A DNA stretch of 64,000 nt from Bacteroidota bacterium (lineage in GTDB: Bacteria; Bacteroidota; Ignavibacteria; UBA10030): contig DATDRF010000297.1 of assembly GCA_035291905.1 (NCBI GenBank), positions 14 to 64,013 of the forward strand. Reading direction: 5' to 3'. Below the pieces are notes generated by a model. That model ran no database searches, was not told where the DNA came from, and was given only the letters and a program-made list of their open reading frames with translations. A program made the position numbers and the translations under genes. Shown here in pieces: positions 1-64,000 of this stretch (positions are counted from its first letter, which is position 1; every line of letters begins with the position of its first letter).

Positions 1-226
1 TTTTTTGATCTCTTTGCATGATCCGATTCTCTGAGATTTCAAATCTAACTAAATCATGTCATTCTGTCAATTCTACAGAAGTATTAATTTGTTTTAATTT
101 AGGGCAAAACTTTGAGTCTTTTGCCGTCTCATTGTCAAATCGTCAGGTTTCTCCGGCTTCCGGGGATATTGATACAGGGGGAAACGGGTGCTATATTGAC
201 ATCCCCTTCCAATCGAAAGAACCACA

Positions 227-1204
227 ATGGCACATCTCATTGACACCATCAAAGACAAAGCCAAGAAGCTGAGAAAAAACATCGTCCTGCCGGATGCCAC
301 AGACGAACGTGTCCTCAAGGCGGCGCGCGTCTGCACCGACGAGGAAATCGCTTCGGTGATCCTCTGCGGCAACGAAAACGCAATCCGCACAGAAGCACAA
401 AAGACGGGCTTGGCACTTGAGAAGATCCGAATCGTTGACCCTGCGGCATCGGACCGCGCAAGCGATTTTTCCCACGTCTATTTTCAACTGAGGAAATCAA
501 AGGGAATGACGTTCGAAGAGGCCCAACGGGTCATCAAGCTGCCGTTGTTCTTCGGAGCAATGATGGTTCGCGAGGGATTGGCCGACGGGAGCGTAGCGGG
601 ATCCCTTTCAACAACCGCCGACGTCCTCCGGGCCGGCATTCAGATCGTGGGGGTCCAGCAGGGGATCAGCGTCGTTTCGAGCTTCTTCCTCATGGTCTTC
701 CCGTACACGACCTACACGTTTGCAGATGGCGCCGTGGTCCCTGATCCAACCAAAGAACAACTTGCCGATATTGCAATCGCATCGGCAGCAAACCACAAGA
801 AGTTGACGGGTGAGGAGCCGCGCGTGGCAATGCTCTCGTTTTCGACTCGTGGGAGCGCCGAACACCTGCTTGTGGAGAAAGTCAAAGCGGCAACGGAGTT
901 GGTCAGAAAGAAGCAGCCGGATCTTATTGTCGACGGGGAACTTCAGCTCGACGCGGCCATCGTTCCTTCGGTTGCAGACCGAAAGGCCCCCGGCAGCCCC
1001 GTTGGAGGCCGGGCGAATGTGCTGATCTTCCCAGACCTGAACGCCGGAAACATCGGGTACAAGCTGGCGCAGCGAATGGGAAATGCCGAGGCTCTCGGGC
1101 CGATCGTCCAGGGTTTGCAGAAGCCCGCATTTGATCTTTCGAGGGGCGCGAGCGTGAGCGACATCGTGAATGTCATTGCGATCAATGCGGTCATGGGGGC
1201 ATAG
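227..1204 (+). CDS. pta: Phosphate acetyl/butyryltransferase family protein (short-form Pta-like, 325 aa)
   Basis: The ORF translation matches the phosphate acetyl/butyryltransferase fold (N-term [14 protein letters not shown]..., C-term [20 protein letters not shown]). A sigma70-like element (TTGACA ... TATATTGAC) lies just upstream near 150-200. Confidence 0.8.
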
Positions 1205-1208
1205 GTGA

Positions 1209-2357
1209 ATGAAGACCCGGTACCAGTTCCTTGATGTCTATCGGGGTATCGTCGTTCTTCTGATGATTCAGGGTCATGTTGTTCGGGAGCTGCTTCATCA
1301 GTCACTGCAAAGCGACGCATTCTTTCGGGCGCACGAACTCTTTCACGGCATCACGGGGTCGGGGTTTTTGTTCGGCGCTGGCATCACATTTGGAATCTCC
1401 GCGCAGGTCCGGTGGGATGAATACCTGACGTTCACTCCTGCGCTTCGGAAACGGCTCAAGAGGATTCTGCTTCTCCTGGGAATCGCGTACGCACTGCACC
1501 TTCCGTTCCTTTCGCTGTCCAAGACTCTTACAAACGCCACGACAGAAGATTGGCGTGCATTCTGGAGCTTTGATGTCCTTCAGTGCATAGGTTTTGGCCT
1601 GCTGATCCTTCAGGTGGCCGTGTTTATTGTCCGAAAAGAACGATGGTTTGCCGTCTCGCTGGCTCTGCTCATGCTTGTCGGCGTATACAGCGCACCGTGG
1701 CTCTGGGGAGAAGGGGACGCTCTTCCGCCGTTTCTGGCATATGCTCTCACGGGAAACGGCGGTTCAGTCTACCCGCTCATTCCCAATGCCGCGTTTCTGT
1801 TCGCGGGAGCCCTCGTTTCTTATGAGTTCCTTCGTTCTGTGAGATTGGGCATGGAAGTGCAATTTGTCAAACGCCTCGCGCTCGCAGGCATTGGACTTCA
1901 TGGGGCGGGATTGATTCTGGAGGCACTTCCATTTCAGGTCTATGGGAACCATGACTATTGGTCTACGAGTCCGAATTTCTTTTTGATCAAGCTGGGCGGA
2001 ATTTTTCTTTTGATGTGCGGGGCATGGTATTTTGGCCGCACGAATTTTGTTCAACGTCATCCCCGCATTCTCCGGTGGCTGATCATTCTTGGAGTTGAAT
2101 CACTCTTTGTGTATGTTGTACACCTGATTCTGCTCTACGGATCGGTACTCAATCCCGACGTCAGCGTCTCCCGCATGTGGTTTCAAAGCGTAAACTGGGG
2201 CGGGGCGCTTGCGGCAGTTGCGGGGTTCAGCATGTTGCTGATCTTCGTGGCGTGGTTATGGAACGCGTTCAAGCATTCTGATCCGATTCTGGCAAGGGGG
2301 CTGAACTGGTGGATGGGAACGGCCCTGGTTGTTGAGTTTATCACGCGATCGTACTGA
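1209..2357 (+). CDS. Multi-pass membrane protein, DUF1624 / heparan-alpha-glucosaminide N-acetyltransferase-like acyltransferase
   Basis: N-terminal FLDVYRGIVVLLMIQGHV signature; about 10 predicted TM helices. Paralogous to the ORF at 21225..22382. Confidence 0.5.
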   Translation: MKTRYQFLDVYRGIVVLLMIQGHVVRELLHQSLQSDAFFRAHELFHGITGSGFLFGAGITFGISAQVRWDEYLTFTPALRKRLKRILLLLGIAYALHLPFLSLSKTLTNATTEDWRAFWSFDVLQCIGFGLLILQVAVFIVRKERWFAVSLALLMLVGVYSAPWLWGEGDALPPFLAYALTGNGGSVYPLIPNAAFLFAGALVSYEFLRSVRLGMEVQFVKRLALAGIGLHGAGLILEALPFQVYGNHDYWSTSPNFFLIKLGGIFLLMCGAWYFGRTNFVQRHPRILRWLIILGVESLFVYVVHLILLYGSVLNPDVSVSRMWFQSVNWGGALAAVAGFSMLLIFVAWLWNAFKHSDPILARGLNWWMGTALVVEFITRSY

Positions 2358-2407
2358 TAAGAAGCCAAAATCTGCAATCTCAGATCGGCAAATCGGAAAT
2401 CCAACCA

Positions 2408-2902
2408 ATGACCATCAAGCTCTTTGTTACAGGCGGGACATTTGATAAGGAATACAATGAGATTGAAGGGAAACTCTACTTCAAAGAGACCCATGTAACC
2501 GAAATGCTTTCGCTGGGACGGTGTAAGGTTGAAATCGACGTTCAGACTCTCATGTTGAAGGACAGCCTTGATCTTACCGAGAAAGAGAGGCAGAGCATCG
2601 TTGACGAGTGCCGCAAGACCCGAGCCGACAAGATCGTTATCACCCACGGCACGGACACGATGGAACTTACCGCACAAGCCTTGGGGAGGGCCGCTCTGAA
2701 AAAGACCATTGTTCTGACCGGGGCCATGATCCCTTACAAGTTCGGGAGTTCCGACGGGCTCTTTAACCTGGGCAGTGCCCTGGCTTTTGCCGAAACGCTT
2801 CCCGCGGATGTCTTCATTGCCATGAACGGCCGTTTTTTTCACTGGAACAATGTCCACAAGAATAAGAAGACGGGCGAATTCGAGGAGAGGAGAGCGTCGT
2901 AG
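2408..2902 (+). CDS. Single-domain L-asparaginase-like protein (N-terminal asparaginase domain only, 164 aa)
   Basis: Asparaginase catalytic motifs are present: TGGTFDKEY (Thr/Tyr) and ITHGTDTME (Thr-Asp). The protein ends after about 160 aa, so the C-domain is missing. It lies 46 bp upstream of the Lon-like protease on the same strand. Confidence 0.5.
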   Translation: MTIKLFVTGGTFDKEYNEIEGKLYFKETHVTEMLSLGRCKVEIDVQTLMLKDSLDLTEKERQSIVDECRKTRADKIVITHGTDTMELTAQALGRAALKKTIVLTGAMIPYKFGSSDGLFNLGSALAFAETLPADVFIAMNGRFFHWNNVHKNKKTGEFEERRAS

Positions 2903-2948
2903 ATTGCTGTAATTATTTGCCTCTCTTGAACGTTTCCTGGATAATCAC

Positions 2949-5438
2949 ATGAAAAAGAAAAGAACAAGAACGACAGCACAATCCAGTCGGCCCGGTCTGA
3001 AAGCCGCAGAAGCCCACCGACCACTCGAACCCGAGCAATTGAGGTGGCAATGTGTTCCCGAGTCGCTCAACGTCAAGACAACTGACGATGTTCCGGCGGC
3101 CCGCGACATCATCGGCCAGGAGCGTGCTCTCCGGGCTCTGCGAGTGGGCCTGGAGATGACGCATTACGGTTACAACATCTTCGTGACGGGACTTCCGGGA
3201 ACCGGGAGGACAACCACGATCAAGAGGCTTCTGAAGGAATTCTCCGGACACAAAGCCGAGCTGAAGGATCATTGTTATGTGTACAACTTCAGAAACCCGG
3301 ACATGCCGGTCACGTTGCAGCTTCCAGCAGGACAAGGAATGTCACTTCGCCAGGACATGAATTCGTTCATCAATGATCTTTTCGTGAACATCCCGGCGTT
3401 ATATGAGAGTCAGAGATACCAGGAGGCCCGCAAGGCAACCCTGCAGCACTTTCAGGAGAGGCAAAAGAGCGTCCTTCAGGATTTTGAGAAGCGCGTCAAA
3501 GAGAAGGGTTTCGACCTGGTTCAGGTACAGGTGGGGAACATGATGCGGCCCGACGTCGTGCCGGTTCTGAACGGTCAGCCGGCAAACCTCGATCAAATGG
3601 AGGCGCTGGTCCAAAAAGGAGAACTGTCAAAGGAGCAGCTCCAGGCGATGCGCGAAACGCAGGCCGACCTTGAGAAACAAATGTCGATTGTCTTTCGCGA
3701 ACTGCGGAACATTGAGAAAAAGGTCCAGCAATCCATCGTCGAGCTCGAGGAACGATTGGTCATGCCCATCGTGGATGAGGGGATTGATGTTCTGAAGGCA
3801 ACGTATGAGAGTGAAAAAGTCCAGGTTTATATATCGGATGTGCGTGAAGACATAAGGAAGAACCTTGACCGTTTCCGCAAACAAGTTATTGTCATGCCCC
3901 AGCAGGAAGAAGAGGAGGAAGAAGAAGAGGAAGACGAATTCGTGGAGTATCAGGTGAATGTGCTTGTTGACAATTCCGAAATGGAGACGATCCCGATTAT
4001 CATCGAGACGAATCCAAAGTACAAGAACATCTTCGGCACCCTCGAACGCGAGCTGGAGAAGTCAGGCGTATGGCGCACCGATTTCATGCATATCAAGGCC
4101 GGCTCGCTTCTTCGGGCTGACGGCGGGTATCTTGTGTTGAATGCTCTTGACACGCTGGTGGAGCCGTGGGCGTGGCAGGACTTGAAACGAACGCTTCGGA
4201 CGGGAAAGATGGAGATCCATACGTACGAACCGACGTTCAATTTCTCCCCGACGGGCATGAAGCCCGAGGCGATTGATCTGAATGTGAAAGTGATCATGAT
4301 CGGCGATCCCGACATCTACAGTCTCCTGTACGACAGGGACGAGGATTTCAAAAAAATCTTCAAGATTCGAGCCGACTTTGACTCCGAGATGCCGAAAAAC
4401 GATGACAGCATCACGCAATACGTTCGATTCATCAAAATGGTCTGCGACGACGAGAAACTGATTTCTTTCGATGCCACAGCGCTCGCGCAGATTATCGAGT
4501 TTGGTGTTCGTCTCTCGGGGCAACAAAAGAAGATCTCGACGCGCTTCAATATCATTGCAGATGTCGCCAGAGAGGCTCATTACTGGGCACTGAAGGCCAA
4601 GAAGAAAGTCGTAACCGACGAATTCGTGGAGAAGGCAATTGAAGAGCGCCTCTACCGCGTGAAGCTGATCGAAGACAAAGTGCAGGAACTGATATCTGAC
4701 GGTACGTACCTGATCGATACAGACGGATCGGCGGTCGGACAGGTCAACGGACTTTCGGTCTATGACACGGGAGAACATGCATTCGGCAGGCCGTCTCGCA
4801 TAACTGCCAGAACATCGTTGGGACGGTCGGGGGTGATCAATATTGAGCGGGAAGCCGAATTGAGCGGGCCGACACACAATAAAGGCGTGGCAATCCTGAC
4901 GGGGTACCTCCGCAGCAAATTTGCCCAGCGAATTCCGCTGGTTATGGATGCCAGCATTACGTTTGAGCAGTCGTACGGCGGCATTGACGGTGACAGCGCA
5001 TCCTCAACGGAGGTTTACGCAATTCTTTCGAGCCTTGCGGAAATCCCCCTGCGGCAGGACCTGGCAGTAACGGGCTCCGTCAACCAAAAGGGAGAAATAC
5101 AACCTATCGGAGGAGTAAACCTGAAGATCGAGGGCTTCTATGACTGCTGCAAAGCACGCGGTCTTACGGGGAGGCAGGGTGTTTTGGTGCCGACAAAGAA
5201 CGTCGGGGAGTTGATGTTGAGGGAGGAAATTGTTGAGGCGGTTAAGAAAAAACAATTCCACATTTACGCGATTGAAACGATCGGGCAGGGGATCGAAGTT
5301 CTCACGGGAATCAAGGCGGGGAGTCAGGCAGCACATGGATCGTTCGAAAGGGGGACTGTTTTTGACCGGGCCTCGCGCCGGTTACAGGAATTCGCCCGGC
5401 TCTGGCATTCGTATGAAAAAGCGGGAAAAGTCGGTTAG
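2949..5438 (+). CDS. Lon-like protease of the COG1067 / LonB-LonC type (AAA-like domain plus S16 Ser-Lys protease domain)
   Basis: Walker-A-like GLPGTGRTT, with Arg where the P-loop Lys is expected. Glu-run insertion QQEEEEEEEEEDEF. C-terminal S16 catalytic motifs IDGDSAS (Ser) and GGVNLKIEG (Lys). Confidence 0.8.
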   Translation: MKKKRTRTTAQSSRPGLKAAEAHRPLEPEQLRWQCVPESLNVKTTDDVPAARDIIGQERALRALRVGLEMTHYGYNIFVTGLPGTGRTTTIKRLLKEFSGHKAELKDHCYVYNFRNPDMPVTLQLPAGQGMSLRQDMNSFINDLFVNIPALYESQRYQEARKATLQHFQERQKSVLQDFEKRVKEKGFDLVQVQVGNMMRPDVVPVLNGQPANLDQMEALVQKGELSKEQLQAMRETQADLEKQMSIVFRELRNIEKKVQQSIVELEERLVMPIVDEGIDVLKATYESEKVQVYISDVREDIRKNLDRFRKQVIVMPQQEEEEEEEEEDEFVEYQVNVLVDNSEMETIPIIIETNPKYKNIFGTLERELEKSGVWRTDFMHIKAGSLLRADGGYLVLNALDTLVEPWAWQDLKRTLRTGKMEIHTYEPTFNFSPTGMKPEAIDLNVKVIMIGDPDIYSLLYDRDEDFKKIFKIRADFDSEMPKNDDSITQYVRFIKMVCDDEKLISFDATALAQIIEFGVRLSGQQKKISTRFNIIADVAREAHYWALKAKKKVVTDEFVEKAIEERLYRVKLIEDKVQELISDGTYLIDTDGSAVGQVNGLSVYDTGEHAFGRPSRITARTSLGRSGVINIEREAELSGPTHNKGVAILTGYLRSKFAQRIPLVMDASITFEQSYGGIDGDSASSTEVYAILSSLAEIPLRQDLAVTGSVNQKGEIQPIGGVNLKIEGFYDCCKARGLTGRQGVLVPTKNVGELMLREEIVEAVKKKQFHIYAIETIGQGIEVLTGIKAGSQAAHGSFERGTVFDRASRRLQEFARLWHSYEKAGKVG

Positions 5439-5452
5439 CGGTCCGGACGGAA

Positions 5453-7144
5453 CTAGGGGAGCACTTCATCGCGACGTTTCAGGGCCCTAATTGTCGAACT
5501 GCGAATCTTCCGGAAGTTCTTATCCTCCCTTAGCAGGACGAGAGCCGCTATCTGCTCACCCGAGAGGATATGCGGAAGAATAACATGATCTGCCCCCTCC
5601 TCGTAGAGCTTCAGCGCCTCTTTGACTGACGTTGCGTAGACGATAACCTTCCCCTTCACGTTTCTCGCTTTCAAATACTTCAGCAAAGCCTCGTTGCTCG
5701 TTCCGCGCAAAAAATCGTCCGGCAACGTGCAAACAATCACGCTTGCGTCCTGAATTCCAATTTCTTCAAGTGCATCGAAATGGCTTATGTCGATGTATGA
5801 AGCCTTTATGTCCCGCCCTTTCAGCTTGTCAAGAACCAAAGGGTTGAAGTCCAGAACGTGAAGGAGCTCCCTTTCGGGCTCAAGTGCATCCACGATGGCG
5901 CTTCCGACTCGATGGCATCCCAGAATGAGAATCCGACCCTTTCCGTCCGTTTGGACGCTCTCCTCCTGAAAGTGGGAACTTCTGATGCCAAGCCGCTCGA
6001 ACATAGTCACCGCGAATCGGGCAAGACCATGGCTGTTCATCATCAGATACGTCGAGACGGTGGAGGTGACGACGAGCGTGATTGCGATAAGGGAAACGAT
6101 GTCACTGGAAATATGCTCGTAGCCAAGGCCGAGCGATGCAATGACAAGAGAGAACTCGCTGGATTGCGCAAGGGAGACAGACGAGAGTACTCCCACCCGC
6201 GTTCCGAGTTTCATGACATAACTGATGGGAACGATGGTTATGAATCGGCTCACGATGATGAAGCCGGAGAGAAGTAATCCGGTGACAACAATCGACATGG
6301 AAGTGACGGTAATCTGCATGCCGAGCGAAACGAAAAACAGCGTGACGAAGAAATCGCGGAGTGATCGGATCTTTGCAATAACATCGTGACTGTAGGGAAA
6401 CGTGGAGATACTGACGCCTGCGATCAAGGCACCCATCGCGATGGAGAAGTTCGCCTGCAGGGCCAAGCCGCACATGACTGAGCACCATGCCATCGAGAGG
6501 ATCAAAACCATTTCGGGGTTTCTTGCCACCCGCTTAAAGGCGGCCGGCAGTACATAACGGCTGACCAGAAAGCTGACGAGAACCAAAGCGATACCCTGTA
6601 CTATTGAGAACACGACAGGGATAATCGACGGGTTGTTGATGTTTCCCTGGCCGGCAAGAACAAAAATAGCCAAGACGTCCTGAATAAGAAGGATACCGAG
6701 GGTAGCACGTCCCGGGAGCGTGTCCAATTCGCCGCGGTCGCTCAGCAGCTTTACGACGATCATCGTGCTGCTGAACGAGAGAGCAACGCCAAGATATATT
6801 GCATCAAGGTCATGAAATCCAAGTGATACCGCGACGGCATATCCGAGAACAGAACACGCGACAACCTGGATGACTCCAATGACCGTTGAGGCGATTCCCG
6901 AGCGCGCGAATTTCTTCACGTCAATTTCAAGGCCCACGATGAACAGCAAGAACGCGAGTCCCAATTCCGAAAGCGTCGAAACATCATCTTGATTCTGGAC
7001 GAGCTGGAAGCCGTTCGGGCCGATCAACAAGCCGGCGGCGATGTATCCGAGGATGGGAGGTTGACGAAGGTACTGTGCGGCGTAGGCAAGAATCGATGCC
7101 GCAATAATGGCAGTGCCGATCGTCAGGAGAATGGTCGAATGCAT
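5453..7144 (-). CDS. Cation:proton antiporter (Kef/CPA2-like) with C-terminal TrkA-N (KTN) domain
   Basis: The first ~70 aa from the upstream start at 7357 show no TM or antiporter features. The antiporter core with its TM helices begins at Met72 (MHSTILLTIG...), so the true start is probably about 7144. A Rossmann-type KTN domain (GCHRVGSAIVDAL) lies near the C-terminus. Confidence 0.75.
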   Translation of the reverse strand: MHSTILLTIGTAIIAASILAYAAQYLRQPPILGYIAAGLLIGPNGFQLVQNQDDVSTLSELGLAFLLFIVGLEIDVKKFARSGIASTVIGVIQVVACSVLGYAVAVSLGFHDLDAIYLGVALSFSSTMIVVKLLSDRGELDTLPGRATLGILLIQDVLAIFVLAGQGNINNPSIIPVVFSIVQGIALVLVSFLVSRYVLPAAFKRVARNPEMVLILSMAWCSVMCGLALQANFSIAMGALIAGVSISTFPYSHDVIAKIRSLRDFFVTLFFVSLGMQITVTSMSIVVTGLLLSGFIIVSRFITIVPISYVMKLGTRVGVLSSVSLAQSSEFSLVIASLGLGYEHISSDIVSLIAITLVVTSTVSTYLMMNSHGLARFAVTMFERLGIRSSHFQEESVQTDGKGRILILGCHRVGSAIVDALEPERELLHVLDFNPLVLDKLKGRDIKASYIDISHFDALEEIGIQDASVIVCTLPDDFLRGTSNEALLKYLKARNVKGKVIVYATSVKEALKLYEEGADHVILPHILSGEQIAALVLLREDKNFRKIRSSTIRALKRRDEVLP

Positions 7145-7253
7145 GAGGGATCTATTCGGAATTTCCGTTATCCTACAAAATGTTTGCTCGAGGGTCAACG
7201 CTGATGAGTAATCCCAGCGACATTGATTTTTCTCATACTTCTCGTATATTGAT

Positions 7254-8270
7254 GTGCACGCGTTTGGCCCCATGACATCTACTCCCCGAAAACTGCTCCA
7301 GATCGTAGCTCTTACCGTCTTCATTCTCTCCACCGGGATCATCGGATACCATCTCATTGAGGGGTGGCCATTGTTTGACGCACTTTATATGACTGTCATC
7401 ACATTGGCGACTGTGGGCTACGGTGAGATCCATGCTCTTTCGTATGCAGGACGAGTCTTTACAATATTTCTGATCTTCGGAGGAATGGGGATCCTCCTTT
7501 ATGGAGTGACAGAAATGACCGCGTTTGTCGTCGAGGGTGAGATGACGGGGTACTTAAGGAGAAGAAACATGAAACAACGAATCGGAAAACTTTCTAACCA
7601 CTATATACTGTGCGGGTGGGGCCTGAAAGGCGAACATGTGCTTGACGAACTAGAGAGGACGAAACGACAATGCGTCGTTGTCGAAATGAATCCAGAGAAA
7701 GTGATGCGACTGAATGAACGGGATGCCATGGTGGTCGAAGGCGACGCCACGCAAGATGATGTGCTGATGACCGCCGGCATCAAGAAGGCCGCAGGTCTCG
7801 TTGCCACCCTGCCATCCGATAAGGACAATCTGTTCGTTGTTATTACTGCCCGAGGGCTCAATCCGCGTCTGCGGATTGTATCCAAGCTGGACGAAATCGG
7901 AGCTCAGGAAAAGTTTCTCCGCAGCGGTGCCGACAGCACCGTATCGACAAATTTCATCGGCGGCCTTCGCATGGCCTCTGAGCTCGTGAGGCCCGATGCC
8001 GTGAATTTTCTGGACACGATGCTGAGGGACAACAGCTCCCTTCGGGTTGAAGACGTGCAGGTTGTGGGGAAATCAAAGTACCTCGGAAAGAGCATCAAAC
8101 AGTGCGATCCCCTCGTCGACTCGGGCGTTCTCCTTTTTTCGATAAGACGCAAGAGCGGCTATGTGTTTAATCCTCCCAATACGACCACGTTGGTTGAAGG
8201 CGACATACTCATTGTCATAGGATTGGCTGACAAGATTGCGGCACTTCGAACGAGCTTCGCGTTGAATTAG
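7254..8270 (+). CDS. Potassium channel protein with TrkA-N/TrkA-C (RCK) domains
   Basis: K+ selectivity filter TLATVGYGEI. Two TM helices plus a pore helix, followed by a Rossmann KTN (ILCGWGLKGEHV) and a TrkA-C domain. Confidence 0.8.
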   Translation: MHAFGPMTSTPRKLLQIVALTVFILSTGIIGYHLIEGWPLFDALYMTVITLATVGYGEIHALSYAGRVFTIFLIFGGMGILLYGVTEMTAFVVEGEMTGYLRRRNMKQRIGKLSNHYILCGWGLKGEHVLDELERTKRQCVVVEMNPEKVMRLNERDAMVVEGDATQDDVLMTAGIKKAAGLVATLPSDKDNLFVVITARGLNPRLRIVSKLDEIGAQEKFLRSGADSTVSTNFIGGLRMASELVRPDAVNFLDTMLRDNSSLRVEDVQVVGKSKYLGKSIKQCDPLVDSGVLLFSIRRKSGYVFNPPNTTTLVEGDILIVIGLADKIAALRTSFALN

Positions 8271-8272
8271 AA

Positions 8273-9007
8273 ATGACAATTCGCCACCTTGTGGTTTTCA
8301 AAGATTGCTTTCGTCACCTCTCCAGGGTGCCCGATCGCAGCGTTGACCTCCTCCTCACGGATCCTCCGTACGGACAGGACTATTCGACGGGGAGGCAGAA
8401 ACATACGGTTCGCAAAACCACCCGTATCATCAACGACACCGCCGCGCTGGATATTCCCGCGCTCATGCGCGAATTCGACCGGGTAACGAAAGACGAAAGT
8501 CACGTATATATCTTTACCAGCTGGAAGACCGTCGATCGATGGAAAAAGGAATTTGAGCGGTACTTCGTCCTTAAGAATATCCTCATCTGGTCAAAGGATA
8601 ATCACACGGCCGGAGACCTGTCATGGAGTTATGCACAGTCATATGAAATGATCCTGTTTGGGATGAAGGGAAGAAGAAGGCTGCACGGGGGAAGGGATCG
8701 GGACAGTGTCTACTACCCGAAAGTGAAATCACACCAGCAGATGCATCTGCTTCAAAAACCGGAACAGCTGATCGAATATCTTATCAGGAAGTCATCGAAT
8801 CCCGGGGATACAGTCCTGGATCCGTTTGGGGGATCGGGAACAGTGGGGATGTGCTGTGCGCGGTTGAAACGGAACAGTATTCAGTTCGAAATAGACGGAA
8901 GATTCAAGGCTTCCCTCCTTCAACGACTAAAGTCGGGAATTCCGGAGGGTTCAACGCAGGAAATACTTATCGAGGAGACAAAAAGAAAAGGGGCGACGCG
9001 TCTATGA
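8273..9007 (+). CDS. Solitary beta-class DNA methyltransferase (N6-adenine or N4-cytosine)
   Basis: Motif IV DPPYG lies near the N-terminus (LLLTDPPYGQDY). Motif I FGGSGT lies near the C-terminus (LDPFGGSGTVGM). This motif order is characteristic of beta-class amino-MTases. No restriction endonuclease candidate is adjacent. Confidence 0.8.
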   Translation: MTIRHLVVFKDCFRHLSRVPDRSVDLLLTDPPYGQDYSTGRQKHTVRKTTRIINDTAALDIPALMREFDRVTKDESHVYIFTSWKTVDRWKKEFERYFVLKNILIWSKDNHTAGDLSWSYAQSYEMILFGMKGRRRLHGGRDRDSVYYPKVKSHQQMHLLQKPEQLIEYLIRKSSNPGDTVLDPFGGSGTVGMCCARLKRNSIQFEIDGRFKASLLQRLKSGIPEGSTQEILIEETKRKGATRL

Positions 9008-9042
9008 CGGTCGCCCCCTCGGCGTAACCCCACAGCAGCGAC

Positions 9043-9417
9043 TCACATCTTTGCCATTGCTACGCTTCGGACCATGATTCCGTTCACGCCGCCCTTCGCC
9101 CGAACATAGCCTTTCGCTTCAACATTGTGACCGACGTGGTCAACGAGAAGATGATTGGGATTGTTCTTATGGTCGTCCGGGAGGAGTGAAACATACACTT
9201 TCCCGTCTGCCGTCAGAATCCCCAACGCTCCCCCCGCCTTGGCGCATGCCTTTGCACAAGCAACATGATCCTCTCCGCGGGCTCCGCTCGAGAGATAGCA
9301 CGCCACATCAATGACTTCCCCCGTAATAGTAGCCTCCTTCGACACAGGCTTTTCCTGACCGAATGTAACCGCCGCAAGCATGATTGAGACGGCCGCAAGG
9401 ATAAGGATATTCCTCAT
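9043..9417 (-). CDS. Small secreted hypothetical protein (signal peptide, 124 aa)
   Basis: N-terminal signal peptide MRNILILAAVSIMLAAVTFGQ. I recognise no family. Confidence 0.4.
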   Translation of the reverse strand: MRNILILAAVSIMLAAVTFGQEKPVSKEATITGEVIDVACYLSSGARGEDHVACAKACAKAGGALGILTADGKVYVSLLPDDHKNNPNHLLVDHVGHNVEAKGYVRAKGGVNGIMVRSVAMAKM

Positions 9418-9507
9418 AAGACCTCCAAGATATTGATCGTTGAAAAAAGAGCCGGCGTATGGAACGACTTTTTAACACGCATGACGCATAGTCAGTTCCC
9501 AAGGGGT

Positions 9508-10680
9508 CTACGACGTTGCGGGGGCCGCAAAGAAATGGGCAAAACGGTCGATTGCCGCACGAAATTCCGGACCAGGGGAAAGCAGGCTGAGGACAAGATG
9601 TGGCCCGCCTGTGACGTCGAACAGATAGCCCGGGTGGACAAGGATATTCTCCTTTTCAAGCAAAGCAAGGGACCACTCTTCGTCGGACCTGGTGGCAGGA
9701 ACCCGGATCATTGCGTTCCATCCCCCCTCGCTTCGAAGGAGCGAGCAGTCTCTCACGGAAACCGACCGGAGAAATGAGTAGTTCTCTCTGATCCTCTCGT
9801 GAAGAGGGGTTGAGAATAGGTGGATTTCGCCAAGAATTTCGGGGAGTACTATCTGGGAGGCCGTCGAGACCGAAAGAAATGTATCGGCGATTATCTCGAT
9901 TCTGCCGAGAGCTCCGTTAACCCACCCGGCCGGCCCACCCAGGCACATCCAGGCGAGTTTCAATTGCGGCAGGCCGGCAAGCTTGGAGAGCCCGTTGAGC
10001 ACTACCGTGGCACAATCGGTGCTTCCCGCAAATGTCGGAGGGATCTTCTCATGCGGGTCAAGAGGGAAAGAATGAAATACCTCGTCGATGATTAGCGGAA
10101 TGCCGCGACGGCCGGCAGTGGCAACGAGGAATTCCCGCTCGTCTTCCTTGACGAAGGAACCGGCCGGATTTGAGGGGTGAAGCAGGAGCACGGCGCGGGT
10201 CTGAGAATTCAAGGCCCTGGTGAATGAATCGCGGTCGATATACCATTCGCCGTCGTAGACAAGGTCATACACGGAAACCCTGATATCGTGAAGATCCGCG
10301 AGTGTGTCAAAAAGCGGATAGCTTGGGCGGGGAAGAAGAACCTGATCTCCGGGATTGCACAACAGGCGAAAAAGAAATGAATAGGCCTCGCTCGTGCTGC
10401 TTGTCAGCACAATCGATTCCGGATTTACCGAGGCTCTCTGTCCGGCGTAGTAGTCAGAAATTGCCCGCCTGGCAGCGGGGAGGCCTTTAGGAGTTGGATC
10501 ATATGAAAGGATCTGCGGGCGTGCGAACCGTTCAAGGAACTTGATCGACGGGGTTAGCCCACATCGGGTGGGATTTGATTCGGTGAGGTCAAGAATGGAC
10601 TCACCCTGCAATCGCTTCCGATTAAGGAGAGCCGTCAACCGATTTGCGTGAAGGTTCCACTCTGTGCGGGATGAAAACAT
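9508..10680 (-). CDS. PLP-dependent aminotransferase, class I/II
   Basis: Fold-type I aminotransferase features (FSSRTEWNL..., LSKLAGLPQLKLAW Lys region). The start is probably the internal Met at about 10680, which avoids a 50-nt overlap with typA. Confidence 0.75.
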   Translation of the reverse strand: MFSSRTEWNLHANRLTALLNRKRLQGESILDLTESNPTRCGLTPSIKFLERFARPQILSYDPTPKGLPAARRAISDYYAGQRASVNPESIVLTSSTSEAYSFLFRLLCNPGDQVLLPRPSYPLFDTLADLHDIRVSVYDLVYDGEWYIDRDSFTRALNSQTRAVLLLHPSNPAGSFVKEDEREFLVATAGRRGIPLIIDEVFHSFPLDPHEKIPPTFAGSTDCATVVLNGLSKLAGLPQLKLAWMCLGGPAGWVNGALGRIEIIADTFLSVSTASQIVLPEILGEIHLFSTPLHERIRENYSFLRSVSVRDCSLLRSEGGWNAMIRVPATRSDEEWSLALLEKENILVHPGYLFDVTGGPHLVLSLLSPGPEFRAAIDRFAHFFAAPATS

Positions 10681-10693
10681 GCCGGGGGGAGAT

Positions 10694-12544
10694 TCAGGCA
10701 AGCGTTTCTTCAGGCTTCTTGCGCGATAGGCGATTTCTTTCATTATGGTCGAGATACCGCTTGCGGAGGCGAATGCTCTTGGGAGTTATCTCCACGAACT
10801 CATCGTCACCAATCCATTCAATTGCCTGTTCCAGAGTTGGGAGTCTCGGCGGTTCAAGCCGTATTGCTTCATCGGAGCCCGACGCGCGCATGTTCGTGAG
10901 ATGTTTTGTCTTACAGACGTTCACGACCATATCCTGCTCCCTTGAGTTTTCGCCGACGATCATTCCCGCATAGACTCTGGTTCCTGGCTCGACGAAGAAC
11001 GTTGACCGTTCCTGAAGCTTCCCCATCGCGTAGGCAACGGCAATTCCGTCTTCAAGGGAGATGATGGCTCCCCGGGTTCGGTGTGCAAGCTCGCCTTTGA
11101 AGGGTTCATACCCGTGAAAATTGTGGTGCAGAATGCCGTTCCCCTTCGTTTGAGTCATGAACTCAGATCGGAAACCGATCAACCCGCGTGCAGGCACGAT
11201 AAACTCCAGTCTCGTGTTGCCCTGGGCCTGAATCATGTTTCTCATCTCACCCCGCCGTTGACCGAGGTTTTCTATGACCGCGCCCACAAATTCGTCCGGG
11301 ACATCGATGATCACGTGTTCCATCGGCTCCGACACGACGTCGTCGATTCGTTTGAGAATCACCTCCGGCCGCGAGACCTGAAACTCAAACCCTTCCCGCC
11401 TCATTGTCTCAATGAGAATGGCGAGATGAAGTTCTCCTCTTCCGCTTACCTTGAATATGTCTGGTGAATCCGTTAACTCCACACGCAGGCTCACGTTCGA
11501 GCGCAGCTCCCTTGCCAGGCGCTCGCCGAGGTTACGCGTTGTTACGTAACGGCCTTCCTGTCCTGCAAACGGCGAGTTATTAACCATAAAATTCATCGAA
11601 AGGGTGGGTTCCTCAATCGAAACAAAGGGAAGCGGTGTCGGATCCGCGGCGTCGGCTATCGTTTCGCCGATATCGACATCTTCCATGCCTGCAATGGCAA
11701 TGATGTCGCCCGCGCCGGCCTCCTTGATCTCAATGCGCTTCAATCCCTCAAACGTATAGATTTTTGTCACCCGCGCGTCTTCAGGTTTTCCGTCGCGGTG
11801 GATGATCTTCATGGGAGAGCCGAGTTTGATGGTGCCGCGTGAAATTCTTCCTATTCCCAGCCTTCCAAGGTAGTCGCTATAGTCGATCGTTGTAACCAGC
11901 ATTTGAAAAGGGGAAACAAGGTCCCCCGGCGGCGGTGGGACTTTCGAAACAATGGCGTCAAAAAGAGGCTCCAGATTGAGGCTCTCCTCATTCATCTCGC
12001 GCTTTGCGATCCCCTGTTTTGCGATGCAATAGAGGGCAGGGAAATCCAGCTGGTGGTCGTGTGCCCCCAGCGAGAGGAAGAGCTCAAAGACTTCGTCGAG
12101 CACTTCATGCGGACGGGCGTCTTTGCGGTCAATCTTGTTGATGACAACAATAGGCTGAAGATGCAGTTCGAGAGATTTCTTGAGTACGAACTTTGTTCCC
12201 GGGAGAGGTCCTTCCGCCGCGTCAACCAAGAGGAGAACTCCGTCGACCATTTTCAGTGTTCTTTCGACTTCGCCGGCGAAATCCGCGTGGCCCGGCGTAT
12301 CGACAATGTTGATCTTGATTCCCTTGGGGTTGGCCTTCGTGTGATAGAAGACAGAGGTATTCTTGGCAAGGATCGTAATACCCCGCTCGCGCTCGAGCTC
12401 GTTGGAGTCCATGACGCGGGTTACCAGGTCCTGATTTGCACGGAACGTACCGGTCTGGCGCAACATGTGATCCACGAGCGTCGTTTTGCCGTGATCGACG
12501 TGTGCAATAATGGCGATATTACGTATGTCTTCCCTACGCTGCAT
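10694..12544 (-). CDS. typA: Translational GTPase TypA/BipA
   Basis: G-domain motifs AHVDHGKTT and DTPGHADF. Length (616 aa) and domain order match BipA. Confidence 0.9.
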
Positions 12545-12639
12545 TTAATTACTCGCTCTTCCTAAAATGTTGAGGTTCGGAAAACAAAAAATGCCTCGGC
12601 TAGTACCGGAGGCATGGATAAGATACGAAATTCTTCGGC

Positions 12640-12676
12640 GAAAAACAAAAAGGCCGGCAAAGTCGCCGGCCTTCAG
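12640..12676 (-). terminator. Rho-independent terminator downstream of the 12697..13791 gene
   Basis: GGCCGGC-aaagtc-GCCGGCC hairpin, followed on the minus strand by TTTTTGTTTTT. Confidence 0.55.
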
Positions 12677-12696
12677 TTTGTGCAAAGAATTCTTGC

Positions 12697-13791
12697 CTAG
12701 ATGATAATCATGACACCGGCGCTGTATGCCTTGTATTTACCAAGGTTAACGTCAGCATTGACGTTGATAAGAAGTATCTTGATGCTGAGGCCGAAAGTCA
12801 GGCGAGAAGTATTCTCGCTTTCAAGTCCAAAAGCGATGGGCTGCATGACAGGTCCGGTTGGAGTGGCAACTTCCAATTCGTACGTGAAATCGATCGTGGA
12901 ACTCTCTTTCATGTAGCCGACATACGGAGTCAGGTTCAAGAATCCCCATCCGAGCCGGGCGCTGGCATTAATTCCGAACGCCGATGCTTTAACATCCATC
13001 AGACTGCCAACTTTCAAGTTCTGCGTGAAGTACCCGAGTGACACCTCAAAAGGAAGGGCATCCTCTCCGAACCAGACCATGGGGTTATGTTGTATACCCC
13101 ATCCGAAGAACTTGAACGAACCGACCTTTTCGTCAATCTCAACGTCAGGCAGATAGCGGAATGTGAACTGGGACCCCAGGATCGTGCCGATGGTGAGCTG
13201 GGGCGTGCCGAGGGGAAATGCCGGAGCATCTTCCAATAGTCCGGTTACAGGGAGCGCAAACAATTGTGCGGGAAGAGTATAGGTTTGCTGACCCGCGCTG
13301 GTGTTTACTGTGATCGTTTTTCCCGGGAAACCGACTCTGAGACTGTCCGCTTTCTTCCCCACAATCGTGGGGCCGTTAAACGTGACCTGAAACTCTTGTG
13401 AAAGGATTGCATTCTTTACGTCAGCCTGGTATTGCGCCGGCGCATTGGACTGCTGGGCAAGAAACGTCGCCTGCTCGTCAGTAAATCGGAATGATCCCCC
13501 GGAAGTGAAGCTCCGGTTCTCATCCTGAAATTGCGTCGCCATTCCCACCAGACCGAATTCGAAGTCGAATCCGAACATAGTAGCCCACGGAGCCCGATGG
13601 AACCAACCTGAATTCAGATTAGTGCCAAATCCGGAAACTATGGGGTTGACATAGGCCTTTGCGGCACCCTCTGCCAGCCGCCTCATGATTCCCTGAAGAT
13701 CCTCGTTTTCTTCTTCCGTGGTCGTCTGTGAGAGAAGCAGAGTGGGGGTTAGTAGAAATACGATTGCCGCGCAGATTGTAAAGCGCTTCAT
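12697..13791 (-). CDS. Secreted / outer-membrane hypothetical protein (signal peptide, beta-rich, 364 aa)
   Basis: Signal peptide MKRFTICAAIVFLLTPTLLLSQ. Alternating hydrophobic pattern typical of beta-barrels. Confidence 0.45.
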   Translation of the reverse strand: MKRFTICAAIVFLLTPTLLLSQTTTEEENEDLQGIMRRLAEGAAKAYVNPIVSGFGTNLNSGWFHRAPWATMFGFDFEFGLVGMATQFQDENRSFTSGGSFRFTDEQATFLAQQSNAPAQYQADVKNAILSQEFQVTFNGPTIVGKKADSLRVGFPGKTITVNTSAGQQTYTLPAQLFALPVTGLLEDAPAFPLGTPQLTIGTILGSQFTFRYLPDVEIDEKVGSFKFFGWGIQHNPMVWFGEDALPFEVSLGYFTQNLKVGSLMDVKASAFGINASARLGWGFLNLTPYVGYMKESSTIDFTYELEVATPTGPVMQPIAFGLESENTSRLTFGLSIKILLINVNADVNLGKYKAYSAGVMIII

Positions 13792-14121
13792 AGATGGTTC
13801 CTCCCTTGGTGTAACGTACCTAGAATATCAAGATTCGACGTAGTCCAGTGTGTTTCAGAGCACATCTGAAACTGAAAGCGGCGCAGCGATTCACCGCAGA
13901 GGGTTCCTCCCAGAAACCAGCTCAAACTGATGAAATCATCTGCACCGCCATCATCACAGCAGGAGAACAAGTCTGATAAAATAATACTTGAATTCACCGG
14001 TAGAATCAAGATGAATTGCGCAATTCAATAATTTCGGCGATGCTCCATTCGTTGCATTTTCCCTGCTTGATGCGTAATTTAGCACACCCCTGCCGTCCTC
14101 AATTTCGGATGGAAGGGATTC

Positions 14122-17100
14122 GTGTTTTCTGCCATCATGATCTCATCCATTAAAGATCTTCTATACTCATCAGAGCCTTTCCGTAAGTTTGCAGAATCCG
14201 TCAAGGAAAGCCGAAATGCGCTTCGATTGGAAATTTCCGGCGTTAATGGGTCTTTGATGGCATTTGTTGCCGACCTTTTGGGTGAGCATTTTTCCAACGT
14301 CATCCTCGTAGTTTCGACAGATGATCGTGCGGAGCAGCTTCGGGATGATTGTGCGCTCGTTACACCGGGAAGAAAGGTGAACCTCTATGCCCACGCTGAA
14401 CACCACTCTGCCACTACCCTTGATATGAGCGGACCCGTTTCCGTGATGGAGTCTCTCCATTCGCTTGTGAGAAATGAAGCAGGCATCATGATTGCTTCGG
14501 CGGAAACGGCAGCGAGCCTGCTTCCGCCTCCCTCTGGTTTCCGCGAACGGGCCATCATACTGACATCGGAAGTTGAATACCCGTTTCAGGGTCTGGTGGA
14601 CAAGCTGGAAGAATGGAAGTTCGAGCGCAAGGACTTTGTTGAGGGGTACGGGGATTTTGCCGTCCGTGGAGGGATTCTGGATGTGTTTCCTTTTGTCGGA
14701 GAGCATCCGCTGCGGATTGAATTCTGGGGGGACAGGATCGAGTCAATACGCGAATTCGAGCCGCTTTCGCAGCGTTCCATCAGGGAGCTTCACTCTGCAA
14801 ATATCGTTGCGGGATTTCCCGATGTCGCTGATCGGGCAGACCGAACCTCGACCGTTTTTGACTACCTGCCGGCCGGCACAGTTCTCCTGGTTGAAGAGCC
14901 GGTTCTCTGCGAGCGGGAGGTTGAAGAGGTCATACTCGAGGGCGTCAAGGGCGTTGTTCGCTGGGGCGACATTCTCGAACGGAGCGCAAGGTTTCCCCGC
15001 ATAGTTCATTCAAGCCTTTCCGCTCCCGACGCGGACATTCAATTTGGCTCATCTCCCCAACCGGCATTTCACGGAAGCATCAAGCTCCTTGTTGAAGATC
15101 TCCGGCGCGAGAAGGTACGGTCGTTCAGGCAAATTATCGCCTGTGATTCCGCCGAAGAGCTCACGCGACTGCAGGACTTACTCGAAGAGGAGATCACCCG
15201 AACCGAAGAGAGTGACGGGGGGGATTGGGAGTTTCCGGAACTCAATCCCGAGGGGTTTCACGGCGGATTCGTGTTTCCTGCCGCTTCGATTGTTCTTTAT
15301 ACCGAGCACGAAACATTCGGGAGGCTTAAGAAACGCGGGACCCGAAGGCGGCCGCGGTTCCGCGGATTCAGCCAGCGGGAGGTGTATCGACTGAAGAAAG
15401 GTGATTTCGTGGTCCATGCTGATTACGGCGTGGGAAGGTTCGCTGGATTGCAGACGATCAAGGTCCGGGGGAATGATCAGGAAGTGATGAAGATACAGTA
15501 CGATGAGGATGACGTTCTCTATGTCAACCTCAATTTCGTCAACAGTGTTCAGAAATATTCGTCGCAGGAAGGTCATGAGCCGAAACTGACCAAGCTCGGC
15601 ACACCGCAGTGGGATCGCCTCAAAGCGCGCGCCCGCAAGCGCATTAAAGACATTGCACGCGGGCTGATTCGACTCTACGCCCAGAGAAAGCACGAGCCCG
15701 GGTTTGCGTTTTCCCCCGACAGCCATTGGCAGAAAGAGATGGAGGCTTCGTTCGTCTATGAGGATACTCCCGATCAGTCAACGGCGACAGAGGCGGTGAA
15801 GGCGAACATGCAGGAGGCCGTCCCCATGGACAGGCTTATCTGCGGTGATGTCGGTTTTGGCAAGACGGAGGTTGCGGTTCGGGCCGCGTTCAAAGCTGCT
15901 CTTGACGGCAAACAGACCGCCGTTCTGGTCCCCACAACGATCCTGGCGCAGCAGCACTATCAAACCTTTCTGGATCGCCTTGAACGCTATAGTGTTCGTG
16001 TTGCCTCGCTGACGCGGTTCAGAGGGAAGAAGGAACAAAAAGGCATACTCGGAGATCTTAAGGAAGGGTCTGTGGATATTGTGATCGGGACGCACCGGCT
16101 GCTGTCGAAAGACGTGGTGTTCAAGGACCTTGGGCTTCTGATTATCGATGAAGAACACCGCTTTGGCGTTACGGCAAAGGAAAAGCTTCGGCAGATGCGC
16201 GCATCGGTCGACACCCTGATGCTCACGGCAACACCGATCCCCCGGACGCTTCAGTTTTCGCTCATGGGAGCCCGGGATTTGTCGATCATCAATACGGCGC
16301 CGCGTAACCGGCTTCCGATCATCACGGAAATATGTGAATTCGATCTCGATCTTATCCGGGAGGCGATTCTCAAGGAGCTTCACAGGGGCGGGCAGGTGTA
16401 TGTGATTCATGACAGGATCCAGACAATGGATCTGGTGGTCCAACAATTGAAGACAAAGGTCCCCGAAGCGCGGTTCCATTCCGCTCACGGACAAATGAGG
16501 GGTCACGAGCTCGAAAAAACGATGATGGCGTTCCTTGAGCGCAAGTACGACGTTCTGATCTGCACAAAGATCATCGAGTCCGGCATTGACATCCCCCGTG
16601 TCAATACCATTATTATCAACCGTGCCGACCGGTTTGGCCTGGCTGAGTTGTATCAGCTGAGGGGAAGAGTAGGGCGGTCGAATGTGCAGGCGTACGCATA
16701 CCTGCTTACGCCGCCCATAGCCACCCTGCCGCGAGTTGCACTGCAGCGACTCCAGTCAGTTCAGGAGTTCACAGAGCTGGGTTCGGGGTTCAACCTTGCA
16801 TTGCGCGACATGGAAATACGTGGTGCCGGGAACCTGTTGGGGGCGGAACAGTCGGGATTCATCATGGAAATGGGATTTGAAATGTACCAGCGCGTGGTTG
16901 AAGAGGCGGTGCGGGAACTGAAAGACGAAGAATTCCAGGGGGTATTTGGCGAAGAAGGCAGACAGACGGCCACTCCTCAACCGGAGACCATTCTTGAATC
17001 GGATCTGGAAGCCCTTATCCCGGACATTTATGTCGAGTCGAGCCAGGAGCGACTTGATATCTACAGGCGACTCTACCAGGCAAAAACGTTGAACGACATT

Positions 17101-17493
17101 CAGATGCTTGGCGAGGAACTGAAAGATCGGTTTGGAGATTTTCCCGAGGAGGTGGATCTGCTGCTTCGGCAGGTCGAGGTTAAGACGCTTGCATCGCAAC
17201 TGCACATTCCGCGCGTGGAACTCTCGGGCTCGCAGCTTCTGTTTTTCCTTCCTCCTTCAGCTGATTCCGTCTTCTATGGAACAACAGAGAACATGGAGGC
17301 GCCCTTTCAGGCTATCATGGGGTTGCTCAGCTCATCGAACGAGATCAAGTTTCAGCTTCAGCAGGAAGGCCCTCAGTTGAAACTGAGAATGACGATGAAG
17401 GCTGGAAAACTGCCCGCAGAAAGACTTCGGGAGGGGTCCGAAATTCTCGGGAAATTTGTCACTGCGGTCCAAAAGAAAACCCCGGGATCATGA
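14122..17493 (+). CDS. mfd: Transcription-repair coupling factor Mfd
   Basis: 1123 aa. Helicase motifs GDVGFGKTEVA and DEEHRFGV. TRG and C-terminal domains present, with UvrB-homology N-terminal modules. Confidence 0.95.
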   Translation: MFSAIMISSIKDLLYSSEPFRKFAESVKESRNALRLEISGVNGSLMAFVADLLGEHFSNVILVVSTDDRAEQLRDDCALVTPGRKVNLYAHAEHHSATTLDMSGPVSVMESLHSLVRNEAGIMIASAETAASLLPPPSGFRERAIILTSEVEYPFQGLVDKLEEWKFERKDFVEGYGDFAVRGGILDVFPFVGEHPLRIEFWGDRIESIREFEPLSQRSIRELHSANIVAGFPDVADRADRTSTVFDYLPAGTVLLVEEPVLCEREVEEVILEGVKGVVRWGDILERSARFPRIVHSSLSAPDADIQFGSSPQPAFHGSIKLLVEDLRREKVRSFRQIIACDSAEELTRLQDLLEEEITRTEESDGGDWEFPELNPEGFHGGFVFPAASIVLYTEHETFGRLKKRGTRRRPRFRGFSQREVYRLKKGDFVVHADYGVGRFAGLQTIKVRGNDQEVMKIQYDEDDVLYVNLNFVNSVQKYSSQEGHEPKLTKLGTPQWDRLKARARKRIKDIARGLIRLYAQRKHEPGFAFSPDSHWQKEMEASFVYEDTPDQSTATEAVKANMQEAVPMDRLICGDVGFGKTEVAVRAAFKAALDGKQTAVLVPTTILAQQHYQTFLDRLERYSVRVASLTRFRGKKEQKGILGDLKEGSVDIVIGTHRLLSKDVVFKDLGLLIIDEEHRFGVTAKEKLRQMRASVDTLMLTATPIPRTLQFSLMGARDLSIINTAPRNRLPIITEICEFDLDLIREAILKELHRGGQVYVIHDRIQTMDLVVQQLKTKVPEARFHSAHGQMRGHELEKTMMAFLERKYDVLICTKIIESGIDIPRVNTIIINRADRFGLAELYQLRGRVGRSNVQAYAYLLTPPIATLPRVALQRLQSVQEFTELGSGFNLALRDMEIRGAGNLLGAEQSGFIMEMGFEMYQRVVEEAVRELKDEEFQGVFGEEGRQTATPQPETILESDLEALIPDIYVESSQERLDIYRRLYQAKTLNDIQMLGEELKDRFGDFPEEVDLLLRQVEVKTLASQLHIPRVELSGSQLLFFLPPSADSVFYGTTENMEAPFQAIMGLLSSSNEIKFQLQQEGPQLKLRMTMKAGKLPAERLREGSEILGKFVTAVQKKTPGS

Positions 17494-18332
17494 AATTCCT
17501 TCAGAAATATTGCTTCTACATCGTTCTTGCGACGGCCTACCTGATGCAATTGTTCGGATCCCCGTCGGCACTGGGCTCCGGATTGGATTCGTTGCTCACT
17601 CTTTTTCCTCAAAAGAAACTTGTCCAGGAATTTGTTGCTGACGGAACCGGACATCGGTTCAGCATCGCAAAAGCTTTTCAGGCAAATCATGTGTACGGGA
17701 GCATTGGGGGTGCGCTCCCGCTTCTCGAAAGCCCGATCGTGGCACAAGGTATTCAGGCGAGCATTGGGGTCTCGGTTTCGACGCAATTTCACCCTGGTCA
17801 AAACATTGCCGTCACCAGCACAGAGTTCTTTGTTGACTACGCCATCATCGACATCATATGGAGCGACAACCTCTTCAGCCGCTTTGTCATGGGACATACG
17901 AGCCATCACTTGGGAGATAACGCGTTTGAGGAGCTTCAGAAGACGAAACCGGTCGATTACAGCAGGGATTATGTTGAAGGTTTCGCAGGCTACACGGCTG
18001 AGGGCTTGAGGATTTACGCGGGGGCAAACTACGGATTCGGGTTCGTCGTAAACCGCCCGATCCAGCGGCGCTGGATGTTCGAAGCCGGTGTCGAGGCGGC
18101 ACTTGTGCACCTTGGGCCGGGGCTTGTCGGTTACGGAGCATTGGACGTTAAATTGAAGCAGGAACTGCAGTATGGGTCAACGATTCGCTATCAGGGAGGC
18201 GTTCAGTTTCAGAACGGGACGGATCGGCTATTTCGTCTCGCTCTGACGCACCAGACGGGACTTGAAGACCGCGGTCAGTTTCACGGCCAACGCGTGGCTG
18301 TCACAACCTTTGGCCTGATCATAGAATTCTGA
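17490..18332 (+). CDS. Hypothetical protein, probable outer-membrane beta-barrel (C-terminal Phe)
   Basis: Overlaps the mfd stop (ATGA). Gly/aromatic-rich alternating pattern ending ...GLIIEF. The antisense ORF 17373..18110 is rejected in its favour. Confidence 0.45.
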   Translation: MKFLQKYCFYIVLATAYLMQLFGSPSALGSGLDSLLTLFPQKKLVQEFVADGTGHRFSIAKAFQANHVYGSIGGALPLLESPIVAQGIQASIGVSVSTQFHPGQNIAVTSTEFFVDYAIIDIIWSDNLFSRFVMGHTSHHLGDNAFEELQKTKPVDYSRDYVEGFAGYTAEGLRIYAGANYGFGFVVNRPIQRRWMFEAGVEAALVHLGPGLVGYGALDVKLKQELQYGSTIRYQGGVQFQNGTDRLFRLALTHQTGLEDRGQFHGQRVAVTTFGLIIEF

Positions 18333-18342
18333 AATCGACAGT

Positions 18343-18396
18343 GTAAAGTCCGACACCTGCTGATGCGATGCCATCGCGGGTGTCGGATTTTTCATT
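18343..18396 (+). terminator. Rho-independent terminator (hairpin AGTCCGACACC...GGTGTCGGAttttt)
   Basis: 12-bp inverted repeat followed by a T-run, immediately after the stop of the 17490..18332 gene. Confidence 0.6.
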
Positions 18397-18487
18397 TAAG
18401 CAAAAAAAGGATCCGAACTTCGGGAACGACTCTGGGCCGGAAGGTGTTTTCATCTGAACATCCACAGAAAAACAACACCCGAGAGCC

Positions 18488-18781
18488 ATGAACCAATACC
18501 TGTTTGACATTACACTTCCCGAGGAATTGACAGAGGAGTTCGTTTCGCTCATCCCGCGTCAACGGGCACACATTGAGACCCTCATGGTAAAAGGAGTTGT
18601 GACGAGCTATGGGTTGGCTTTTGACCGTTCGAAAGCATGGGTTACCCTCTTCGCCGAGTCCGAAGGCAGCGCTCATGAGGTTCTGAGCGGTTTTCCACTT
18701 TGTAAGTTCTTCGTCGCAAAGCTTTACCCGCTGGCCTTCCACAATGTGAGCCTCTCACTGACAAAGGTTTCTCTGAATTGA
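18488..18781 (+). CDS. Small ferredoxin-fold protein, possibly muconolactone delta-isomerase family
   Basis: 97 aa. The N-terminal YLFDITLPEEL... pattern and overall length resemble the MLI family. Weak call. Confidence 0.3.
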   Translation: MNQYLFDITLPEELTEEFVSLIPRQRAHIETLMVKGVVTSYGLAFDRSKAWVTLFAESEGSAHEVLSGFPLCKFFVAKLYPLAFHNVSLSLTKVSLN

Positions 18782-18782
18782 T

Positions 18783-19691
18783 ATGACAACGATTCCGGCA
18801 TCAACATTCATCTGCGAAGTGAGCTTGCGGGTACGCAATCTCGAATCTGTGGCAGGTTTCTACAGAGATTCCCTGGGATTCAGGGAACTCCCGTCCAAAT
18901 CGAATGAACGGCGACTTTCGGCAAATGGCAGCGAACCCGCCCAGATTGTTCTTCTTGAGGATCGTCATGCGGCTCCGCGCCCGGGATCTGCTCCCGGTCT
19001 GTTTCACACCGCGTTTCTTTTTCCGTCCAGGCAAGCTCTCGCCTCTGTTTTGCAGCATTTGATGGACGCGAAGACTCGATTCCAAGGTTTTGCCGACCAT
19101 GGAGTGAGTGAGGCAATCTATCTGGCAGATCCCGAGGGAAACGGTGTGGAGTTGTACTGCGATCGTCCAAGATCGACCTGGCACCTTCAAAATGACGGAA
19201 TTGCCATGGTGACAGAGGCGTTGGATGTTGCAGGCCTGTTGCTGGAGCTGGAGCACGAGAAAGCGCACCAATTGGATCCCGCGACCGTCATCGGGCATCT
19301 CCACCTGCAGGTATCGAGCCTTCAGAAGGCAGAACGGTTTTATCACAAGATTCTTGGGTTTGATGTGACACAGCGATCCTATCCCGGGGCTCTCTTTGTA
19401 TCCGCGGGTGGTTACCACCATCACCTGGGTTTCAACACCTGGAACAGCAGAAACAGCATTTCGTCGCCCGGGACGAGCGGTTTAGTCTCTGCAGGCATTC
19501 AAGTACCGGACGGGAAGTCACTCGAGGATATCGCGGTGCGATTGGATCAGAACGGGATCAAGATTCAGCAGGCAGAACGCGGGAGTCTCCTTGTTCATGA
19601 TTTTGACAATATTGTCATACGTCTTTCGGTGTCGGAACAAGGTTCTTCAGGATCATTCTTTCAACAGCGCTCTCAGGAGGTCGAGTTATGA
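18783..19691 (+). CDS. Two-domain VOC (glyoxalase / extradiol dioxygenase) family protein
   Basis: Two tandem VOC modules, with metal-ligand His/Glu positions (HTAFLF..., HLHLQV...). Confidence 0.65.
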   Translation: MTTIPASTFICEVSLRVRNLESVAGFYRDSLGFRELPSKSNERRLSANGSEPAQIVLLEDRHAAPRPGSAPGLFHTAFLFPSRQALASVLQHLMDAKTRFQGFADHGVSEAIYLADPEGNGVELYCDRPRSTWHLQNDGIAMVTEALDVAGLLLELEHEKAHQLDPATVIGHLHLQVSSLQKAERFYHKILGFDVTQRSYPGALFVSAGGYHHHLGFNTWNSRNSISSPGTSGLVSAGIQVPDGKSLEDIAVRLDQNGIKIQQAERGSLLVHDFDNIVIRLSVSEQGSSGSFFQQRSQEVEL

Positions 19692-20272
19692 GGAAAGGGG
19701 TTCTTCTCACGGTAATTCTCTTCATGGTATCATCAGCACTCGGGCAGACGGGGGGTTGGAACCTCGACAAGGCCCACTCATCGATCCGTTTTACGATTGC
19801 ACACATGGTTGTCTCGGAGGTTAATGGCCGGTTCGGTGATTTTGGTATTGAGTTTAGCTCTTCCAGGGATGATTTTGCCGATGGGTCCGTCAATATTGCG
19901 ATTAAGACAGGAAGCATCAATACAGATAACGCCGGACGTGACAATGATCTCAAATCCGAGAACTTCTTCGATGTGCAGAGGTTTCCCGAGATCAGGTTTA
20001 CCGGAGATTCCTTTGAAAAGGGGGAAGGTAGCAAATACAAGATCACCGGGGATCTGACTATCAAGGATGTTACGAAGAGGGTCAGCTTTGATGCGGAGTA
20101 CAGAGGCTCGGTGAAAACTCAGCGCGGTATGGTCATTGCATGGAAAGCATCGACCGTTATCAACAGGTTTGACTACGGTTTGAAATGGGATCGGATGGTC
20201 GAGGCGGGCGGGCTTGTGGCTGGAGAGACAGTGACTGTGAACATCTCCCTTGAGCTCCGGAAGCAATTATGA
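19688..20272 (+). CDS. YceI family periplasmic protein
   Basis: Signal peptide plus YceI-like signatures (NLDKAHSSIRFTIAHMVVSEVNGRFGDF). Confidence 0.8.
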   Translation: MRKGVLLTVILFMVSSALGQTGGWNLDKAHSSIRFTIAHMVVSEVNGRFGDFGIEFSSSRDDFADGSVNIAIKTGSINTDNAGRDNDLKSENFFDVQRFPEIRFTGDSFEKGEGSKYKITGDLTIKDVTKRVSFDAEYRGSVKTQRGMVIAWKASTVINRFDYGLKWDRMVEAGGLVAGETVTVNISLELRKQL

Positions 20273-20286
20273 TGTGAACGCTGTGC

Positions 20287-21243
20287 CTATTGATTCGAGG
20301 ATTTGAGCTGCTGATGGGTCTCGTCGTGTTGTTCGACCGGCTCGAGGTGGGTGATAATATTGACCGACCCTGAGACAGAAGCCGTGATGGCCGCCTCAAT
20401 TTCCGTTGCCTTCCAGTGAGCATCTTCGATGGTTGTTCCGTTCGGAAAGAGAAGATGAAACTCCACCCACAGCGATGTCCCGGTATTCCGATAGCGTACC
20501 TCATGATAGACAAGGCCGCGTTTAGCCGTTTCGCTGTCAAGAACCTGCTTGATTCGGGATTCAACTTTCGGATTAGCCTCATCCATCAGTCCGCCAACTG
20601 ATTGCCTCACGAGTTTTCCCCCAGACCAGAGGATATTAAGAGCGACCGCGACGGCAATAAGCGGGTCAAAGGGAAGCCAGCTGGTCCAGAGTACAAGGAG
20701 CAGCGCAAGAATGACCGCGAGGCTCGTCCATGCGTCGGTTAGGACGTGTTTGCCGTTGGCGATCAATATGAGGGACCCGGTGCGCTTTCCCTGCCACACC
20801 AGATATGCCCCCAGGCCTGCGTTGATAGCAGCGGCCCCCGCAACAAAGAGAGTTCCCTCCCCAATGTTTTCCAGGACCAACCCAGCGATCCATTTTCGTA
20901 CTGCTTCATAGATAATGACGACAGCCGCAAGAATGATCATCGATCCTTCGAACCCGGCCGAGAAGAACGCAATCCGGTCATGTCCGTAAGGATGGCTCTC
21001 GTCTGCAGGTTTGAAACTGAGCCACATGCTGTATGCAGCAAATGCGACGGCAATGATGTGGACAACCGATTCGGCGGCATCGGAGAGAATGGCGGCGGAC
21101 CCGGTTCGGTGATACGCATACCATTTTCCCGCCAGCATCAGGAATCCGATAGCAAGGGAAAGATTGATGGCTAGCTGCTGGTGATGTACTTCTGGTCGTG
21201 CAGAATGAGGCGCGAGGGAATCCATTACACCTTGACAATCCAA
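20287..21243 (-). CDS. Cation diffusion facilitator (CDF) family metal efflux transporter
   Basis: Six TM helices with an HxxxD-like metal site (SDAAESVVH..., HPYGHDRIA) and a C-terminal cytoplasmic domain. Confidence 0.85.
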   Translation of the reverse strand: MDCQGVMDSLAPHSARPEVHHQQLAINLSLAIGFLMLAGKWYAYHRTGSAAILSDAAESVVHIIAVAFAAYSMWLSFKPADESHPYGHDRIAFFSAGFEGSMIILAAVVIIYEAVRKWIAGLVLENIGEGTLFVAGAAAINAGLGAYLVWQGKRTGSLILIANGKHVLTDAWTSLAVILALLLVLWTSWLPFDPLIAVAVALNILWSGGKLVRQSVGGLMDEANPKVESRIKQVLDSETAKRGLVYHEVRYRNTGTSLWVEFHLLFPNGTTIEDAHWKATEIEAAITASVSGSVNIITHLEPVEQHDETHQQLKSSNQ

Positions 21244-22382
21244 TTTCGTTTATACATCACGTATGCTATGCCGTACAGGACGAGAACATAGAATAACGAA
21301 TGGAGCAAGGAAGTGACCATGGGGGGCCCCAGGGGGAAAAAGAACGTCTGGTAGTACCAGCTCTTCAGGGAAATGAGACCTCCGGTGTCGGTGGAGAACT
21401 TTATCATCGCCGTCATCCGGCCGAAGAATCCCGCAAGGAAGAACATCGTGATCGCATTCAACCCATAGATTGCGAGAGGCTTTGACCACCGGTGTATCCC
21501 GCGGATATCGATCACCCAAAAGAGCACACCGAGGACGTTGTTGGCAAGTCCGGCCATAAAAATGGCGTATGAGCTGGTCCACAAGTTCTTATTGATCGGC
21601 AGCCAGTTATCCATGATGATGCCTGCGAGCATAAGGATGTTTCCGTACACAAACATGCGGATAAGCTTCTCCTCATGGCTTTTCTCCGAGCGCAGAAGTT
21701 GACCGGTAAGGACGCCGAACAATGTTGTTGCGACAGCAGGAAGAGTGCTGAAGATCCCCTCCGGATCGAATCCGGGGACAGGAGCTCCCGCCCACGTATG
21801 GCCGGCAAGAAGAGTCGAGTCCAGATACCAGCAGAGATTTCCGGTCGGCTCAAGAACGCCGGCGCCGTATCCGGGCACGGGAATGATGAGGACTGCAATC
21901 CAATACACCGCCAGAAATGACGCGGTAGCCCATGCCTGAGCCTTCCAACCGGTGTTCAGGACGATGAGGCCGCTGATGAGATAACAAACAGCGATGCGTT
22001 GCAGGACGCCTGGGATACGAATGGTCGAAAATGAGAATTGGTGGCCGAACAACAGCCCGAACGGGACGCCGCTCAGGAAGAGGCCGACAAGAAAGATAAT
22101 CGCCGCCCGGCGAACCACATGCCATCCTAGTTTCCCCAGATCGTCTCCCTTCTCCTTTCGCTTCGCGAACGAGAAAGTCATGGCAACGCCGACTATCCAG
22201 AGGAAGAACGGAAAGATCGTATCAGTGTAGGTCCATCCGTTCCACGCAGCATGACCGAACGGGGGATAAATGTACTTCCAATCACCGGGATTGTTCACCA
22301 GCATCATGCCGGCAATGGTTGCACCGCGAAAAACATCAAGTGAGAGAAGTCGACCGGTTTTCTGAACGGATGGGATAGTCAT
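21225..22382 (-). CDS. Membrane acyltransferase, DUF5009 / HGSNAT-like
   Basis: LSLDVFRGATIAGMMLVNNPG N-terminal signature; multi-pass membrane protein. Confidence 0.5.
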   Translation of the reverse strand: MTIPSVQKTGRLLSLDVFRGATIAGMMLVNNPGDWKYIYPPFGHAAWNGWTYTDTIFPFFLWIVGVAMTFSFAKRKEKGDDLGKLGWHVVRRAAIIFLVGLFLSGVPFGLLFGHQFSFSTIRIPGVLQRIAVCYLISGLIVLNTGWKAQAWATASFLAVYWIAVLIIPVPGYGAGVLEPTGNLCWYLDSTLLAGHTWAGAPVPGFDPEGIFSTLPAVATTLFGVLTGQLLRSEKSHEEKLIRMFVYGNILMLAGIIMDNWLPINKNLWTSSYAIFMAGLANNVLGVLFWVIDIRGIHRWSKPLAIYGLNAITMFFLAGFFGRMTAMIKFSTDTGGLISLKSWYYQTFFFPLGPPMVTSLLHSLFYVLVLYGIAYVMYKRNWIVKV

Positions 22383-22592
22383 GGCAGGGTATGGGATGGA
22401 TGTGACTCAAGGTTCAGGCTGTTTTCATGCTATCCCCACGAAGTACCCGAACGAAAGAACACCACAAGAATCCAGCCTGCGAGGAGAGTCACAACAATGA
22501 GAATTCGTAACTTCTGATCTTCGGTGAGTTTCATCGCGGCATCAAGATAAAAACAATTGACGCGATATGCAAAGCCGCAGGCACCGAAGCAC

Positions 22593-24917
22593 TTATTCAA
22601 GCCGATCGAAGCTCAAATTCAAGATCGGATAGTCTCGCCAGTCCTTGTAATCAAAATGCCACCACTCGAATACGTAGACCCTGAATCCCTGCAGCTCCAT
22701 GGCACGTCTCAGTAATTCGCGGTTCCATCGTTCGAGTGTCGTGCCGCCGGGGTAATCCGGATATGCACGAACAGAGAACTCATCATACCCGCTGACCATT
22801 TCGGCCGGTTTTCCGGTTGCAAGGTCGTAGAGCGTAATATCGGCGGCGCATCCACGATTATGACGCGAACCCACTGATGGGTCGGCAACAAAATCGCGCT
22901 GATGGCGGGGAGTTGCATCCCAGAACATCTTTGTGACGTACCAAGGGCGATAGGCGTCGTGAACGAGAATACCATAGCCGAATTGCCGCAGCCATTGGTG
23001 TGCGCGAACAAGCGCCTCTGCTGCGGGCTCCTGCATGAACGCGCGGGATTCCGCGTAGAACTTCGACTTCATGAAATTATTCGTCGAGGCATAACGGATA
23101 TCAAGACGGATTGTGGAATCAAGCTTCACAAGCTCAGTGAGCTCCGGAGTCCGAAAATCTCCTCGCTCCTTCGGGGGGGAGGCGGCGAGAGCCTCCTTTC
23201 GCAGGAGATCGACGGGCCTCTGAGGAATAATGGTGAATGTATCTGAGCTGCCGGTTTGGCGGCGCCGAAACAACACCCCTGCAGCCAGGACCTCTTTGGC
23301 TGAACCGTCCGCCTGACGATTGAACCGAAGCTGCTCCCCGTGATAGAGTCCGAAATTGGGAAAGGCAAAAACGTCTGCTGAAATCTCCGTGAGCGGATAG
23401 GAAAAGTACCATTCTATCTGTGCATGCAACAGGCCATCGCGTTCATGAATGTAGAGCGTGTTATGGTCCCAGCCGTATTCCCCGATCAGCCCCTGCCATC
23501 GGTCCGGTATTGAGGCAGGCCGGGGGTCAGAGACGCGAAGTAACGTATCTCTCCCGACCACAACACCGTTGTGGATCGGTAAAACCGACAATCCGCGGGC
23601 GAGCTTATCGTCGACAATCAGCGTATTCCCGTGTTGACGAACCGCGAGTGTCGTTGTTCGTCCCTGCATGAGCAGCCTCTCTCCGCGCTCAAAGAATCTT
23701 ACGCCGTAGTCTTTGTTTGCATACTTTCCGGCGAGCTGCCTTCGGAGTTCGGGCTCAACTTCATTCGTAAGGGGGTACTCGGGCAAAGGCTTTCCGGAAG
23801 TACGGGCAAGCAACAGATTCAACGCATAGTCCGCTATTTCCGATGACCAGGCATTCGCCGCGTTCATCGTGTTAACCACAATGACACCTAGCTTCAAATC
23901 GGGCAGTGCGGCGAATTCCGTGGCAAAACCGTACACGTCACCGCTGTGGCTGATATGGCGGTGGTCTTCTTTCCTTCCGATAAAGAATCCCAGGCCGACT
24001 CCCGACTTCTGCCCGGGTGGGGCGAATTGCGGCTGCCACATTGTCTCAAGGGTTTCCTGTTTCAACACCCGCCCGCGGCCGCCCATGCCGCCATTGAACA
24101 ATGTGACCATGAATGCAGCCAAATCCTCCAGTGTGGAGTGCATGTTGATGGCGGGAGCCATTCCAAACTGAAACGTCGGGGCATCGAATGTCCTACCGTC
24201 GTATGTCCACATGAACGCACGCGGTCTTCGTTTGAGCAGATCCGGCTTCGCTTCGAATGAGCTGTTGGTCATTCCCATCGGGAGGAAGAGGTTTTCTTCG
24301 ATCACGCGGTAGAACGGCTGGTGAAGCGCTTCTCCAAGTGCGGCGCCGACAACGGCAACACCTGCATTGGAATATTTGATTCTCGTCTCGGGAGAATAGA
24401 CGAGCGTGGTGTTGTTGAGGCTGGCAACCGTCTGTTCAAGAGAGGGCTCGGTTGGATCGAAGTAGTTGCCGGAAGGAGGTTCCCTTACCAGGCCCGCCCG
24501 GTGGGACATGAGCTGACGCAGTGTGATCTTCTTATCAAAGGGATTGCGGGGTTGAAAATTGGGAAGATATGCGGTAATCGGGGCGTCAAGATCGAGAACT
24601 CCCCGTTCAACCTGCTGCATGACGGCCACGTCAGTGAAGAGCTTGGAGACAGATGCAATGCGTAGAACATCTCTCGTTGTTGCAGGGATCTTCCGATCCG
24701 GGTCGGCATACCCGAATGCTTGTGACCAGAGGATGACATCCTTTTCAATCAGTGCAATGTAAACAGACGGGAGCTGCTTCTGCGCGATTTCATGCCTGAT
24801 GACCTTCGTGAGGGCAGATGAGATTGCTTCAACCGATTGCCGGCTCAGCAGAGGCTGAAGAAAAAGTACTCCAACGAACAGCAGGTGTGCCACATGACGC
24901 GGTTTCATTCCGATCAT
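22593..24917 (-). CDS. Secreted fusion protein: serine beta-lactamase / DD-peptidase-like domain fused to a C-terminal VanX/DdpX-type D-Ala-D-Ala dipeptidase (M15D)
   Basis: Signal peptide. SxxK motif ASVSKLF in the N-terminal half. The C-terminal SRHNRGCAADITLY ... EWWHFDY is closely similar to VanX SRHSRGSAIDLTLY ... EWWHY. Confidence 0.8.
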   Translation of the reverse strand: MIGMKPRHVAHLLFVGVLFLQPLLSRQSVEAISSALTKVIRHEIAQKQLPSVYIALIEKDVILWSQAFGYADPDRKIPATTRDVLRIASVSKLFTDVAVMQQVERGVLDLDAPITAYLPNFQPRNPFDKKITLRQLMSHRAGLVREPPSGNYFDPTEPSLEQTVASLNNTTLVYSPETRIKYSNAGVAVVGAALGEALHQPFYRVIEENLFLPMGMTNSSFEAKPDLLKRRPRAFMWTYDGRTFDAPTFQFGMAPAINMHSTLEDLAAFMVTLFNGGMGGRGRVLKQETLETMWQPQFAPPGQKSGVGLGFFIGRKEDHRHISHSGDVYGFATEFAALPDLKLGVIVVNTMNAANAWSSEIADYALNLLLARTSGKPLPEYPLTNEVEPELRRQLAGKYANKDYGVRFFERGERLLMQGRTTTLAVRQHGNTLIVDDKLARGLSVLPIHNGVVVGRDTLLRVSDPRPASIPDRWQGLIGEYGWDHNTLYIHERDGLLHAQIEWYFSYPLTEISADVFAFPNFGLYHGEQLRFNRQADGSAKEVLAAGVLFRRRQTGSSDTFTIIPQRPVDLLRKEALAASPPKERGDFRTPELTELVKLDSTIRLDIRYASTNNFMKSKFYAESRAFMQEPAAEALVRAHQWLRQFGYGILVHDAYRPWYVTKMFWDATPRHQRDFVADPSVGSRHNRGCAADITLYDLATGKPAEMVSGYDEFSVRAYPDYPGGTTLERWNRELLRRAMELQGFRVYVFEWWHFDYKDWRDYPILNLSFDRLE

Positions 24918-25092
24918 CCGAGGTCTCCTTCAGGCTTTATGCGATGGTGTATCTACCGTCTTTGCCAAAGGGAAGATAGCAAGCGGGAATATAAGAACCA
25001 AAAATCGTTTCAGAATGGCATGAGAAAAAGATGGCGCTATGTGGCAAAAGAATTTCCTGCTATATTTGAGTCGCAAGCGGAGAATATCGGCT

Positions 25093-26898
25093 ATGGTCAA
25101 AACCATTCTTACGCTCATCGTCTTCCTTCAGATGAGTTATGCTCAGAAGTTCCTCGTCAGTGACGGACAATTCCATCTCAACGGAAAACCATTCAGAATC
25201 TTCTCGGGAGAGATGCACTATACGAGAATACCTCAGGCCTACTGGCGTGATCGGATGCTCAAAGCCAAATCGATGGGCCTCAACACAATCTGCACCTATG
25301 TATTCTGGAATGTCCACGAACCGACTCGGGGAGAGTTCACGTTTGAAGGAAACCTCGACATTCGAAAGTTCATACAGACGGCTCAAGAAACGGGTTTGTA
25401 CGTTCTCTTGCGTCCGGGGCCCTATGTCTGTTCCGAATGGGATTTTGGAGGATTGCCGGCGTGGCTCCTCAAAGATCCGGAGATGAAAATCCGCTGCCTC
25501 TACCCTCAATACTGGGAGCCCGCAAAGACGTATCTTGAGAGGTTGGGACGTGAACTGCAGGGATTGAGTATTGAGAATGGCGGGCCGATCATCGCCGTTC
25601 AGGTTGAAAATGAGTATGGGAGCTACGGAAACGACAAAGAATATCTGCGTCAGCTCAGGAACACCCTCCGTCACTCCGGTTTTGACTGCCTGCTTTACAC
25701 ATCCGACGGCCCAAACCGCACGATGCTTGAAGCGGGAACGCTTGAAGATGTTCTTCCCACCGTCAATTTCTCCTCCGATCCTGAAGGTCAGTTCAAGCAT
25801 CTCGAACAATTCCGCCAGAACATCCCTCATATGAATGGAGAATTCTGGAGCGGCTGGTTTACGCAATGGGGACACGAGAAGTGGGGCGGGCAGGATTTGA
25901 AGAAGCAACGGGAAGACGTATGCTGGATGCTTGAAAACGGCAAGTCCATCAATTTCTATATGTTCCACGGCGGGACAAACTTCGGTTTTACGGCAGGAGC
26001 GAACTGGTACAACGGAAGGTACTGGGCCGACATCACAAGCTACGACTACGGTGCGCCGTTGACGGAAGACGGAAGGCCGACGGAGGCTTTCTTTGCATTC
26101 CGCGATCTCCTGAAGCAGCATCAACTTCCCGGGACGGCACTTCCCGATTTGCCCGCGCCGGTCAAAAGGATCGCGGTTTCCGATATTCGACTCACGAAGC
26201 GTGCCGGTCTGTTTGAAAACCTCCCCGGGCCAGTTACTTCGGTTCAACCGCGCCCGATGGAGGCATACGGGCAGAATTTCGGGTTCATCCTCTACAGAAC
26301 GACGATCACGGGATCAGGAGGAAAACTCAAAATAACCGCACTGAACGACTATGCTCAGGTCTTTGTGGACGGGAAGCTCATCGGGTCAATGGATCGTCGA
26401 TTCGGCCAGGATACCATTACTGTTCCTTCGGGAGCTGCGGAGAAACGCGTCCTCGACATTCTGGTGGAGAATCTCGGCAGAATCAATTTTTCAGCGTACA
26501 TGATTGACCGGAAGGGGATCACTGAACGCGTCACCCTTGACTGGATTACTCTCATGGATTGGGAGGTCTATAATCTGCCGATGGAACCCAACGACATGAA
26601 GCAGCTCAGGTTTTCAGAGGGGAGGACAACGGAAGGGCCAATGTTCTTCAAAGGGACTTTTCGGCTGGGTGAGAGAGGAGACACATTTCTTGATATGCGG
26701 AAATGGAGAAAGGGGGTTGTCTGGGTCAACGGGCACAATCTTGGAAGATATTGGAAAGCCGCGGGGCCGCAATATGATCTGTATCTTCCTGGTGCGTGGC
26801 TGAAAGAGGGGGAGAACGAGATCGTCGTTTTCGACCTCGAGCTCGCAGACCCGGCTCCCCTGAAAGGCGAGAGCGAGCGTCGCACCGGCGGAGATTAG
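25093..26898 (+). CDS. Glycoside hydrolase family 35 beta-galactosidase (secreted)
   Basis: GH35 catalytic region (...VENEYGSYG... acid/base Glu, ...GGTNFGF...). The signal peptide starts at MVKTIL (about 25093). Confidence 0.85.
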   Translation: MVKTILTLIVFLQMSYAQKFLVSDGQFHLNGKPFRIFSGEMHYTRIPQAYWRDRMLKAKSMGLNTICTYVFWNVHEPTRGEFTFEGNLDIRKFIQTAQETGLYVLLRPGPYVCSEWDFGGLPAWLLKDPEMKIRCLYPQYWEPAKTYLERLGRELQGLSIENGGPIIAVQVENEYGSYGNDKEYLRQLRNTLRHSGFDCLLYTSDGPNRTMLEAGTLEDVLPTVNFSSDPEGQFKHLEQFRQNIPHMNGEFWSGWFTQWGHEKWGGQDLKKQREDVCWMLENGKSINFYMFHGGTNFGFTAGANWYNGRYWADITSYDYGAPLTEDGRPTEAFFAFRDLLKQHQLPGTALPDLPAPVKRIAVSDIRLTKRAGLFENLPGPVTSVQPRPMEAYGQNFGFILYRTTITGSGGKLKITALNDYAQVFVDGKLIGSMDRRFGQDTITVPSGAAEKRVLDILVENLGRINFSAYMIDRKGITERVTLDWITLMDWEVYNLPMEPNDMKQLRFSEGRTTEGPMFFKGTFRLGERGDTFLDMRKWRKGVVWVNGHNLGRYWKAAGPQYDLYLPGAWLKEGENEIVVFDLELADPAPLKGESERRTGGD

Positions 26899-27725
26899 TC
26901 TCCTTTGAGCACTTCTTTCATTCTCGCGAGGAGCGGCCCGATTTCCCTCCCCCAGAGCTTCCAATTGTGTGCGCCGGGCACTTCATGATACTCGTGTTTT
27001 GCCCTGTACACTCTCAGAGAATCCGTCAAAGCCCGGTGAGCAGGGAGAAAGGTGGTAAATCCGTCGTTCGTTCCAATTACAAAATAGAGGTACGGGAGGG
27101 AATCGGCGGGGACGCCCTTGTACAAGATAAAGGGGTCATGGCGGTCGCGACGCGATTTCTCTTCCCCAAAAACCACTTTCAAATTCTTTAATCCGCGTTC
27201 GGCTCTGTACGGCTCCGGGAACTCAATACCTCCCGGGATTGACAGTGCACCACTCAGGCTCCCTGCGAAACGAAACTGCTTCGGATGTCGCAGACTCATC
27301 ATGATTGCACCGTAGCCCCCCATCGATAAGCCCGCAATCGCCCGTCGCGTGGTGTCGACGGCAAACCGTCCTTCCACGTGCGTGGGATAATCACAAACGA
27401 TCAAGTCTTCGTACCGTTTACCAGGCTCCCCCGCGGAGTTGACGTACCATGAGTTTGCCCCATCCGGCATAATGATGATGACTCCCAGTCGCTCGCCGTA
27501 CGACGCGAGGTCGGTCAAATCGGTCCAGTTTCTGTGATCTCCTCCATAACCGTGGAGAAGGTAGAGGACAGGATATGAACGCAGAGTGTCATAATGTTCA
27601 GGCAGGAGATATGAGTAACGCGTGGTCGATCCGATGCTCGGAGCGTAAAAACTGTCGACTTTGGCTGTTTGTCCGGAGACCCGGCATGGAAGAACCAAAG
27701 AGAAGAGCAGAAGGGTACGGATCAT
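26895..27725 (-). CDS. Esterase (alpha/beta hydrolase, esterase-D / putative-esterase family)
   Basis: Signal peptide. GLSMGG nucleophile elbow. LLHGYGGDHRNW motif. Confidence 0.75.
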   Translation of the reverse strand: MIRTLLLFSLVLPCRVSGQTAKVDSFYAPSIGSTTRYSYLLPEHYDTLRSYPVLYLLHGYGGDHRNWTDLTDLASYGERLGVIIIMPDGANSWYVNSAGEPGKRYEDLIVCDYPTHVEGRFAVDTTRRAIAGLSMGGYGAIMMSLRHPKQFRFAGSLSGALSIPGGIEFPEPYRAERGLKNLKVVFGEEKSRRDRHDPFILYKGVPADSLPYLYFVIGTNDGFTTFLPAHRALTDSLRVYRAKHEYHEVPGAHNWKLWGREIGPLLARMKEVLKGD

Positions 27726-27746
27726 GGGAATCTCCCAAAGGATTGA

Positions 27747-29900
27747 TCAGACCATTGCGAATCGCTTACGGAGAAACCACTCAATCGCAAACAGCACGAG
27801 CAGAAAAACCATGCTCCATTGGGCATTCCACAATTCAATCTCCGAAGATCGAACAATCTCCCGGCTCCGAAATCCCGGCGTTGACTGGATTGCTTCGGGC
27901 AGGCGATTGAGTTGGCCCGGTTCGATGTGCATGCCACCGCTCAGCGCTGCGAGCTGCCGAAGGACCAGCGGGCGGGCACTCGTCTCAAGAAACTCGACAG
28001 CAACGTCTCCAACCGAAAATGAACCGGCGTCCCTGCCGAGGGTTGCTCCATTACGCTCAACGACAGCAGCGAAGGAATAATCACCGGCAGGCAGGTGGTC
28101 CCACCGTCCAACGTACTGGCCATTTCCAAGCGATGAGAGCTCAAGTTCCTCCTTTTGGCCGCCGCCCTGCACCGAGAGACTGACTCGGGCGTTGTCAACA
28201 GGTTGGAATGAATCATCATAGACCTGACCGACGAATTCTATCGGATCCCTGCTCGAGAAGAACTCAAGAGCGGGCGACACTCTTACCTTTCTGTCATCAT
28301 CCCTCGTTGTGAGCCATCGAATGCTGTTGCCGATGAATTCGTCAAGAGCATCATTCTGCTGTTTGCCGCCCAACAGTTTCCATCGCCAGAGGCCGTACGT
28401 CATGGCGGCAAGCGATTTCCGCCCGGCGGCGCTGCGTATGGAGACGGCAGGGAAATTAGTTGTGATATTCTGTATTCGGGAAAAAGCGAGGACTTGCGCT
28501 TCGGGTTTCGCCCGCACCTCATGTTGTTGTTGAAAAACAGGCGGAAGTGACGGCCAGAGATCATCTGCCGGCACGCCGCTCCGAAGGATGACATGCCCTT
28601 TCTGGTTCTCGGAAATCTGAAGAAAGCATTGGACCTCATTGGGAAGCCTCTCGCGCACCGTGACAGGAAGAACGGGTTCGAGCTCTGTCAGAAGCTGCAC
28701 ATCGAGCAGCCGGCCCGCGAGGAAGAAGATCGGGAGTCCATTTCGGGCCGCCTCGACAATGATTCTCAGATTGGCAGGGGAAGTTCCTGAACGCGGAATT
28801 CCAAGAAGGACAAGACAATCCTGATCCTTGAGAGTCTGAGCGTTGAACGGCAGAGGCCGGATGTCACCGTTTTTTTGTTCGATCAGGGTTGTGACCTCCA
28901 GGTTGGGGTCGCGTTCCAGGGTTCGCCTGAAGAACGCAAGATCTGCACTTGGCCCGCCTGCGAGGATGGCAATTTTCATCCTGCTTTTCATCACCTTGGT
29001 GAAGAATGTCGCGCGGTTGTTCCGATCCGTAAGCTCATCGGGAAGGCTGGAGACCGCAACCCAAAGCCGCTGCATGCCGGGTTTTTCAGGAATGAAGCTC
29101 AGGCTCACCGGGTACTCGCGCTCCCCGCCCTCCAGAGTGAGAAATTGTCGGTCGATCACCTTCGATGAATCACGCAATGTGATCTCCACGCGCTGGCCGC
29201 CATATCCGGTGCTTTTGATCGCGACGTTTACGGGGACGCGCGTACCGGCATACGTGAGTGTATTTGTCAACACGGTGCGGACCAGAAGATCACGCTGCCC
29301 CGTAGTGTCGCCAACGGCGATGGTGAAGAGCGGAATCCCGAGGTCACCCGCCTCAAACAGGGGACTTGAGCCTGACGTGTTATTCCCATCTGAGATAATC
29401 AAGGCGCTTCGAATATTGCTTTTTCGGGCTTCCTCTCTGACCTGTTTGAGAGCAAGCGAGAGATCCGTTGCATCGCCGTTGAACGTCAGCGAGTCATAGG
29501 CGAAGGTTGAGAACATGCGCGCCTTTGAATCGAATGAGGCAAAACGGACTTCGCCGATTTCAGCAAGCCGGCGGATCTCATTGGACGCGAGAAGAGAACG
29601 GATCTCGTCCGAGCGAACTTTTTCCTTATCCGTGATGGTCATGCTCCGCGAGTTGTCGATAAGCACGAGAATCTGAGGGGGCTCATCCGTTCGCGAGAGA
29701 AGGGAGAGCAACGGTTCAGCAATAAGGAGGATGAGAAAGAATAGTCCGACAGCCCGAAGTGTTGCGAGAAGAAAGCGAATTCGGCCGGGGATCGGCGGAA
29801 TGGTCATGCGGTAGACAAAAAAAGAGAGGGCGATTGAAAGGAGTGCCGCGAGAAGAAGAACGAAGGTGCTAAGAGAGATGGAAAGGGAGAACTCTGGCAT
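27747..29900 (-). CDS. BatA-like membrane protein with vWA domain and a long C-terminal extension (717 aa)
   Basis: Two N-terminal TM helices, then vWA MIDAS DxSxS (LIDNSRSM). The C-terminal half is uncharacterised. Confidence 0.55.
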   Translation of the reverse strand: MPEFSLSISLSTFVLLLAALLSIALSFFVYRMTIPPIPGRIRFLLATLRAVGLFFLILLIAEPLLSLLSRTDEPPQILVLIDNSRSMTITDKEKVRSDEIRSLLASNEIRRLAEIGEVRFASFDSKARMFSTFAYDSLTFNGDATDLSLALKQVREEARKSNIRSALIISDGNNTSGSSPLFEAGDLGIPLFTIAVGDTTGQRDLLVRTVLTNTLTYAGTRVPVNVAIKSTGYGGQRVEITLRDSSKVIDRQFLTLEGGEREYPVSLSFIPEKPGMQRLWVAVSSLPDELTDRNNRATFFTKVMKSRMKIAILAGGPSADLAFFRRTLERDPNLEVTTLIEQKNGDIRPLPFNAQTLKDQDCLVLLGIPRSGTSPANLRIIVEAARNGLPIFFLAGRLLDVQLLTELEPVLPVTVRERLPNEVQCFLQISENQKGHVILRSGVPADDLWPSLPPVFQQQHEVRAKPEAQVLAFSRIQNITTNFPAVSIRSAAGRKSLAAMTYGLWRWKLLGGKQQNDALDEFIGNSIRWLTTRDDDRKVRVSPALEFFSSRDPIEFVGQVYDDSFQPVDNARVSLSVQGGGQKEELELSSLGNGQYVGRWDHLPAGDYSFAAVVERNGATLGRDAGSFSVGDVAVEFLETSARPLVLRQLAALSGGMHIEPGQLNRLPEAIQSTPGFRSREIVRSSEIELWNAQWSMVFLLVLFAIEWFLRKRFAMV

Positions 29901-29930
29901 AACACCGTCAATGGCCTTGAGGCCGACTGG

Positions 29931-31982
29931 CTATCTGGTCATCACCATCTTGTTTGTGATAACCGACGCGGGTGTGCGAAGTTGGAAGAAATAAACGCCG
30001 GTGGAGGCGTTGCGGCCTGCGTCGTCTTTCCCGTCCCACCGGACAGTATTGCGGCCCGGAATCGAGGTTCCGGAAAAAAGCGTCCGAATCTTCTGCCCCA
30101 GAATATTGAAAACGACTACCTCGACTTTTTGAGCGCCCGGAGCATCGAATGTGATGCTGGTGCCGCTGTTGAAAGGATTCGGGAAATTCGCATTCAGCAC
30201 AAAGTTTTCCGGAATTTCATTGACGCCGGGAACATAGCTGACAATGTATTGTTGGAACTTAAAAGTGCTGTCAGGCGCACTGAAGGGCCAAGATCGGGTC
30301 CTCCCTCCATTATCCCGCGCGGAAAAGTATCCTCGGGGATACGTTGAATCGGTGCCGAGAGGCACTTCCGCGGTGAATACCGAAGGGGCTTGTGTCGGGG
30401 TCAACGGCACCCGTTGGAGCATCTCGGCAGGTGATCCCTGGAAGTAGAGAAAAAGGGAATCGCTCATTAATGCGGTATTTGAAGCGATCGAGATGTAGAC
30501 GGTCAACGTGGAATCCGTCAGAGTCACCATCGGTTTGTTGCTGAATGCGATGCCGTGATAGGTGACCGCAGCGAGGGCATTGACCATACCGTGGCCATAG
30601 AAATTGTTTGGCCACGTGGCAGTTCGCGAAGGGTCATCGGTATCATTATAGTGCGTTGCAGTTTGAATGAGGGCTTCGCGAACCTGCATTGGCGTAAGTT
30701 GAGGATGTGCGGACAGCACAAGGGCGGCCACGCCGGCAACCAATGGCGTGGAAAGCGAGGTGCCACCGACGGACGCATAGCCGGCAGTCGTGGCTCCGTA
30801 GGCAGAAACAACGCTCACGCCTTGTGCAACCACCTCCGGTTTGATCCTTCCGTCAAAGGTGGGGCCCGTTGAACTAAAGCCGGCTATTTCTCCAAAGGAA
30901 TGTACAGCCCCCACAGCAACAATGCTGTCGGCATCTGCAGGAGCAATCAGAGTGCCCGTGAGACCCGGCGCCCGGTTCCAGCCTTCATTCCCCATCGCAG
31001 TAACGAGAAGCACTCCCTTTCGCATCGCGATCAAGGCGGCTTTGGTGGTAACCGCTGTTTGGCCGTCGAGAGAATCGTAAGTGTACCAATCGATATACCC
31101 CAGCGAAGAGGAGACCAGATCCGCGCCGCTTTGTTCAAGCCATTCCAGGCCCTGAACGTAGTAATCCTCTTCGACCGGCGTCTCTGATCCGATGACCTCT
31201 GTCTTGGCGAGAAGGAACGATGCGCCGTAAGCCGGTCCAATCAGCGTATCTTCCTTGAATCCGGACAACGCCGAGTACGTAAACATCCCATGATCCCCCT
31301 GCCCGGGAACATCTCCTGATTGGATCGACGTATTCGAGTCTCCCTGGATAAAATCATACTCTGCCAGAACGTTGTTGTTCCTTGTTGCCGCGTGGACCCG
31401 ATGGTTATTGTAGCCGTCATCGACCATGCCGACAATAGTGCCGAACCCGTTGATCGAGAGATCGTGAACCGAAGGAACCTGTATATTTGCCAGCTGGGTC
31501 AGGGATAGCCCGTAGCTCAGCGTCGTTCCTGTCTGGGTCTTGCCGGCAATTGATTGTCGTGGAACCGGGTGAGGGTTGAGGGGTGGACGGCGAAAGAGGG
31601 CAACGGGACTGGCATCATGTACAAACGGCAGGGAACGGACCGCGGCAAGCTGCGAAGAAGAGCCCTTGACGGATACCGCGTTGAGCCATCGCGATACTGC
31701 CCGCACCTCAACGCCAAGCGCCCTCAGATTGTTGACATACTGCGGATTGACCGGAATATCGAGATTGTCGAGAATGTCATGTGCAGCCAGCACCTTTGAA
31801 CGTCGCCAAAGAGTGCGCGGGGAAATTCCAAGTTCTTGTGCGTCGGATGCTTGTATCCCGTAGGCGGGTTTGTCTCGAAAAAAAATCCATATTGCGCGGT
31901 TGCCTTCTGTCTGAGCAGCAAGCGTTTCAAAAAGGAAGACGCAAAGCAGAATGGCTCGTGACAATCGCATAGGAGAGCGCAA
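29931..31982 (-). CDS. S8 family subtilisin-like peptidase with T9SS C-terminal sorting domain
   Basis: Asp/His/Ser triad motifs (VGMVDDGY, HGMFTYS-region, GTSLSTPLVAG). C-terminal about 80 aa beta-sandwich ending ...GVYFFQLRTPASVITNKMVMTR, typical of the T9SS CTD. Confidence 0.85.
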   Translation of the reverse strand: MRSPMRLSRAILLCVFLFETLAAQTEGNRAIWIFFRDKPAYGIQASDAQELGISPRTLWRRSKVLAAHDILDNLDIPVNPQYVNNLRALGVEVRAVSRWLNAVSVKGSSSQLAAVRSLPFVHDASPVALFRRPPLNPHPVPRQSIAGKTQTGTTLSYGLSLTQLANIQVPSVHDLSINGFGTIVGMVDDGYNNHRVHAATRNNNVLAEYDFIQGDSNTSIQSGDVPGQGDHGMFTYSALSGFKEDTLIGPAYGASFLLAKTEVIGSETPVEEDYYVQGLEWLEQSGADLVSSSLGYIDWYTYDSLDGQTAVTTKAALIAMRKGVLLVTAMGNEGWNRAPGLTGTLIAPADADSIVAVGAVHSFGEIAGFSSTGPTFDGRIKPEVVAQGVSVVSAYGATTAGYASVGGTSLSTPLVAGVAALVLSAHPQLTPMQVREALIQTATHYNDTDDPSRTATWPNNFYGHGMVNALAAVTYHGIAFSNKPMVTLTDSTLTVYISIASNTALMSDSLFLYFQGSPAEMLQRVPLTPTQAPSVFTAEVPLGTDSTYPRGYFSARDNGGRTRSWPFSAPDSTFKFQQYIVSYVPGVNEIPENFVLNANFPNPFNSGTSITFDAPGAQKVEVVVFNILGQKIRTLFSGTSIPGRNTVRWDGKDDAGRNASTGVYFFQLRTPASVITNKMVMTR

Positions 31983-31987
31983 ATCCT

Positions 31988-32968
31988 CTAATCGGTGTTT
32001 GTGAGAAGCTTCTCTACGACATTCATCGGCGATACACCTTCGGCAGCGGCGTTGAAGCTCAGAACGATCCTATGGCGAAGGACCGGGCCCGCAATTGCGC
32101 GGACATCGTCGATATCAGGATTATGTCGTCCGTGCAAAATTGCTCTTGTTTTTGCCCCAAGAATGAGGAACTGCGATGCTCGTGGTCCCGCACCCCAGCG
32201 AATCCAGTTCTTGACGAATCCGGGCGCCTGCGGAGACTGGGGCCGGGTCCGGCTTACAAGATCGACGGCGAATTTAACCACATTATCGGCAACCGGAACT
32301 TTTCGAATAAGATCCTGGAACCCAATGATATCCCGCCCGCTTAAAATGTGCTGAAGGGAAGGCTGATACGGGCTGGTCGTTGCCTTGACGATCTCTTCTT
32401 CTTCTTCGAACGAAGGGTAGTCGAGCCAGAGATTGAACATGAACCGGTCAAGCTGAGCTTCAGGAAGGGGGTAGGTACCCTCCTGCTCAATGGGGTTCTG
32501 AGTCGCCAGTACAAAGAAGGGCTCTTCGAGCCGGTAGGTTTGTCCTGCCGCGGTAACGTGATGCTCCTGCATTGCTTCCAGCAGGGCCGCCTGGGTTTTG
32601 GGCGGCGTGCGGTTGATTTCGTCCGCCAGGATTATGTTTGCAAAGATCGGTCCGTGCACGAACTTGAAACTCTTCTGGCCTGAAGAGACATTCTCCTCGA
32701 TAATCTCGGTACCCGTGATATCGCTCGGCATAAGATCGGGCGTGAACTGAATGCGGCTGAACTTCAGGTCAAGTGCCTCAGCGAGGGTCTTGATGAGCAA
32801 TGTCTTTGCCAATCCGGGAACACCGACGAGAAGACAATGACCGCGCGCCAGTAGGGTGATCAGAAGCTGTTCAATAATAAGCTCTTGACCGACTATAACC
32901 TTGGCGATTTCCTTCTTTATATCTGCATATCCCCCGGTGAGGAGTCGGGCAGATTCGACGTCATTCAT
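31988..32968 (-). CDS. MoxR-family AAA+ ATPase
   Basis: Walker A GVPGLAKT. Walker B ILADEINR. The C-terminal region is typical of MoxR. Confidence 0.9.
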   Translation of the reverse strand: MNDVESARLLTGGYADIKKEIAKVIVGQELIIEQLLITLLARGHCLLVGVPGLAKTLLIKTLAEALDLKFSRIQFTPDLMPSDITGTEIIEENVSSGQKSFKFVHGPIFANIILADEINRTPPKTQAALLEAMQEHHVTAAGQTYRLEEPFFVLATQNPIEQEGTYPLPEAQLDRFMFNLWLDYPSFEEEEEIVKATTSPYQPSLQHILSGRDIIGFQDLIRKVPVADNVVKFAVDLVSRTRPQSPQAPGFVKNWIRWGAGPRASQFLILGAKTRAILHGRHNPDIDDVRAIAGPVLRHRIVLSFNAAAEGVSPMNVVEKLLTNTD

Positions 32969-32996
32969 GATTTCACGTGCTCCGATCGGATGGCTC

Positions 32997-34265
32997 TTAA
33001 AGCCGGACTTCCCAGAAGATGTTCTTCTTGAGTTCTTCGACCCATTCGTTGTTCATGCGCGAACGCTTGAAATAAAGGGCAATCTGTTCTATTCGCTTGA
33101 AATCCGTGTCAAGGCTCATCGCGTGCGCAGGCATGCGCTTTTTCACCCGCACGATCTGGTATCCGTAGGAACTCTTCAGTGTGACCCGATGCGGCAGCGA
33201 AATGTCACCGGTCTGGAGCGTTTTGAGGACACCGGCAAATTCGGCATCGAGTTGTTCAAGGTTGACCGTTCCAAGATCACCACCGAGAGATTTTGTCTCT
33301 TCGTCATCGGAATGTCGTTTCGCAAGCTCTTCAAACGATTCTCCCGCAAGCACCTTTGCCCGAATGGAGCGGAGCATCTCGACAGCAGAAGAGTCGCTGG
33401 CGGCCCCTTTCTCGATGCGCAGAAGGATGTGGCGTGCGTGAACCGATTCGCCACGACGTTCATCGAGCATGATGATATGCAGTCCGAACTCTGTCTTGAC
33501 GATTTCAGAAATTCCCTTCTCGGGGAGGGAAAAAACAATGGCTTCGAATTCCGGGACGAATGTCCCGCGTTTTGCCCAGCCGAGGTCTCCGCCCGCCCCG
33601 GCCGTTCCATCCTGAGAATAGCGACGCGCGAAATCCGCAAAATCTCCGCCAGCCCGTAAGCTATCGAGAACCAATTGAAGCTTCTGACGCGTTTGCTGCT
33701 CGATGGCGGAATCAGGCTTGGGGAGCAGGAAGATATTGCTCACGTCGAATTCTTCCGGAACCTGCGGGAGGCTGTCTTTGTATGATTCGTAGAACTCTTC
33801 GGTCTCCCTGCGAGTCACCTGGATGGTTTGCTCCCGCGTTTGGCGCAGTCGTTGAACGAGAAGCTGCTTCCGCATGTCCTCCCGGAATTCCCGCCTGATA
33901 CGGCTGAGCGGCATTCCGTAATACTGCTCCACTCTCTGCTGGGAACCGAGTTGGCGAATTATGCCGTCGAGTTGCTGATCAAGCGCCTGGGTCACCTCAT
34001 CATCGGTCACCTCAATGCTGTCGATGAAGGACTGGGCGAGCAGAAGCTTCTCGCTGATCATTCCGTCCAGCATTTGTTTACGGAGCTCCGGCTTCGAAGG
34101 ATCGAGCCGGTTCTGCAGGGCAAACATCGTTGTTCGTTCGGTGAGCTCCGACTCCGTGATAATTTCCTTCCCGACGACCGCAATGATCCGGTCGATCACT
34201 GTCTGAGCGGTAAGCGCCTGTGTGAGCAACAGGAGAAGGATGAGAGCGGCTTTGAGAGATTTCAT
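32997..34265 (-). CDS. SurA-like periplasmic chaperone / peptidyl-prolyl isomerase (two parvulin domains)
   Basis: Signal peptide; SurA N-terminal domain; two PpiC-type rotamase segments (HILLRIEKG..., GGDLG motifs). Confidence 0.7.
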   Translation of the reverse strand: MKSLKAALILLLLLTQALTAQTVIDRIIAVVGKEIITESELTERTTMFALQNRLDPSKPELRKQMLDGMISEKLLLAQSFIDSIEVTDDEVTQALDQQLDGIIRQLGSQQRVEQYYGMPLSRIRREFREDMRKQLLVQRLRQTREQTIQVTRRETEEFYESYKDSLPQVPEEFDVSNIFLLPKPDSAIEQQTRQKLQLVLDSLRAGGDFADFARRYSQDGTAGAGGDLGWAKRGTFVPEFEAIVFSLPEKGISEIVKTEFGLHIIMLDERRGESVHARHILLRIEKGAASDSSAVEMLRSIRAKVLAGESFEELAKRHSDDEETKSLGGDLGTVNLEQLDAEFAGVLKTLQTGDISLPHRVTLKSSYGYQIVRVKKRMPAHAMSLDTDFKRIEQIALYFKRSRMNNEWVEELKKNIFWEVRL

Positions 34266-34274
34266 GGGTAAATC

Positions 34275-35144
34275 CTATTCATGTGTTCTCAGGGAAAGCG
34301 AATCCTGAGGAACGGAACTTATGAGAACCTGAACAACATGTTTGGAACGAAGGTTCTCGAGAAGTCTATCCATCGTCTGCTGACGTCGATTAACGGCGAG
34401 CCTGCTGAGGATCTCATCTCTCACGTACGCCAAATCTGCCGTGCCGCCGTTCCGGGAGAACCTCCATACAATCAGCACACAGTACCCTTCATCCGTGCGA
34501 ATCGGAAATGAAGGCTCCTGGCGCGGCGTTGCAGATAACACGCGCCAGAGTTCCGACGGGAGAAGGGTCGTTGAGGTGTAGTAGGAAGAATCTGCATGCA
34601 TGACCACGCCGGAGGCCTGGGCCGGGTCGGCCAAAAGTTCATTGCGGGCCCTGGTCCACGCGGTTCCCCGCGTGATCTTTGTTCGGAAAGAATTGGCCTG
34701 GTCGCGGTCGCGGAAGAATACGAAACTGATGAGAGCAACGTCTTGCGTCAGGCGAAACTGATCGCGGTTGCTTTCAAAGTACGAATGCACCTCTTCATCC
34801 GCACTGGTCTGAGTTGAAGCGTTGTAGATCTCTTCATCGAGGAGGGCATTGATGGCAAATTGACGTCGAATGTCTTCCAACCGCGTTTCAAAATCGTCAC
34901 TTTGGTCGAGGCCCCTCCGTACCGCCTCCTGATATAACAATTCGTTTGTCAGCCAACGCTGGATGTATTCATGGACCTGGGCCCTGGAGATTCCGCGCGA
35001 CGAATCAAACCGGGCCTCGACCTCTTCGAGTGTCAGTGTGCGATTGTCAATTCGGGCGATCGGCGTTCGCGGCTGCTGGGGTTTTTGGCACCCGACAAAG
35101 GCGGCGACAAACAAGAGACAGGCAGCGAGACGATTCTTATTCAA
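34275..35144 (-). CDS. SurA N-domain-like periplasmic chaperone (lipoprotein-type signal)
   Basis: Lipoprotein-like signal (LLFVAAFVGC). SurA_N-like helical region. No clear rotamase domain. Confidence 0.45.
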   Translation of the reverse strand: MNKNRLAACLLFVAAFVGCQKPQQPRTPIARIDNRTLTLEEVEARFDSSRGISRAQVHEYIQRWLTNELLYQEAVRRGLDQSDDFETRLEDIRRQFAINALLDEEIYNASTQTSADEEVHSYFESNRDQFRLTQDVALISFVFFRDRDQANSFRTKITRGTAWTRARNELLADPAQASGVVMHADSSYYTSTTLLPSELWRVLSATPRQEPSFPIRTDEGYCVLIVWRFSRNGGTADLAYVRDEILSRLAVNRRQQTMDRLLENLRSKHVVQVLISSVPQDSLSLRTHE

Positions 35145-37128
35145 TGGGTTCGCCTTTGAACGCTTCCCGAAACACGTCTTCGTTGATTTCCACCTTGTAC
35201 TTCCTCCTCAAGGAATCGATCCACGCTTCCGTTCGAAGCTTCGATGCGATATCCCGGTACTGACTTGTCACTTCAGGAAGGGCCTCTTCATACGTTTTGT
35301 CTTCGGCGAGCTTCTTGTCAATCTTCTTGATGATGGACCAGCCGGATTCGTAAGCGATGGGCGCCGTAACGCTGTCGGTCTTCATGGAAACAGCCATGGC
35401 CATCAAGTCGTTGGTTCTCGCCGGAACAAATCCCCATTCGCCGCGCTTTTCCTTGAAACCCGGCCGTTCTGTGTACTGAGCCGCGAGGGTTCCGAAATCT
35501 TCCCCTTTGTTAATGCGGCCGTACAGAGCGACGGCAAGGCTTTCGGTGCGAACGAAAATCTCGGCGATGTTCACGCGGAAAGGCCAGCGAAAGCGCTTGC
35601 GGTTGGACTCATAATGCTGACGCAACAAGGAGTCATTCACAACGGTCTTGTTGTAGATTTCATCCTGTTCAATCCGGTAGATCAGCGTCCCGTTCTCGTA
35701 CTCCTTCATAAGGTCCTCGAACTCGGGATAGCGTTGGGAAAGAGTTGAAGTGTGGTCGTCGAGGATTGTCGATTCAGCAAGACGCTCGGTGATATTATCG
35801 ACATTCGACGGAGTCAACGGCATTACGCCGAACTCCTCGCTGGACTTCACCCTGTTGATGAAATCCTGAACGGTGAAGACTTTCGAACCGTAGGAGAAAA
35901 GGGTGTCGGTGAGCCATTCGGGTTTGATCGTATCGGTCCATCCGGTATTCTGACCGGTGAGGGTGCTGTCAAACGAATGGGTCAGGTCATAACGCAAAGT
36001 CACGTTAAAGTCCAGGTTGTACTGTTTGATCAACGTATGCATGAAATTCTCGTAATCCGTCCCATAGTACACCTGTTGGTAACGTTGACGAAGGTCTTTT
36101 TCCGCCTCTTCAAACGTAGGGGTTGCTTTGGCCTCGGTTACAGTGAACAGATGATAACCGTATGCGGCCCGATACGGGGGAGCGATCGTGTTGACTCGGG
36201 TGGAGAAAAGGATCGACGCAATGTCAGGCGGCAAGCCTGATCGCTCATAGAATCCCAGGTCGCCCGCCTGCATCTTGCTGTTTGGATCGTCGGAGTAGAG
36301 ATATGCAGCCTGTGCGAATGTTATTTCATTGCTTGCGAGCCTGCGAAGAATGAAATCGATGCTGTCGCGCACTGCGGCCGTATCGGACAGATTGGGGGCA
36401 AACCTCTTAAAAACATGACTGACTCGGACAGCACCCCTGTTCGGCTGACGGGCATTGACCCTGATAATATGGTAGCCGAAACGGGTTCTGACGGGTCTCG
36501 GAGAGACTTCCCCCGGTTGAAGAGCATAAGCGGCGTCTTCGAATTCCGGAACCATGCGGCCCATGCTGAACCAGCCGAGATCGCCATGATTCATCTTTGC
36601 GCTTGGATCGTTGGAGTACTGACTCGCTACTGAATCAAAACTCGCGCTATCCAGCATTTTCCTGAGCTGATCGGCCTTGGTGTAGGCAACGAGGGTGTCG
36701 ACCGGTGTAGGCTCACCGGGTAACCGGACGAGAATATGACTTGCCCTTATTTCTTCCATCAGCCTCCGATGCATCTCCCTGAGGCGCGGCTCGATCAGTT
36801 CCTTGCCAAGCATGTAGGAAGCACCGATGGAAGACCGATATGAGCGAAGTTCGTTTTGAATTGCCGTATCGCGAAGAAGGCCCCGATCCCGAGCCTCGAT
36901 CAGCTTTAGCTTATATTTGACAAAGAGGTCGAGAAATCGCTTTCGGTCCTCTTCACTCGAAGCTTTAGCCTTTTCCCAGCCACCGTTGTTGGCAGCATAC
37001 ATCTTCTCGAATTCCCGAAGGGGAACTTGTTCATCCCCCAGCGTTGCCAATGTCGATTGGGACGAAGAACATCCCGCGATGATGAGGGATATGGCGGGAA
37101 GCAGGGCAAGAATGAAGCGGAAGAACAT
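35137..37128 (-). CDS. PpiD/SurA-like peptidyl-prolyl isomerase (663 aa)
   Basis: Two parvulin-like segments (ASHILVRLPGE, GDLGWFSMGRMVPEFE and GDLGFYERSGLPPD) with an N-terminal lipobox. Confidence 0.65.
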   Translation of the reverse strand: MFFRFILALLPAISLIIAGCSSSQSTLATLGDEQVPLREFEKMYAANNGGWEKAKASSEEDRKRFLDLFVKYKLKLIEARDRGLLRDTAIQNELRSYRSSIGASYMLGKELIEPRLREMHRRLMEEIRASHILVRLPGEPTPVDTLVAYTKADQLRKMLDSASFDSVASQYSNDPSAKMNHGDLGWFSMGRMVPEFEDAAYALQPGEVSPRPVRTRFGYHIIRVNARQPNRGAVRVSHVFKRFAPNLSDTAAVRDSIDFILRRLASNEITFAQAAYLYSDDPNSKMQAGDLGFYERSGLPPDIASILFSTRVNTIAPPYRAAYGYHLFTVTEAKATPTFEEAEKDLRQRYQQVYYGTDYENFMHTLIKQYNLDFNVTLRYDLTHSFDSTLTGQNTGWTDTIKPEWLTDTLFSYGSKVFTVQDFINRVKSSEEFGVMPLTPSNVDNITERLAESTILDDHTSTLSQRYPEFEDLMKEYENGTLIYRIEQDEIYNKTVVNDSLLRQHYESNRKRFRWPFRVNIAEIFVRTESLAVALYGRINKGEDFGTLAAQYTERPGFKEKRGEWGFVPARTNDLMAMAVSMKTDSVTAPIAYESGWSIIKKIDKKLAEDKTYEEALPEVTSQYRDIASKLRTEAWIDSLRRKYKVEINEDVFREAFKGEPIE

Positions 37129-37256
37129 GGTTATATCCTCTTATGCTGCTTGGAGTTACAGAATTACCGATCCTGTGGAAATTTCAAAGTAACCAAAATT
37201 GGAGTGTCAAGCAAGGCAATCATACCGCCGTCCTGCCTGTGTTCCGGAGAGAATTG

Positions 37257-38207
37257 TCAGATCGAGGTCTTGAGAAGATCCTTCTTGCGCTTGAGCAACT
37301 GATTGCCACGCCAGCCCTGCAGTTCGAACAATTGGGAAGAAGAAGAGGATTGAATTGTATATGTCTCACTTCCTTTCGCCTGCGAGATCCTCAGATGTAT
37401 GCCGGCAAATGTTATCGTGGCGATAAGCTTCGACTTTGCAGGAAGGGAATCGAGAAATTCATCGCCCTGGAGGTTCGCAAGCAAGCCAAGGAGGCTGCTG
37501 AGAGCGGCTTCGTCTGCAATCTGATTCCCGATCATCCACACGCTATCCTTCCATGATACTGTGAAGGTCGTGTCGCCGAACTGGTATTGGATCTCTGTGA
37601 TACTCTCCCGAGGAACTGAAACCACCGTTCGGTCGCGCCATTCTTTCAGCGGTTGTCGAGCAGACCGGGAGACGGCCCCGTCTACAAGATACACCTCGTT
37701 CGTTTTCTCCGGCCTCACGTAGACGTCACCGTATCCTGGTCCGGGTTTGCCGATGAAGAGGGAGCCCACCTCATTCTCCTGATGGAAGATCTTCAGGAGG
37801 AGGGCCGTGGAATCAACCTGAAAGAGTGAGTGTTTTTCCGGCCTGTCGGAAACCGTCGCCTTGATCATGGTAGAACTCAGCTCATGAAGCAGCGTCGTTA
37901 CGGCGTTTTGGCTTGCGCGCGCTGGAAGCGGACTTTCGATGTGCCACTCCGCTCCCCGCTTTGTCATGGAGAGCGGAAGACCGGGTGAGTCGATTCTGAT
38001 CCTGTCGACAGACGCGGAATCAATCCGGAGAAGAGGCTCTCCCTCCGATGAATCGAGACTCTGTTCTCCCGGACGCTGCATCAGAAAGAAAGCAATGGCG
38101 CCAAGAACGACCACTGCTCCGAGAAGGGCAAGCGTGTTTCTGTTCATCTTGATTGTCACCGGGATTGATGTTCGAGCGCTTTCTTGATCGAGACGCGGCG
38201 CCTCCAC
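37257..38207 (-). CDS. DUF4340-like protein (accessory protein of the Gld-type ABC transporter)
   Basis: Position and size relative to gldG. N-terminal TM anchor. Confidence 0.5.
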   Translation of the reverse strand: MEAPRLDQESARTSIPVTIKMNRNTLALLGAVVVLGAIAFFLMQRPGEQSLDSSEGEPLLRIDSASVDRIRIDSPGLPLSMTKRGAEWHIESPLPARASQNAVTTLLHELSSTMIKATVSDRPEKHSLFQVDSTALLLKIFHQENEVGSLFIGKPGPGYGDVYVRPEKTNEVYLVDGAVSRSARQPLKEWRDRTVVSVPRESITEIQYQFGDTTFTVSWKDSVWMIGNQIADEAALSSLLGLLANLQGDEFLDSLPAKSKLIATITFAGIHLRISQAKGSETYTIQSSSSSQLFELQGWRGNQLLKRKKDLLKTSI

Positions 38208-39799
38208 CGGAGAAGCCCGTACGCAATAACGGCAATCGGTGGGAGCAGGAGATTGATGTACTTCAAAAAGCGCCTTGTCGCGTCGGAAACCTGTTCAAGC
38301 GGCGGTTGGGAAATATTCTTTGATCGTATGGTGATCAGTCCCGCATCGTCAGCAAGGTAATCAACGATGTTCGCGAAGAAGTTCAGGTTGTCCCGCGAGC
38401 CAAGGTACTCGTCTTTCATGAAATCGCCGTCACCTACGACAAGGATCCTGGTGTCGGGAGAGGAGGTCAGTGTTGCTAGCGGCTGTTTGTCGGAAAAGAA
38501 GCTCTTGAACGATCCCTCAACAACCGCGGCAAGGGGAATATCCTTTTCGGCGAGATCAGCCGGCGCCAGCTTCTGGAAAGGATCGATCATCATGAACCCG
38601 GTCTGCCGTCCGCTTTGCTGCGACGAGCGAACAAGCACTTCCGCCTGAAGGCCCTTTTGGGCCGCCGTACTTGTATCGATAGAACTGACAAAGAAGAAGA
38701 AGACGTTCTGAAGGTCCTTTACCATGACGTTGTTGCTGCTGAAATTCGAAGCATTCGGCAAGAGCGGAAAAGGCACCTGACTTTGCATGCGAAACATTCC
38801 TTGCTGCTGCATCACGGTCACCGGGGCGCATTGGGCGTCCCGCACAAGGTCGTTATTGATGCGAGCGCCGTAGTGGGCGAGCAAATCATCGAGGCCAAGA
38901 TCCATCTCCTGTGCAAACCGGGCTTGAAGCGTGGCATTGTAGCGATTGAGGAGGAAGGCAGTCTTTCCGCCCCGCATGAGGAACTGGTCGACAGCAAGCT
39001 TGCTGCTGTCTGAAAACCGCGATTGAGGCGAGACGATGAGAAGAGCGGTAATATCTCCCGGGACTTCCTTTCCCCCGGCAAGGTCCACAGGAGTCAGCTC
39101 ATACTGGGCCGAGATAACCTGAGCTGCCTGTCGGTAGCCTGACGGATCGACCTCCTGATGACCCGTTGAATAGCCGATCTTCTTCTTCTCCCTGACCGTC
39201 AGCCGTTTCATCGCACTGCTCAAGTCATACTCGAGAGAAGCGAGATTCTGGATGACCGGCAAAACCTCTTTTTTGTCTTCGTACAACATAACCAGGCCCA
39301 TGTATCCGCGCTTGACCTCGAGCTTGTCGTTGTTAATTACCTGCACCTGCACAGGTGCGACACCTTGCCCCTGGGCCTCCTGCTCTCCGTTTTCACCCTC
39401 CGGGCTAATGAAGTCGAACTGCAGGTTCCCCCCTGAGTATGCCTTGTAGTCATTGAGAATATCGAGCGTTGCCCGCCGGTTGCCATTGTACGGTGCCGGA
39501 AGGTCTTCTGTGAAGTACGCTTTGACGGTGATCCGGTCATCCAAAGAGCGGACGATGGTTTTGCTTGCTTCGGAAAGCGTATAGACATTCTGCGAGGTCA
39601 GGTCCAGACGACCAAAAAGCCGGATGGAGATGAAGTTCACCAGAATGACAAGGGCGAGGACAATGAGGAGGCGGATCAGTGTTTGAGTTCTTTGCGGTTT
39701 CATTGTTGACTCACCATTTGCGACGCTCAAGGGAAACGACCGAACAATACAACGTGAACCCGAGGATGCTCGCGAAATAAATGAGATCCCGCGTGTCAA
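38156..39799 (-). CDS. gldG: GldG-like ABC transporter auxiliary protein
   Basis: N- and C-terminal TM anchors flank a large periplasmic domain. It lies immediately downstream of the ABC-2 permease and ATPase genes. Confidence 0.7.
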   Translation of the reverse strand: MTRGISFISRASSGSRCIVRSFPLSVANGESTMKPQRTQTLIRLLIVLALVILVNFISIRLFGRLDLTSQNVYTLSEASKTIVRSLDDRITVKAYFTEDLPAPYNGNRRATLDILNDYKAYSGGNLQFDFISPEGENGEQEAQGQGVAPVQVQVINNDKLEVKRGYMGLVMLYEDKKEVLPVIQNLASLEYDLSSAMKRLTVREKKKIGYSTGHQEVDPSGYRQAAQVISAQYELTPVDLAGGKEVPGDITALLIVSPQSRFSDSSKLAVDQFLMRGGKTAFLLNRYNATLQARFAQEMDLGLDDLLAHYGARINNDLVRDAQCAPVTVMQQQGMFRMQSQVPFPLLPNASNFSSNNVMVKDLQNVFFFFVSSIDTSTAAQKGLQAEVLVRSSQQSGRQTGFMMIDPFQKLAPADLAEKDIPLAAVVEGSFKSFFSDKQPLATLTSSPDTRILVVGDGDFMKDEYLGSRDNLNFFANIVDYLADDAGLITIRSKNISQPPLEQVSDATRRFLKYINLLLPPIAVIAYGLLRWRRRVSIKKALEHQSR

Positions 39800-40448
39800 T
39801 GACCCCCCTCGCCATGCTCAGGAAGTGTGAATCGGTGCTGAGGTATTCCAGGAGACTTGCGAGAGCTTCGGGCATGAAAATGAGAACCTTGTCAACGATG
39901 AAGAAGACCAGGATGAGGAAGATGCCAAGGAGGAATGCTACGATCTGATTATCGGTGACGCTGGAGGCAAAAAGGCCGAGACTTACGAAAACTCCCGCCA
40001 TGAGTAAGAGCCCCAGGTATCCTCCGATGACAGGGCCGTTGTCGATGGTGCCGAGCGAAGAAATCGTCACATAGTAGACCAGCGAAGGAAGGAGGGCGAT
40101 CCCCATGAGACTCCAGGCGGCAAAGAATTTGCCCAGGATAATCTCCGCGTCATGGACCGGCTTGGTCGTGAGAAGTTCAATCGTTCCTGACTTTCGCTCC
40201 TCGGCCAGGAGCCGCATAGTAATTGCCGGGATGACAAAAAGGAAGATCCATCGGGCGGTTTCGAACATCTCGCGCATCGAAGCAGCATTGGCCAGAAAAA
40301 TGTTGCTTGCATAGAACCAACCCAGCAGCGCCAGGAACACAACAATGACCACGTAGGCAACCGCAGAATTGAAATACGAGCGCAATTCCTTGATGTAAAT
40401 GGGAACGATGTTCTTGAGCTGCACTGAACTGGGTAATTGGAATGCCAT
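39711..40448 (-). CDS. gldF: ABC-2 type transporter permease (GldF-like)
   Basis: Six TM helices in the ABC-2 family pattern. Confidence 0.7.
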   Translation of the reverse strand: MAFQLPSSVQLKNIVPIYIKELRSYFNSAVAYVVIVVFLALLGWFYASNIFLANAASMREMFETARWIFLFVIPAITMRLLAEERKSGTIELLTTKPVHDAEIILGKFFAAWSLMGIALLPSLVYYVTISSLGTIDNGPVIGGYLGLLLMAGVFVSLGLFASSVTDNQIVAFLLGIFLILVFFIVDKVLIFMPEALASLLEYLSTDSHFLSMARGVIDTRDLIYFASILGFTLYCSVVSLERRKW

Positions 40449-40463
40449 GAGGGAATCCCGCGG

Positions 40464-41420
40464 CTAATTGACAGTTTCTGATCGGGTCAGCTTGTGGAAG
40501 ATCTCCTCGAGGCTGGTGCTTTGCCGCGAGAGTTCTAGCAGCACCCAACGTTCCGAGATTGCCTGCCGGAACAGCTCCTCCCGGATATCCATCCCCTTTG
40601 CCGAATGAATGATGAACCTATGGATCGGTCCTTCGGACCCGCGGTAGTCGACGGCTTCCACATGCCGGAGGGATTTAAGTTTAGGAAAAAGATCCTGCAT
40701 GGGGTCCGGCGTTTCTGCTTTCAGTTCGACCGAGACGCTTTCCGACCCTCTGAAACTTTGTTTAAGCTCATCAGGTGTTCCGTCGGCGACAATGCTCCCT
40801 TCATTAATAATGACAACTCTGTCGCACGTTGCCTGGACCTCCGAAAGAATATGGGTGGAAAGAACAACGGTCTTCGCGCTGCCGAGACGGCGGATCAGGT
40901 TTCTGATTTCGATGATTTGGTTCGGATCGAGCCCGCTGGTTGGCTCGTCAAGGATGAGCACCTCAGGGTCATGGATCATCGATTGAGCGAGCCCGACCCT
41001 CTGCCGATAACCTTTGGAGAGCTCGCTAATGTCTTTGTGACGCACCTCCTCAAGGCCGCAAACCTCCACCATCTCGTTCTGTCGCTGTCTGAGATGCTTA
41101 TCCCGCAGCCCGTGGAGCCGGGCAGAGTACTCAAGATACTCGAGCACGTTCATGTCAAGATACAACGGATTCAACTCGGGGAGATAGCCGATCTTCCTTC
41201 GGACCTCAACAGAGTAGTCGAGCGTGCTCAGGCCGTCAACTTCAACCGAACCGGAGGATTGCGGCATATAGCATGTGATGATCTTCATCGTCGTGGTCTT
41301 CCCCGCTCCGTTCGGTCCCAGGAAGCCCAGTATCTCACCGGTCTTGACGTCGAACGAAATGTCGTTGACGGCTTTTTCGTCACCGTAAAGTTTTGTCAGA
41401 TTTCGAACGGCAATGGACAT
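40464..41420 (-). CDS. gldA: ABC transporter ATP-binding protein (GldA-like)
   Basis: Walker A GPNGAGKTT. Signature LSKGYRQRVGL. Walker B ILDEPTSGLD. Confidence 0.85.
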   Translation of the reverse strand: MSIAVRNLTKLYGDEKAVNDISFDVKTGEILGFLGPNGAGKTTTMKIITCYMPQSSGSVEVDGLSTLDYSVEVRRKIGYLPELNPLYLDMNVLEYLEYSARLHGLRDKHLRQRQNEMVEVCGLEEVRHKDISELSKGYRQRVGLAQSMIHDPEVLILDEPTSGLDPNQIIEIRNLIRRLGSAKTVVLSTHILSEVQATCDRVVIINEGSIVADGTPDELKQSFRGSESVSVELKAETPDPMQDLFPKLKSLRHVEAVDYRGSEGPIHRFIIHSAKGMDIREELFRQAISERWVLLELSRQSTSLEEIFHKLTRSETVN

Positions 41421-41653
41421 GCTAATCCGTATTCAAATTGTCGCGACTGAGTGATAATCGGTCTTTTTGTGTCAGGATGCTGCGAAAGGTGGAACAATTT
41501 TAAGAAAAAGAAGAAACTTTGTCAAGAACTTCATCCTACTCCGTGTTCTCTGTGTCCCTCTGCGTTAAAGTCTTTAACCACAAAGGTCACAAAGAGGGCA
41601 CAAAGACTATAGAGAACATATACAGACGCAGACAAGCAGCGGAGTGTTCCTGT

Positions 41654-42732
41654 TCAACGCAAAGAAAGCGAGAATTGCGATTCCTGGGGACGAAGGAAGG
41701 ATTCGGTGGAAAGGCGAACAGGGGTTTCGTTCAAGCGATACTTTCGGCAACCTGCCTGAAAGAGATTCTCGATTGTATCGGCGATCGGGCCTTCGCCCTT
41801 CATTCGCTTTCCGAAGTCCGATTCGGAAAGCTTTCCCCCTCGGACGGACCGAATATGACTCACGACTTTGTTGAACTTCTCGGGGTATTCGCGCTTGAGC
41901 CACTCGAGGAAGAGATCCTTGAGTGCATAGGAAAGCCGCACCGTTGTTTGCCCCGCATGACGTGCGCCGCTTTCTGATGCCTGCCTGAGAATTTCTGGGA
42001 TCTCGCTTTCTGTCAGTCCGGGTATTATCGGTGCCACATTGACACCGACGGGAATCCCGTTCGCGGCAAGAATTTCCACTGTTTCCATGCGCTTTCGGGG
42101 AGCCGAAGCGCGCGGTTCCAGTTTTCTTGCCAGATCCTGGCGGAGCGTTGTGACGGTGATAATGACGAAGAGAAGATTGGTGGCGGCAAGTTCTTTGAGA
42201 ATATCGACGTCGCGCTGAACAAGGGCGTTCTTGGTAATGAGCGAGACCGGGTTTCGGAAGCGCAAGAATATTTCGAGGCAGCGGCGGGTGATCTTCAATG
42301 TCCGTTCCGCAGGCTGGTAGCAATCAGTATTGCCTGAAAAAACCACCGTCTGGGGTTGCCATGAAGGCTTGCTGAATTCAGCCGCAAGGAGCTCGGGTGC
42401 TTTGAGCTTCACCATGATCTTTGTCTCAAAATCGAGGCCGGAGGAGAAGCCAAGGTATTCATGTGAAGGGCGCGCGTAGCAAAGATGCAGCCGTGCTCAC
42501 AGCCTCGGTAGGGGTTGATGCTGTACGTGAAACCGATGTCGGGGCTGTCGTTTTTGGAGAGAATGGAAAGAGAGCGGTCGACATAGAAGCGCGTGGGGAC
42601 TTTTTGCCCGGGCTCGGGCAGCTCAAAGTACTCCGCCAGATCAGGAGGCGGCGATTCCACTTTGAGTGATTCAAAGCGGTTGGGAGGATTGAATCCCGCC
42701 CCGCGACCGATGAATGGGCGAGATTCACTCAT
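41654..42732 (-). pseudogene. Radical SAM 'DNA repair photolyase' (SplB-like, COG1533 family) gene disrupted by a 1-nt frameshift
   Basis: The N-terminal ORF 42409..42732 reaches ...YRGCEHGCIF and then goes out of frame. Re-inserting one T in the T-run near 42480 restores [39 protein letters not shown]..., which continues into ORF 41654..42415. The start overlaps the polB-like stop by 8 nt. Confidence 0.75.
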
Positions 42733-45031
42733 GGGGCGACGGTGCGGAAGCGAACGGTTTGGCCTGGACGCGTTGGGATCTGGTTGATTTGCGGGGTTTC
42801 AATGGAGGGGGAAGAAAGAGCTCCTTGAGGCGATCGACCGTATATCCGAATGGCGAGAGCAGCGACTCGATCGCTTTCAGTGTCAGTTCGGTGTAAAAGT
42901 CGATATCGTAGCCATCCTCAAAGGCATACAAGGCAATCGGCTTTGCCTTTTCCGGTTTTTTCTTTCCCGATTGGTCGATGAGAATGTACTCGATGGTTTC
43001 TCCGGCCGCGAGATGGACCCCCATTTCTTCAATAAGTCCCGCAACGACAGCGCTGACGCTTTTGTTGGTATATTCATTCGCCTCTTTTGTAATGTGCCGC
43101 CGCATGACAAGCTCCATCGGATTCACTTTTCCGCTTCTGAGCATTGCAACGGCGTTGCGGCCGATGTCGAGGAGCTCGGGGACCAACGTCTCTACATCGG
43201 CCGCCGTGCGCGCAGGTGCCATGCGGTCGAACATTGCCCTCTGCATGGTCTTGATGAACGGGGGAGTGTCCCGGCGGCGTGTTTCGAGTCCGCGCACTTT
43301 AAAATCGCCGTTGCGGTACCACCCTGCATACCGGTTGGCCGTCGTGATGAGGGGATCCTGCTTTGACGCCGGGAAAAGGATCCAGTTGTAAATTCCTTCC
43401 AATGAAATATCGATTCCCGTGCGTGCCGCGATCTCGCGGCATAACTCTTCATATTCCTGCTCGGAAGTGCCGGGCTTTTTCAGCCAGACGCAATCGATGA
43501 TGGCGTGAAGCATTCGGAAGCCGTGCTGCTCAGCAATCTCCTTTGCCGTTAAAATGGAGTCGCGCGAAAATGCGTTCACGGACTCGTGTGCTTCGATTCT
43601 TCCGAAACGTGCGTTCTTGTATCCGAGATATCCGAAACAGCTGACGAGCATCCATTTGAGCGCATTCTGGCGCCGGTCGTATTTACGGAACAGAGCGTCA
43701 TCCCTCCCCTTATAAAATCGTTTGAGTCTTTTATAATGAGACCGTTTTTGCACCACCGATCGAAGTGTTGCCGGGACTATTCCCTCGCGCCGTTCACAAA
43801 TGGTATACCCGAGCTCGGGGACGGCCGAGTTTGAACAGCAACGGCAATTGACCGTTTCCGGGGAAACGTTCTTTTCGACCATGATGGTGGGATACATCGA
43901 AACGAAATCGAGCTCGGCGACTTCTTCGTGGTACCCAAGAGGAGGATTGAAAATAAGACCGCCCCTGTCTGCCATCAACAATGTGGAGGCCGATTTGAAG
44001 TCTTCCGGTTCCCGTTTTTTGGACGGAATAAGGTACCGGTGGCTGTGCGCCCAAGAGAGCTGCAGGGACGACATCGATGTGCCGATGCTGACGCGGGCCT
44101 GGCGCTGAACGGGAATCTGTGTCAAACGGGCGAGCTCGAAGACTCCGTCAAGGTCGGCCTCGCCGAACGTGAAGGAGTTCTGCTCATCGAGGTGCCAGCG
44201 GCCGGCGAGCTCAAAAGCCCCGTCTTTATGGACGATTTTGCCGTACTGGAAAAAACTCGATTCCCTGGTTCGGAAATACGGTGTCTGCTCATCGCGGTTC
44301 AGGAGGAGGGGAATATTGTGACGTGCAGACAGAGCCGTCAGGTGCGGCAAAATGATCGAATCGCCGTATTCCGTCAGAACAATATCGGGGTCGCAGCGAT
44401 GAAGATGCCAGTTGAGCGTCTCCAGCACGTCACGCGGGTTCTCTTGCTCCAGCGAATATGTCTGGCCATCGTAGCTGACCTCAAGCTGTAGGTGCTTGCG
44501 ATATTTGGGAGGGACAAAGTTGTTCCCGTTTCTCAGTCGTAGCGTTGAAAGCGGCGGAACCTCGTATTCCATTGCTTCATGATGATCGTTGATGGCCCAT
44601 CCGACGAGACGGCTGCGATGATCGATTTCGTAGTCACCGTAAGCAAGAGGAAAAAGAGCCGTTTCATACAGAAACAACTGAGGGACAAGGAGATCCGAAT
44701 CAAAAAAAGCAAAGTGAGGGAAAAATTGTTCAAAGGATCGGACGACAGATGAAAAGCGGGTCGGGTTATGAACGGAAATTTGTAGAACGTCCCATGATTC
44801 ATCGGAGTACAATTCCTTGCGCGTGGTGATTGAAACAGTAAGCCGTGTGTCGCAGCGGGTGGCGAGTGTGGAGGCGCGCTTCATATCCTGCGGACTCAGG
44901 TGAAGAAAAAACGAAGGAAGAAAGGGAACGGTGCAGCGATGCTTTCTTCCTTCGCGGTCGATAAGCCACACGACCATGCCGTCTGTCGAAGGATAAGCGT
45001 CAAAGAGCCACCCCGAAACGACATTGCTCAT
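42725..45031 (-). CDS. Family B DNA polymerase paralog (E. coli Pol II-like) with degenerate 3'-5' exonuclease motifs and a degenerate polymerase motif C
   Basis: Motif A LDFVSMYPTIM aligns with Pol II LDYKSLYPSII. Motif B KWMLVSCFGYLG aligns with KIIMNAFYGVLG. NRYAGW and RGLETRRRDT align with KKRYAGL and KGLETVRTDW. N-terminal similarity to Pol II: GWLFDAYP...FLHLSP against GFILTRHW...AFIP. The exonuclease and motif C substitutions are detailed in the findings. Confidence 0.85.
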   Translation of the reverse strand: MSNVVSGWLFDAYPSTDGMVVWLIDREGRKHRCTVPFLPSFFLHLSPQDMKRASTLATRCDTRLTVSITTRKELYSDESWDVLQISVHNPTRFSSVVRSFEQFFPHFAFFDSDLLVPQLFLYETALFPLAYGDYEIDHRSRLVGWAINDHHEAMEYEVPPLSTLRLRNGNNFVPPKYRKHLQLEVSYDGQTYSLEQENPRDVLETLNWHLHRCDPDIVLTEYGDSIILPHLTALSARHNIPLLLNRDEQTPYFRTRESSFFQYGKIVHKDGAFELAGRWHLDEQNSFTFGEADLDGVFELARLTQIPVQRQARVSIGTSMSSLQLSWAHSHRYLIPSKKREPEDFKSASTLLMADRGGLIFNPPLGYHEEVAELDFVSMYPTIMVEKNVSPETVNCRCCSNSAVPELGYTICERREGIVPATLRSVVQKRSHYKRLKRFYKGRDDALFRKYDRRQNALKWMLVSCFGYLGYKNARFGRIEAHESVNAFSRDSILTAKEIAEQHGFRMLHAIIDCVWLKKPGTSEQEYEELCREIAARTGIDISLEGIYNWILFPASKQDPLITTANRYAGWYRNGDFKVRGLETRRRDTPPFIKTMQRAMFDRMAPARTAADVETLVPELLDIGRNAVAMLRSGKVNPMELVMRRHITKEANEYTNKSVSAVVAGLIEEMGVHLAAGETIEYILIDQSGKKKPEKAKPIALYAFEDGYDIDFYTELTLKAIESLLSPFGYTVDRLKELFLPPPLKPRKSTRSQRVQAKPFASAPSPHE

Positions 45032-45306
45032 GTGCGCTCCTCGGGAGCAGCAAGCGCGCCGGCCTGAACAAGCCGCCGGCGCAGTTCTTTGATGGTCTTT
45101 CCCTGCTCAATGATGATCGACATGATAATGCTCTCAAAGGGAATGGCGCGCATGGCGTAAAAGTTTGTGGCGAGATGACGCTTGGCGGCGCGGAAGACCT
45201 CATCGAAGATCTCCTGGTCCTCCAATTGCAGGCCGCGGCGGAATTTCGACCAGCCGGCGATCTCACTGTCGATGATGTTGGTGAACGTCGGTACGGTGCG
45301 TCCCAT
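45028..45306 (-). CDS. Small hypothetical protein (about 92 aa) between the imuA-like and polB-like genes
   Basis: ATG at 45306 preceded by AGGAG-N9. Its stop overlaps the polB-like start (ATGA). The longer upstream extension (TTG at 45468) would overlap the imuA-like gene by 206 nt and is disfavoured. Confidence 0.4.
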   Translation of the reverse strand: MGRTVPTFTNIIDSEIAGWSKFRRGLQLEDQEIFDEVFRAAKRHLATNFYAMRAIPFESIIMSIIIEQGKTIKELRRRLVQAGALAAPEERT

Positions 45307-45991
45307 GATTGTTTTCTCCTTTCGGTGATAGAAGAGATGAAGGTTGAGGCTCAAGTTGAACGGCATAGTGATGGTGTTCATCCTCTTCGAGGCGATAGAC
45401 ACGATCCACGGATGATGTGAGTGTCTGAGAGAGGCCGTTACGCTCTTCGGGCCAGACGGTCCGGTCAACGGATGCGATGAGAACGGAAATGCCGCGCTGC
45501 TTCATTTCTTGGAGGGCAATGAGAACGCGGCCGAGAATCTGGCGGACCTCACGCAGCGGCGCCTGCTCGTCGTACAGTGTTTCGAGCGGATTAAAGATCA
45601 TAGCGGTGGTGGCGCCTTTGGCGGCAAGAAAAGCGGGGAGGCGCCGTGTGAGCGCCTGCTCCATCTGGTAGCAGGTGAATCCGCGGGAGATGAAGATGCG
45701 GTTGAGCAGTTGTGCGGGGTCGATCCGATGTTCCCGGGCAAAGCGGGAGATCAGGTGGACGTTGAAACAGTTCCCGCCGTCAACGACGGCGATGGAGGAG
45801 CCGTTGGCCAGAGCAACGGAGGCCATGGTGAGGGAAAGTGTGAAGACGGCGCTGTCACCGTGCAGCAGGTACACCTTTCCGGGCGGGTGGGTGAAGGCAT
45901 GAATGAGGTTCTCAGAAGAGCGGATTATTGCCGTGTCTGTGTCTGCGGCAGGGGATAGTAACTGACGGGCTTGAACTGGAAATGGGGGCAC
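45263..45991 (-). CDS. ImuA/SulA-like protein (RecA-fold with degenerate P-loop)
   Basis: RecA-like topology without a canonical Walker A: GKVYLLHGDSAVFTLSLTMASVALANGSSIAVVDGGNCFNVHLISRFAREHRIDPAQLL..., then TAMIFNPLETLY. The ORF-track TTG start at 46018 falls inside the predicted -10 hexamer, so the in-frame GTG at 45991 is proposed as the start. Confidence 0.55.
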   Translation of the reverse strand: MPPFPVQARQLLSPAADTDTAIIRSSENLIHAFTHPPGKVYLLHGDSAVFTLSLTMASVALANGSSIAVVDGGNCFNVHLISRFAREHRIDPAQLLNRIFISRGFTCYQMEQALTRRLPAFLAAKGATTAMIFNPLETLYDEQAPLREVRQILGRVLIALQEMKQRGISVLIASVDRTVWPEERNGLSQTLTSSVDRVYRLEEDEHHHYAVQLEPQPSSLLSPKGENNHGTHRTDVHQHHRQ

Positions 45992-46014
45992 GGTTCCGGC
46001 TTTCTCTTGCCGGA

Positions 46015-46044
46015 ACAATATGACATTTTTGTCGTATTGTCAAG
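46015..46044 (-). promoter_or_regulatory. Sigma70-like promoter (TTGACA-N17-TATTGT on the minus strand) overlapped by a 26-bp near-perfect palindromic operator candidate
   Basis: Plus strand 46015..46040 reads ACAATATGACA-tttt-TGTCGTATTGT, with arms matching 10 of 11. On the minus strand the -35 TTGACA is at 46043..46038 and the -10 TATTGT at 46020..46015, separated by a 17-nt spacer. Confidence 0.4.
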
Positions 46045-46107
46045 AAATGAAAACGACAATTATGTCGCTTCACTCACAGTGAAGAAGTCCCTTCTAGGCC
46101 AAAAACC

Positions 46108-46180
46108 TAAAGTCCGACATCTGCTGTGTTGGTTGGGAGCTTTAGTTCCCCGCCAACCGCGGTTGATGTCGGACTTTTAA
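46108..46180 (-). terminator. Bidirectional rho-independent terminator (13-bp perfect stem AAAGTCCGACATC / GATGTCGGACTTT)
   Basis: Long hairpin followed by T-runs on both strands, downstream of the cyclase gene that ends at 46214. Confidence 0.55.
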
Positions 46181-46213
46181 CATGAGCCCGAAGTCGGACT
46201 GCTTCCTGCTTGC

Positions 46214-46999
46214 CTACAATATTGCCACAATCCGCAGCGGCCCGCCGCTGCCGCCTTTGATCTTCATTGGCAAAGCGATGACCGTGAACCCTTTCTCGGG
46301 TAACCGCTCCAGGTTGGCCACATTCTCAAATGCCGGAACACTCCGTTCGAAAAGAGCGACGTGTGTCTCGAAGCGCGACGATTGGCCATAGTCAATACTC
46401 GGAGTATCCAATCCTACCGCCTTGACCTTCCGTTCATCAGCCAGCCATTTTGCCGTTTCCGGATGAAGCCCCGGGAAGTGAAGTTTTGCAACACCGTCGG
46501 CTCCTCGTTGATCTGTCCCCATGTACTGTACCCGATCCGGCCAATATTTTCCGAATCCGGTTCTCAACAGAACGATTGCCCCCTCGGGAATTCTGCCGTT
46601 GGATCTTTCCCATTCCTCACAATCCGATTTCTGAATCAGGTAATCGCTGTTCTCCGAACAATGTTGGGAGACATCGATAACGATCCCCGTGCCTACGAGC
46701 CTTTCCAGAGGAATCTGATCGACCGTCCAGCCTCCCTCGTAGAAGTGAATCGGCGCATCGATGTGCGTACCGCCGTGCTCGGGAGTCCAGAATCTGTTCG
46801 CCGTATAGAAATATCCTCCCGGAGTTATTCCTTCCGTCCCCTTTTCGAACGCGAATCCTTTCTCCGTCGGCCAATAAATAGTGGTGGAATCGTACGCATA
46901 GGAAAGATCAACAATATTTTCCGCTGTGAATGAGAAGGGTTCGCGGCGTTCACATCCCGCCATCAGCACAAACATCATTGCAAGAATCATTGTCTTCAT
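46214..46999 (-). CDS. Cyclase family protein (kynurenine formamidase-like metal hydrolase), secreted
   Basis: HxGTHxDxPxH motif (PEHGGTHIDAPIHF). Signal peptide or lipobox (LMAGC). Confidence 0.75.
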   Translation of the reverse strand: MKTMILAMMFVLMAGCERREPFSFTAENIVDLSYAYDSTTIYWPTEKGFAFEKGTEGITPGGYFYTANRFWTPEHGGTHIDAPIHFYEGGWTVDQIPLERLVGTGIVIDVSQHCSENSDYLIQKSDCEEWERSNGRIPEGAIVLLRTGFGKYWPDRVQYMGTDQRGADGVAKLHFPGLHPETAKWLADERKVKAVGLDTPSIDYGQSSRFETHVALFERSVPAFENVANLERLPEKGFTVIALPMKIKGGSGGPLRIVAIL

Positions 47000-47010
47000 G
47001 ATATCTCCTC

Positions 47011-48846
47011 CTACCTCATGACTGAGACTTTGATATGTGAGGGATACTGTCGGGAGCGATAGACTCTCTGTGTTGCTTTCTGGAAATCCGATTCCTTCGC
47101 TTTGAAGATATTCTCAACGTATTTTTGCGGATTCCGGTCAATGATGGGAAACCACGTACTCTGAACCTGCACCATGATCTTGTGTCCCTTCAAAAAGCGA
47201 TAATCCTGTTGATGCAGATCGATGGTGAATTCCGTCGCCTGATCAGGGACAAGCGGCTCGGGATGCTCATAGCTCTTTCGATATCGTGCGCGAAAGACCT
47301 CATTGGCAACCATGAACTGATATCCACCCATGGAATGTTTCTTCGGGTAAGATTCGGGATACACATCGATCAACTTGACGATCCAATCGCAATCTGTTCC
47401 GGACGTTGAAGCAAAGAGCTTTGCGACGATATCTCCTGTGATGACGACATCCTCGTTCAGCGCCTCTGTTTCCCAGCTAAGGACATCCGGCCGAAGATGG
47501 ACGAAACGCTGGTCCTGGGTGAGCCAGGTATACCACCGCGAGCCGCGGCCGTAGGTCGGCTCAATGGGCCTTGGCCTGTAGGGGACAGGGTGCGCCGGAT
47601 CCGACACATACTCGTCGTACACCTCCTCGCTACGCTCCGGAGGCGGATCAAACGAAAGCCGTCCATCCCCATGGAAATAGAGGTTCATTTGGGTGAAATG
47701 GGTGCGCGGCGGCCACATGTCGTACGACATCCAACGGTTCATGCCTGTCTGGAATGTGTGTGCTTCCGGCATTGTAAAAGAGCCTTTATCCTTAAGGAAA
47801 TAGGCAAACCAAGGGGCCTGAATGTTTGCACGGAAGTACAGACTCGGAGCGGTGCTGTCGAATTCGACGTTTCCCAGATTGTCTCCTCTTCTTCCAGACC
47901 ACCCACCATGATTCCATGGACCGACGACAAGAAAATTCTTGTTCTCCGCGTCGTGTTTCTCAAGTTCTGCATAGATTTTCAGCGGGCCGTAGAAATCCTC
48001 CTGATCCCACCACCCCGCAACATTGAGAGTGGGAACCGTGACCCTGTTGAGGTGCGGAACTGCCGTCTGGTCCTTCCAGAACTGATCATAGTCGGGGTGA
48101 TTGACGTAATCGTTCCAGGTTGGAATCTTGTCGTGGAAGTATTTTGCGTTGACGTTGGACAAAGCACCCAGATTCAAATACCATTCGTATGTGTCGTACT
48201 TGTCAAAAACGAAAGCCGTATCTCCCCTGGATGCTTCGAGGGAAAACGCATACTCGAAGCCGTAGCTCAGCCGAAACGCCCCGTTGTGGTGAAAATCGTC
48301 GCCGATCCACATATCGACCGGTGAAGCCTGAGGAGAAACCGCCTTCAGCGCGGGATGCGGATCAAGCATCGACATGACGGTCAACCATCCGTCGTAGGAA
48401 ATACCCAGCTGGCCTACTCGTCCGTTGTTTCGAGGGACGTTCTTCAAGAGCCATTCAATGCTGTCATAGGTGTCGGTGCTCTCGTCAATTCCTTTGGGGT
48501 TCTTTCTTGGGTTTCTTTGCATGACAAACGTCCCCTCCGATTTGTATCGGCCCCGTATGTCCTGGAATACAAAGATGTATCTCTCTTCTGCCAACTCACG
48601 GAGGTAACCATCGAGCCGCCTTGCAGAATTGGTGACGTTATAGGGGGTGCGCAGGAGTATGAAGGGGAGCCGATCTGTTACGTCCTTTGGGGAGTAGATT
48701 TCGGTAAAGAGTCGGAACCCGTCTCTCGCTGTGATCCAGGCCTCGGTCCGGACGTACGAGTCGGAAGGATTGACCTGAGCTTGCGCGGGAAGGATGGGTG
48801 AAAAGAGAACCAGGAAAGCAGGAACAAAGACTGATCGTTTATTCAT
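47011..48846 (-). CDS. CocE/NonD family hydrolase (S15 X-Pro dipeptidyl-peptidase-like), secreted
   Basis: Signal peptide. An alpha/beta-hydrolase N-domain whose nucleophile region GISYDGWLT carries Asp where the S15 GxSYxG serine is expected; whether the nucleophile is intact is left open. A C-terminal beta-sandwich is typical of CocE/NonD. Confidence 0.8.
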   Translation of the reverse strand: MNKRSVFVPAFLVLFSPILPAQAQVNPSDSYVRTEAWITARDGFRLFTEIYSPKDVTDRLPFILLRTPYNVTNSARRLDGYLRELAEERYIFVFQDIRGRYKSEGTFVMQRNPRKNPKGIDESTDTYDSIEWLLKNVPRNNGRVGQLGISYDGWLTVMSMLDPHPALKAVSPQASPVDMWIGDDFHHNGAFRLSYGFEYAFSLEASRGDTAFVFDKYDTYEWYLNLGALSNVNAKYFHDKIPTWNDYVNHPDYDQFWKDQTAVPHLNRVTVPTLNVAGWWDQEDFYGPLKIYAELEKHDAENKNFLVVGPWNHGGWSGRRGDNLGNVEFDSTAPSLYFRANIQAPWFAYFLKDKGSFTMPEAHTFQTGMNRWMSYDMWPPRTHFTQMNLYFHGDGRLSFDPPPERSEEVYDEYVSDPAHPVPYRPRPIEPTYGRGSRWYTWLTQDQRFVHLRPDVLSWETEALNEDVVITGDIVAKLFASTSGTDCDWIVKLIDVYPESYPKKHSMGGYQFMVANEVFRARYRKSYEHPEPLVPDQATEFTIDLHQQDYRFLKGHKIMVQVQSTWFPIIDRNPQKYVENIFKAKESDFQKATQRVYRSRQYPSHIKVSVMR

Positions 48847-48867
48847 GAAAACTCCATCGGTTATGAG

Positions 48868-49035
48868 GATCAGAAGCCAGAGATCAGAGATCAGAAGTCA
48901 CTGATCAGAGGTCAGATGTCAGAGATCAGAGGTCAGAGGTCAGAGATCAGAGGTCAGATGTCAGAGATCAGAGATCAGAGGTCAAAGGCCAAATCAAAAA
49001 ATCAATAAATCAATGAATCATTAAATCAGAAATCC
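48868..49035. repeat. Heptanucleotide tandem repeat array, (A/G)TCAGAG x about 17, degenerating into (A)AATCA(N) units
   Basis: Strict 7-bp periodicity is readable directly: atcagag|atcagaa|gtcactg|atcagag|gtcagat|gtcagag|... The array is noncoding and fills the space between the hydrolase start (48846) and the stop of the upstream gene (49038). Confidence 0.9.
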
Positions 49036-49037
49036 GG

Positions 49038-49781
49038 CTAGAGGCCTTCGAACGTGTTCTTTCCATTCTCCTCCTTTGGAGAAGGTGAAGGTGGCGCTTG
49101 AGACCTTTGTTGGACCACGGTGGTGGATCGATTGAATGACGGGACAATCCGGGACTCTTCTTTATCGTCAGGAATTTTGTAAGCGACCGGATGCAGAAAA
49201 CGATGAATGGCAAAATAAATGCCGCCGCCAATGGCAACAATACTTACGAGCAATCCAAGAAAGTAGAAGATATCAGCAACTGTGCCGGCAGAGTCAAGCA
49301 TCTCCCACTTCCGAAAGAGATTCCACCAATCGTGCCGCGATTTGTGGCCGCCGAGCAAAGGAAGGAGACGTAAAGGGGCGTCGCGCATGTACAGACTCAC
49401 ATCCATCATGTTTGTCCCGACCCAGAAGAGGGCGAACGGCGCGATAAAGTGAGAGCGCTTTCGGATTGCGATAATGCAAGAGATGAGAGGGAAGGCGATC
49501 TGCCAGAAGGACCCCCCCAGAATGTTTAACGTCTCCCCAAAGAACATGAAAAGAAAATGGCCCCCCTCATGAATGAAAAGAAAGATGGTGCGGAGGGCGA
49601 AGAGGAGAAACGGCCATGGTCTTGCAGGCAATGCCACTTCATAGAAGACGTCCGCGGCCTGGATCAGATAAACTGTCAGAATGAGGTAAACGAAGGACTT
49701 GAGACCCAGTGGTATCCAACGTTCAAGCGGATCCATCCGATGAGCCGGCCGCAGTGGAGAACGGACAGGTGAGGTAGTCAT
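49038..49781 (-). CDS. Small membrane metalloprotease-like protein (M50/site-2-protease-like HExxH in a TM segment)
   Basis: IHEGGHFLFMF (HExxH) lies within a hydrophobic segment. A later LLPLLGGH resembles the M50 LDG region. Confidence 0.4.
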   Translation of the reverse strand: MTTSPVRSPLRPAHRMDPLERWIPLGLKSFVYLILTVYLIQAADVFYEVALPARPWPFLLFALRTIFLFIHEGGHFLFMFFGETLNILGGSFWQIAFPLISCIIAIRKRSHFIAPFALFWVGTNMMDVSLYMRDAPLRLLPLLGGHKSRHDWWNLFRKWEMLDSAGTVADIFYFLGLLVSIVAIGGGIYFAIHRFLHPVAYKIPDDKEESRIVPSFNRSTTVVQQRSQAPPSPSPKEENGKNTFEGL

Positions 49782-49842
49782 TTGTTGAGAACGTACTCCA
49801 CCTTGCAGAGAAAGTCAATCTTTCCTGCCGAGGCTCGGGCGG

Positions 49843-51945
49843 TCAGTCAGGAATGTGGTTGAGCACAATTGAGGCTAACCGGCGGGAGTGGACAACGATA
49901 AACACGCTGCTGAGGACCATAGCAGCGGCGGCAAGGATCGGCTGAAGGAGGCCCGAAACCGCGAGTGCAATTCCCACTGCATTGTAGCCAAATGCCCAGA
50001 GAAGATTCCACCGAATCACACCGAGCGTCCGGCGGGCATAGCGAATCAGCCACGGAATCTTTTCCAAATGATCTCCCAGGATCGTGACGTCGGCGCTCTC
50101 TTTGGCGATGTCGGTTCCAGATCCGAGCGTGATCCCGACATCCGCAGCTGAAAGGGCCGGGGCGTCGTTGATTCCGTCACCCACCATCACAGTGACCCCC
50201 CCAAGCTTCAACTGATGAATAATTTCAAGTTTGTCCTGGGGCAGGAGTTTCCCGTATACATGCTCAATCGAGAGCGCCTCTGCAATGGACCGGGTGATCG
50301 TTCGGGAATCGCCCGAGAGGATATGTGTTTCAATCCCTTTATCCCTTAACTCCCCGATGGTCTCTTTCGCGTATCGCCTCAACGTATCATTGAAGATTAT
50401 CGATCCCTGCACCGTGCCGTCCCATCCTGCATACATGACCGTTGCCGACCGTTCGTCGCTTTGTTTCAGATTGTCGGGATTGACGTCAAAAAGCTCCGCA
50501 CTTCCCGCTTGCACCATCACCCATCGTCCTCGAATATTGACCTCACCTTTGATGCCGAGTCCCGGCAGGACAGAGACGTTTCGGACGTCGTACGCAGGTA
50601 CTTGATCGCTCTTTGCGCGCGCAGTAACGGCCCTTCCCAGCGGGTGCTCCGAATTCCGTTCGAGAGATGCCACGATACCGAGGAATTCCTTTTCCGGCAA
50701 TCGGGTGTGCAGCTCCCAGAGACGCGGCTCTCCTTTTGTGAGAGTCCCGGTTTTGTCGAACACAACATGTCTGCTGTCGGCGAGCTTCTCGAATATGGCC
50801 GATGAGCGGATAAGGAGTCCTTCTTCCGCCGCGCGGCCGAGTGCAATAGCACTTGCGAGCGGAGTCCCTATTCCCAATGCGCACGGACAGGCAACGACCA
50901 GAACGGTCAACGCATGCAGCAATGCCGTGTCCGCATTTGAGGCAGGCAGCCATCCGATGAACGTCAAAACAGAAAGAACCATGACCACCGGAATGAAAAT
51001 CCCCGCAATTCTGTCAACAGATTGTTGGATCGGAGATCGGGACCGTTGGGCCTCTTCCATGAGCCGGACAATATGAGCATGAACGGTTTCGGCGGCCGGA
51101 GCGGTCACCTGAGCCACGATCACCCCCTCCTGATTCATGGTCGCGGCATAAACCGAATCTCCGGGTCTTTTTGTGAGAGGCGTCGATTCACCCGTCAAAG
51201 TTGCCTCATCGACGCTCGTTGTCCCTTCGAGAACGATACCATCGAGCGGAATTCGTTCTCCGGCCAGAACCTTGATGTGGTCGCCCGGCTGAACATCCTT
51301 TGATCCGACAAACTGCTCATCCTTCCCGACGAGCTTTCTGACCCTATCGGGCTGGAGATCGATGAGCTTTCTGATTGCAGCCGATGTGCGGATCTTCGCG
51401 TTCGCCTCCAGGTAGCGCCCGGCGGTCACCAGGACGAGTGTCATGGTGGCAGTGTCAAAATAAATCGCATGGCCGCCGGAAAAAACCTGGTAAGTTGAGA
51501 AGACAAATGCGGCAAACGATCCGAGAGCAATGAGACTGTCCATCGAGAGCCGCCATGAACGGAATTCGCGTGCAGCGGCCTGCAGGTAGGGCCATCCTAC
51601 AATGAAGAGAACGGGAAGGGAAAGAACGAAAATCAGTTTCTCGATCCATGGGAGTGCTTCCGGCTCCATCCCGATCGCAATCCATTGCTGATCGTACAGG
51701 GCCCAGCTCAGGGCCATGACGTTCATGGAAAGAAACGCGGAAAATCCAAGCCGGGCGAGGAAGAGTCCGGCCGTTCCGGTCTCTCCCGGTTGCCCGAGCA
51801 CCGAATGCGTGAACGAACAACCGTAGCAGCAGAAATGGAGTTTTACATCATCCCGAATGGAAACAACGCCGCCGCGGCCGTACGGGAGGCCGCACTGGTC
51901 GCAGGTCTGGAGAGTCGTGTTCCTGGATTGCCGGGAGGGTGCCAT
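49843..51945 (-). CDS. Heavy-metal translocating P1B-type ATPase with N-terminal TRASH-like Cys motif
   Basis: TM CPC motif (ACPCALG). DKTGTLT phosphorylation site. GDGINDAP. N-terminal CDQC-X20-CCYGC (CX2C...CX3C). Confidence 0.9.
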   Translation of the reverse strand: MAPSRQSRNTTLQTCDQCGLPYGRGGVVSIRDDVKLHFCCYGCSFTHSVLGQPGETGTAGLFLARLGFSAFLSMNVMALSWALYDQQWIAIGMEPEALPWIEKLIFVLSLPVLFIVGWPYLQAAAREFRSWRLSMDSLIALGSFAAFVFSTYQVFSGGHAIYFDTATMTLVLVTAGRYLEANAKIRTSAAIRKLIDLQPDRVRKLVGKDEQFVGSKDVQPGDHIKVLAGERIPLDGIVLEGTTSVDEATLTGESTPLTKRPGDSVYAATMNQEGVIVAQVTAPAAETVHAHIVRLMEEAQRSRSPIQQSVDRIAGIFIPVVMVLSVLTFIGWLPASNADTALLHALTVLVVACPCALGIGTPLASAIALGRAAEEGLLIRSSAIFEKLADSRHVVFDKTGTLTKGEPRLWELHTRLPEKEFLGIVASLERNSEHPLGRAVTARAKSDQVPAYDVRNVSVLPGLGIKGEVNIRGRWVMVQAGSAELFDVNPDNLKQSDERSATVMYAGWDGTVQGSIIFNDTLRRYAKETIGELRDKGIETHILSGDSRTITRSIAEALSIEHVYGKLLPQDKLEIIHQLKLGGVTVMVGDGINDAPALSAADVGITLGSGTDIAKESADVTILGDHLEKIPWLIRYARRTLGVIRWNLLWAFGYNAVGIALAVSGLLQPILAAAAMVLSSVFIVVHSRRLASIVLNHIPD

Positions 51946-51957
51946 CCAAGCGGGGAA

Positions 51958-53211
51958 TTAGTGACGCTGAGATTGTGAGGGAACGGAAGGAGGAACCAAC
52001 GGTACGACTCGTGCGTACCACAGCCAGCTAAGCCCGATCAGACCCAGGAATCCAAAGGTGACTCCGAGTTCCGCGATGCCGAGGGGCACGCCGTGTTGGC
52101 TCCAGACCGATGGTGCAATCTCAATGAACTGATACATCCAATTTGCTGCAAGGATGATCGACGCGATGACCAACAGGGCACGAGGTTTCTCTTTGATGCT
52201 TCTGCTCAAAAAGACCGCTATAGGGAAGAAGTAAAGAAGCAGAATAACCGTCCACTGGAAGACGGGCCACGGGGAATGATCGAACCGAAGAATGAGCCGT
52301 TCGATCTCCTCGCCGAGATTCCCGTACCAGATGGTGATGTACTGGCCCCAATAGAATCCCCCGGCAAGCATGCACAGCCCCATGAGAAGACGGCTGACGT
52401 CATAGAACTGCTTCGTCGATACATGCTCCTGGAGGTTGAAATACTTTCGGGCAAGGATTGCCACGATGATCGTGGCGGCGACGCCCGTATCGAATGCGTG
52501 AACCATGTACAGCCAGCCATAGAGACTGCTGTACCAGTGCGGATCGAGAGACATGACCACATCGAACCCGACAAACGTGTAGACCACGCCATATGAAATA
52601 AGAACAACCGGGACAAACGTTGAGAGCTTCGAGTTTCTCTTTTCCACCTCTGCATCATATCCCCGCCAGTCGCTTGTTAAACGATCGACCAATCCCGACA
52701 CCCGCGCCTTGCCCAGTTCCTTCAGAAGCCCCAGGTCGGGACGGATAGAGACAGCAACGTACCAGAGGCTCAGAGCCGACAATACAACGTAATAAGCCGT
52801 CACACGCGCAAAGAAGAAGGGCTCGTTCAGCCATGCCGCCTTCGCTTCGATCGGTTCCGTAATCCATGGCCAGAGAAATGTCCGGCCGAAATAGGTGACA
52901 AGGAAGAGAAGGATCGTGAGCGGAATGAAAAGGACAAATCCCTCCGCCACTTTTCGTATCGTTTCACCCCAGCGTCCGTTCGTCAATCTGTAGGCCGCAG
53001 AAAAGACTATCCCCGCTTGTGCAAGCCCGCTCCAGAAACAGAAGTTGATGAGATACGAGATCCAGATTCTCTCGGTGGCGTAGCCGAGCAATCCGGCGAC
53101 GACCGCGGCAACGCCGATCATGACGGCAATCCAGAGGCCCATGACAAGGGATCGGGGATTCTCTGCGGGAGGAGCGACAACGGACATTTGGGCAGGGGGC
53201 TGCGTTTTCAT
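51958..53211 (-). CDS. actF: Alternative complex III subunit ActF-like (NrfD/PsrC-family membrane protein)
   Basis: Ten-TM NrfD-like protein placed last in the act gene order. Confidence 0.55.
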   Translation of the reverse strand: MKTQPPAQMSVVAPPAENPRSLVMGLWIAVMIGVAAVVAGLLGYATERIWISYLINFCFWSGLAQAGIVFSAAYRLTNGRWGETIRKVAEGFVLFIPLTILLFLVTYFGRTFLWPWITEPIEAKAAWLNEPFFFARVTAYYVVLSALSLWYVAVSIRPDLGLLKELGKARVSGLVDRLTSDWRGYDAEVEKRNSKLSTFVPVVLISYGVVYTFVGFDVVMSLDPHWYSSLYGWLYMVHAFDTGVAATIIVAILARKYFNLQEHVSTKQFYDVSRLLMGLCMLAGGFYWGQYITIWYGNLGEEIERLILRFDHSPWPVFQWTVILLLYFFPIAVFLSRSIKEKPRALLVIASIILAANWMYQFIEIAPSVWSQHGVPLGIAELGVTFGFLGLIGLSWLWYARVVPLVPPSVPSQSQRH

Positions 53212-53221
53212 CGATGAGATT

Positions 53222-53782
53222 TCATTTCTGGAGCGTTCGAAGATGGTTCACGACGAGCCATCGTTCATGGGACTTCAGGGCCTCGGAATATGAAGGCATG
53301 ATCAAACGGCCATGGCGGACCACATAGTAAATATATCCGTCGGGAACGCGACGATATTTTTGGCTTGTCAGATCCGGCGGAACCTGAAACTTGGCGGCGA
53401 CAAGTCCATCTCCTCTTGCTCCCAGGCCGTGACACGGAGAGCAGTAGGTTTCAAAGAGAAACTTGGCAGAATCGGCATTCAAAGCAGTGAGCCGGACGGG
53501 ATTCACAAGCCGTGTTGCGGAAACAGAGTCGCGTATCGGCAGTTCGTAGCCGCTCACCGGAACGGTCCCCGCAACCGGTGGCATCGGGTCTTCCTGCTTT
53601 TTGAATGAGGGCTGCATGTGCATGTCGCTGCGGTAGCGGTAGCCCCCGATTTCGCCATTGTCTGGCCCACACGACCACAGCAGCGGCAACAGAAAAAGCG
53701 ATCCCAGCAAAGCACATAGATTTCGTGCAGGGGAGCGGAGGTGCAAAGGAGCAGAGGAGATATGCAATCTGGTTGAACTCAT
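53222..53782 (-). CDS. actE: Monoheme cytochrome c (ActE-like)
   Basis: Single CxxCH (CSPCHG). Signal or lipoprotein N-terminus. Position between actD and actF. Confidence 0.6.
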   Translation of the reverse strand: MSSTRLHISSAPLHLRSPARNLCALLGSLFLLPLLWSCGPDNGEIGGYRYRSDMHMQPSFKKQEDPMPPVAGTVPVSGYELPIRDSVSATRLVNPVRLTALNADSAKFLFETYCSPCHGLGARGDGLVAAKFQVPPDLTSQKYRRVPDGYIYYVVRHGRLIMPSYSEALKSHERWLVVNHLRTLQK

Positions 53783-54177
53783 ATCCTATGATCTCTGAGT
53801 AGCAGCCACGGTTCGGGGCGAATAATCATCATCACGATTTTCCCAAGGATCTGATTGTACTTCTTTTTTTGTGCGACATGTCTTTCTGCGTCGAGGTACC
53901 CACAACGAGCAGCAAAATCAAGCCATGTCTGAGTTTCTGCTGCTTCAGTTTCAGCATCATTGAGTTTGCTCAAGAAGGCAGCTTCATATCGACGTTTTCT
54001 CCAAGCCTCTGTCAGATTTGCACATACCGACCTCGAGGATCGGCGGATCTGGTCTGTCAACGAATACGTTTCCTCTTTCGGAAAACGCCTTGTCATTTCA
54101 AAGATCTCCATTGCAGCCTCAAAGGCAATCTGATAAACTTCGAGCTGCTCATGGCTTTGAATATGTTTCCTTTCCAT
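53779..54177 (-). CDS. Four-helix-bundle protein (TIGR02436 / '23S rRNA intervening sequence protein' family) inserted in the ACIII operon
   Basis: Family signature QIRRSSRSVCANLTEAWRKR, with about 130 aa of helical protein. The leader it shares with the second copy is described in the findings. Confidence 0.8.
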   Translation of the reverse strand: MERKHIQSHEQLEVYQIAFEAAMEIFEMTRRFPKEETYSLTDQIRRSSRSVCANLTEAWRKRRYEAAFLSKLNDAETEAAETQTWLDFAARCGYLDAERHVAQKKKYNQILGKIVMMIIRPEPWLLLRDHRI

Positions 54178-54217
54178 TTTGTCCCCCCAAAAGTTAAGTT
54201 TTCTTTCCCCCTTCTCC

Positions 54218-54754
54218 TCAGCGCCTCTGCTCCTCTTCTCTGGAGTCCTCCTTGATCTCCACCGCTCCCACCCTTTTCATCTTCTTTCCCCAATCCTTCA
54301 ATATTTCCTCGCTTCCAAAAACCTGAATCCCATAATGATCGCTCGAGAGACGCTCGTCATATGCGGCTGCCAGACGCAACCGAGGAAGCCGTGCATTGAT
54401 GAGAAAGCCGATCATCGTTGCGATGGAGCCGAAGAGAATGGTGAGAATGTAGGCGATAACGCCGAACGGCGGAATGGAGATTAACGGCTTCCCGCCGACG
54501 ATCAAAGGATAGTTCAGCACGGAGCCGATTGTCAGTGCCCAGCCGGTGCAGAATCCGAGTATCGCGCCGGTCAACGTGAACACTCTCACGGGGCTCTTTG
54601 GCCGATGGAGAGCATACTCGATGTCGTGGTGAGGGACTGGAGCGTACACGAGGAAATTCTCGAACTTTGCTCCTTTAAGCTCGCTGATTCCCTTTAAAAG
54701 AAGATCCATCGCTGGAAAGACAGCAAGGATATTTGGGCCGGTGTGCTTGGACAT
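54218..54754 (-). CDS. actD: Alternative complex III subunit ActD-like (DUF3341)
   Basis: N-terminal soluble region plus two TM helices. Position after actC. Confidence 0.65.
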   Translation of the reverse strand: MSKHTGPNILAVFPAMDLLLKGISELKGAKFENFLVYAPVPHHDIEYALHRPKSPVRVFTLTGAILGFCTGWALTIGSVLNYPLIVGGKPLISIPPFGVIAYILTILFGSIATMIGFLINARLPRLRLAAAYDERLSSDHYGIQVFGSEEILKDWGKKMKRVGAVEIKEDSREEEQRR

Positions 54755-54764
54755 TTGGAGAACC

Positions 54765-54822
54765 GAGAAGCTAGAAGTTAGAATTTAGAATCAAGAATAC
54801 AGAATCCAGAAGTCAGAAACCA
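54765..54822. repeat. 7-bp periodic repeat NNNAGAA x7 in the actC-actD intergenic region
   Basis: gctagaa|gttagaa|tttagaa|tcaagaa|tacagaa|tccagaa|gtcagaa. Confidence 0.85.
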
Positions 54823-54859
54823 ATACCCCCCGATGCACCGTTGCGCCGTCGCCCCGATG

Positions 54860-56179
54860 CTATCCCTTCCCGCTCTTCGGCGGCTCAAGTTGCTCCTTCA
54901 CTTCCCACATTGAGACGACGGGAAGCGTTTTCGAAAAGATCGCGAACAAGAAAAAGAACCATGAGAAACTTCCAACCACAATCCCCATTTCCGAGAACGT
55001 CAACTCCGGAAGTCCCCACATGAAGGGGATGTACTCGTGAGCAAGAGACGTTGTGATAATGACGAATCGCTCAAAGAACATTCCGATGGTCACTGCAACC
55101 GAAACGAATACCAGGAGCGGAATGCTTCGGCGAAATCGCTTTACCCAGAACAGCTGCGGGATGACGAGGTTGCAGACGAACAGTGACCAGAATGCCCACC
55201 AGTAATCGCCGAACGCTCGATACGACATGATTGCCTGCTCCCACGGGTTGTGGCTGTACCAGGCGACAAAGACCTCAATCAGGTAGGCAAACCCGACGAT
55301 ACTTGCGGTAAACAACAAGAACTTTGCAAGGCTTTCCAGATGATGATCGGTGATATAGGCCTGCAGCCGGAACGCATTGCGCATCGGTATGAGAAGAAGG
55401 ATGACCATAGCGAGGCCGGAATGAATAGCTCCGGCGACAAAATACGGCGCAAAGATCGTGCTGTGCCATCCGGGCACAAGGCTCATGGCGAAATCCCACG
55501 AAACAATGCTATGAACCGAAATGACCAGCGGCGTTGCAAGGGCAGCCAGAAACACATATGCCGCGGTATAATGACGCCATTGGTTATCAGTACCCTGCCA
55601 TCCTTGGGCGATAAAACCGTAGAGTTTTTTTCTCCAGCCTCGTGCTTTGTCGCGAATGATTGCCACGTCGGGTACCATCCCTGTAAGAAAGAAAATTGAA
55701 CTTGCCGTCAAGTAGGTCGAGATGGCGAAGACGTCCCAAATGAGGGGGGACCGGAAATTCGGGAACAGATCACCCATTTGCGGATAGGGGAGGGTCCAAT
55801 AGAAAACCCAGACGCGGCCGAGATGAATAAGAGGGAAGAGGCCGGCGGTGGCGAGGCCAAACACCGTTACGGCTTCCGCGCTGCGATACACCGACGAACG
55901 CCATTTCACGCGGAAAAGAAACAGAATTGCCGAAATCAGTGTCCCGGAGTGTGCAATACCGACCCAGAAGACAAAGGTTGTAATATAGAGATACCATCCG
56001 ACGGGATTATTCTTCCCCGCCACTCCGATGCCGGTCATGATCTGATGCAGCCACGAGCCCGCCCCCCATGCAACTCCCAATCCCAGGACCCCCACGAGCA
56101 CGTAATACCACTTCTTGGGCCTGTTCAGCGTCTGGGTCAGATCGAGATCTGTTTTGGTATATGACAGTTCGTAAGGCAT
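54860..56179 (-). CDS. actC: Alternative complex III subunit ActC (NrfD-family quinol-interacting membrane subunit)
   Basis: NrfD/PsrC-like 10-TM protein (MPYELSYTKTDLDLTQTLN...). Confidence 0.75.
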   Translation of the reverse strand: MPYELSYTKTDLDLTQTLNRPKKWYYVLVGVLGLGVAWGAGSWLHQIMTGIGVAGKNNPVGWYLYITTFVFWVGIAHSGTLISAILFLFRVKWRSSVYRSAEAVTVFGLATAGLFPLIHLGRVWVFYWTLPYPQMGDLFPNFRSPLIWDVFAISTYLTASSIFFLTGMVPDVAIIRDKARGWRKKLYGFIAQGWQGTDNQWRHYTAAYVFLAALATPLVISVHSIVSWDFAMSLVPGWHSTIFAPYFVAGAIHSGLAMVILLLIPMRNAFRLQAYITDHHLESLAKFLLFTASIVGFAYLIEVFVAWYSHNPWEQAIMSYRAFGDYWWAFWSLFVCNLVIPQLFWVKRFRRSIPLLVFVSVAVTIGMFFERFVIITTSLAHEYIPFMWGLPELTFSEMGIVVGSFSWFFFLFAIFSKTLPVVSMWEVKEQLEPPKSGKG

Positions 56180-56185
56180 GGTCGT

Positions 56186-57910
56186 TCAGGGTTTTCTGAG
56201 CGGGGTTACGTCCTGATGCTTCTCGGCCGGCTTATCGTGCAGCTCGGCGCCAATGAGATGACGTGCCCGTGTGAGGGCCTCATCAATGCTGCCGCAGACA
56301 TTCTCTTCGCCGATGCGATCGATCAACCCGGATGAATTCAACAAATAGAGCGGCTGTTTGTGAATTCCGGAGATCACAAGGACAGTCCCTTCTTTCCTTG
56401 TTCGCTCGTAAAGGTCTTCCAGCGCCTGAAGCCCCGAGGCATCGACGGCGAGAAGATTTCTTGTCCGAAGGATAAGGACTTTTGCCGGCTTTTCAATCAA
56501 CCGCAGCGAATCCTTGAATTGATCCACGGCCGCATAGAAAAGCGAGCCGTAAATCTCAAAAACCTCGACTCCATCAGGAACGACACGTTTGGCAATTGCA
56601 TTTGCATCATCTTTGTCTTCTTCAACCTCTTCTATGTCCTTTGTGATCAATTGTGTTTGTGTCACACCCGCCATCTGGCGCAGGAAGAGGAAAGCGGCGA
56701 GGACCACACCGACCTCGATTGCGATGGTAAGGTCAACCAACAGTGTCAGAAGGAACGTTGTCAAGAGGATGGCGATATCGCTTCGTGGACCGTGGAAAGT
56801 CTTGACGAACGCGTGCCACTCGCTCATGTTGTACGCGACGATAATGAGAATGGCTGCAAGGGTCGTCATGGGGATATACTCTGCCCATGACCCGAAAAAC
56901 ACCATCAGGAGAATAATGGTCAATGAATGCACGAGCCCGGCAACGGGCGTTCGTCCCCCGTTCTTGATGTTCGTGGCTGTGCGTGCGATTGCTCCGGTGG
57001 CTGGAATTCCCCCAAAAAGCGACGAGAGGATATTCCCCACGCCCTGGGCTACGAGCTCCATGTTCGAGCGGTGGCGCGTTCCGAGCATACCGTCGGCAAC
57101 AACCGCCGAGAGAAGCGATTCAATACCCGCCAGCAGGGCAATGGTGACAGCAGGTGCAAACATGGTCTTGATTAGCTCCCAGTCGGCCTCCGGAAGCGAA
57201 GGTGACGGAAGAGAGTTGGGAACGCTGCCAAACCGGCTGCCGATCGTTGCAACAGGAATCTGAAAAACCTGTACAGCCACAGTCGCAAGAATGATGGCCA
57301 CGAGGGGGGCGGGTATCTTGTGCGTAATTCGCGGCCATAGCAGAAGAATCAGAAGAGAACCCAAACCCGTGGCGACCGTGGGAAGATGAGTTGTCAGAAT
57401 ACTTTCTCCGTAGCTGATCCATTTTTCTACAAAATCCGCGGAGAGCGATGTAATGTCGAGACCAAGAAAATCCTTCACCTGCGACGAAAGGATGATCAGC
57501 GCAATCCCGCTCGTAAAACCGACCGTCACAGGGTAGGGGATGAGGCGCAGCAGCACGCCCATGCGCGCAATTCCCATCGCAACCAGCAAAACCCCGGCGA
57601 TCAACGTCGCGATGACAAGCCCCTGATACCCGTACTGTTGGACAACGCTGTAGATAACGACGATGAACGCGCCGGTCGGTCCGGAGATCTGCACTCGGCT
57701 CCCGCCGAGTACGGCAACAGCGATTCCCGCAATGATTGCCGTGTAGAGCCCCTGCTCCGGCTTCACTCCGGATGCTATGGCAAACGCGATGGCCAGCGGC
57801 AGGGCGACGATTCCCACAATGACGCCCGCAACAGCGTCACGCGAGAATTGCTTGGCTGAATACCCCTCCTTGAGCAGGCTTACAAACTTCGGTTCGAGCC
57901 TTGACGGCAT
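56186..57910 (-). CDS. SulP family anion (sulfate) permease with C-terminal STAS domain
   Basis: SulP TM core with a C-terminal STAS domain. Tightly packed between actC and the DUF72 gene. Confidence 0.9.
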   Translation of the reverse strand: MPSRLEPKFVSLLKEGYSAKQFSRDAVAGVIVGIVALPLAIAFAIASGVKPEQGLYTAIIAGIAVAVLGGSRVQISGPTGAFIVVIYSVVQQYGYQGLVIATLIAGVLLVAMGIARMGVLLRLIPYPVTVGFTSGIALIILSSQVKDFLGLDITSLSADFVEKWISYGESILTTHLPTVATGLGSLLILLLWPRITHKIPAPLVAIILATVAVQVFQIPVATIGSRFGSVPNSLPSPSLPEADWELIKTMFAPAVTIALLAGIESLLSAVVADGMLGTRHRSNMELVAQGVGNILSSLFGGIPATGAIARTATNIKNGGRTPVAGLVHSLTIILLMVFFGSWAEYIPMTTLAAILIIVAYNMSEWHAFVKTFHGPRSDIAILLTTFLLTLLVDLTIAIEVGVVLAAFLFLRQMAGVTQTQLITKDIEEVEEDKDDANAIAKRVVPDGVEVFEIYGSLFYAAVDQFKDSLRLIEKPAKVLILRTRNLLAVDASGLQALEDLYERTRKEGTVLVISGIHKQPLYLLNSSGLIDRIGEENVCGSIDEALTRARHLIGAELHDKPAEKHQDVTPLRKP

Positions 57911-57913
57911 TCG

Positions 57914-58834
57914 TTATTCCCTGATATTATCCAACCGACGGATGGTTAACGGTAACTCGTCTTCCTGTCCAACAATCGACAGGTTCGGAATCTTCTTCAG
58001 CTGCGGGGAGACTTCTGCAAGACTGCCCGGAACCGTGATCTTCTTCTTCCTGTCGACTAAGTGTTTTAGCTGAAATCCGTTTACCGCCGAATGTGCATTC
58101 GGATCGTTGTGAAAGACAACGAAGGTCTTCCTCACTGAGCGTTGCACGGATTCAATCCGTTTGACAAAATCTTCAAGCTCTTCCGGTGAATAATTGTAAT
58201 GATACCGCTCCTGGACTCCGCCCCTGTCCCACGAGGCGCTGTTTCTCCCCATCAGCCGGAAGTACGCCACGTCATCCCATGCCTCGTTCGTCATCGGCAT
58301 ATGGTTCTTGATTGCGGGAAGATCGACATTGATCAGGTGAAGGTTCTGATCCCGCAGGAACTGAAACGCCTCCGCATGGTTCCATGAATCGTGCCGCAGC
58401 TCGATGAACATGACGAATGATCCAAATGTTACACCGAGTTTCTTCAGGTACTCTTCGTTTGGCTTTGTGCGCTGGAAGGAATGAGGGAACTGAAGAACCA
58501 GTCCTCCCATCACTCCTGCCTTGAGCAGCGGTTCAAGCATGGCGTGAACCGTTTTTGCATCTTCGGCCGTCCCGTTTCTCTTGTGCGTAAAAGCCTGAAA
58601 GAGCTTCGCCGTGAAAACGAAATTCTGGTTGCCCGAAACGTCCGCTATCCAACGGCGGATCTGATCCGGGCTCAAAGCCAGCGTGTAGAACGTGGCGTTG
58701 ACCTCCACCATGTCAAAGAACCGGCTGTAGTACTGGAGCTTCCGGAATCCTTTTCCTGCGTCGGCAGGATAGAACGTTCCCTCAAACGAGGGCAGCATCC
58801 AACCTCCCATCCCGATCAAAATTTCCGGCTTCAT
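57914..58834 (-). CDS. DUF72 (UPF0759) family protein
   Basis: IGMGGW...FYP...LQYYSRFFDMVEVNATFY pattern typical of DUF72. Confidence 0.75.
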   Translation of the reverse strand: MKPEILIGMGGWMLPSFEGTFYPADAGKGFRKLQYYSRFFDMVEVNATFYTLALSPDQIRRWIADVSGNQNFVFTAKLFQAFTHKRNGTAEDAKTVHAMLEPLLKAGVMGGLVLQFPHSFQRTKPNEEYLKKLGVTFGSFVMFIELRHDSWNHAEAFQFLRDQNLHLINVDLPAIKNHMPMTNEAWDDVAYFRLMGRNSASWDRGGVQERYHYNYSPEELEDFVKRIESVQRSVRKTFVVFHNDPNAHSAVNGFQLKHLVDRKKKITVPGSLAEVSPQLKKIPNLSIVGQEDELPLTIRRLDNIRE

Positions 58835-58840
58835 ACGATC

Positions 58841-61783
58841 CTAGGATCGAATCTCTTTGAGGTACACAACCGCGGGCTGTGTATTCAGTTCCTCCAGCAC
58901 GCGATATCCACGAACCTTTTGGGCGTCGCGGATCCTGTTAACCTGACTCTGAGGATCTTTTAAGTCGCCGAAGACGATTGCCTGTGCAGGGCATGACTGC
59001 TGGCATGCAGTCGTGATCTCTCCGTCGCGAACCGGCCTTCCTTCAGCTTTGGCATTCGCCTTTGCCTCGACAACACGTTGAACGCAGAAGGTGCATTTCT
59101 CCATCACACCTTTCGTTCGAACAGTTACGTCCGGGTTCAATTGCCAATTCAGCGGTTCTGGAAATTCGTAGTCGAACCAGTTGAACCTGCGAACCTTGTA
59201 TGGACAGTTGTTGGCGCAATATCTCGTCCCGATGCATCGATTGTAGACCTGAGCGTTCAAACCCTCGGGGGAGTGGTACGATGCGTAGACGGGGCAGACA
59301 GGTTCACAAGGGGCGTTATCACATTGCTGACACATCATCGGAAGGAATTCTGCCTTGGGTGAATACGGTTCCGACGGATTAGAGGGGGGATCATCGAAGT
59401 ACCTCTCGACGCGGATCCAGGTAAGCTCACGCCCGATTTCCACCTGATGTTTTCCGACAACAGGGACGTTGTTCTCCGCATAGCACGCAGTCACGCATGC
59501 GCTGCATCCCGTACACTTGTCGAGATCGATTGCCATTCCCCAACGATGGTCCGGATGCTCGTGCGCCGGATAGAGGGAAGGAGATTCTTTTTCCTCATTC
59601 TCTTTGCCGGCAAGCTCCCTTGTTTGCCGAAGCAGCTCCTCGACGGTGACAACCTGAACGATGTTTCTTCCATGGAGATAATCGCTTCCGGCCACATCGG
59701 CAAGAGGAACACTCGCATCCCGTTTGACGATTCGAACCTGTGCACCCGACCATTTCAAGGACCCCGAGCGCCCTGCAGGCAGGGAATGCAGCAAGCTGAT
59801 GACGTTTGCTCCCTGGCCTTTTGCGTATCGGCCGTATTCGGTGTGGCCCTGTCCGATGGGAACAGCCACCGCACCTGGTCGAACACCGTGATAGACATAC
59901 ACGGGGAGTTCAATGACACCATGCTCACTTGTGAGCTGTACGATGTCCCCGCGCTTTACATTGAGCTTTTCCGCATCACTGGGATGAATCTCCACCCAGT
60001 TCTCCCAGGTTATCTGAGTCATCGGATCGGGCAGTTCCTGGAGCCACGGTCTGTTCGCTCCGCGACCATCATAAAGAGCGAGTGAGGGGTAGGTAATGAG
60101 TGAGAAATCACCGGCCGGAGGTTGTGGCAAAGAGAACGAGAACGATCGCGTCACGGCACGGATCGGCGAAGATGCCTTTCGACCGGCATCAAAAACTCCT
60201 CCGTTTGCCAGTGCCTCTGTCCACCAGAGGTCGAAGTCCTTACCTCCTCCGGATTGACGGTGAACCGCACGCCATCTCGTTTTGAGATACTCATAAAAGG
60301 GCTGACGAGCGGAGGAGAAGAGGGCCTTCTTCAAGATCTTCTCCTTGAGGCCGACGACGATATCCCCGAACATGCGTGTTGTCGGAAACACCGGCTGCAT
60401 GACCGGTTGCATAAGTCCCCGCCCATGATCTCCCCAGCTCTCAAGCGGCGTATGAACGGGGAGAACCATCGTGGCCTGCGTTGTCGTCTCATCCATGTAA
60501 CTTGAGAATGCAACCGACAGCGGCACCTTGCTCATTGCATGCAGAACGTTCAATCCGGGAGGGGCGGAGAAGACAGGATTCACGTCGGTAAAGAAGAGGG
60601 CGTTGATTTCGCCCTGTTCTATTGAAAGAATAAAGCGGGCGAAGTCGGCATAGGAATTTGTGTCGGACAGTTGTTCGAGGGAGTCGAAAAGAACCGTCTT
60701 ACCGATATTTCCGAGCGAGTAGTTCAGCAGATTCACTGCAAGACAGGTCTGAAGCTCCCCGTCACCGCCAACGGGAGTCCCACCGGCGACGATGAGGCTT
60801 GGTCTTGAGGCAAGCAATGATTCGGCGAGATCTTCTAACACCTCTTGCCGGACGCCGGTGACTTCAGAAACCCTTGCCGGAGAGTATCCACGGGTTGACG
60901 GCAAGAGTTCCGCGGCTTCGGACCGCGGGATGGAAGCATTTCCGCTTTCGAGAACAAGATTGAGGATACCAAGTGCGAGGACGTACTCCGTTCCGGGCAC
61001 CGGGGCAATCCACTGGTCGGTGTTGGCCGCCGTCATTGAGAGTCGGGGGCCGACATAGACGGACCGTCGAACGGACTTGCCGTTGAACGCACGCGCTGTT
61101 GTGTACTCTCGTGTCTGTTTCAGTGGGGAAAGCCAGGTCTCGAGGAAATCGGCTCCGAACGAGACGATCATCTTCGCTGCGGCAAAATCATGAGAGGGGA
61201 TAACGGGCCGTCCGAATATCTGCCGATTTGCCTCTTTCACAGCATCGTACGAAAACGGCTCATACTTCAATCGCCGCCTTGAACCGACGGCCGCGAGTAA
61301 CTCACCCACGAGGGCATCAGCTGATCCGTTCATCGACCCGGTCAGCCAGGCGATGCTGTTGCCTTTTCCACTCTTTGCCAGTTTCTTGATCTCTGCAACG
61401 ATTGTCTCTTCGGCCTGCTGCCATGAAACCTGCTCCCACGAACCGTCAGGTCGTTTGCGAAGAGGGTGTTGAATCCGATCCGGATTGTAGAGACCGTGCA
61501 GGGATGCCTGACCTCGTGCACAGAGGGTTCCCTCGTTGACGGGATGAAGCGGGTTCCCTTCAACCTTGACGGCCCTTCCTTCTCTCACGCGTACGCGGAT
61601 TCCGCAGCCCGCGGGACATTCGCGGCATACGCTTGCGTACCACACTGCCTTTCCCGGAATGATCTCTTCATGGGGAATGACGTACGGTATCAACGATTGC
61701 GGCTTCTTCGGGGTGCATCCCGGAAGTGCCGTCGCAACGCTTGCGCCGATGATTTTGAGGAAATCTCTACGTTGGAGGTCCAT
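58841..61783 (-). CDS. actB: Alternative complex III subunit ActB (molybdopterin-oxidoreductase-like domain fused to a 4Fe-4S ferredoxin domain; Tat signal)
   Basis: Tat motif RRDFLK. MopB-like N-terminal 700 aa. C-terminal Cys clusters (CTGCSACVTAC, CQQCDNAPCEPVCPV, CIGTRYCANNCP, CTFC). 980 aa. Confidence 0.85.
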   Translation of the reverse strand: MDLQRRDFLKIIGASVATALPGCTPKKPQSLIPYVIPHEEIIPGKAVWYASVCRECPAGCGIRVRVREGRAVKVEGNPLHPVNEGTLCARGQASLHGLYNPDRIQHPLRKRPDGSWEQVSWQQAEETIVAEIKKLAKSGKGNSIAWLTGSMNGSADALVGELLAAVGSRRRLKYEPFSYDAVKEANRQIFGRPVIPSHDFAAAKMIVSFGADFLETWLSPLKQTREYTTARAFNGKSVRRSVYVGPRLSMTAANTDQWIAPVPGTEYVLALGILNLVLESGNASIPRSEAAELLPSTRGYSPARVSEVTGVRQEVLEDLAESLLASRPSLIVAGGTPVGGDGELQTCLAVNLLNYSLGNIGKTVLFDSLEQLSDTNSYADFARFILSIEQGEINALFFTDVNPVFSAPPGLNVLHAMSKVPLSVAFSSYMDETTTQATMVLPVHTPLESWGDHGRGLMQPVMQPVFPTTRMFGDIVVGLKEKILKKALFSSARQPFYEYLKTRWRAVHRQSGGGKDFDLWWTEALANGGVFDAGRKASSPIRAVTRSFSFSLPQPPAGDFSLITYPSLALYDGRGANRPWLQELPDPMTQITWENWVEIHPSDAEKLNVKRGDIVQLTSEHGVIELPVYVYHGVRPGAVAVPIGQGHTEYGRYAKGQGANVISLLHSLPAGRSGSLKWSGAQVRIVKRDASVPLADVAGSDYLHGRNIVQVVTVEELLRQTRELAGKENEEKESPSLYPAHEHPDHRWGMAIDLDKCTGCSACVTACYAENNVPVVGKHQVEIGRELTWIRVERYFDDPPSNPSEPYSPKAEFLPMMCQQCDNAPCEPVCPVYASYHSPEGLNAQVYNRCIGTRYCANNCPYKVRRFNWFDYEFPEPLNWQLNPDVTVRTKGVMEKCTFCVQRVVEAKANAKAEGRPVRDGEITTACQQSCPAQAIVFGDLKDPQSQVNRIRDAQKVRGYRVLEELNTQPAVVYLKEIRS

Positions 61784-61827
61784 GAAAAACAGTTGTCGGT
61801 GATCAGTTATCAGTAAACAGTTGAAGC

Positions 61828-62343
61828 TCAGCGTTTCTTCGCGGACTTCAGAATTGACTCAATTTGCTTCAAATGGTTCACGTCGTGGCCGGCGTAAAGT
61901 TCGGTCATGCGCGTAACGGTTTCTTTACCGCGTTCAACATGCATGCCAAAGCATTCCCACTGCTCCTTCGTCAACGATTTCAGAAAAGCCACATTGTTTT
62001 CGCGGAGCGTCGTGAAAAGATCAAGTGCGAGCTTTGCGTTTTTGCGAAGGTATCCTGCATTTTGCTGCCAAATATTCTGGTCGTATGCCTGAATAGGTGT
62101 GCCGTTCGCACCAACGACGAGCCTGAGCCGATAAGCCATGACAATCTCACCTTCGGCCAAATGAGCAAGGATTTGCACAATGGACCATTTTCCGGAATCC
62201 TCCACCTTGGAGAGGGCAGAGGGCGGTTTTCCTTTTATCAGCCGTGCAATGGTCTTTGGCGTGGATTCAAGGACTTTCAGGTGGTTCTGGCCCTGGACGT
62301 AAGAGGTGATGCGGGCGCTGTACTGTTGCGGAGTTTCTTCCAC
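61828..62343 (-). CDS. DinB_2 / YfiT-like four-helix-bundle metalloprotein family member
   Basis: 171 aa. His-containing helices (ILAHLAEGE, YAGHDVNHL) typical of the DinB_2 superfamily. Inserted between actA and actB. Confidence 0.5.
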   Translation of the reverse strand: MEETPQQYSARITSYVQGQNHLKVLESTPKTIARLIKGKPPSALSKVEDSGKWSIVQILAHLAEGEIVMAYRLRLVVGANGTPIQAYDQNIWQQNAGYLRKNAKLALDLFTTLRENNVAFLKSLTKEQWECFGMHVERGKETVTRMTELYAGHDVNHLKQIESILKSAKKR

Positions 62344-62360
62344 CGGTCACCTTGGTTAAG

Positions 62361-62409
62361 GAGTTAGGAGCTAGCTAGAACCTAGAATCTAGAATTTAGA
62401 ATCTAGAAT
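62361..62409. repeat. 7-bp periodic repeat (CTAGAAT-type, about 7 units) at the 3' end of the second four-helix-bundle gene
   Basis: gttagga|gctagct|agaacct|agaatct|agaattt|agaatct|agaatgg. Confidence 0.85.
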
Positions 62410-62769
62410 GGCTCGAGAGTAAGAACGCAATAGTTTGCTTACTTCCGTGAGAGAGTCCATGAGAGCTGATGGATCTCCGTATTTTAGGTCGCGACTGAGT
62501 ATCAAATAATAGAGAGATTCATCGCTTGAACCCTCGCTGATATTCATGTATCGAACCTTATCAGCAGGGCCGCGTTTTCGAAATCCCTCAGCAATGTTGG
62601 CAGCGATTGAAACTGCCGCCCGCCGAAGCTGCGAACTGAGGCCGAACATTTCGTGCTTCGGGAAGCTCTTCGTGTACTTATAGACCCCTAGAACAAAGCT
62701 ATGAGCCTTCTGCCAAACGATGAGATCCTCAAACCTCTGTGCGGGACTCCTTTTCATTTTTCCCCCCAA
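62389..62769 (-). CDS. Four-helix-bundle protein (TIGR02436 family), second copy, inserted between actA and the dinB-like gene
   Basis: Family motif QLRRAAVSIAANIAEGFRKR. Leader CTTTTGGGGGGA-AAAATG is shared with the copy at 53779..54177. Confidence 0.8.
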   Translation of the reverse strand: MGGKMKRSPAQRFEDLIVWQKAHSFVLGVYKYTKSFPKHEMFGLSSQLRRAAVSIAANIAEGFRKRGPADKVRYMNISEGSSDESLYYLILSRDLKYGDPSALMDSLTEVSKLLRSYSRAILDSKF

Positions 62770-62785
62770 AAGATAGTTTGTTGAA

Positions 62786-62826
62786 AGAATTCTAGCTACT
62801 AGTTTCTAACTCCTCTGTTCTGCTTC
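62786..62826. repeat. 7-bp periodic TTCTNNN repeat, an inverted counterpart of the 62361..62409 repeat, flanking the other side of the four-helix-bundle gene
   Basis: gaattct|agctact|agtttct|aactcct|ctgttct|gcttcta. The reverse complement contains GAGTTAGAA...CTAGTAGCTAGAA, resembling the left-flank GAGTTAGGAGCTAGCTAGAA. Confidence 0.7.
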
Positions 62827-63347
62827 TACCGATGACACGTATAGCAATCAATACTCGCCTTGTTTTCCCGATGGCAATCTACGCAAAACGTCATATTGTT
62901 CAACCCTACGAACGGTTTCACCTCTGACATCGACGCGACGTCACCGTGGCATTTTGCGCAATCGATACCTTTGGCGATATGGGGAGCGTGATTGAAGAAC
63001 ACAAAATCGGCAACGCGGTTCACTTTCATCCAACGGATCGGCTGACGGGATTCCCACGCCTGCCGGATCTTGATCACTTCCGGTTTCGTTGCGGCCACGA
63101 GCTGGTGGCAACCCATGCAGGCCTGGACCGAAGGGACGTAGGCGTTGGCCCCACGCCGCGCTCCGCTGTGGCAATACTGACAGTTGATCTGATACGTACC
63201 CGCGTGGATCGCATGGCTGAATGCAATCGGCTGACGAGGGCCTGTCTCCTGACGTTCACAGCCCGCAAGCGTGATTGCCCCAACAATGAGGAGAAAGGTC
63301 AGCCCATACGCAATGCGAATTGACGTTCCCATGCCTGTGATTCTCAT
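62826..63347 (-). CDS. actA: Alternative complex III subunit ActA (pentaheme cytochrome c)
   Basis: Five CxxCH motifs (CQYCHSG, CMGCHQ, CAKCHGD, CVDCHRE, CYTCHR). Signal-anchor start probably MRITGMGTS at about 63347. Confidence 0.8.
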   Translation of the reverse strand: MRITGMGTSIRIAYGLTFLLIVGAITLAGCERQETGPRQPIAFSHAIHAGTYQINCQYCHSGARRGANAYVPSVQACMGCHQLVAATKPEVIKIRQAWESRQPIRWMKVNRVADFVFFNHAPHIAKGIDCAKCHGDVASMSEVKPFVGLNNMTFCVDCHRENKASIDCYTCHR

Positions 63348-63991
63348 TTCGCTCTTAACGCGACAAGCTCTGCAGAATTCCACGGTGTCCGCACCCCATG
63401 CTGGGAACGCAAGGCAGCTACATCCTCCGGTTTGGCCGGGGGTTCGTTGTTTCCCCATGTCGACCGAATGTGACTCACCACGGCTGCAATCTCTTCATCG
63501 CTGAGTTTATCATGGAAGGGAGGCATTTTGTTGTTGAACGAAGCCCCATTGACCGCTATAGGTCCTTCAAGCCCGTAGAGAACAACGCGAATCGGAGTCG
63601 TGACATCGCGCGTCACCCACTCTGATCCGACAAGCGGAGGATACTGTCCGGCAACCCCTTGCCCGTTTGCCTGATGACATGTTTGACACACACCGATAAA
63701 GATCTGATCACCCTTGACGACCCTGGCCGCCGGGGTCGCGGTTCCGACAGACGGCTGTTCGACCTCGTGCGCCACGGTGCTCCACGATCCTCCGTAACGG
63801 CCCAAATAGTACCCCATTGCGAAGAGGAGGAGCACGCTGATGGTCCATACCCACCACGGTGGCGGCTCAAAGCCCTCTTCCGGTTCCAGCTGCTCACGCG
63901 AAACGATGCGGTGATGGATCTCGTTCACATGAACCGAGTCGGAATCGCGGAATTCTTCGGGAGATTGAGGTTTTGGGTGTTCCTTAGACAT
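63344..63991 (-). CDS. Membrane-anchored monoheme class I cytochrome c
   Basis: One TM helix (WWVWTISVLLLFAMGYYL) followed by CQTCH and a distal Met region. Confidence 0.6.
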   Translation of the reverse strand: MSKEHPKPQSPEEFRDSDSVHVNEIHHRIVSREQLEPEEGFEPPPWWVWTISVLLLFAMGYYLGRYGGSWSTVAHEVEQPSVGTATPAARVVKGDQIFIGVCQTCHQANGQGVAGQYPPLVGSEWVTRDVTTPIRVVLYGLEGPIAVNGASFNNKMPPFHDKLSDEEIAAVVSHIRSTWGNNEPPAKPEDVAALRSQHGVRTPWNSAELVALRAK

Positions 63992-64000
63992 GTGTGGTCG

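Follow-up and report, generated by a model that had tools for sequence, protein, structure and literature searches.

An exported four-module protein

The gene described here (Table 1) is uninterrupted, and its translation contains no internal stop. The window is the whole stretch of DNA that was analysed, 64,000 nucleotides in length. A sequence-only reading of the window had taken the product for a single secreted protein of 774 amino acids, in which an SxxK serine hydrolase is joined to a C-terminal VanX-type M15D dipeptidase. This description holds in its essentials: there is one open reading frame, it begins with a signal peptide, and it contains both Pfam domains with their catalytic residues intact. 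That the frame might be two genes, or conceal a stop, is ruled out by the lack of any in-frame stop and by the same unbroken frame in 78 of the 83 related loci examined (77 taken from the genome scan). Both Pfam domains were also found in all of the best 120 database matches. A near-identical copy, database entry P0001, differs by one residue (R737K) and lies on three metagenome contigs. A scan for promoters and terminators gave no signal exceeding the shuffle expectation.

The motifs quoted in the sequence-only reading are all present in the protein, ASVSKLF at residues 88–94, SRHNRGCAADITLY at residues 684–697 and EWWHFDY at residues 751–757, although the VanX sequence set beside them was misquoted: VanX reads SSHSRGSAIDLTLY, not SRH... 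At the N-terminus, a hydrophobic 10-mer occurs in 92 of 93 homologues, and a lipobox in one of the 93. From these features, the protein is predicted to be Sec-exported and periplasmic.

Table 1. Positions of the gene and its features (window coordinates)
Feature	Residues or sequence	Nucleotides	Strand	Basis or remark
Whole gene	774 codons + stop codon	22593..24917	(-)	ATG start
Shine-Dalgarno-like sequence	AAGGAGA	24924..24930	(-)	6 nt upstream of ATG; read from sequence
Sec-type signal peptide (predicted)	1 to ~31, MIGMKPRHVAHLLFVGVLFLQPLLSRQSVEA	24825..24917	(-)	positive n-region, hydrophobic core, low pLDDT; cleavage site inferred
S12 serine hydrolase domain (penicillin-recognising / DD-peptidase fold)	32-375	23793..24824	(-)	PF00144, motifs and fold
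S12 motif I	S89-V-S-K92	24642-24653	(-)	SxxK
S12 motif II	Y182-S-N184	24366-24374	(-)	YxN; context KYSNAG
S12 motif III	H324-S-G326	23940-23948	(-)	H/KxG
Beta module 1	385-462	23532..23765	(-)	eight-stranded beta domain; AF2 pLDDT >90
Beta module 2	472-552	23262..23504	(-)	conservation and AF2 structure
Linker	553-589	23151..23261	(-)	helix 569-578 and conserved PP(K/R)E motif; conservation and AF2
M15D zinc D-Ala-D-Ala dipeptidase domain (predicted)	590-774	22596..23150	(-)	PF01427 and VanX alignment
Transition-state Arg	R657	22947-22949	(-)	VanX R71
Zn ligand	H686	22860-22862	(-)	VanX H116
Zn ligand	D693	22839-22841	(-)	VanX D123
Catalytic Glu and Zn ligand	E751-W-W-H754	22656-22667	(-)	E751 = VanX E181 (catalytic Glu); H754 = VanX H184 (Zn ligand)
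Further active-site residues	S684, D712		(-)	within M15D domain

The N-terminal domain belongs to family S12

In profile searches, residues 37–348 matched PF00144 with an E value of 4.1e-64 (217 bits against a cut-off of 27). All three S12 motifs were invariant or at least 90% conserved across 93–120 homologues. The closest sequence match to the domain in the PDB was Pab87 (2qmi, E = 5e-26). The AF2 model (pLDDT 91.8) has the S12 fold, as shown by Foldseek comparisons with many S12 structures (E values of 1e-19 to 1e-26); the matches include Lip3, DAP, Pab87, LACTB, ClbP and R61.

The domain could not be assigned to any of three more narrowly defined groups. It weakly resembles many class C beta-lactamase models among the NCBIfam profiles, but scored 61 bits against a cut-off of 415 on the bla_class_C equivalog, and its motif III is HSG, not the KTG of class C beta-lactamases (AmpC). 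An HSG motif III is of the DD-peptidase type (PMC2651629). The AmpH model (NF007943), the second-best NCBIfam match of the N-terminal domain, gave 92.6 bits over residues 44–364 against a cut-off of 266, and the D-aminopeptidase model (NF009622) gave 44 bits against 443, which falls short of sequence-level equivalence to DAP.

Two beta modules separate the catalytic domains

While the sequence-only reading was right about the S12 and M15D domains, it overlooked a conserved, DAP-like tandem beta-barrel module of ~200 residues between them. That this region is a mere linker is ruled out by a conservation equal to that of the catalytic domains and by its confidently predicted fold. Searching the PDB with its sequence gave no match even at an E value of 10, and it was recognised solely by fold comparison; Pfam assigned it to no family. 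In Foldseek its best match was DAP (1ei5, E = 7.6e-7), followed by IS11, Ulm16, SurE and Lip3. AF2 secondary structure and Foldseek together show an S12 domain followed by two beta-barrel domains, which is the three-domain layout of DAP.

Beta module 2 contains a family-specific invariant block (W474..G479-E-Y-G-W-D-H485..E492..I501-E-W503..F519-P..G523-L-Y-H-G-E528..F532). A profile search found this module in 704 clusters, nearly always within the S12-beta-beta-M15 architecture, and it accompanies M15 in the entry P0159 and in a split gene of Gemmatirosa.

The C-terminal domain is of the M15D type

Residues 593–759 matched PF01427 with an E value of 6.3e-31 (108 bits against a cut-off of 27), and VanX (PDB 1r44) aligned to residues 600–768 with E values of 5e-18 to 8e-20. 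The sequence-only reading had staked the fusion on profile support for M15D in the C-terminal 150 residues; that support is clear, with the domain extending over ~180 residues rather than 150. The alignment to VanX locates the Zn ligands (H-x6-D...H), the Glu of ExxH and the transition-state Arg. Moreover, the equivalents of VanX Y21, D68, R71, S114, H116, D123, D142, E181 and H184 are invariant in the 93 homologues.

The top-scoring M15 model was that of DdpX (NF007557), at 126 bits and below its cut-off of 176, and the VanX model (NF033115) gave 79.6 bits against 320. As the scores for DdpX, AmpH and D-aminopeptidase all lie under their equivalog cut-offs, the substrate specificities may differ from those of the three enzymes. 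We conclude that the protein is a genuine four-module enzyme, in which two accessory domains of beta-barrel type lie between a predicted serine D-peptidase and a predicted zinc D-Ala-D-Ala dipeptidase.

Distribution and variants

A count of the genomes that carry the fusion, which had been suggested as a check, found the full-length form in at least 594 species-representative genomes from at least eight phyla. Among bacteria of soils and sediments it is common. The sequence-only reading knew of no characterised protein with this architecture, and this stands: neither the PDB nor the literature searched yielded a characterised member, no paper found there described an S12-M15 fusion, and the M15 combination is absent from a 2008 survey of S12 domain architectures. 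The rarity that this implied was mistaken, however, given the genome count. The JGI label 'CubicO group peptidase' is a COG name only.

Every catalytic residue of the S12 and M15D domains is invariant among the 93 homologues. Since both catalytic sets are invariant across phyla, both domains appear to be under selection as enzymes. Variant fusions with a second S12 domain exist, and in Rhizobiales there are stand-alone proteins with an S12 domain and two beta modules. In Gemmatirosa the fusion is split, in a cluster that encodes an S41 tricorn-like peptidase, an S12-DUF3471 protein, an M19 dipeptidase, a beta2-M15 protein and an Amidohydro_3 protein. Most profile matches to a beta-beta-M15 form that lacks S12 were fragments of genes or calls with frameshifts, and P0159 and the Gemmatirosa gene are the only ones that look genuine. 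When 72,556 plasmid and chromid records were searched by tblastn, none contained a full-length copy of the fusion.

Gene neighbourhoods

In 19 of 78 loci (about a quarter, as a raw count), spread over four phyla, the gene adjoins genes for D-amino-acid or peptide catabolism. These encode a GNAT protein, a racemase of the NSAR/OSBS type (335 bits on TIGR01928, where the cut-off is 200), a secreted Amidohydro_3 protein (a D-aminoacylase-like amidohydrolase) and/or an amino-acid permease, and they are mostly co-directional. This amidohydrolase appears to be secreted; it is distinct from the M20 desuccinylase that the canonical pathway uses. The gene is solitary in most loci, and also in the window, where none of these four families was found. 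Its neighbours there encode a GH35 enzyme, an esterase, a CDF transporter, YceI and a glyoxalase, together with two proteins that match no Pfam family; a membrane protein is also among the neighbours. The local context is uninformative. Synteny is kept only among close relatives and is lost in Acidobacteriota and Planctomycetota. The inspected loci had no van genes (vanH, vanA, vanR, vanS), no mur, fts, mrd or PBP genes beside the fusion, and no biosynthetic gene clusters in the neighbourhood.

Predicted function

We propose that the protein is a periplasmic bifunctional D-peptidase that breaks down D-Ala-containing peptides, with stem peptides of peptidoglycan and free D-Ala-D-Ala as its main substrates; we give this reading, which is built on homology and gene context, a probability of roughly one half. 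The peptides could come from turnover of the cell's own wall or from dead neighbours. The N-terminal ~560 residues would work as a DAP/Pab87-like unit, in which the two beta-barrels shape or gate the S12 substrate site, and this unit may act as a D-stereospecific serine peptidase, that is, as a DD-carboxypeptidase, DD-endopeptidase and/or D-aminopeptidase. The M15D domain would hydrolyse D-Ala-D-Ala through its Zn site (H686, D693 and H754), with E751 as the general base and with R657. Both activities would yield free D-Ala for import and subsequent conversion to L-amino acids or pyruvate. The signal peptide, the invariance of both catalytic sets and the full complement of VanX active-site residues in the M15D domain agree with this reading.

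What favours a nutritional role? The M15D domain scores higher on the model of the nutritional DdpX than on that of VanX. The S12 domain has Pab87 as its closest solved relative, the middle module is DAP-like, and PcgL provides a precedent. The catabolic and permease genes in 19 of the 78 loci, together with the peptidase cluster of Gemmatirosa, point the same way. We infer the substrates, the physiological role and the order of action of the two sites, serial or parallel. It is hard to see what substrate a strict two-step relay would use, because a DD-carboxypeptidase releases a single D-Ala and not the D-Ala-D-Ala that the M15D domain needs. It is possible, though we think it rather unlikely, that the four modules form one integrated machine, in which the conserved patch of beta module 2 (GEYGWDH...IEW...FP..GLYHGE) builds a shared chamber or gate; the S12 site would cut a D-peptide (for instance, an oligomer of D-Ala or a fragment of a stem peptide) and hand a D,D-dipeptide directly to the M15D site. 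If true, this would be a previously undescribed, channelled form of D-amino-acid harvesting, by which abundant phyla of soils and sediments draw on peptidoglycan necromass.

Three other roles need to be weighed against nutrition. The enzyme might serve housekeeping maturation of the wall, with the S12 domain as an AmpH-like DD-carboxypeptidase or endopeptidase on the cell's own sacculus, and with the M15D domain clearing stray periplasmic D-Ala-D-Ala or trimming stems, for remodelling rather than nutrition. The rank of AmpH among the N-terminal matches, the periplasmic location, the HSG motif shared with DD-peptidases (PMC2651629) and the fold match to the R61 DD-peptidase are all consistent with this. 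However, the AmpH score is below its cut-off, the gene never lies beside mur, fts, mrd or PBP genes in the inspected loci, and its recurrent neighbours are for catabolism or transport. A core wall enzyme would also be expected to be more universal than one with limited phyla in the scan and no copy in the plasmid and chromid records, and we regard wall maturation as doubtful. A degrader or modifier of D-amino-acid natural products (lipopeptides or non-ribosomal peptides), comparable to Lip3/Lip7, TriF/BogQ and ClbP and with an M15 domain that would clear away D,D-dipeptide products, seems quite improbable. Lip3 ranks first among the whole-model structural matches and likewise has a beta-rich C-terminal domain that forms a substrate cavity (PMC12903863), and the further fold matches SurE, Ulm16 and ClbP process non-ribosomal peptides. 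Against this, identity to Lip3 is merely 19%, motif III is HSG where Lip3 has a catalytic lysine, the M15D domain keeps all the residues that accommodate D-Ala-D-Ala in VanX, and the inspected neighbourhoods are free of biosynthetic clusters.

The sequence-only reading had also raised tolerance to glycopeptides or beta-lactams, in which a beta-lactamase or penicillin sink would be fused to a VanX-like resistance enzyme. The matches to both Pfam families and the weak similarity to class C models would allow this, but we consider it highly improbable. The class C and VanX scores are far from their cut-offs, HSG stands in place of KTG, no vanH, vanA, vanR or vanS lies nearby in the inspected loci, none of the 72,556 plasmid and chromid records holds the fusion, and the hosts are diderm environmental bacteria. 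VanX works by depleting the cytoplasmic D-Ala-D-Ala pool, which an exported dipeptidase cannot reach. A resistance role is unsupported.

The fusion matters for several reasons. In soils, sediments and the ocean, much organic nitrogen and carbon is stored as peptidoglycan, whose D-amino-acid peptides withstand ordinary proteases. Among abundant degraders, Acidobacteriota, Gemmatimonadota, Planctomycetota, Ignavibacteria and their relatives have been poorly characterised; in them, the fusion is a concrete and testable candidate for recovering D-alanine from cell-wall debris. There is a risk for annotation, as resistome screens that count PF00144 or VanX-like matches could mislabel the family as beta-lactamase or vancomycin-resistance genes. 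D-stereospecific peptidases are also useful biocatalysts.

Comparison with known enzymes

In structure, the whole model was matched best by Lip3, a DL-peptidase of Paenibacillus (9sn1), over 611 aligned columns. Lip3 is a secreted S12 enzyme whose extra beta-rich C-terminal domain builds the substrate cavity (PMC12903863). It differs from the fusion in its Ser-Lys-Tyr-Lys tetrad, which includes a motif III lysine, in cleaving D-L bonds in lipopeptides, in having no M15 domain and in being confined to relatives of Paenibacillus.

Pab87, the 'CubicO' protein of Pyrococcus abyssi, shares the motifs SxxK, YxN and HxG with the fusion and also has a lipocalin-type beta-barrel after its catalytic domain. 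It is D-stereospecific: it acts as a D-aminopeptidase and shows DD-carboxypeptidase activity towards muropeptides, and a role in processing D-peptides from the environment has been proposed for it (PMC2651629). Unlike the fusion, it has one beta-barrel and no M15 domain, and forms a cytoplasmic octamer. The CubicO motifs YAEAF/L, FFYLN and C-terminal ERY (PMC2651629) were not seen on reading the translation, which ends in the M15 domain. DAP of Ochrobactrum anthropi (1ei5, MEROPS S12) has the same S12 domain followed by two beta-barrels and the same HxG-type motif III chemistry, and aligns with the whole model over 561 columns. However, DAP is a protein of 518 residues without an M15 domain, and identity is only ~17–19%.

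VanX, DdpX of E. coli and PcgL (MEROPS M15D D-Ala-D-Ala dipeptidases) share the PF01427 fold family, the Zn ligands, the catalytic Glu and Arg, and the pocket residues with the C-terminal domain. They are single-domain proteins of ~190–200 residues, whereas the M15D domain of the fusion is the C-terminus of an exported protein of 774 residues and is preceded by a dedicated beta module. VanX, in addition, has an insertion of ~14 residues after the DAYRP segment that is missing here, and is encoded in vanHAX operons. VanX and DdpX are cytoplasmic. PcgL of Salmonella, like the predicted fusion enzyme, is a periplasmic M15D protein; its nutritional role is known, as it supports growth on D-Ala-D-Ala as the sole carbon source (PMC3760250).

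Domain assignment and catalytic residues

The fusion is encoded by an uninterrupted open reading frame of 774 codons, with a ribosome-binding-like AAGGAGA 6 nt 5' of its ATG. Pfam recognised both enzymes far above the curated cut-offs: Beta-lactamase/S12 at residues 37–348 (E = 4.1e-64) and Peptidase_M15 (D-Ala-D-Ala dipeptidase; PF01427) at residues 593–759 (E = 6.3e-31). Residues 600–768 also aligned with VanX (PDB 1r44, E ~1e-18 to 1e-20). The sequence-only reading, which had described one protein joining an SxxK serine hydrolase to a VanX-type M15D dipeptidase, withstood both the profile search and the check for two genes split by a stop. Its three quoted motifs all occur in the translation; the VanX string it gave is one residue off from the actual 1r44 segment, SSHSRGSAIDLTLY. 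It was right about both enzymes but overlooked the ~200 residues separating them.

An AlphaFold2 model built with 93 homologues (pLDDT 91.8, pTM 0.88) delimited the modules listed below, and these values suggest that the inter-domain arrangement is fixed.

Features of the fusion (aa, from the AlphaFold2 model) and of the surrounding window (nt)
Feature	Position	Strand	Remark
Fusion ORF	22593..24917	-	
Signal peptide	aa 1 to ~31		disordered or helical
S12 domain	aa 32-375		
Beta modules 1 and 2	aa 385-462 and 472-552		beta-rich
Linker	between beta module 2 and M15		one helix, aa 569-578
M15 domain	aa 590-774		
Membrane protein, 385 aa	21225..22382	-	multi-pass; directly downstream of fusion
Small ORF, 34 aa	~22429..22533	-	in 210-nt gap downstream of fusion
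Terminator-like hairpin	22482..22462		weak; overlaps small ORF
717-aa protein and adjoining S8 subtilase	27747..29900 and 29931..31982	-	
MoxR-type AAA ATPase	31988..32968		

The N-terminus has an n-h-c layout of the Sec-signal type, and a hydrophobic N-terminal stretch is present in 92 of the 93 homologues (with a lipobox in one), which indicates that the family is exported. Both catalytic sets, S89xxK92, Y182-S-N184 and H324-S-G326 in S12 and R657, H686, D693, E751 and H754 in M15, are invariant or nearly so family-wide. Y609, D654, S684 and D712 are invariant as well; their counterparts in the VanX alignment are Y21, D68, S114 and D142, which, in the structural and mutational work of Bussiere 1998 and Lessard & Walsh 1999, reportedly line its small dipeptide pocket.

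The middle region resembles D-aminopeptidase appendages

The ~200-residue middle region had no Pfam match and no relative in the PDB by sequence, even at an E of 10. It contains GLIGEYGWDH...IEW...FP..GLYHGE, among the most conserved blocks of the fusion. Modelled alone (pLDDT 84.8), its best fold match was the Ochrobactrum D-aminopeptidase DAP (1ei5, E = 7.6e-7), followed by beta-barrel/lipocalin-like appendages of IS11, Ulm16, SurE and the Paenibacillus DL-peptidase Lip3. For the whole model the top matches were Lip3 (611 aligned columns), IS11, DAP and the Pyrococcus abyssi peptidase Pab87. These matches indicate that the first ~560 residues have a DAP-like three-domain architecture. Such a beta domain builds the substrate cavity in both Lip3 (PMC12903863) and Pab87 (PMC2651629).

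Stand-alone ~555-aa 'serine hydrolases' on Rhizobiales chromids (Ensifer, Nitratireductor and Ochrobactrum; plasmid matches H1-H11) match residues 16–557 of the fusion at ~32% identity. They comprise S12 and the two beta modules but lack M15, and probably are DAP-like proteins related to the ancestral N-terminal unit. A profile search with the middle module found 704 clusters (E ≤ 1e-3; 1.84 billion representatives), nearly all of them either fragments or ~730–830-aa proteins in which the module occupies an equivalent position. Beta module 2 directly precedes M15 without any S12 in one database protein (P0159) and one Gemmatirosa gene. Its probable role lies with the dipeptidase or at the interface of the two enzymes.

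Distribution

The S12-ββ-M15 architecture is common. Both Pfam domains were present in 120/120 best matches from a 5.8-billion-protein database, where 4,555 of 8,000 scored candidates fell below E = 1e-5. When each GTDB species was represented by a single genome, at least 594 relatives were confirmed (nearly all full-length among the best 80). Carriers among the matches listed belong to Acidobacteriota, Gemmatimonadota, Planctomycetota (including cultured Singulisphaera, Tautonia and Stieleria), Ignavibacteria, KSB1, Verrucomicrobiota, Marinimicrobia and several Bacteroidota families. The combination is already visible to annotation pipelines: members are labelled 'CubicO group peptidase (beta-lactamase class C family)/D-alanyl-D-alanine dipeptidase' by JGI and 'serine hydrolase' by NCBI.

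Two larger variants occur, one with tandem S12 ahead of the ββ-M15 core (S12-S12-ββ-M15, ~1140 aa; P0034/P0131) and one with a second S12 and DUF3471 behind M15 (S12-ββ-M15-S12-DUF3471, 1250–1350 aa; P0020/P0022). P0125 and P0185, one-off cases that carry an additional ceramidase-like or esterase (PHB-esterase-like) domain, may reflect either true fusions or errors of gene calling.

Gene neighbourhood

In the window the fusion lies near a divergent GH35 beta-galactosidase, an esterase, the 385-aa membrane protein and a CDF transporter, an arrangement common to close relatives only. The membrane protein has no Pfam match at E ≤ 1e-3 and is missing from the syntenic locus of a related Bacteroidota MAG. 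The small ORF encodes a hydrophobic peptide, MKLTEDQKLRILIVVTLLAGWILVVFFRSGTSWG, and may either specify a genuine small membrane protein or have arisen by chance. Further along, the 717-aa protein (N-terminal membrane segment, without Pfam match), the S8 subtilase and the MoxR ATPase are syntenic in the same MAG. The subtilase carries FlgD_ig and a weak, sub-threshold T9SS-type Por_Secre_tail (24 vs 27 bits); were this tail genuine, the organism would belong to the FCB group.

When flanking ORFs of 83 loci were clustered, the most frequent neighbour family reached at most 10 loci. The four commonest form a coherent set, usually adjacent to and co-directional with the fusion: a secreted Amidohydro_3 of PRK09061 type (10 loci), a D-aminoacylase-like model; an enolase-superfamily enzyme of the NSAR/OSBS clade (9 loci; TIGR01928, 335 bits vs cut-off 200); an APC amino-acid permease (8); and a GNAT (6). 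At least one occurs at 19 of 78 loci in four phyla, and this tie to D-amino-acid and peptide genes, at about a quarter of loci, is suggestive. On Gemmatirosa kalamazoonensis plasmid 2 (NZ_CP007130, 680829-689716; unannotated in PLSDB), a split version lies within a peptide-degradation cluster, ordered S41 tricorn-like peptidase, S12-DUF3471, M19 dipeptidase, SP-β2-M15, 443-aa ORF and Amidohydro_3.

Function

The sequence-only reading had suggested a role in glycopeptide or beta-lactam tolerance, and this fared poorly. The fusion missed all five NCBIfam equivalog cut-offs: DdpX (126 bits vs 176), AmpH (93 vs 266), VanX (80 vs 320), class C beta-lactamase (61 vs 415) and D-aminopeptidase (44 vs 443). 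Its motif III is HSG, as in DD-peptidases and Pab87, whereas class C beta-lactamases have KTG. No van genes flanked it in any inspected locus, and it was found in 0 of 72,556 plasmid records. Moreover, VanX-mediated resistance requires depletion of the cytoplasmic D-Ala-D-Ala pool, which an exported dipeptidase cannot achieve. A resistance determinant is therefore very improbable, and the fusion cautions against counting such proteins as resistance genes.

We propose instead, at a probability of about 0.5, that the fusion is a bifunctional D-peptidase of the periplasm through which D-Ala-containing peptides are salvaged or catabolised. Its DAP/Pab87-like unit would act on stem peptides or D-Ala oligomers, either taking off D-Ala or cutting internally; Pab87 has D-aminopeptidase and DD-carboxypeptidase activity on muropeptides (PMC2651629). 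The M15D domain would hydrolyse D-Ala-D-Ala like periplasmic Salmonella PcgL, which allows growth on that dipeptide (PMC3760250), and the released D-Ala would be imported and converted. The two sites may act in series or in parallel; since DD-carboxypeptidases release D-Ala and not D-Ala-D-Ala, any relay would call for a substrate such as a D-Ala oligomer or for an unusual cleavage. Remodelling of the cell's own wall is an unlikely alternative, and processing of natural-product D-peptides, as by Lip3, appears less probable still.

The catalytic domains and beta-barrel appendages all belong to known kinds. The sequence-only reading knew of no characterised example, and PDB and literature searches found no solved structure, assay or paper on any member. 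Specialists would see in the fusion a sensible and attractive subject for enzymology and would hardly be surprised by it. It is of interest mainly as a candidate route by which abundant environmental phyla could recover D-amino acids from peptidoglycan debris.

Operon-like arrays at four loci (L058, L037, L032 and L071) tie permease, GNAT, NSAR/OSBS-type racemase and Amidohydro_3 to the fusion. In one, from a Bryobacteraceae MAG (L058, 296..9622), permease, GNAT, racemase and amidohydrolase are followed by the fusion (4-nt overlap) and an SSF symporter. Compared with the canonical D- to L-amino-acid pathway, the amidohydrolase stands in for the M20 desuccinylase and is apparently exported, for which the canonical pathway does not account.

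Follow-up and report, generated by a model that had tools for sequence, protein, structure and literature searches.

A probable bacterial copy of the archaeal-derived PolB2 mutasome operon, with an appended and frameshifted radical-SAM gene, in an Ignavibacteria-like Bacteroidota

A minus-strand locus in a 64-kb stretch of DNA from an Ignavibacteria-like Bacteroidota (the window) is very probably a bacterial copy of the archaeal-derived PolB2 mutasome operon, iRadA-PPB2-PolB2. This operon has been in the literature since 2008-2014, with a detailed account in 2025 (Makarova 2014; Kazlauskas 2020; Timinskas et al. 2025, PMC11791011; Timinskas 2026, PMC12926913), and close Ignavibacteriales homologues are already present in the published PolB2 dataset (PMC11791011, PMC12926913). 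The architecture, which an earlier note on this DNA did not recognise as a characterised system, is thus a published one, and the new parts are minor: an appended radical-SAM gene and an operator motif. The features of the locus are as follows.

46054..46067, no strand: operator site O1, perfect palindrome CGACATAATTGTCG, 11 nt upstream of the -35 box
46015..46043, minus strand: strong sigma-70-like promoter (TTGACA, 17 nt, TATTGT; 10/12 consensus matches)
46021..46034, no strand: operator site O2, CGACAAAAATGTCA on the minus strand, one palindrome mismatch, between -35 and -10
45263..45991, minus strand: iRadA, 242 aa from GTG 45991, inactivated RadA/Rad51 homologue
45028..45306, minus strand: PPB2, 92 aa, partner of PolB2 (arCOG07300; Pfam DUF8156)
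42725..45031, minus strand: PolB2, 768 aa, archaeal-type B-family DNA polymerase, exonuclease-dead
41654..42732, minus strand: PA0069-family radical-SAM gene (COG1533, "SplB-like"), pseudogene in the window

Positions 41654-46018 hold four co-oriented minus-strand reading units, each overlapping the next: iRadA and PPB2 by 44 nt (45263-45306), PPB2 and PolB2 by 4 nt (45028-45031, ATGA), and PolB2 and the radical-SAM gene by 8 nt (42725-42732), placing the radical-SAM start over the PolB2 stop. The earlier description of four overlapping genes behind a single promoter/operator therefore stands for orientation, overlaps and promoter, but the fourth gene is split rather than one intact ORF. The order iRadA-PPB2-PolB2, the only one reported for bacteria in PMC11791011, is found in 61 of 64 related GTDB species loci from about ten phyla (Ignavibacteriota/Bacteroidota, Kryptoniota, Nitrospirota, Thermodesulfobacteriota, Chloroflexota, Acidobacteriota, Armatimonadota, Sumerlaeota), with iRadA at the head of the triad. 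The fourth gene comes after PolB2 in no more than 4 of 62 related loci. Recurrent neighbours of the related loci are DUF72, SRAP and Y-family polymerases, as also in Table S1 of PMC11791011, and 28 of 80 loci have an S24 repressor gene no more than 8 kb away.

The first gene had been read as an ImuA/SulA-like RecA-fold protein lacking a P-loop. The fold and the missing P-loop are borne out, since the core is that of the RecA superfamily and lacks GKT/S and any GxxxxGK[TS] (Walker A) motif, but the family is a different one. A profile built from 25 homologues matched Pyrococcus furiosus RadA at 2e-10, followed by Dmc1, Rad51 and RadB, with bacterial RecA absent among its matches; no ImuA, SulA or RecA match was obtained in Pfam or NCBIfam, and the local Pfam copy gave zero matches of any kind. 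On these profile data the protein is assigned to RadA-derived iRadA, with the conserved motifs VDGxN, SRxFTxxQ and LDTxYDE. The longer, 251-aa ORF begins at TTG 46018, which falls within the -10 box, so GTG 45991 (242 aa) is the more likely start. The second gene, previously left without a family, begins with MGRTVPTF and is preceded by a Shine-Dalgarno sequence (AAAGGAG) within the iRadA 3' end. It had zero matches in the local Pfam copy; the identical protein carries a precomputed Pfam match to PF26485 (DUF8156), and the MGRT N-terminus, described as the key conserved arm of PPB2 (PMC11791011), is kept in essentially all of 75 homologues adjoining PolB2. Its membership of PPB2 is thus assigned from the precomputed label, the motif and synteny.

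The third gene encodes a B-family polymerase (Pfam DNA_pol_B, 3.5e-34) whose best NCBIfam models are of the archaeal type (PRK05761, 405 bits), while against the Pol II models it scores no better than 1e-18, far under their cut-offs. Searches against the PDB gave archaeal PolB at 5e-45, and with a profile at 1e-102, compared with 5e-27 for E. coli Pol II. The protein is 72% identical to MBI3110573.1 from Ignavibacteriales, published as PolB2 group 1a, and the two have the motif HAIIDCVWL in common. As judged from these similarities, the polymerase is an archaeal-derived PolB2 rather than the Pol II paralog that it had been taken for. The earlier observation that all three exonuclease motifs and polymerase motif C appear degenerate is confirmed: the Exo I residues (D/E to W/I) and the Exo II residue (D to I) are lost, the segment with Exo III is absent (26 residues, compared with 71 in P. 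abyssi PolB), and motif C reads HAIID (D513), with IID in place of DTD. Motif A is ELDFVSMYP (D375) and motif B is KWMLVSCFGYLGY, with its lysine at K459. The C-terminus carries QAKPF, a degenerate clamp-binding-like motif, for which relatives have QIPLF, QLTMF or ELPLF.

Two other readings of the mutasome genes deserve consideration. The locus might represent a previously unrecognised SOS mutagenesis cassette like imuA-imuB-dnaE2, but with a degenerate paralog of E. coli Pol II in the place of DnaE2, beside an ImuA/SulA-like RecA-fold partner. The logic is indeed shared, with a RecA-fold protein lacking a P-loop, an error-prone polymerase and a repressor-controlled promoter, and PMC11791011 stresses architectural parallels to the Pol V mutasome; however, the RecA-fold protein has no ImuA or SulA family match and its profile found just RadA, Dmc1 and Rad51, the polymerase profile favours archaeal PolB by many orders of magnitude, and the operon is already published. 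The ImuA/SulA and Pol II assignments were rejected on the two profiles and on the identity to published PolB2, leaving this reading with hardly any credibility. The idea of a damage-inducible translesion or mutagenesis module survives in spirit (a non-proofreading PolB, a RecA-fold partner without a P-loop, a repair-type radical-SAM protein), but not in the families named. The other reading, which goes back to the first hypothesis, that of an "inactivated archaeal B-family polymerase", holds that PolB2 has no catalytic activity and that its sole role is that of a scaffold or DNA-binding factor. The replaced first Asp of motif C and the loss of all exonuclease residues would fit. Against this, D375, D513 (the second motif C Asp) and K459 are invariant or nearly so in 48 diverse homologues, which argues that the active site is maintained, and Sulfolobus PolB2 (S. 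islandicus Dpo2), with the same IID motif, is reported in literature cited in PMC11791011 to be an active translesion-synthesis (TLS) polymerase acting as an extender, induced by DNA damage and required for targeted mutagenesis. A dead polymerase is accordingly very unlikely, and the suggestion of a non-catalytic partner belongs to an older view. By extrapolation from this archaeon and from structure models, the bacterial PolB2 would be active and would work in a complex.

The promoter is accompanied by a tandem operator palindrome, CGACA-N4-TGTCG, with O1 and O2 separated by 33 bp and O2 within the promoter spacer. The promoter is identical in six sibling contigs (L001-L006), though the DNA just upstream differs. 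Tandem operator pairs occur 17 times in 1.12 Mb, compared with about 0.9 expected in shuffles, and all 17 belong to the window and its clade, with a single pair at each locus. In 16 loci of related species, the two sites are 30-34 bp apart. The pairs precede iRadA, PolB2, dinB, DUF72 or a CI-like S24 repressor gene, the repressors of the clade having an HTH_3/Phage_CI_repr plus Peptidase_S24 architecture. Because no S24 repressor gene was found within the 64-kb window, we infer from six related loci that the operator-binding protein of the source organism is such a CI-like S24 repressor.

The fourth gene had been described as a COG1533 "DNA repair photolyase" radical-SAM protein. It does belong to the PA0069 family within COG1533, but is a frameshifted pseudogene in the window, split into two ORFs (42409-42732, 107 aa; 41654-42415, 253 aa) that both match NCBIfam NF033668, at 73 and 320 bits. 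With a cut-off of 360 bits, the intact allele of sibling contig L004 reaches 466, and no true spore photoproduct lyase model matched the protein. A single nucleotide is deleted between 42483 and 42482, within the CxxxCxxC motif, and GCEHGCIYCYA thereby becomes GCEHGCIF followed by the frameshift. COG1533/PA0069 genes are known from the literature to be under LexA control in several phyla. The gene is a clade-specific add-on to the operon and, given the frameshift in its Fe-S motif, a dispensable, co-regulated passenger and no obligate subunit.

Alternatives may also be raised for these two newer parts. The tandem sites might not be an SOS operator, serving another regulator or having no regulatory role, so that the operon would not be damage-inducible in the source organism; the window lacks an S24 repressor gene, no report of CGACA-N4-TGTCG was found in the literature, and the motif is unlike the GGA-N5-TCC and CTAA-N5-TTAG motifs of Bacteroidetes. 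Yet the pair overlaps the promoter, is kept once per locus across species with PolB2 identity down to ~50%, is found ahead of the CI-like S24 repressor gene (an autoregulation pattern), dinB and DUF72 as well, and is absent from loci with canonical LexA, all of which makes this explanation unlikely. The radical-SAM frameshift could likewise be an assembly or sequencing artefact masking a functional gene, since assembly errors can produce single-base indels and the gene is intact (359 aa) in the sibling contigs L004 and L005. However, the identical deletion is present in the window and in four sibling metagenome contigs (L001, L002, L003, L006), which are independent assemblies from different samples, it lies outside any long homopolymer (TCTATTG to TCTTTG), and L001 and L002 carry a further, distinct 1-nt deletion at ~42702 in this gene, while the three mutasome genes are intact. 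An artefact is therefore quite improbable.

In the proposed mechanism, a single promoter would drive the translationally coupled genes iRadA, PPB2 and PolB2, and the two operators, which flank and overlap this promoter, would be occupied by a self-cleaving S24 SOS repressor. This repressor, presumably of the CI-like HTH_3 plus Peptidase_S24 type of the clade and encoded elsewhere in the genome, would be released upon DNA damage. AlphaFold models, together with Sulfolobus genetics and biochemistry in the literature, suggest that PolB2, iRadA and a PPB2 trimer assemble into a complex, modelled as a heteropentamer (PMC11791011), in which an error-prone PolB2 without proofreading would extend from lesions and mismatches, in a role like that of Pol V or ImuA-ImuB-DnaE2. 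The PA0069-family gene, from a family recurrent in SOS regulons, would have been added at the operon 3' end in a narrow lineage; in the strain of the window, the frameshift in the Fe-S cluster motif has inactivated it.

Among known systems, ImuA-ImuB-DnaE2 is likewise a LexA-type-controlled multi-gene cassette with a RecA-fold protein lacking ATPase motifs and a non-proofreading, error-prone polymerase. All of the families differ, however: the window has RadA-derived iRadA instead of ImuA and a B-family instead of a C-family (DnaE2) polymerase, and, as already noted earlier, no Y-family ImuB. The E. coli Pol V mutasome (UmuD'2C-RecA) similarly joins a polymerase with a recombinase-fold subunit and a small accessory protein that forms oligomers, under SOS control (PMC11791011), but consists of a Y-family polymerase, active filament-derived RecA and a UmuD' derived from an S24 peptidase, families that are absent from the window cassette. 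E. coli Pol II (PolB, bacterial group G1) shares the B-family fold and is SOS-inducible; unlike the window PolB2, it works as a single subunit, its DEDDy exonuclease is active and its motif C reads DTD.

The radical-SAM gene belongs to the same NF033668 family as the SOS-regulon PA0069/COG1533 proteins (P. aeruginosa PA0069; splB of Verrucomicrobia and Bacteroidetes), which are usually encoded by stand-alone SOS genes, whereas here the gene is joined to the PolB2 operon and is a pseudogene. In Bacteroidetes, a non-canonical, phage CI-like LexA has been described (Sanchez-Osuna 2021, PMC8565304, which does not mention Ignavibacteria). The relatives of the window also carry an HTH_3/Phage_CI_repr plus Peptidase_S24 repressor beside the operon, and in both cases the repressor gene and TLS genes are preceded by a fixed-spacer dyad; by contrast, the window itself has no repressor gene, and the 5-4-5 dyad CGACA-N4-TGTCG differs from the Bacteroidetes motifs, resembling the Gram-positive CGAAC-N4-GTTCG box. 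The closest match is the published PolB2 operon itself (archaeal prototype S. islandicus Dpo2; bacterial group G2), which has the same three families in the one gene order reported for bacteria. Also shared are motif C with IID, the loss of the exonuclease site, the MGRT arm of PPB2, the missing Walker A of iRadA and the SOS-type neighbourhood, and the published dataset includes close homologues with 72% identity. The operator motif and CI-like repressor type of the window's clade are not described in that work, and the mention of Radical_SAM in PMC11791011 is confined to a supplementary table, with 65 of 1823 neighbourhoods, and is not discussed; in the window, a PA0069-family radical-SAM gene is translationally coupled at the 3' end of the operon.

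Four co-oriented, overlapping minus-strand genes make up the cassette, and the overlaps of 44, 4 (ATGA) and 8 nt described in an earlier note on this DNA were found again, as was the single upstream control region, which contains one sigma-70-like promoter and a pair of dyads (O1 and O2). The fourth gene had been read as an intact ORF, and is instead split inside its CxxxCxxC motif, directly after GCEHGCI. The features of the cassette are as follows.

45263-46018, minus strand: first ORF (iRadA), 251 aa counted from a TTG start
45028-45306, minus strand: second ORF (PPB2), 92 aa, its ATG internal to the first ORF
42725-45031, minus strand: PolB2 ORF, 768 aa
41654-42732, minus strand: radical-SAM gene in two pieces, 42409-42732 (107 aa) and 41654-42415 (253 aa)
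46043-46015, minus strand: sigma-70-like promoter (TTGACA, 17 nt, TATTGT), the sole good one upstream
46054-46067: O1, palindrome CGACATAATTGTCG
46021-46034: O2, second copy of the palindrome with one mismatch, in the promoter spacer

Because TTG 46018 falls within the -10 hexamer, GTG 45991 is the more likely start of the first gene, giving a protein of 242 aa; the same start is picked by the gene caller on identical contigs. At the other end of this gene (45263-45306), iRadA continues, in a different frame, across the sequence that encodes the conserved N-terminus of PPB2. Tails like …HGTHRTDVHQHHRQ are found on iRadA in several close relatives, and the iRadA/PPB2 overlap is therefore common to them. 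True iRadA-PPB2 fusions occur in other bacteria (PMC11791011).

The polymerase, previously taken for a paralog of E. coli Pol II, matches Pfam DNA_pol_B at 3.5e-34, and its top NCBIfam models are archaeal-type PRK05761 (405 bits), while the Pol II models score 66, 41 and 35 bits (1e-18) against cut-offs of 570-1435. As a single sequence it matches Pyrococcus/Thermococcus PolB (P. abyssi/KOD) in the PDB at ~5e-45, with E. coli Pol II not in the top 60 matches. A profile of 48 diverse homologues matches archaeal PolB at 1e-102, Pol alpha at about 1e-45 to 3.5e-45 and E. coli Pol II at 5e-27, which argues against the Pol II assignment. The degenerate state of the exonuclease motifs and of motif C had been read correctly: the Exo I D/E positions are aligned to W/I and the Exo II D to I, the Exo III stretch is absent (26 residues, vs 71 in P. 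abyssi PolB), and motif C is HAIID, with the first Asp of DxD substituted. On alignment with polymerase structures the catalytic Asp set is accordingly incomplete, with D375 (motif A) and D513 (second Asp of motif C) kept; none of the 48 homologues departs from either, and at least 90% of them share the motif B Lys, K459. These states can be set beside the PolB2 described by Timinskas, Timinskas and Venclovas (2025; PMC11791011), which has a dead exonuclease and, in S. islandicus, the motif 401-IID-403. The string HAIIDCVWL is also present in Ignavibacteriales and Bacteroidota PolB2 entries of their supplementary table. The same supplement places the Ignavibacteriales PolB2 MBI3110573.1 in operon group 1a, and the window polymerase is 72% identical to it across 394 aa. 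On the common motif and this identity, the window polymerase is assigned from its sequence to PolB2, by direct membership rather than resemblance. A 2026 survey gives PolB2 the name bacterial B-family group G2 (PMC12926913).

The local Pfam scan gave no match for either the 251-aa or the 92-aa protein, and both were identified through profiles of homologues in related loci, with a precomputed Pfam label and published descriptions as further sources. For the 251/242-aa protein, NCBIfam gives faint RadA/Dmc1 matches. When 25 homologues from related loci were made into a profile, its matches included P. furiosus RadA (2e-10), Dmc1 (1e-7) and Rad51 and RadB (1e-4 each), with bacterial RecA not among them; the PDB match begins only past the P-loop region, and none of the 25 sequences contains a Walker A motif (GxxxxGK[TS]). 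The protein may lack the N-terminal helical (HhH) domain of RadA: only about 35 non-conserved residues lie ahead of the core, and Pfam gave no match. The protein is identified on this basis as iRadA, described in PMC11791011 as a RadA homologue without ATPase residues. The earlier proposal of a RecA-fold protein lacking a functional P-loop therefore stands in the form of a RadA/Rad51-type core, and its ImuA/SulA-like identity is not borne out, as no ImuA/SulA family match was obtained and RadA was best in the profile search.

The 92-aa protein, earlier left without a family, begins with MGRTVPTF and is identical to a protein carrying the precomputed Pfam label PF26485 (DUF8156). An alignment of 27 homologues shows no variation at M1, G2 or R3 and at least 90% conservation of T4, and of the 75 homologues collected essentially all begin with MGRT. 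This start and this label identify the protein as PPB2 (arCOG07300 / DUF8156). In the published description (PMC11791011) PPB2 is small and helical, and its N-terminus forms a conserved "MGRT" arm inserted between PolB2 and iRadA.

The conservation of the cassette was followed through the PolB2 family, which comprises 819 representative clusters (50% identity) at E < 1e-30. A scan in which each GTDB species was represented by one genome picked up at least 598 species, from which the best 80 loci, covering about ten phyla, were used and annotated by HMMs iterated from the window proteins. The order iRadA-PPB2-PolB2 is present in 61 of the 64 loci with sufficient upstream DNA, and is the sole order reported for bacteria, where it is of archaeal origin (PMC11791011). 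An S24 repressor gene lies in the flank of 28 of the 80 loci, and other recurrent neighbours include DUF72 (14 loci), SRAP (8) and Y-family polymerases (3), reproducing the published PolB2 neighbourhood, which is enriched in lexA, SRAP and DUF72 (PMC11791011). The cassette core is the already described iRadA-PPB2-PolB2 operon, to which the window adds no new system; the architecture had seemed to correspond to no characterised system, and its features are the ones published as typical of the PolB2 operon. The earlier note had the right kind of object in view, but three of its four family assignments are corrected here.

Rare exceptions to the triad were seen in L013, L024 and L085. For example, PolB2 in L013 (7914-10196) lies directly behind a tandem operator, and neither iRadA nor PPB2 is found within 8 kb of it. 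Two further related loci (L020 5007-10202, L023 5655-10205) have an operator pair before a Y-family polymerase (IMS)-DUF72-iRadA-PPB2-PolB2 series, which would place two different TLS polymerases in one SOS transcript. A mobile-element origin of the cassette was considered; it is argued against by the absence of a plasmid match by megablast and by synteny with the flanking cyclase and ABC-transporter genes, which is kept in L007, L009 and L012. No Rfam family matched within 40000-48000.

The C-terminal tail of the window PolB2 (42725-42790) reads …SQRVQAKPFASAP and contains QAKPF, at the position where relatives have the beta-clamp-type motifs QIPLF (QIPLFAS), QLTMF or ELPLF. The clamp-binding motif thus appears degenerate in the window lineage, and clamp use by the window PolB2 is therefore uncertain. 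Chloroflexota relatives carry a clamp motif (QLRLF, QPRLF) at the iRadA C-terminus instead. Four Cys residues, C396, C398, C399 and C412 (window 43795-43848; NCRCC…C), are conserved across the bacterial PolB2 clade and may form a metal-binding site; two of them align to a Cys pair of P. abyssi PolB, presumably the one that forms the disulfide of Thermococcales PolB, and the remaining two are extra. Eight PolB2 homologues (P0127, P0158, P0164, P0169, P0179, P0186, P0193 and P0224) are ~1240-1310 aa long, and the query match is broken in them at residue 466, within motif B (CFGY), which suggests an inserted intein.

The fourth gene had been called SplB-like, and no spore-photoproduct-lyase model matched its product. 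The intact allele in the sibling contig L004 scores 466 bits against the PA0069 family NF033668 (cut-off 360), and the two window pieces score 73 and 320 bits. COG1533/PA0069 genes are SOS regulon members in Pseudomonas, Verrucomicrobia, Bacteroidetes and other groups. A 1-nt deletion takes the third Cys of the window's [4Fe-4S]/SAM motif out of frame. An identical PolB2 is present on 21 metagenome contigs, six of which were examined (L001-L006): the 359-aa gene (…GCIYCYA…) is intact in L004 and L005, and the window, L001, L002, L003 and L006 are without one A (TCTATTG to TCTTTG), with a G near 42702 also missing in L001 and L002. A homopolymer sequencing error was considered as the source of the frameshift, and both the sequence context and the recurrence over independent assemblies are against it. 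The frameshifts are recurrent population-level decay and no one-off error. Since iRadA, PPB2 and PolB2 stay intact in the contigs with a frameshifted gene, the radical-SAM gene is dispensable for the role of the three-gene core. Its linkage to PolB2 is also narrow: conservation of the neighbourhood elsewhere holds for the core, but a radical-SAM gene lies at most 1 kb downstream of PolB2 in only 4 of 62 loci (L007, L008, L011 and L012, with 68-74% PolB2 identity), in line with the 65/1823 given for Radical_SAM in Table S1 of PMC11791011 and left undiscussed there. No operator with up to two mismatches was found ahead of the radical-SAM gene in these four loci.

The O1 and O2 dyads follow the pattern CGACA-N4-TGTCG with A/T-rich spacers. 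The window and 16 related loci (L007-L029) have a single tandem pair each, its two sites 30-34 bp apart, making 17 pairs in 1.12 Mb, vs ~0.9 in composition-preserving shuffles. They lie upstream of iRadA (window, L007, L008, L009, L012, L017, L022 and L027-L029), a lone PolB2 (L013), dinB-DUF72-iRadA operons (L020, L023), DUF72 (L026) and an S24 repressor gene (L010, L011, and the divergent regions of L015, L017 and L018). CI-like S24 repressor genes adjoin the PolB2 operons of six related loci.

L008, 4425-5072
L010, 947-1594
L011, 4034-4657
L015, 6090-6737
L017, 5954-6601
L018, 6109-6756

The adjoining repressor combines HTH_3/Phage_CI_repr with Peptidase_S24 and is not a canonical LexA; in Bacteroidetes, non-canonical LexA proteins of such architecture have been shown to control the SOS response (PMC8565304). 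Two canonical LexA loci, L014 and L019, are without the CGACA-N4-TGTCG motif, and no tandem site was found within 250 nt upstream of the repressor gene in L008. The dyad is proposed as a candidate operator of non-canonical LexA in Ignavibacteria-like Bacteroidota. Its overlap with the promoter and its recurrence at repressor and SOS genes are consistent with an SOS (S24-repressor) regulon, a pattern drawn from related loci, as the repressor gene lies outside the window: neither lexA (tblastn, E. coli LexA) nor a CI-like repressor (L010 protein as query) was found in the 64 kb. Further operator-like sites in the window, including the one inspected at 17022, within the mfd coding sequence, could also be read as operators, but were taken as chance matches, being single and mostly having G/C in the 4-nt spacer vs A/T at the promoter sites. 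Published Bacteroidetes motifs (GGA-N5-TCC, CTAA-N5-TTAG) are unlike this dyad, and no paper was found in the literature tying a LexA-binding motif to Ignavibacteria.

Between O1 and the upstream cyclase-family gene lies an imperfect palindromic element of ~146 nt (46070-46215), with an RNA fold of -64.1 kcal/mol (z = -5.7) and nested inverted repeats AAAGTCCGACATC/GATGTCGGACTTT. The element is reversed in orientation in L001-L006 and only ~80% identical by eye; the coding DNA of these contigs has ~20 single-base differences from the window over the ~4.4 kb cassette. A REP/MITE-like repeat and an invertible segment are both possible readings, and the element might insulate the operon by terminating transcription in both directions.

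A mechanism can be proposed in which DNA damage would lead to self-cleavage of the CI-like repressor, freeing the promoter, and one coupled transcript would yield iRadA, PPB2 and PolB2. By analogy with published models, these may form a complex of three PPB2 subunits with a single PolB2 and a single iRadA, and the proofreading-free PolB2 would then extend from lesions or mismatches. The suggested error-prone extender activity comes from the Sulfolobus literature and the predicted heteropentamer from AlphaFold models; according to the summary in PMC11791011, Sulfolobus PolB2 (Dpo2) is damage-induced, catalytically active, needed for targeted mutagenesis and a TLS extender. A joint reading, in which a PA0069-type enzyme was recruited as the coupled fourth gene and the cassette is under CI-like LexA control via an unreported tandem CGACA-N4-TGTCG, its sites about three helical turns apart, is tentative and in our judgement rather unlikely. 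If true, radical-based lesion processing would work alongside PolB2-dependent translesion synthesis, and the repeated frameshifts would record recent loss of the enzyme in part of the population.

Bacterial PolB2 mutasomes are an archaeal acquisition and so far in silico predictions, of which the window is a clean example with a well-defined promoter and dual operator. What is new here is modest, namely the operon-fused, decaying radical-SAM gene and a motif that may be the operator of a CI-like SOS repressor. The latter offers a candidate new binding motif for CI-like LexA analogues of Bacteroidota, and the natural alleles in which the PA0069-type gene is either functional or lost bear on whether this long-uncharacterised SOS family cooperates with translesion synthesis. 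The value is for specialists only, as the core finding is already explained by the published system. The cassette differs from the ImuA-ImuB-DnaE2 type in missing ImuA, the Y-family ImuB and the C-family DnaE2; no Y-family gene was found in it, as the earlier note had said of ImuB. It differs likewise from E. coli Pol II (group G1), which has an active DEDDy exonuclease, whereas the window PolB2 has lost the exonuclease residues.

Follow-up and report, generated by a model that had tools for sequence, protein, structure and literature searches.

Family B DNA polymerases of the PolB2 (G2) group have been described in archaea and bacteria (Makarova 2014, PMC4104785; Kazlauskas 2020, PMC7544198; Timinskas 2025, PMC11791011). 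Their motif C has the form HxxxD (PMC8764526), represented by 401-IID-403 in Sulfolobus islandicus (PMC11791011), and for the B2/G2 polymerases it was noted that "ExoIII is missing altogether" (PMC7544198). In bacteria iRadA-PPB2-PolB2 is the only gene order reported, and an N-terminal MGRT is the hallmark of PPB2 (PMC11791011). In published models the D(K/R) motif of the polymerase touches the N-terminal arm of PPB2, and the preceding loop touches iRadA (PMC7544198, PMC11791011). A clamp-binding motif in iRadA or PolB2 is frequent in the group, though not universal. The cited PolB2 literature holds no bacterial member characterized biochemically or genetically, and the only relative with experimental characterization is Dpo2 of S. 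islandicus and S. solfataricus (PMC8764526, PMC7390963). Sulfolobus Dpo2 is a robust polymerase that lacks exonuclease activity and efficiently extends mismatches and lesions (PMC8764526); it is induced by damage and required for damage-induced mutagenesis (PMC7390963).

Among bacterial systems, E. coli Pol II is a family B polymerase of the same overall fold with a role in SOS-linked repair; it acts as a single subunit, ends in QLGLF, and keeps the DxE, D and YxxxD of its exonuclease intact. The ImuA-ImuB-DnaE2 mutasome is a multi-protein, damage-regulated assembly for translesion synthesis (TLS), comparable to the system considered here. Pol V (UmuD'2C-RecA), for which the analogy to PolB2 has been drawn (PMC11791011), is likewise such an assembly. 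Like PolB2, both include a RecA-family member along with small accessory subunits, but their catalytic subunit belongs to family Y or C instead of B, whereas the RecA-like partner of PolB2 is an inactivated RadA/Rad51 homologue.

Here we analyzed a stretch of 64,000 nucleotides (the window) with an open reading frame for 768 amino acids that matches Pfam DNA_pol_B (PF00136; E 3.5e-34) and is a genuine family B DNA polymerase (Table 1). The gene is a typical representative of bacterial PolB2, a known group of family B polymerases without proofreading. Its odd active-site motifs, flagged as unusual in an earlier note on this DNA, are known hallmarks of that group (PMC7544198, PMC11791011).

Table 1. 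Features of the PolB2 locus (positions in the window; residues of the polymerase unless stated otherwise).
Feature	Position	Strand	Remarks
PA0069-family radical SAM gene (SplB-like DNA-repair family)	41654..42732	-	start overlaps PolB2 stop
PolB2 (bacterial G2 group)	42725..45031	-	768-aa family B DNA polymerase; ATG overlaps PPB2 stop codon (ATGA)
Motif C HAIIDC, residues 509-514	43490..43507	-	PolB2-type HxxxD; from alignments and conservation
Motif B KWMLVSCFGY, residues 459-468	43628..43657	-	Lys kept; canonical Asn is Val, Tyr is Phe
Motif A LDFVSMYP, residues 374-381	43889..43912	-	catalytic D375, steric-gate Y380
D(K/R)GG loop motif DRGG	43958..43969	-	group-specific; D355 invariant; after modelled short strand and helix 348-354
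GRWHLD strand (277-282) and remnant FTFGE (287-291)	44159..44203	-	GRWHLD highly conserved; YxxxD absent
Exo II-equivalent YGDSIILPHL, residues 222-231	44339..44368	-	phmmer, profile and hhalign alignments
Exo I-equivalent strand RLRNGNN, residues 165-171	44519..44539	-	hhalign against Pol II SIDIETT
PPB2 (arCOG07300 / Pfam DUF8156), 92 aa	45028..45306	-	starts MGRT; preceded by AAGGAG
iRadA, inactivated RadA/Rad51-like, 242 aa	45263..45991	-	GTG start at 45991; overlaps PPB2 start by 44 nt
Putative damage-regulated promoter	46015..46067	-	TTGACA-17-TATTGT (46043..46015) with two palindromes CGACA-N4-TGTCG
Operator-like palindrome, one mismatch	46021-46034		within the -35/-10 spacer
Operator-like palindrome, perfect	46054-46067		just upstream of the -35

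Polymerase motifs and the exonuclease domain

Conservation was counted over 109 cluster representatives of the family at 50% identity. For motif C, HMMER against Pyrococcus PolB, BLASTP, and hhalign against E. coli Pol II agree in placing H509-A-I-I-D513-C opposite Y-G/I-D-T-D-S/G. The first Asp of DxD is thus Ile511, and the second, metal-binding Asp is kept as D513, confirming the single acidic residue that had been read by hand. The adjacent VWLK used as an anchor for that reading is a coincidence, shifted by two residues and requiring a two-residue gap where hhalign needs none; the conclusion on motif C is unaffected. D513 is present in all representatives and H509 in 101, while position 511 is Ile or Leu and never Asp. 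Motif A has kept its Asp as claimed (D375, 109 of 109) together with the steric-gate Tyr380. Motif B is retained in part: the Lys is nearly invariant (K459, 108/109), but the canonical KxxxNSxYG reads KWxLV(S/T)(C/S)FG in the family.

The earlier note had also proposed that the carboxylates of all three exonuclease motifs are lost. This stands insofar as no canonical Exo I/II/III set is present, although all three hand placements were off, by some 45 residues for Exo I, 2 for Exo II and about 10 for Exo III. The stretch LFLYETA, taken as Exo I, pairs with a motif of the N-terminal domain (RYLMERF in Pol II, KRYLIDKG in Pyrococcus); NVVQFDLRML of Pol II lies opposite a segment two residues upstream of the DSIILPHLTA chosen by hand; and FELARLTQ pairs with LLERATVN, downstream of Exo III. 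In the hhalign alignment the Asp and Glu of Exo I correspond to R167 and G169, in columns that are both variable, and the preceding PPL is conserved. A HMMER profile put Exo I at residues 141-147 instead; we preferred 165-171, since the PPL that stands before Exo I of Pol II (PPLKWVSIDIE) corresponds to P159-P160-L161. The catalytic Asp of Exo II is replaced by I227, in a column that is mostly Leu, Ile or Val and holds Asp in 5 of the 109 members.

In the Exo III region the protein is shorter than Pol II by about 70 residues between GRWHLD and FELARL, and hhalign pairs YNLKD weakly with FTFGE. A single-sequence phmmer alignment offered D282 as the Exo III Asp. This was rejected as an end-of-alignment artefact, as residues 279-282 are modelled as a β-strand, the stretch is unaligned in the profile, and Exo III is missing according to the literature; in our reading, GRWHLD resembles the GRxxxD strand motif of canonical PolBs. 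In the aligned columns, no member of the 109 combines DxE with an Exo II Asp, and the Pfam exonuclease model gave no match to the polymerase even at E ≤ 10. The profile alignment against Pol II, named beforehand as the check on which the hand reading should stand or fall, placed neither the DxD of motif C nor the DxE, D and YxxxD carboxylates. The alignments uphold the reading of a family B polymerase that is deficient in proofreading and whose motif C is altered.

Such a protein could be a catalytically dead pseudo-polymerase, whose sole role is to scaffold or regulate together with iRadA and PPB2. Inactivation was the original prediction for PolB2 (Makarova 2014, PMC4104785), and it accords with the missing first Asp of DxD, a motif B without Asn and Tyr, the loss of the exonuclease site and a RadA partner that is itself inactivated. 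On the other hand, D375, D513, K459 and Y380 vary little or not at all across 109 diverse members, which is unexpected without catalysis, and the activity of Sulfolobus Dpo2, which also has IID, equals that of the replicase (PMC8764526). We consider a dead enzyme unlikely; of the two outcomes suggested in the earlier note, an error-prone TLS polymerase fits these residues better than a catalytically impaired one.

Family placement

The label "Pol II-like" initially given to the gene is contradicted by several comparisons. Among the NCBIfam models, the archaeal-type "type B DNA polymerase" models score best, at 393-405 bits, yet below their curated cut-offs; the Pol II equivalog models (NF004420-NF004422) reach 35-66 bits against cut-offs of 570-1435. 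A profile of the PolB2 family searched against the PDB returned Thermococcales PolB (3.6e-112) well ahead of E. coli Pol II (2.4e-33). The AF2 model of the polymerase (pLDDT 93.2, pTM 0.90) matched 9N and KOD PolB in Foldseek with TM 0.73-0.75 along the full length, and E. coli Pol II was absent among the 50 best matches. The D(K/R) motif, in the loop ahead of motif A, is conserved in its Asp in all 109 representatives (D355), followed by Lys in 56 and Arg in 47. Motifs, operon and model scores suggest that the polymerase is archaeal in origin and may be nested within archaeal B2.

The gene was first framed as an SOS polymerase of the E. coli Pol II type with a secondary loss of proofreading. 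Such an enzyme would also be a bacterial family B polymerase, hhalign does align the protein to Pol II with a probability of 99.8% over 657 columns, and a hairpin before Exo I is common to both. However, the Pol II models score far below the roughly 400 bits of the archaeal-type models, the PDB search ranks Pol II far under Thermococcales polymerases, Pol alpha and Pol delta, and BLASTP identity to Pol II is about 22% over 330 residues. In addition, D(K/R), HxxxD and an operon with iRadA and PPB2 characterize B2/G2 (PMC7544198, PMC11791011), and motif C of E. coli Pol II itself is YGDTD, which makes this origin very improbable.

The assignment to PolB2 is in line with both described branches. 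With Dpo2 the protein shares the IID of motif C, D(K/R), the absence of Exo motifs and the three-gene association; it differs in that Dpo2 is the smallest PolB2, with a largely decayed exonuclease domain, whereas the protein here is full-size and its model superposes on KOD/9N PolB along the whole chain. Regulation in archaea also differs, proceeding via Orc1-2 and not through an S24 repressor. From the bacterial G2/PolB2 mutasome, which has the single-Asp HxxxD motif C, the invariant D(K/R), an unconserved Exo I and no Exo III, we find no essential difference.

Operon, promoter and neighboring genes

The iRadA, PPB2 and PolB2 genes lie on one strand with overlapping ends and are probably translationally coupled. 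Their order recurs in most of 80 related loci from many phyla, with PPB2 in 72 and iRadA in 62 of them. Single-sequence Pfam searches gave only Rad51 at E 0.098 for iRadA and no match for PPB2; as neither was significant, a profile of homologues derived from the related loci was used. The profile of 47 iRadA homologues retrieved RadA of P. furiosus from the PDB (E 6.4e-11, core region). In iRadA the Walker A motif GxxxxGK(T/S), the Walker B Asp and the N-terminal HhH domain are all absent, as in the bacterial mutasome, where iRadA lacks ATPase motifs. As placed by eye, with the Walker A region outside the HMMER-aligned stretch, iRadA has "LLHGDSAVFTLS" (no GK[T/S]) at the expected Walker A and "MIFNPLE" at the expected Walker B. 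An alternative TTG start at 46018 falls within the -10 hexamer. PPB2 proteins are about 90 aa, helical, and have an N-terminal MGRT arm; the product here, beginning MGRTVPTF, was matched to the group on length and MGRT. It is 69% identical to PPB2 of a related locus (L002), and the identical PPB2 protein of loci L004-L006 is annotated as PF26485/DUF8156.

A canonical β-clamp motif QLxLF was found in neither iRadA nor PolB2 of this locus. The tail of PolB2 has a degenerate QAKPF, in the place where close relatives have QIPLF, QLTMF or QADLF; the QLRLF-like ends of iRadA in Chloroflexi-type loci are not seen here.

The paired palindromes at the promoter are conserved in relatives, either upstream of the operon or beside a LexA-like gene. 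As described for the bacterial mutasome, a LexA-like gene (HTH and S24), SRAP and DUF72 adjoin the operon in a 70%-identical relative, and a LexA-like gene is found in 26 of the 80 loci. By tblastn the window has neither a lexA-like nor a SRAP gene, only DUF72 at a distance of about 13 kb, setting the locus apart in this respect. The motif CGACA-N4-TGTCG differs from the published SOS motifs of Bacteroidetes (PMC8565304) and, judged by sequence, is apparently an undescribed candidate LexA-like operator; a putative promoter whose -35 lies between conserved palindromes fits control by a repressor. The remaining near-matches across the window can be put down to chance, with 8 observed where 2.8 were expected when one mismatch is allowed; one, at 17022, lies inside a large ORF (14122-17493) read as an mfd-type gene.

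The radical SAM gene that follows the polymerase, a further difference from the described mutasome, is presumably co-transcribed with PolB2. It is frameshifted here by a 1-nt deletion within 42475-42492, inside the codons of CxxxCxxC. Such a neighbor of PolB2 is not mentioned in the 2025 paper (PMC11791011).

Between motifs A and B the polymerase has a Cys4 cluster (CxCC-x12-C; residues 396, 398, 399 and 412). The cluster behaves as all-or-none, with all four Cys in 95 of the 109 members and none in 8. Two of the four fall in the columns of the Thermococcales PolB Cys pair, which forms a disulfide, and the CysX cluster of Pol epsilon sits after motif A. We raise as a rather doubtful possibility that bacterial PolB2 may carry an unremarked Cys4 metal site (Zn or Fe-S), combined in this lineage with the apparently undescribed LexA-like operator and the downstream radical SAM gene. 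If a redox-active cluster is bound, this would add a layer of metal or redox control to a bacterial TLS extender.

That the gene belongs to a mobile element (casposon, plasmid, phage, or primer-independent PolB) rather than encoding a chromosomal repair enzyme could be argued from the horizontal transfer of PolB2 into bacteria (PMC11791011) and the intein-sized insertions in several family members, but is hardly credible given the even GC content throughout the window, housekeeping flanks (gliding-type ABC transporter, peptidase, P-type ATPase), synteny preserved in the 70%-identical relative and no integrase, Cas1 or terminal repeats seen near the operon.

Predicted function and meaning

Family motifs, operon structure, conservation, fold and the conserved operator-like sites were read directly from the locus and its relatives. 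In our main reading the gene very probably encodes a bacterial PolB2 of archaeal origin that would be an active, non-proofreading extender in complex with iRadA and PPB2, under control of a presumed damage repressor. The polymerase would most likely be catalytic, with D375 and D513 holding two metals, and would not proofread, its 3'-5' exonuclease site having decayed. Going by published models, the three products are predicted to form a single complex in which a PPB2 trimer joins one copy each of iRadA and PolB2. An S24-type LexA-like repressor probably holds the two palindromes flanking the -35 and is released upon damage, after which PolB2 would probably extend mismatched or lesion-paired primer ends, the extender step of TLS.

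A damage-inducible translesion "mutasome" is therefore the likely function by analogy to Dpo2 of archaea, an active, exonuclease-free extender of mismatches and lesions whose motif C is likewise IID. Activity, lack of exonuclease, extender role, complex and damage induction are extrapolated from Sulfolobus Dpo2 and published modelling, and the Sulfolobus enzymes have an exonuclease domain far more reduced than that of the full-size protein here.

As the PolB2 operon is an already described group, the locus adds little that is new. It allows the three genes to be named iRadA, PPB2 and PolB2, where public records leave them unnamed or as "DNA polymerase domain-containing protein". Among the species genomes scanned, at least 594, from many phyla, carry the bacterial PolB2 system, and this locus is a compact case in which to test it, having an intact operon, two candidate operators and a clear promoter. 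The features that once marked PolB2 as "inactivated", recovered from raw sequence in the earlier note, are now understood as those of a specialized translesion extender.

Polymerase and exonuclease motifs of PolB2

The open reading frame of the family B polymerase PolB2 has the coordinates reported in the earlier note. Residues 322–721 match the Pfam model DNA_pol_B (PF00136, E 3.5e-34), and the Pfam exonuclease model gave no match to the protein even at E ≤ 10. PolB2 was aligned in four ways: by phmmer against the PDB, by BLASTP against E. coli Pol II (from NC_000913), by a 70-sequence family profile against the PDB, and by hhalign of this profile against Pol II. The four alignments concur on motif A (LDFVSMYP, with D375) and motif B (KWMLVSCFGY, with K459), and all pair motif C (H509-A-I-I-D513-C) with Y-G-D-T-D-S, such that the first aspartate is replaced by Ile511 and the second is retained as D513. 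The claim of a single acidic residue in motif C was therefore correct, but the VWLK sequence said to anchor it reflects a coincidental shift of two residues, since the hhalign alignment requires no gap.

Among 109 diverse family representatives, D375 and D513 are invariant, and K459 (108/109), the steric gate Y380 (105/109) and H509 (101/109) are highly conserved; position 511 is I, L, V, M, Y or N, never Asp. Motif B departs from KxxxNSxYG by Asn to Val (104/109) and second Tyr to Phe (107/109). The altered motif C might suggest a dead scaffold polymerase. This is unlikely, because the catalytic residues are invariant and there is the precedent of Dpo2, whose motif C is “HxxxD” and which is a robust polymerase with undetectable exonuclease activity (Feng et al., PMC8764526, PMC7390963).

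The proofreading carboxylates had been described as lost, which holds, but each of the three hand-placed Exo motifs was wrong. LFLYETA (residues 119–125), taken for Exo I, pairs with a conserved N-terminal-domain motif (RYLMERF in Pol II, KRYLIDKG in Pyrococcus PolB). By hhalign, the Exo I sequence of Pol II, PPLKWVSIDIETT, lies opposite P159-PLSTLRLRNGNN; R167 and G169 take the places of its Asp and Glu, and both columns vary across the family. For Exo II, NVVQFDLRML corresponds to YGDSIILPHL (222–231) rather than to the segment chosen previously, and the catalytic Asp is replaced by I227, in a column where Asp occurs in 5/109 members and L, I or V in the majority. FELARLTQ, proposed as Exo III, pairs with LLERATVN, downstream of that motif. 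Between the conserved strand GRWHLD (277–282) and FELARL there are only 16 residues, compared to about 85 in Pol II, and hhalign weakly pairs YNLKD of Pol II with FTFGE (287–291). Not one of the 109 family members has both DxE and an Asp for Exo II in the aligned columns. A confident AlphaFold2 model of PolB2 (pLDDT 93.2, pTM 0.90) aligns with the 9N and KOD polymerases along its full length (TM 0.73–0.75), and therefore predicts that the fold of the exonuclease domain is largely kept with its catalytic residues lost. A 2026 survey describes the DnaQ-like domains of all G2/PolB2 polymerases as inactivated (PMC12926913).

Between motifs A and B lies a cysteine cluster, CxCC-x12-C, that is nearly all-or-none in the family, with four cysteines in 95/109 representatives and none in 8/109. 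C399 and C412 align with a cysteine pair of Thermococcales PolB. The cluster, which is not mentioned in the cited PolB2 literature, is a candidate Cys4 site that may bind Zn or Fe-S. No canonical clamp-binding motif was found in either iRadA or PolB2. The disordered C-terminal tail of PolB2 contains QAKPF, at a position where close relatives have the beta-clamp-like sequences QIPLF, QLTMF, QADLF or QELPLF; judged from this comparison, the motif appears degenerate in the source organism.

Coordinates of PolB2 and associated features (positions in the window)
Feature	Position	Strand	Details
PolB2	42725–45031	-	768 aa
Cysteine cluster	43796–43846	-	PolB2 residues 396–412
QAKPF	42752–42766	-	PolB2 residues 756–760
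PPB2	45028–45306	-	92 aa, begins MGRTVPTF
iRadA	45263–45991	-	242 aa, overlaps PPB2 start by 44 nt (45263–45306)
Radical SAM gene (PA0069 family, SplB-like repair family)	41654–42732	-	starts 8 nt before PolB2 stop
1-nt deletion in radical SAM gene	within 42475–42492		inside CxxxCxxC codons
Sigma70-like promoter	46043..46015	-	TTGACA-17-TATTGT, upstream of iRadA
Perfect palindrome	46054–46067		CGACAATTATGTCG, just upstream of -35
One-mismatch palindrome copy	46021–46034		in promoter spacer
DUF72 homologue	57914–58834	-	about 13 kb from operon

Operon partners, distribution and family assignment

Directly upstream of PolB2 on the same strand are the genes for iRadA, an inactivated RadA/Rad51-like protein, and the small protein PPB2, and each gene of the three overlaps the next. 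PPB2 is preceded by AAGGAG, and its stop overlaps the PolB2 start codon as ATGA; other assemblies encode the identical protein, where it carries the annotation PF26485/DUF8156. An iRadA profile built from 47 homologues of related loci matches the RadA ATPase core (E 6.4e-11), followed by DMC1 and Rad51, and the sequence reads without a Walker A GK(T/S) or a Walker B Asp. An apparent C-terminal “HQHHRQ...” tail of iRadA is conserved in relatives. This conservation seems to stem from the conserved MGRTVPTF codons, which the tail overlaps in a different frame, and the true C-terminus of iRadA is therefore uncertain in this clade.

Among the 80 best related loci and assemblies of the same organism, 72 gave a match to PPB2 and 62 to iRadA, and these genes were invariably upstream of the polymerase in the same order. 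Loci without them are mostly incomplete on the upstream side; a few, such as L013 and L024 with their full 5-kb upstream flanks, have neither gene beside PolB2. One metagenome-assembled genome (the contigs behind loci L025 and L042) appears to hold two PolB2 copies. The radical SAM gene comes after PolB2 in 9 related loci, a count that includes repeat assemblies of single organisms. An intact copy scores 466 bits against NF033668, and the deletion in the window shifts the frame. Among other assemblies with an identical PPB2, one (L005) has the identical deleted sequence, one (L004) a split gene and one (L006) an intact gene; the frameshift may reflect genuine strain variation or a pseudogene.

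Many close relatives of PolB2 (67–99% identity) occur in Ignavibacteriota/Bacteroidota metagenome-assembled genomes. An exhaustive HMMER scan yielded 819 related proteins at E ≤ 1e-30 (cluster representatives at 50% identity), and a pattern scan with one genome per species confirmed a relative in at least 594 species genomes. The best 80 of these span, among others, Ignavibacteriota, Bacteroidota, Chlorobi-like bacteria, Nitrospirota, Chloroflexota, Acidobacteriota, Armatimonadota, Thermodesulfobacteriota, Sumerlaeota and Elusimicrobiota. Several homologues (P0127, P0158, P0164, P0169, P0179, P0193 and similar) have lengths of approximately 1250–1300 aa and align to the query with a break at residue 466, within motif B, caused by what are probably intein insertions. 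An origin of PolB2 as a mobile-element polymerase is not supported, given the composition of the window and the synteny.

The designation as Pol II-like in the earlier note, and with it a derivation from Pol II, is contradicted by the operon with iRadA and PPB2 and by the model scores: NCBIfam E. coli-type Pol II models score PolB2 at 35–66 bits, far below two archaeal-type “type B DNA-directed DNA polymerase” models (405 and 393 bits, under their equivalog cut-offs), and the family profile finds Thermococcales PolB at 3.6e-112 versus Pol II at 2.4e-33. The locus is an already described system, and its odd motifs are known hallmarks of the family. An “inactivated” PolB2 was linked to arCOG07300 and an inactivated RadA, sometimes with lexA, in archaea and several bacteria (Makarova et al., 2014; PMC4104785). 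Kazlauskas et al. (2020; PMC7544198) subsequently defined G2 as a bacterial group that nests within archaeal B2; its D(K/R) motif corresponds to D355-R356 here, with D355 present in 109/109. The partners owe their present names, iRadA and PPB2, to Timinskas et al. (2025; PMC11791011), who found iRadA-PPB2-PolB2 as the sole gene order in bacteria, described the “MGRT” arm of PPB2 and an enrichment of lexA, SRAP and DUF72 nearby, and modelled a PolB2-iRadA-(PPB2)3 complex. The triplet 401-IID-403 of S. islandicus PolB2 in that study is identical to the one here.

Putative regulation and proposed function

The operon of a relative with 70% identity has an HTH_3+Peptidase_S24 (LexA-like) gene, DUF72 and SRAP as its neighbours, and a LexA-like match is present in 26 loci (80 best related loci and same-organism assemblies). 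No LexA-like or SRAP gene was found in the 64-kb window; its DUF72 homologue is 49% identical to the DUF72 beside the operon of a relative (L002). Two operator-like palindromes flank the -35 hexamer of the promoter (46015–46067), and no perfect CGACA-N4-TGTCG other than CGACAATTATGTCG occurs in the window. Ignavibacteria/Bacteroidota-type relatives have such pairs too, either upstream of the operon or adjacent to the LexA-like gene, with A/T-rich spacers and 31–33 bp between the paired sites. At L013 (4914–4958), both palindromes are directly upstream of the polymerase gene. The sequence is unlike both published Bacteroidetes SOS motifs, GGA-N5-TCC and CTAA-N5-TTAG (PMC8565304), and may therefore serve another LexA-like lineage as its operator.

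Dpo2 is damage-induced and needed for induced mutagenesis, inserts poorly opposite lesions, and efficiently extends mismatched or lesion-paired ends (Feng et al., PMC8764526, PMC7390963). The earlier interpretation of PolB2 as proofreading-deficient stands, and it is probably a TLS polymerase; other descriptions suit it better than “Pol II-like” and “possibly impaired”. We propose that an S24 repressor would occupy the putative palindromic operators and that the operon would be expressed upon damage, after which iRadA, PPB2 and PolB2 would assemble and PolB2 would extend mismatched or lesion-paired ends without proofreading.
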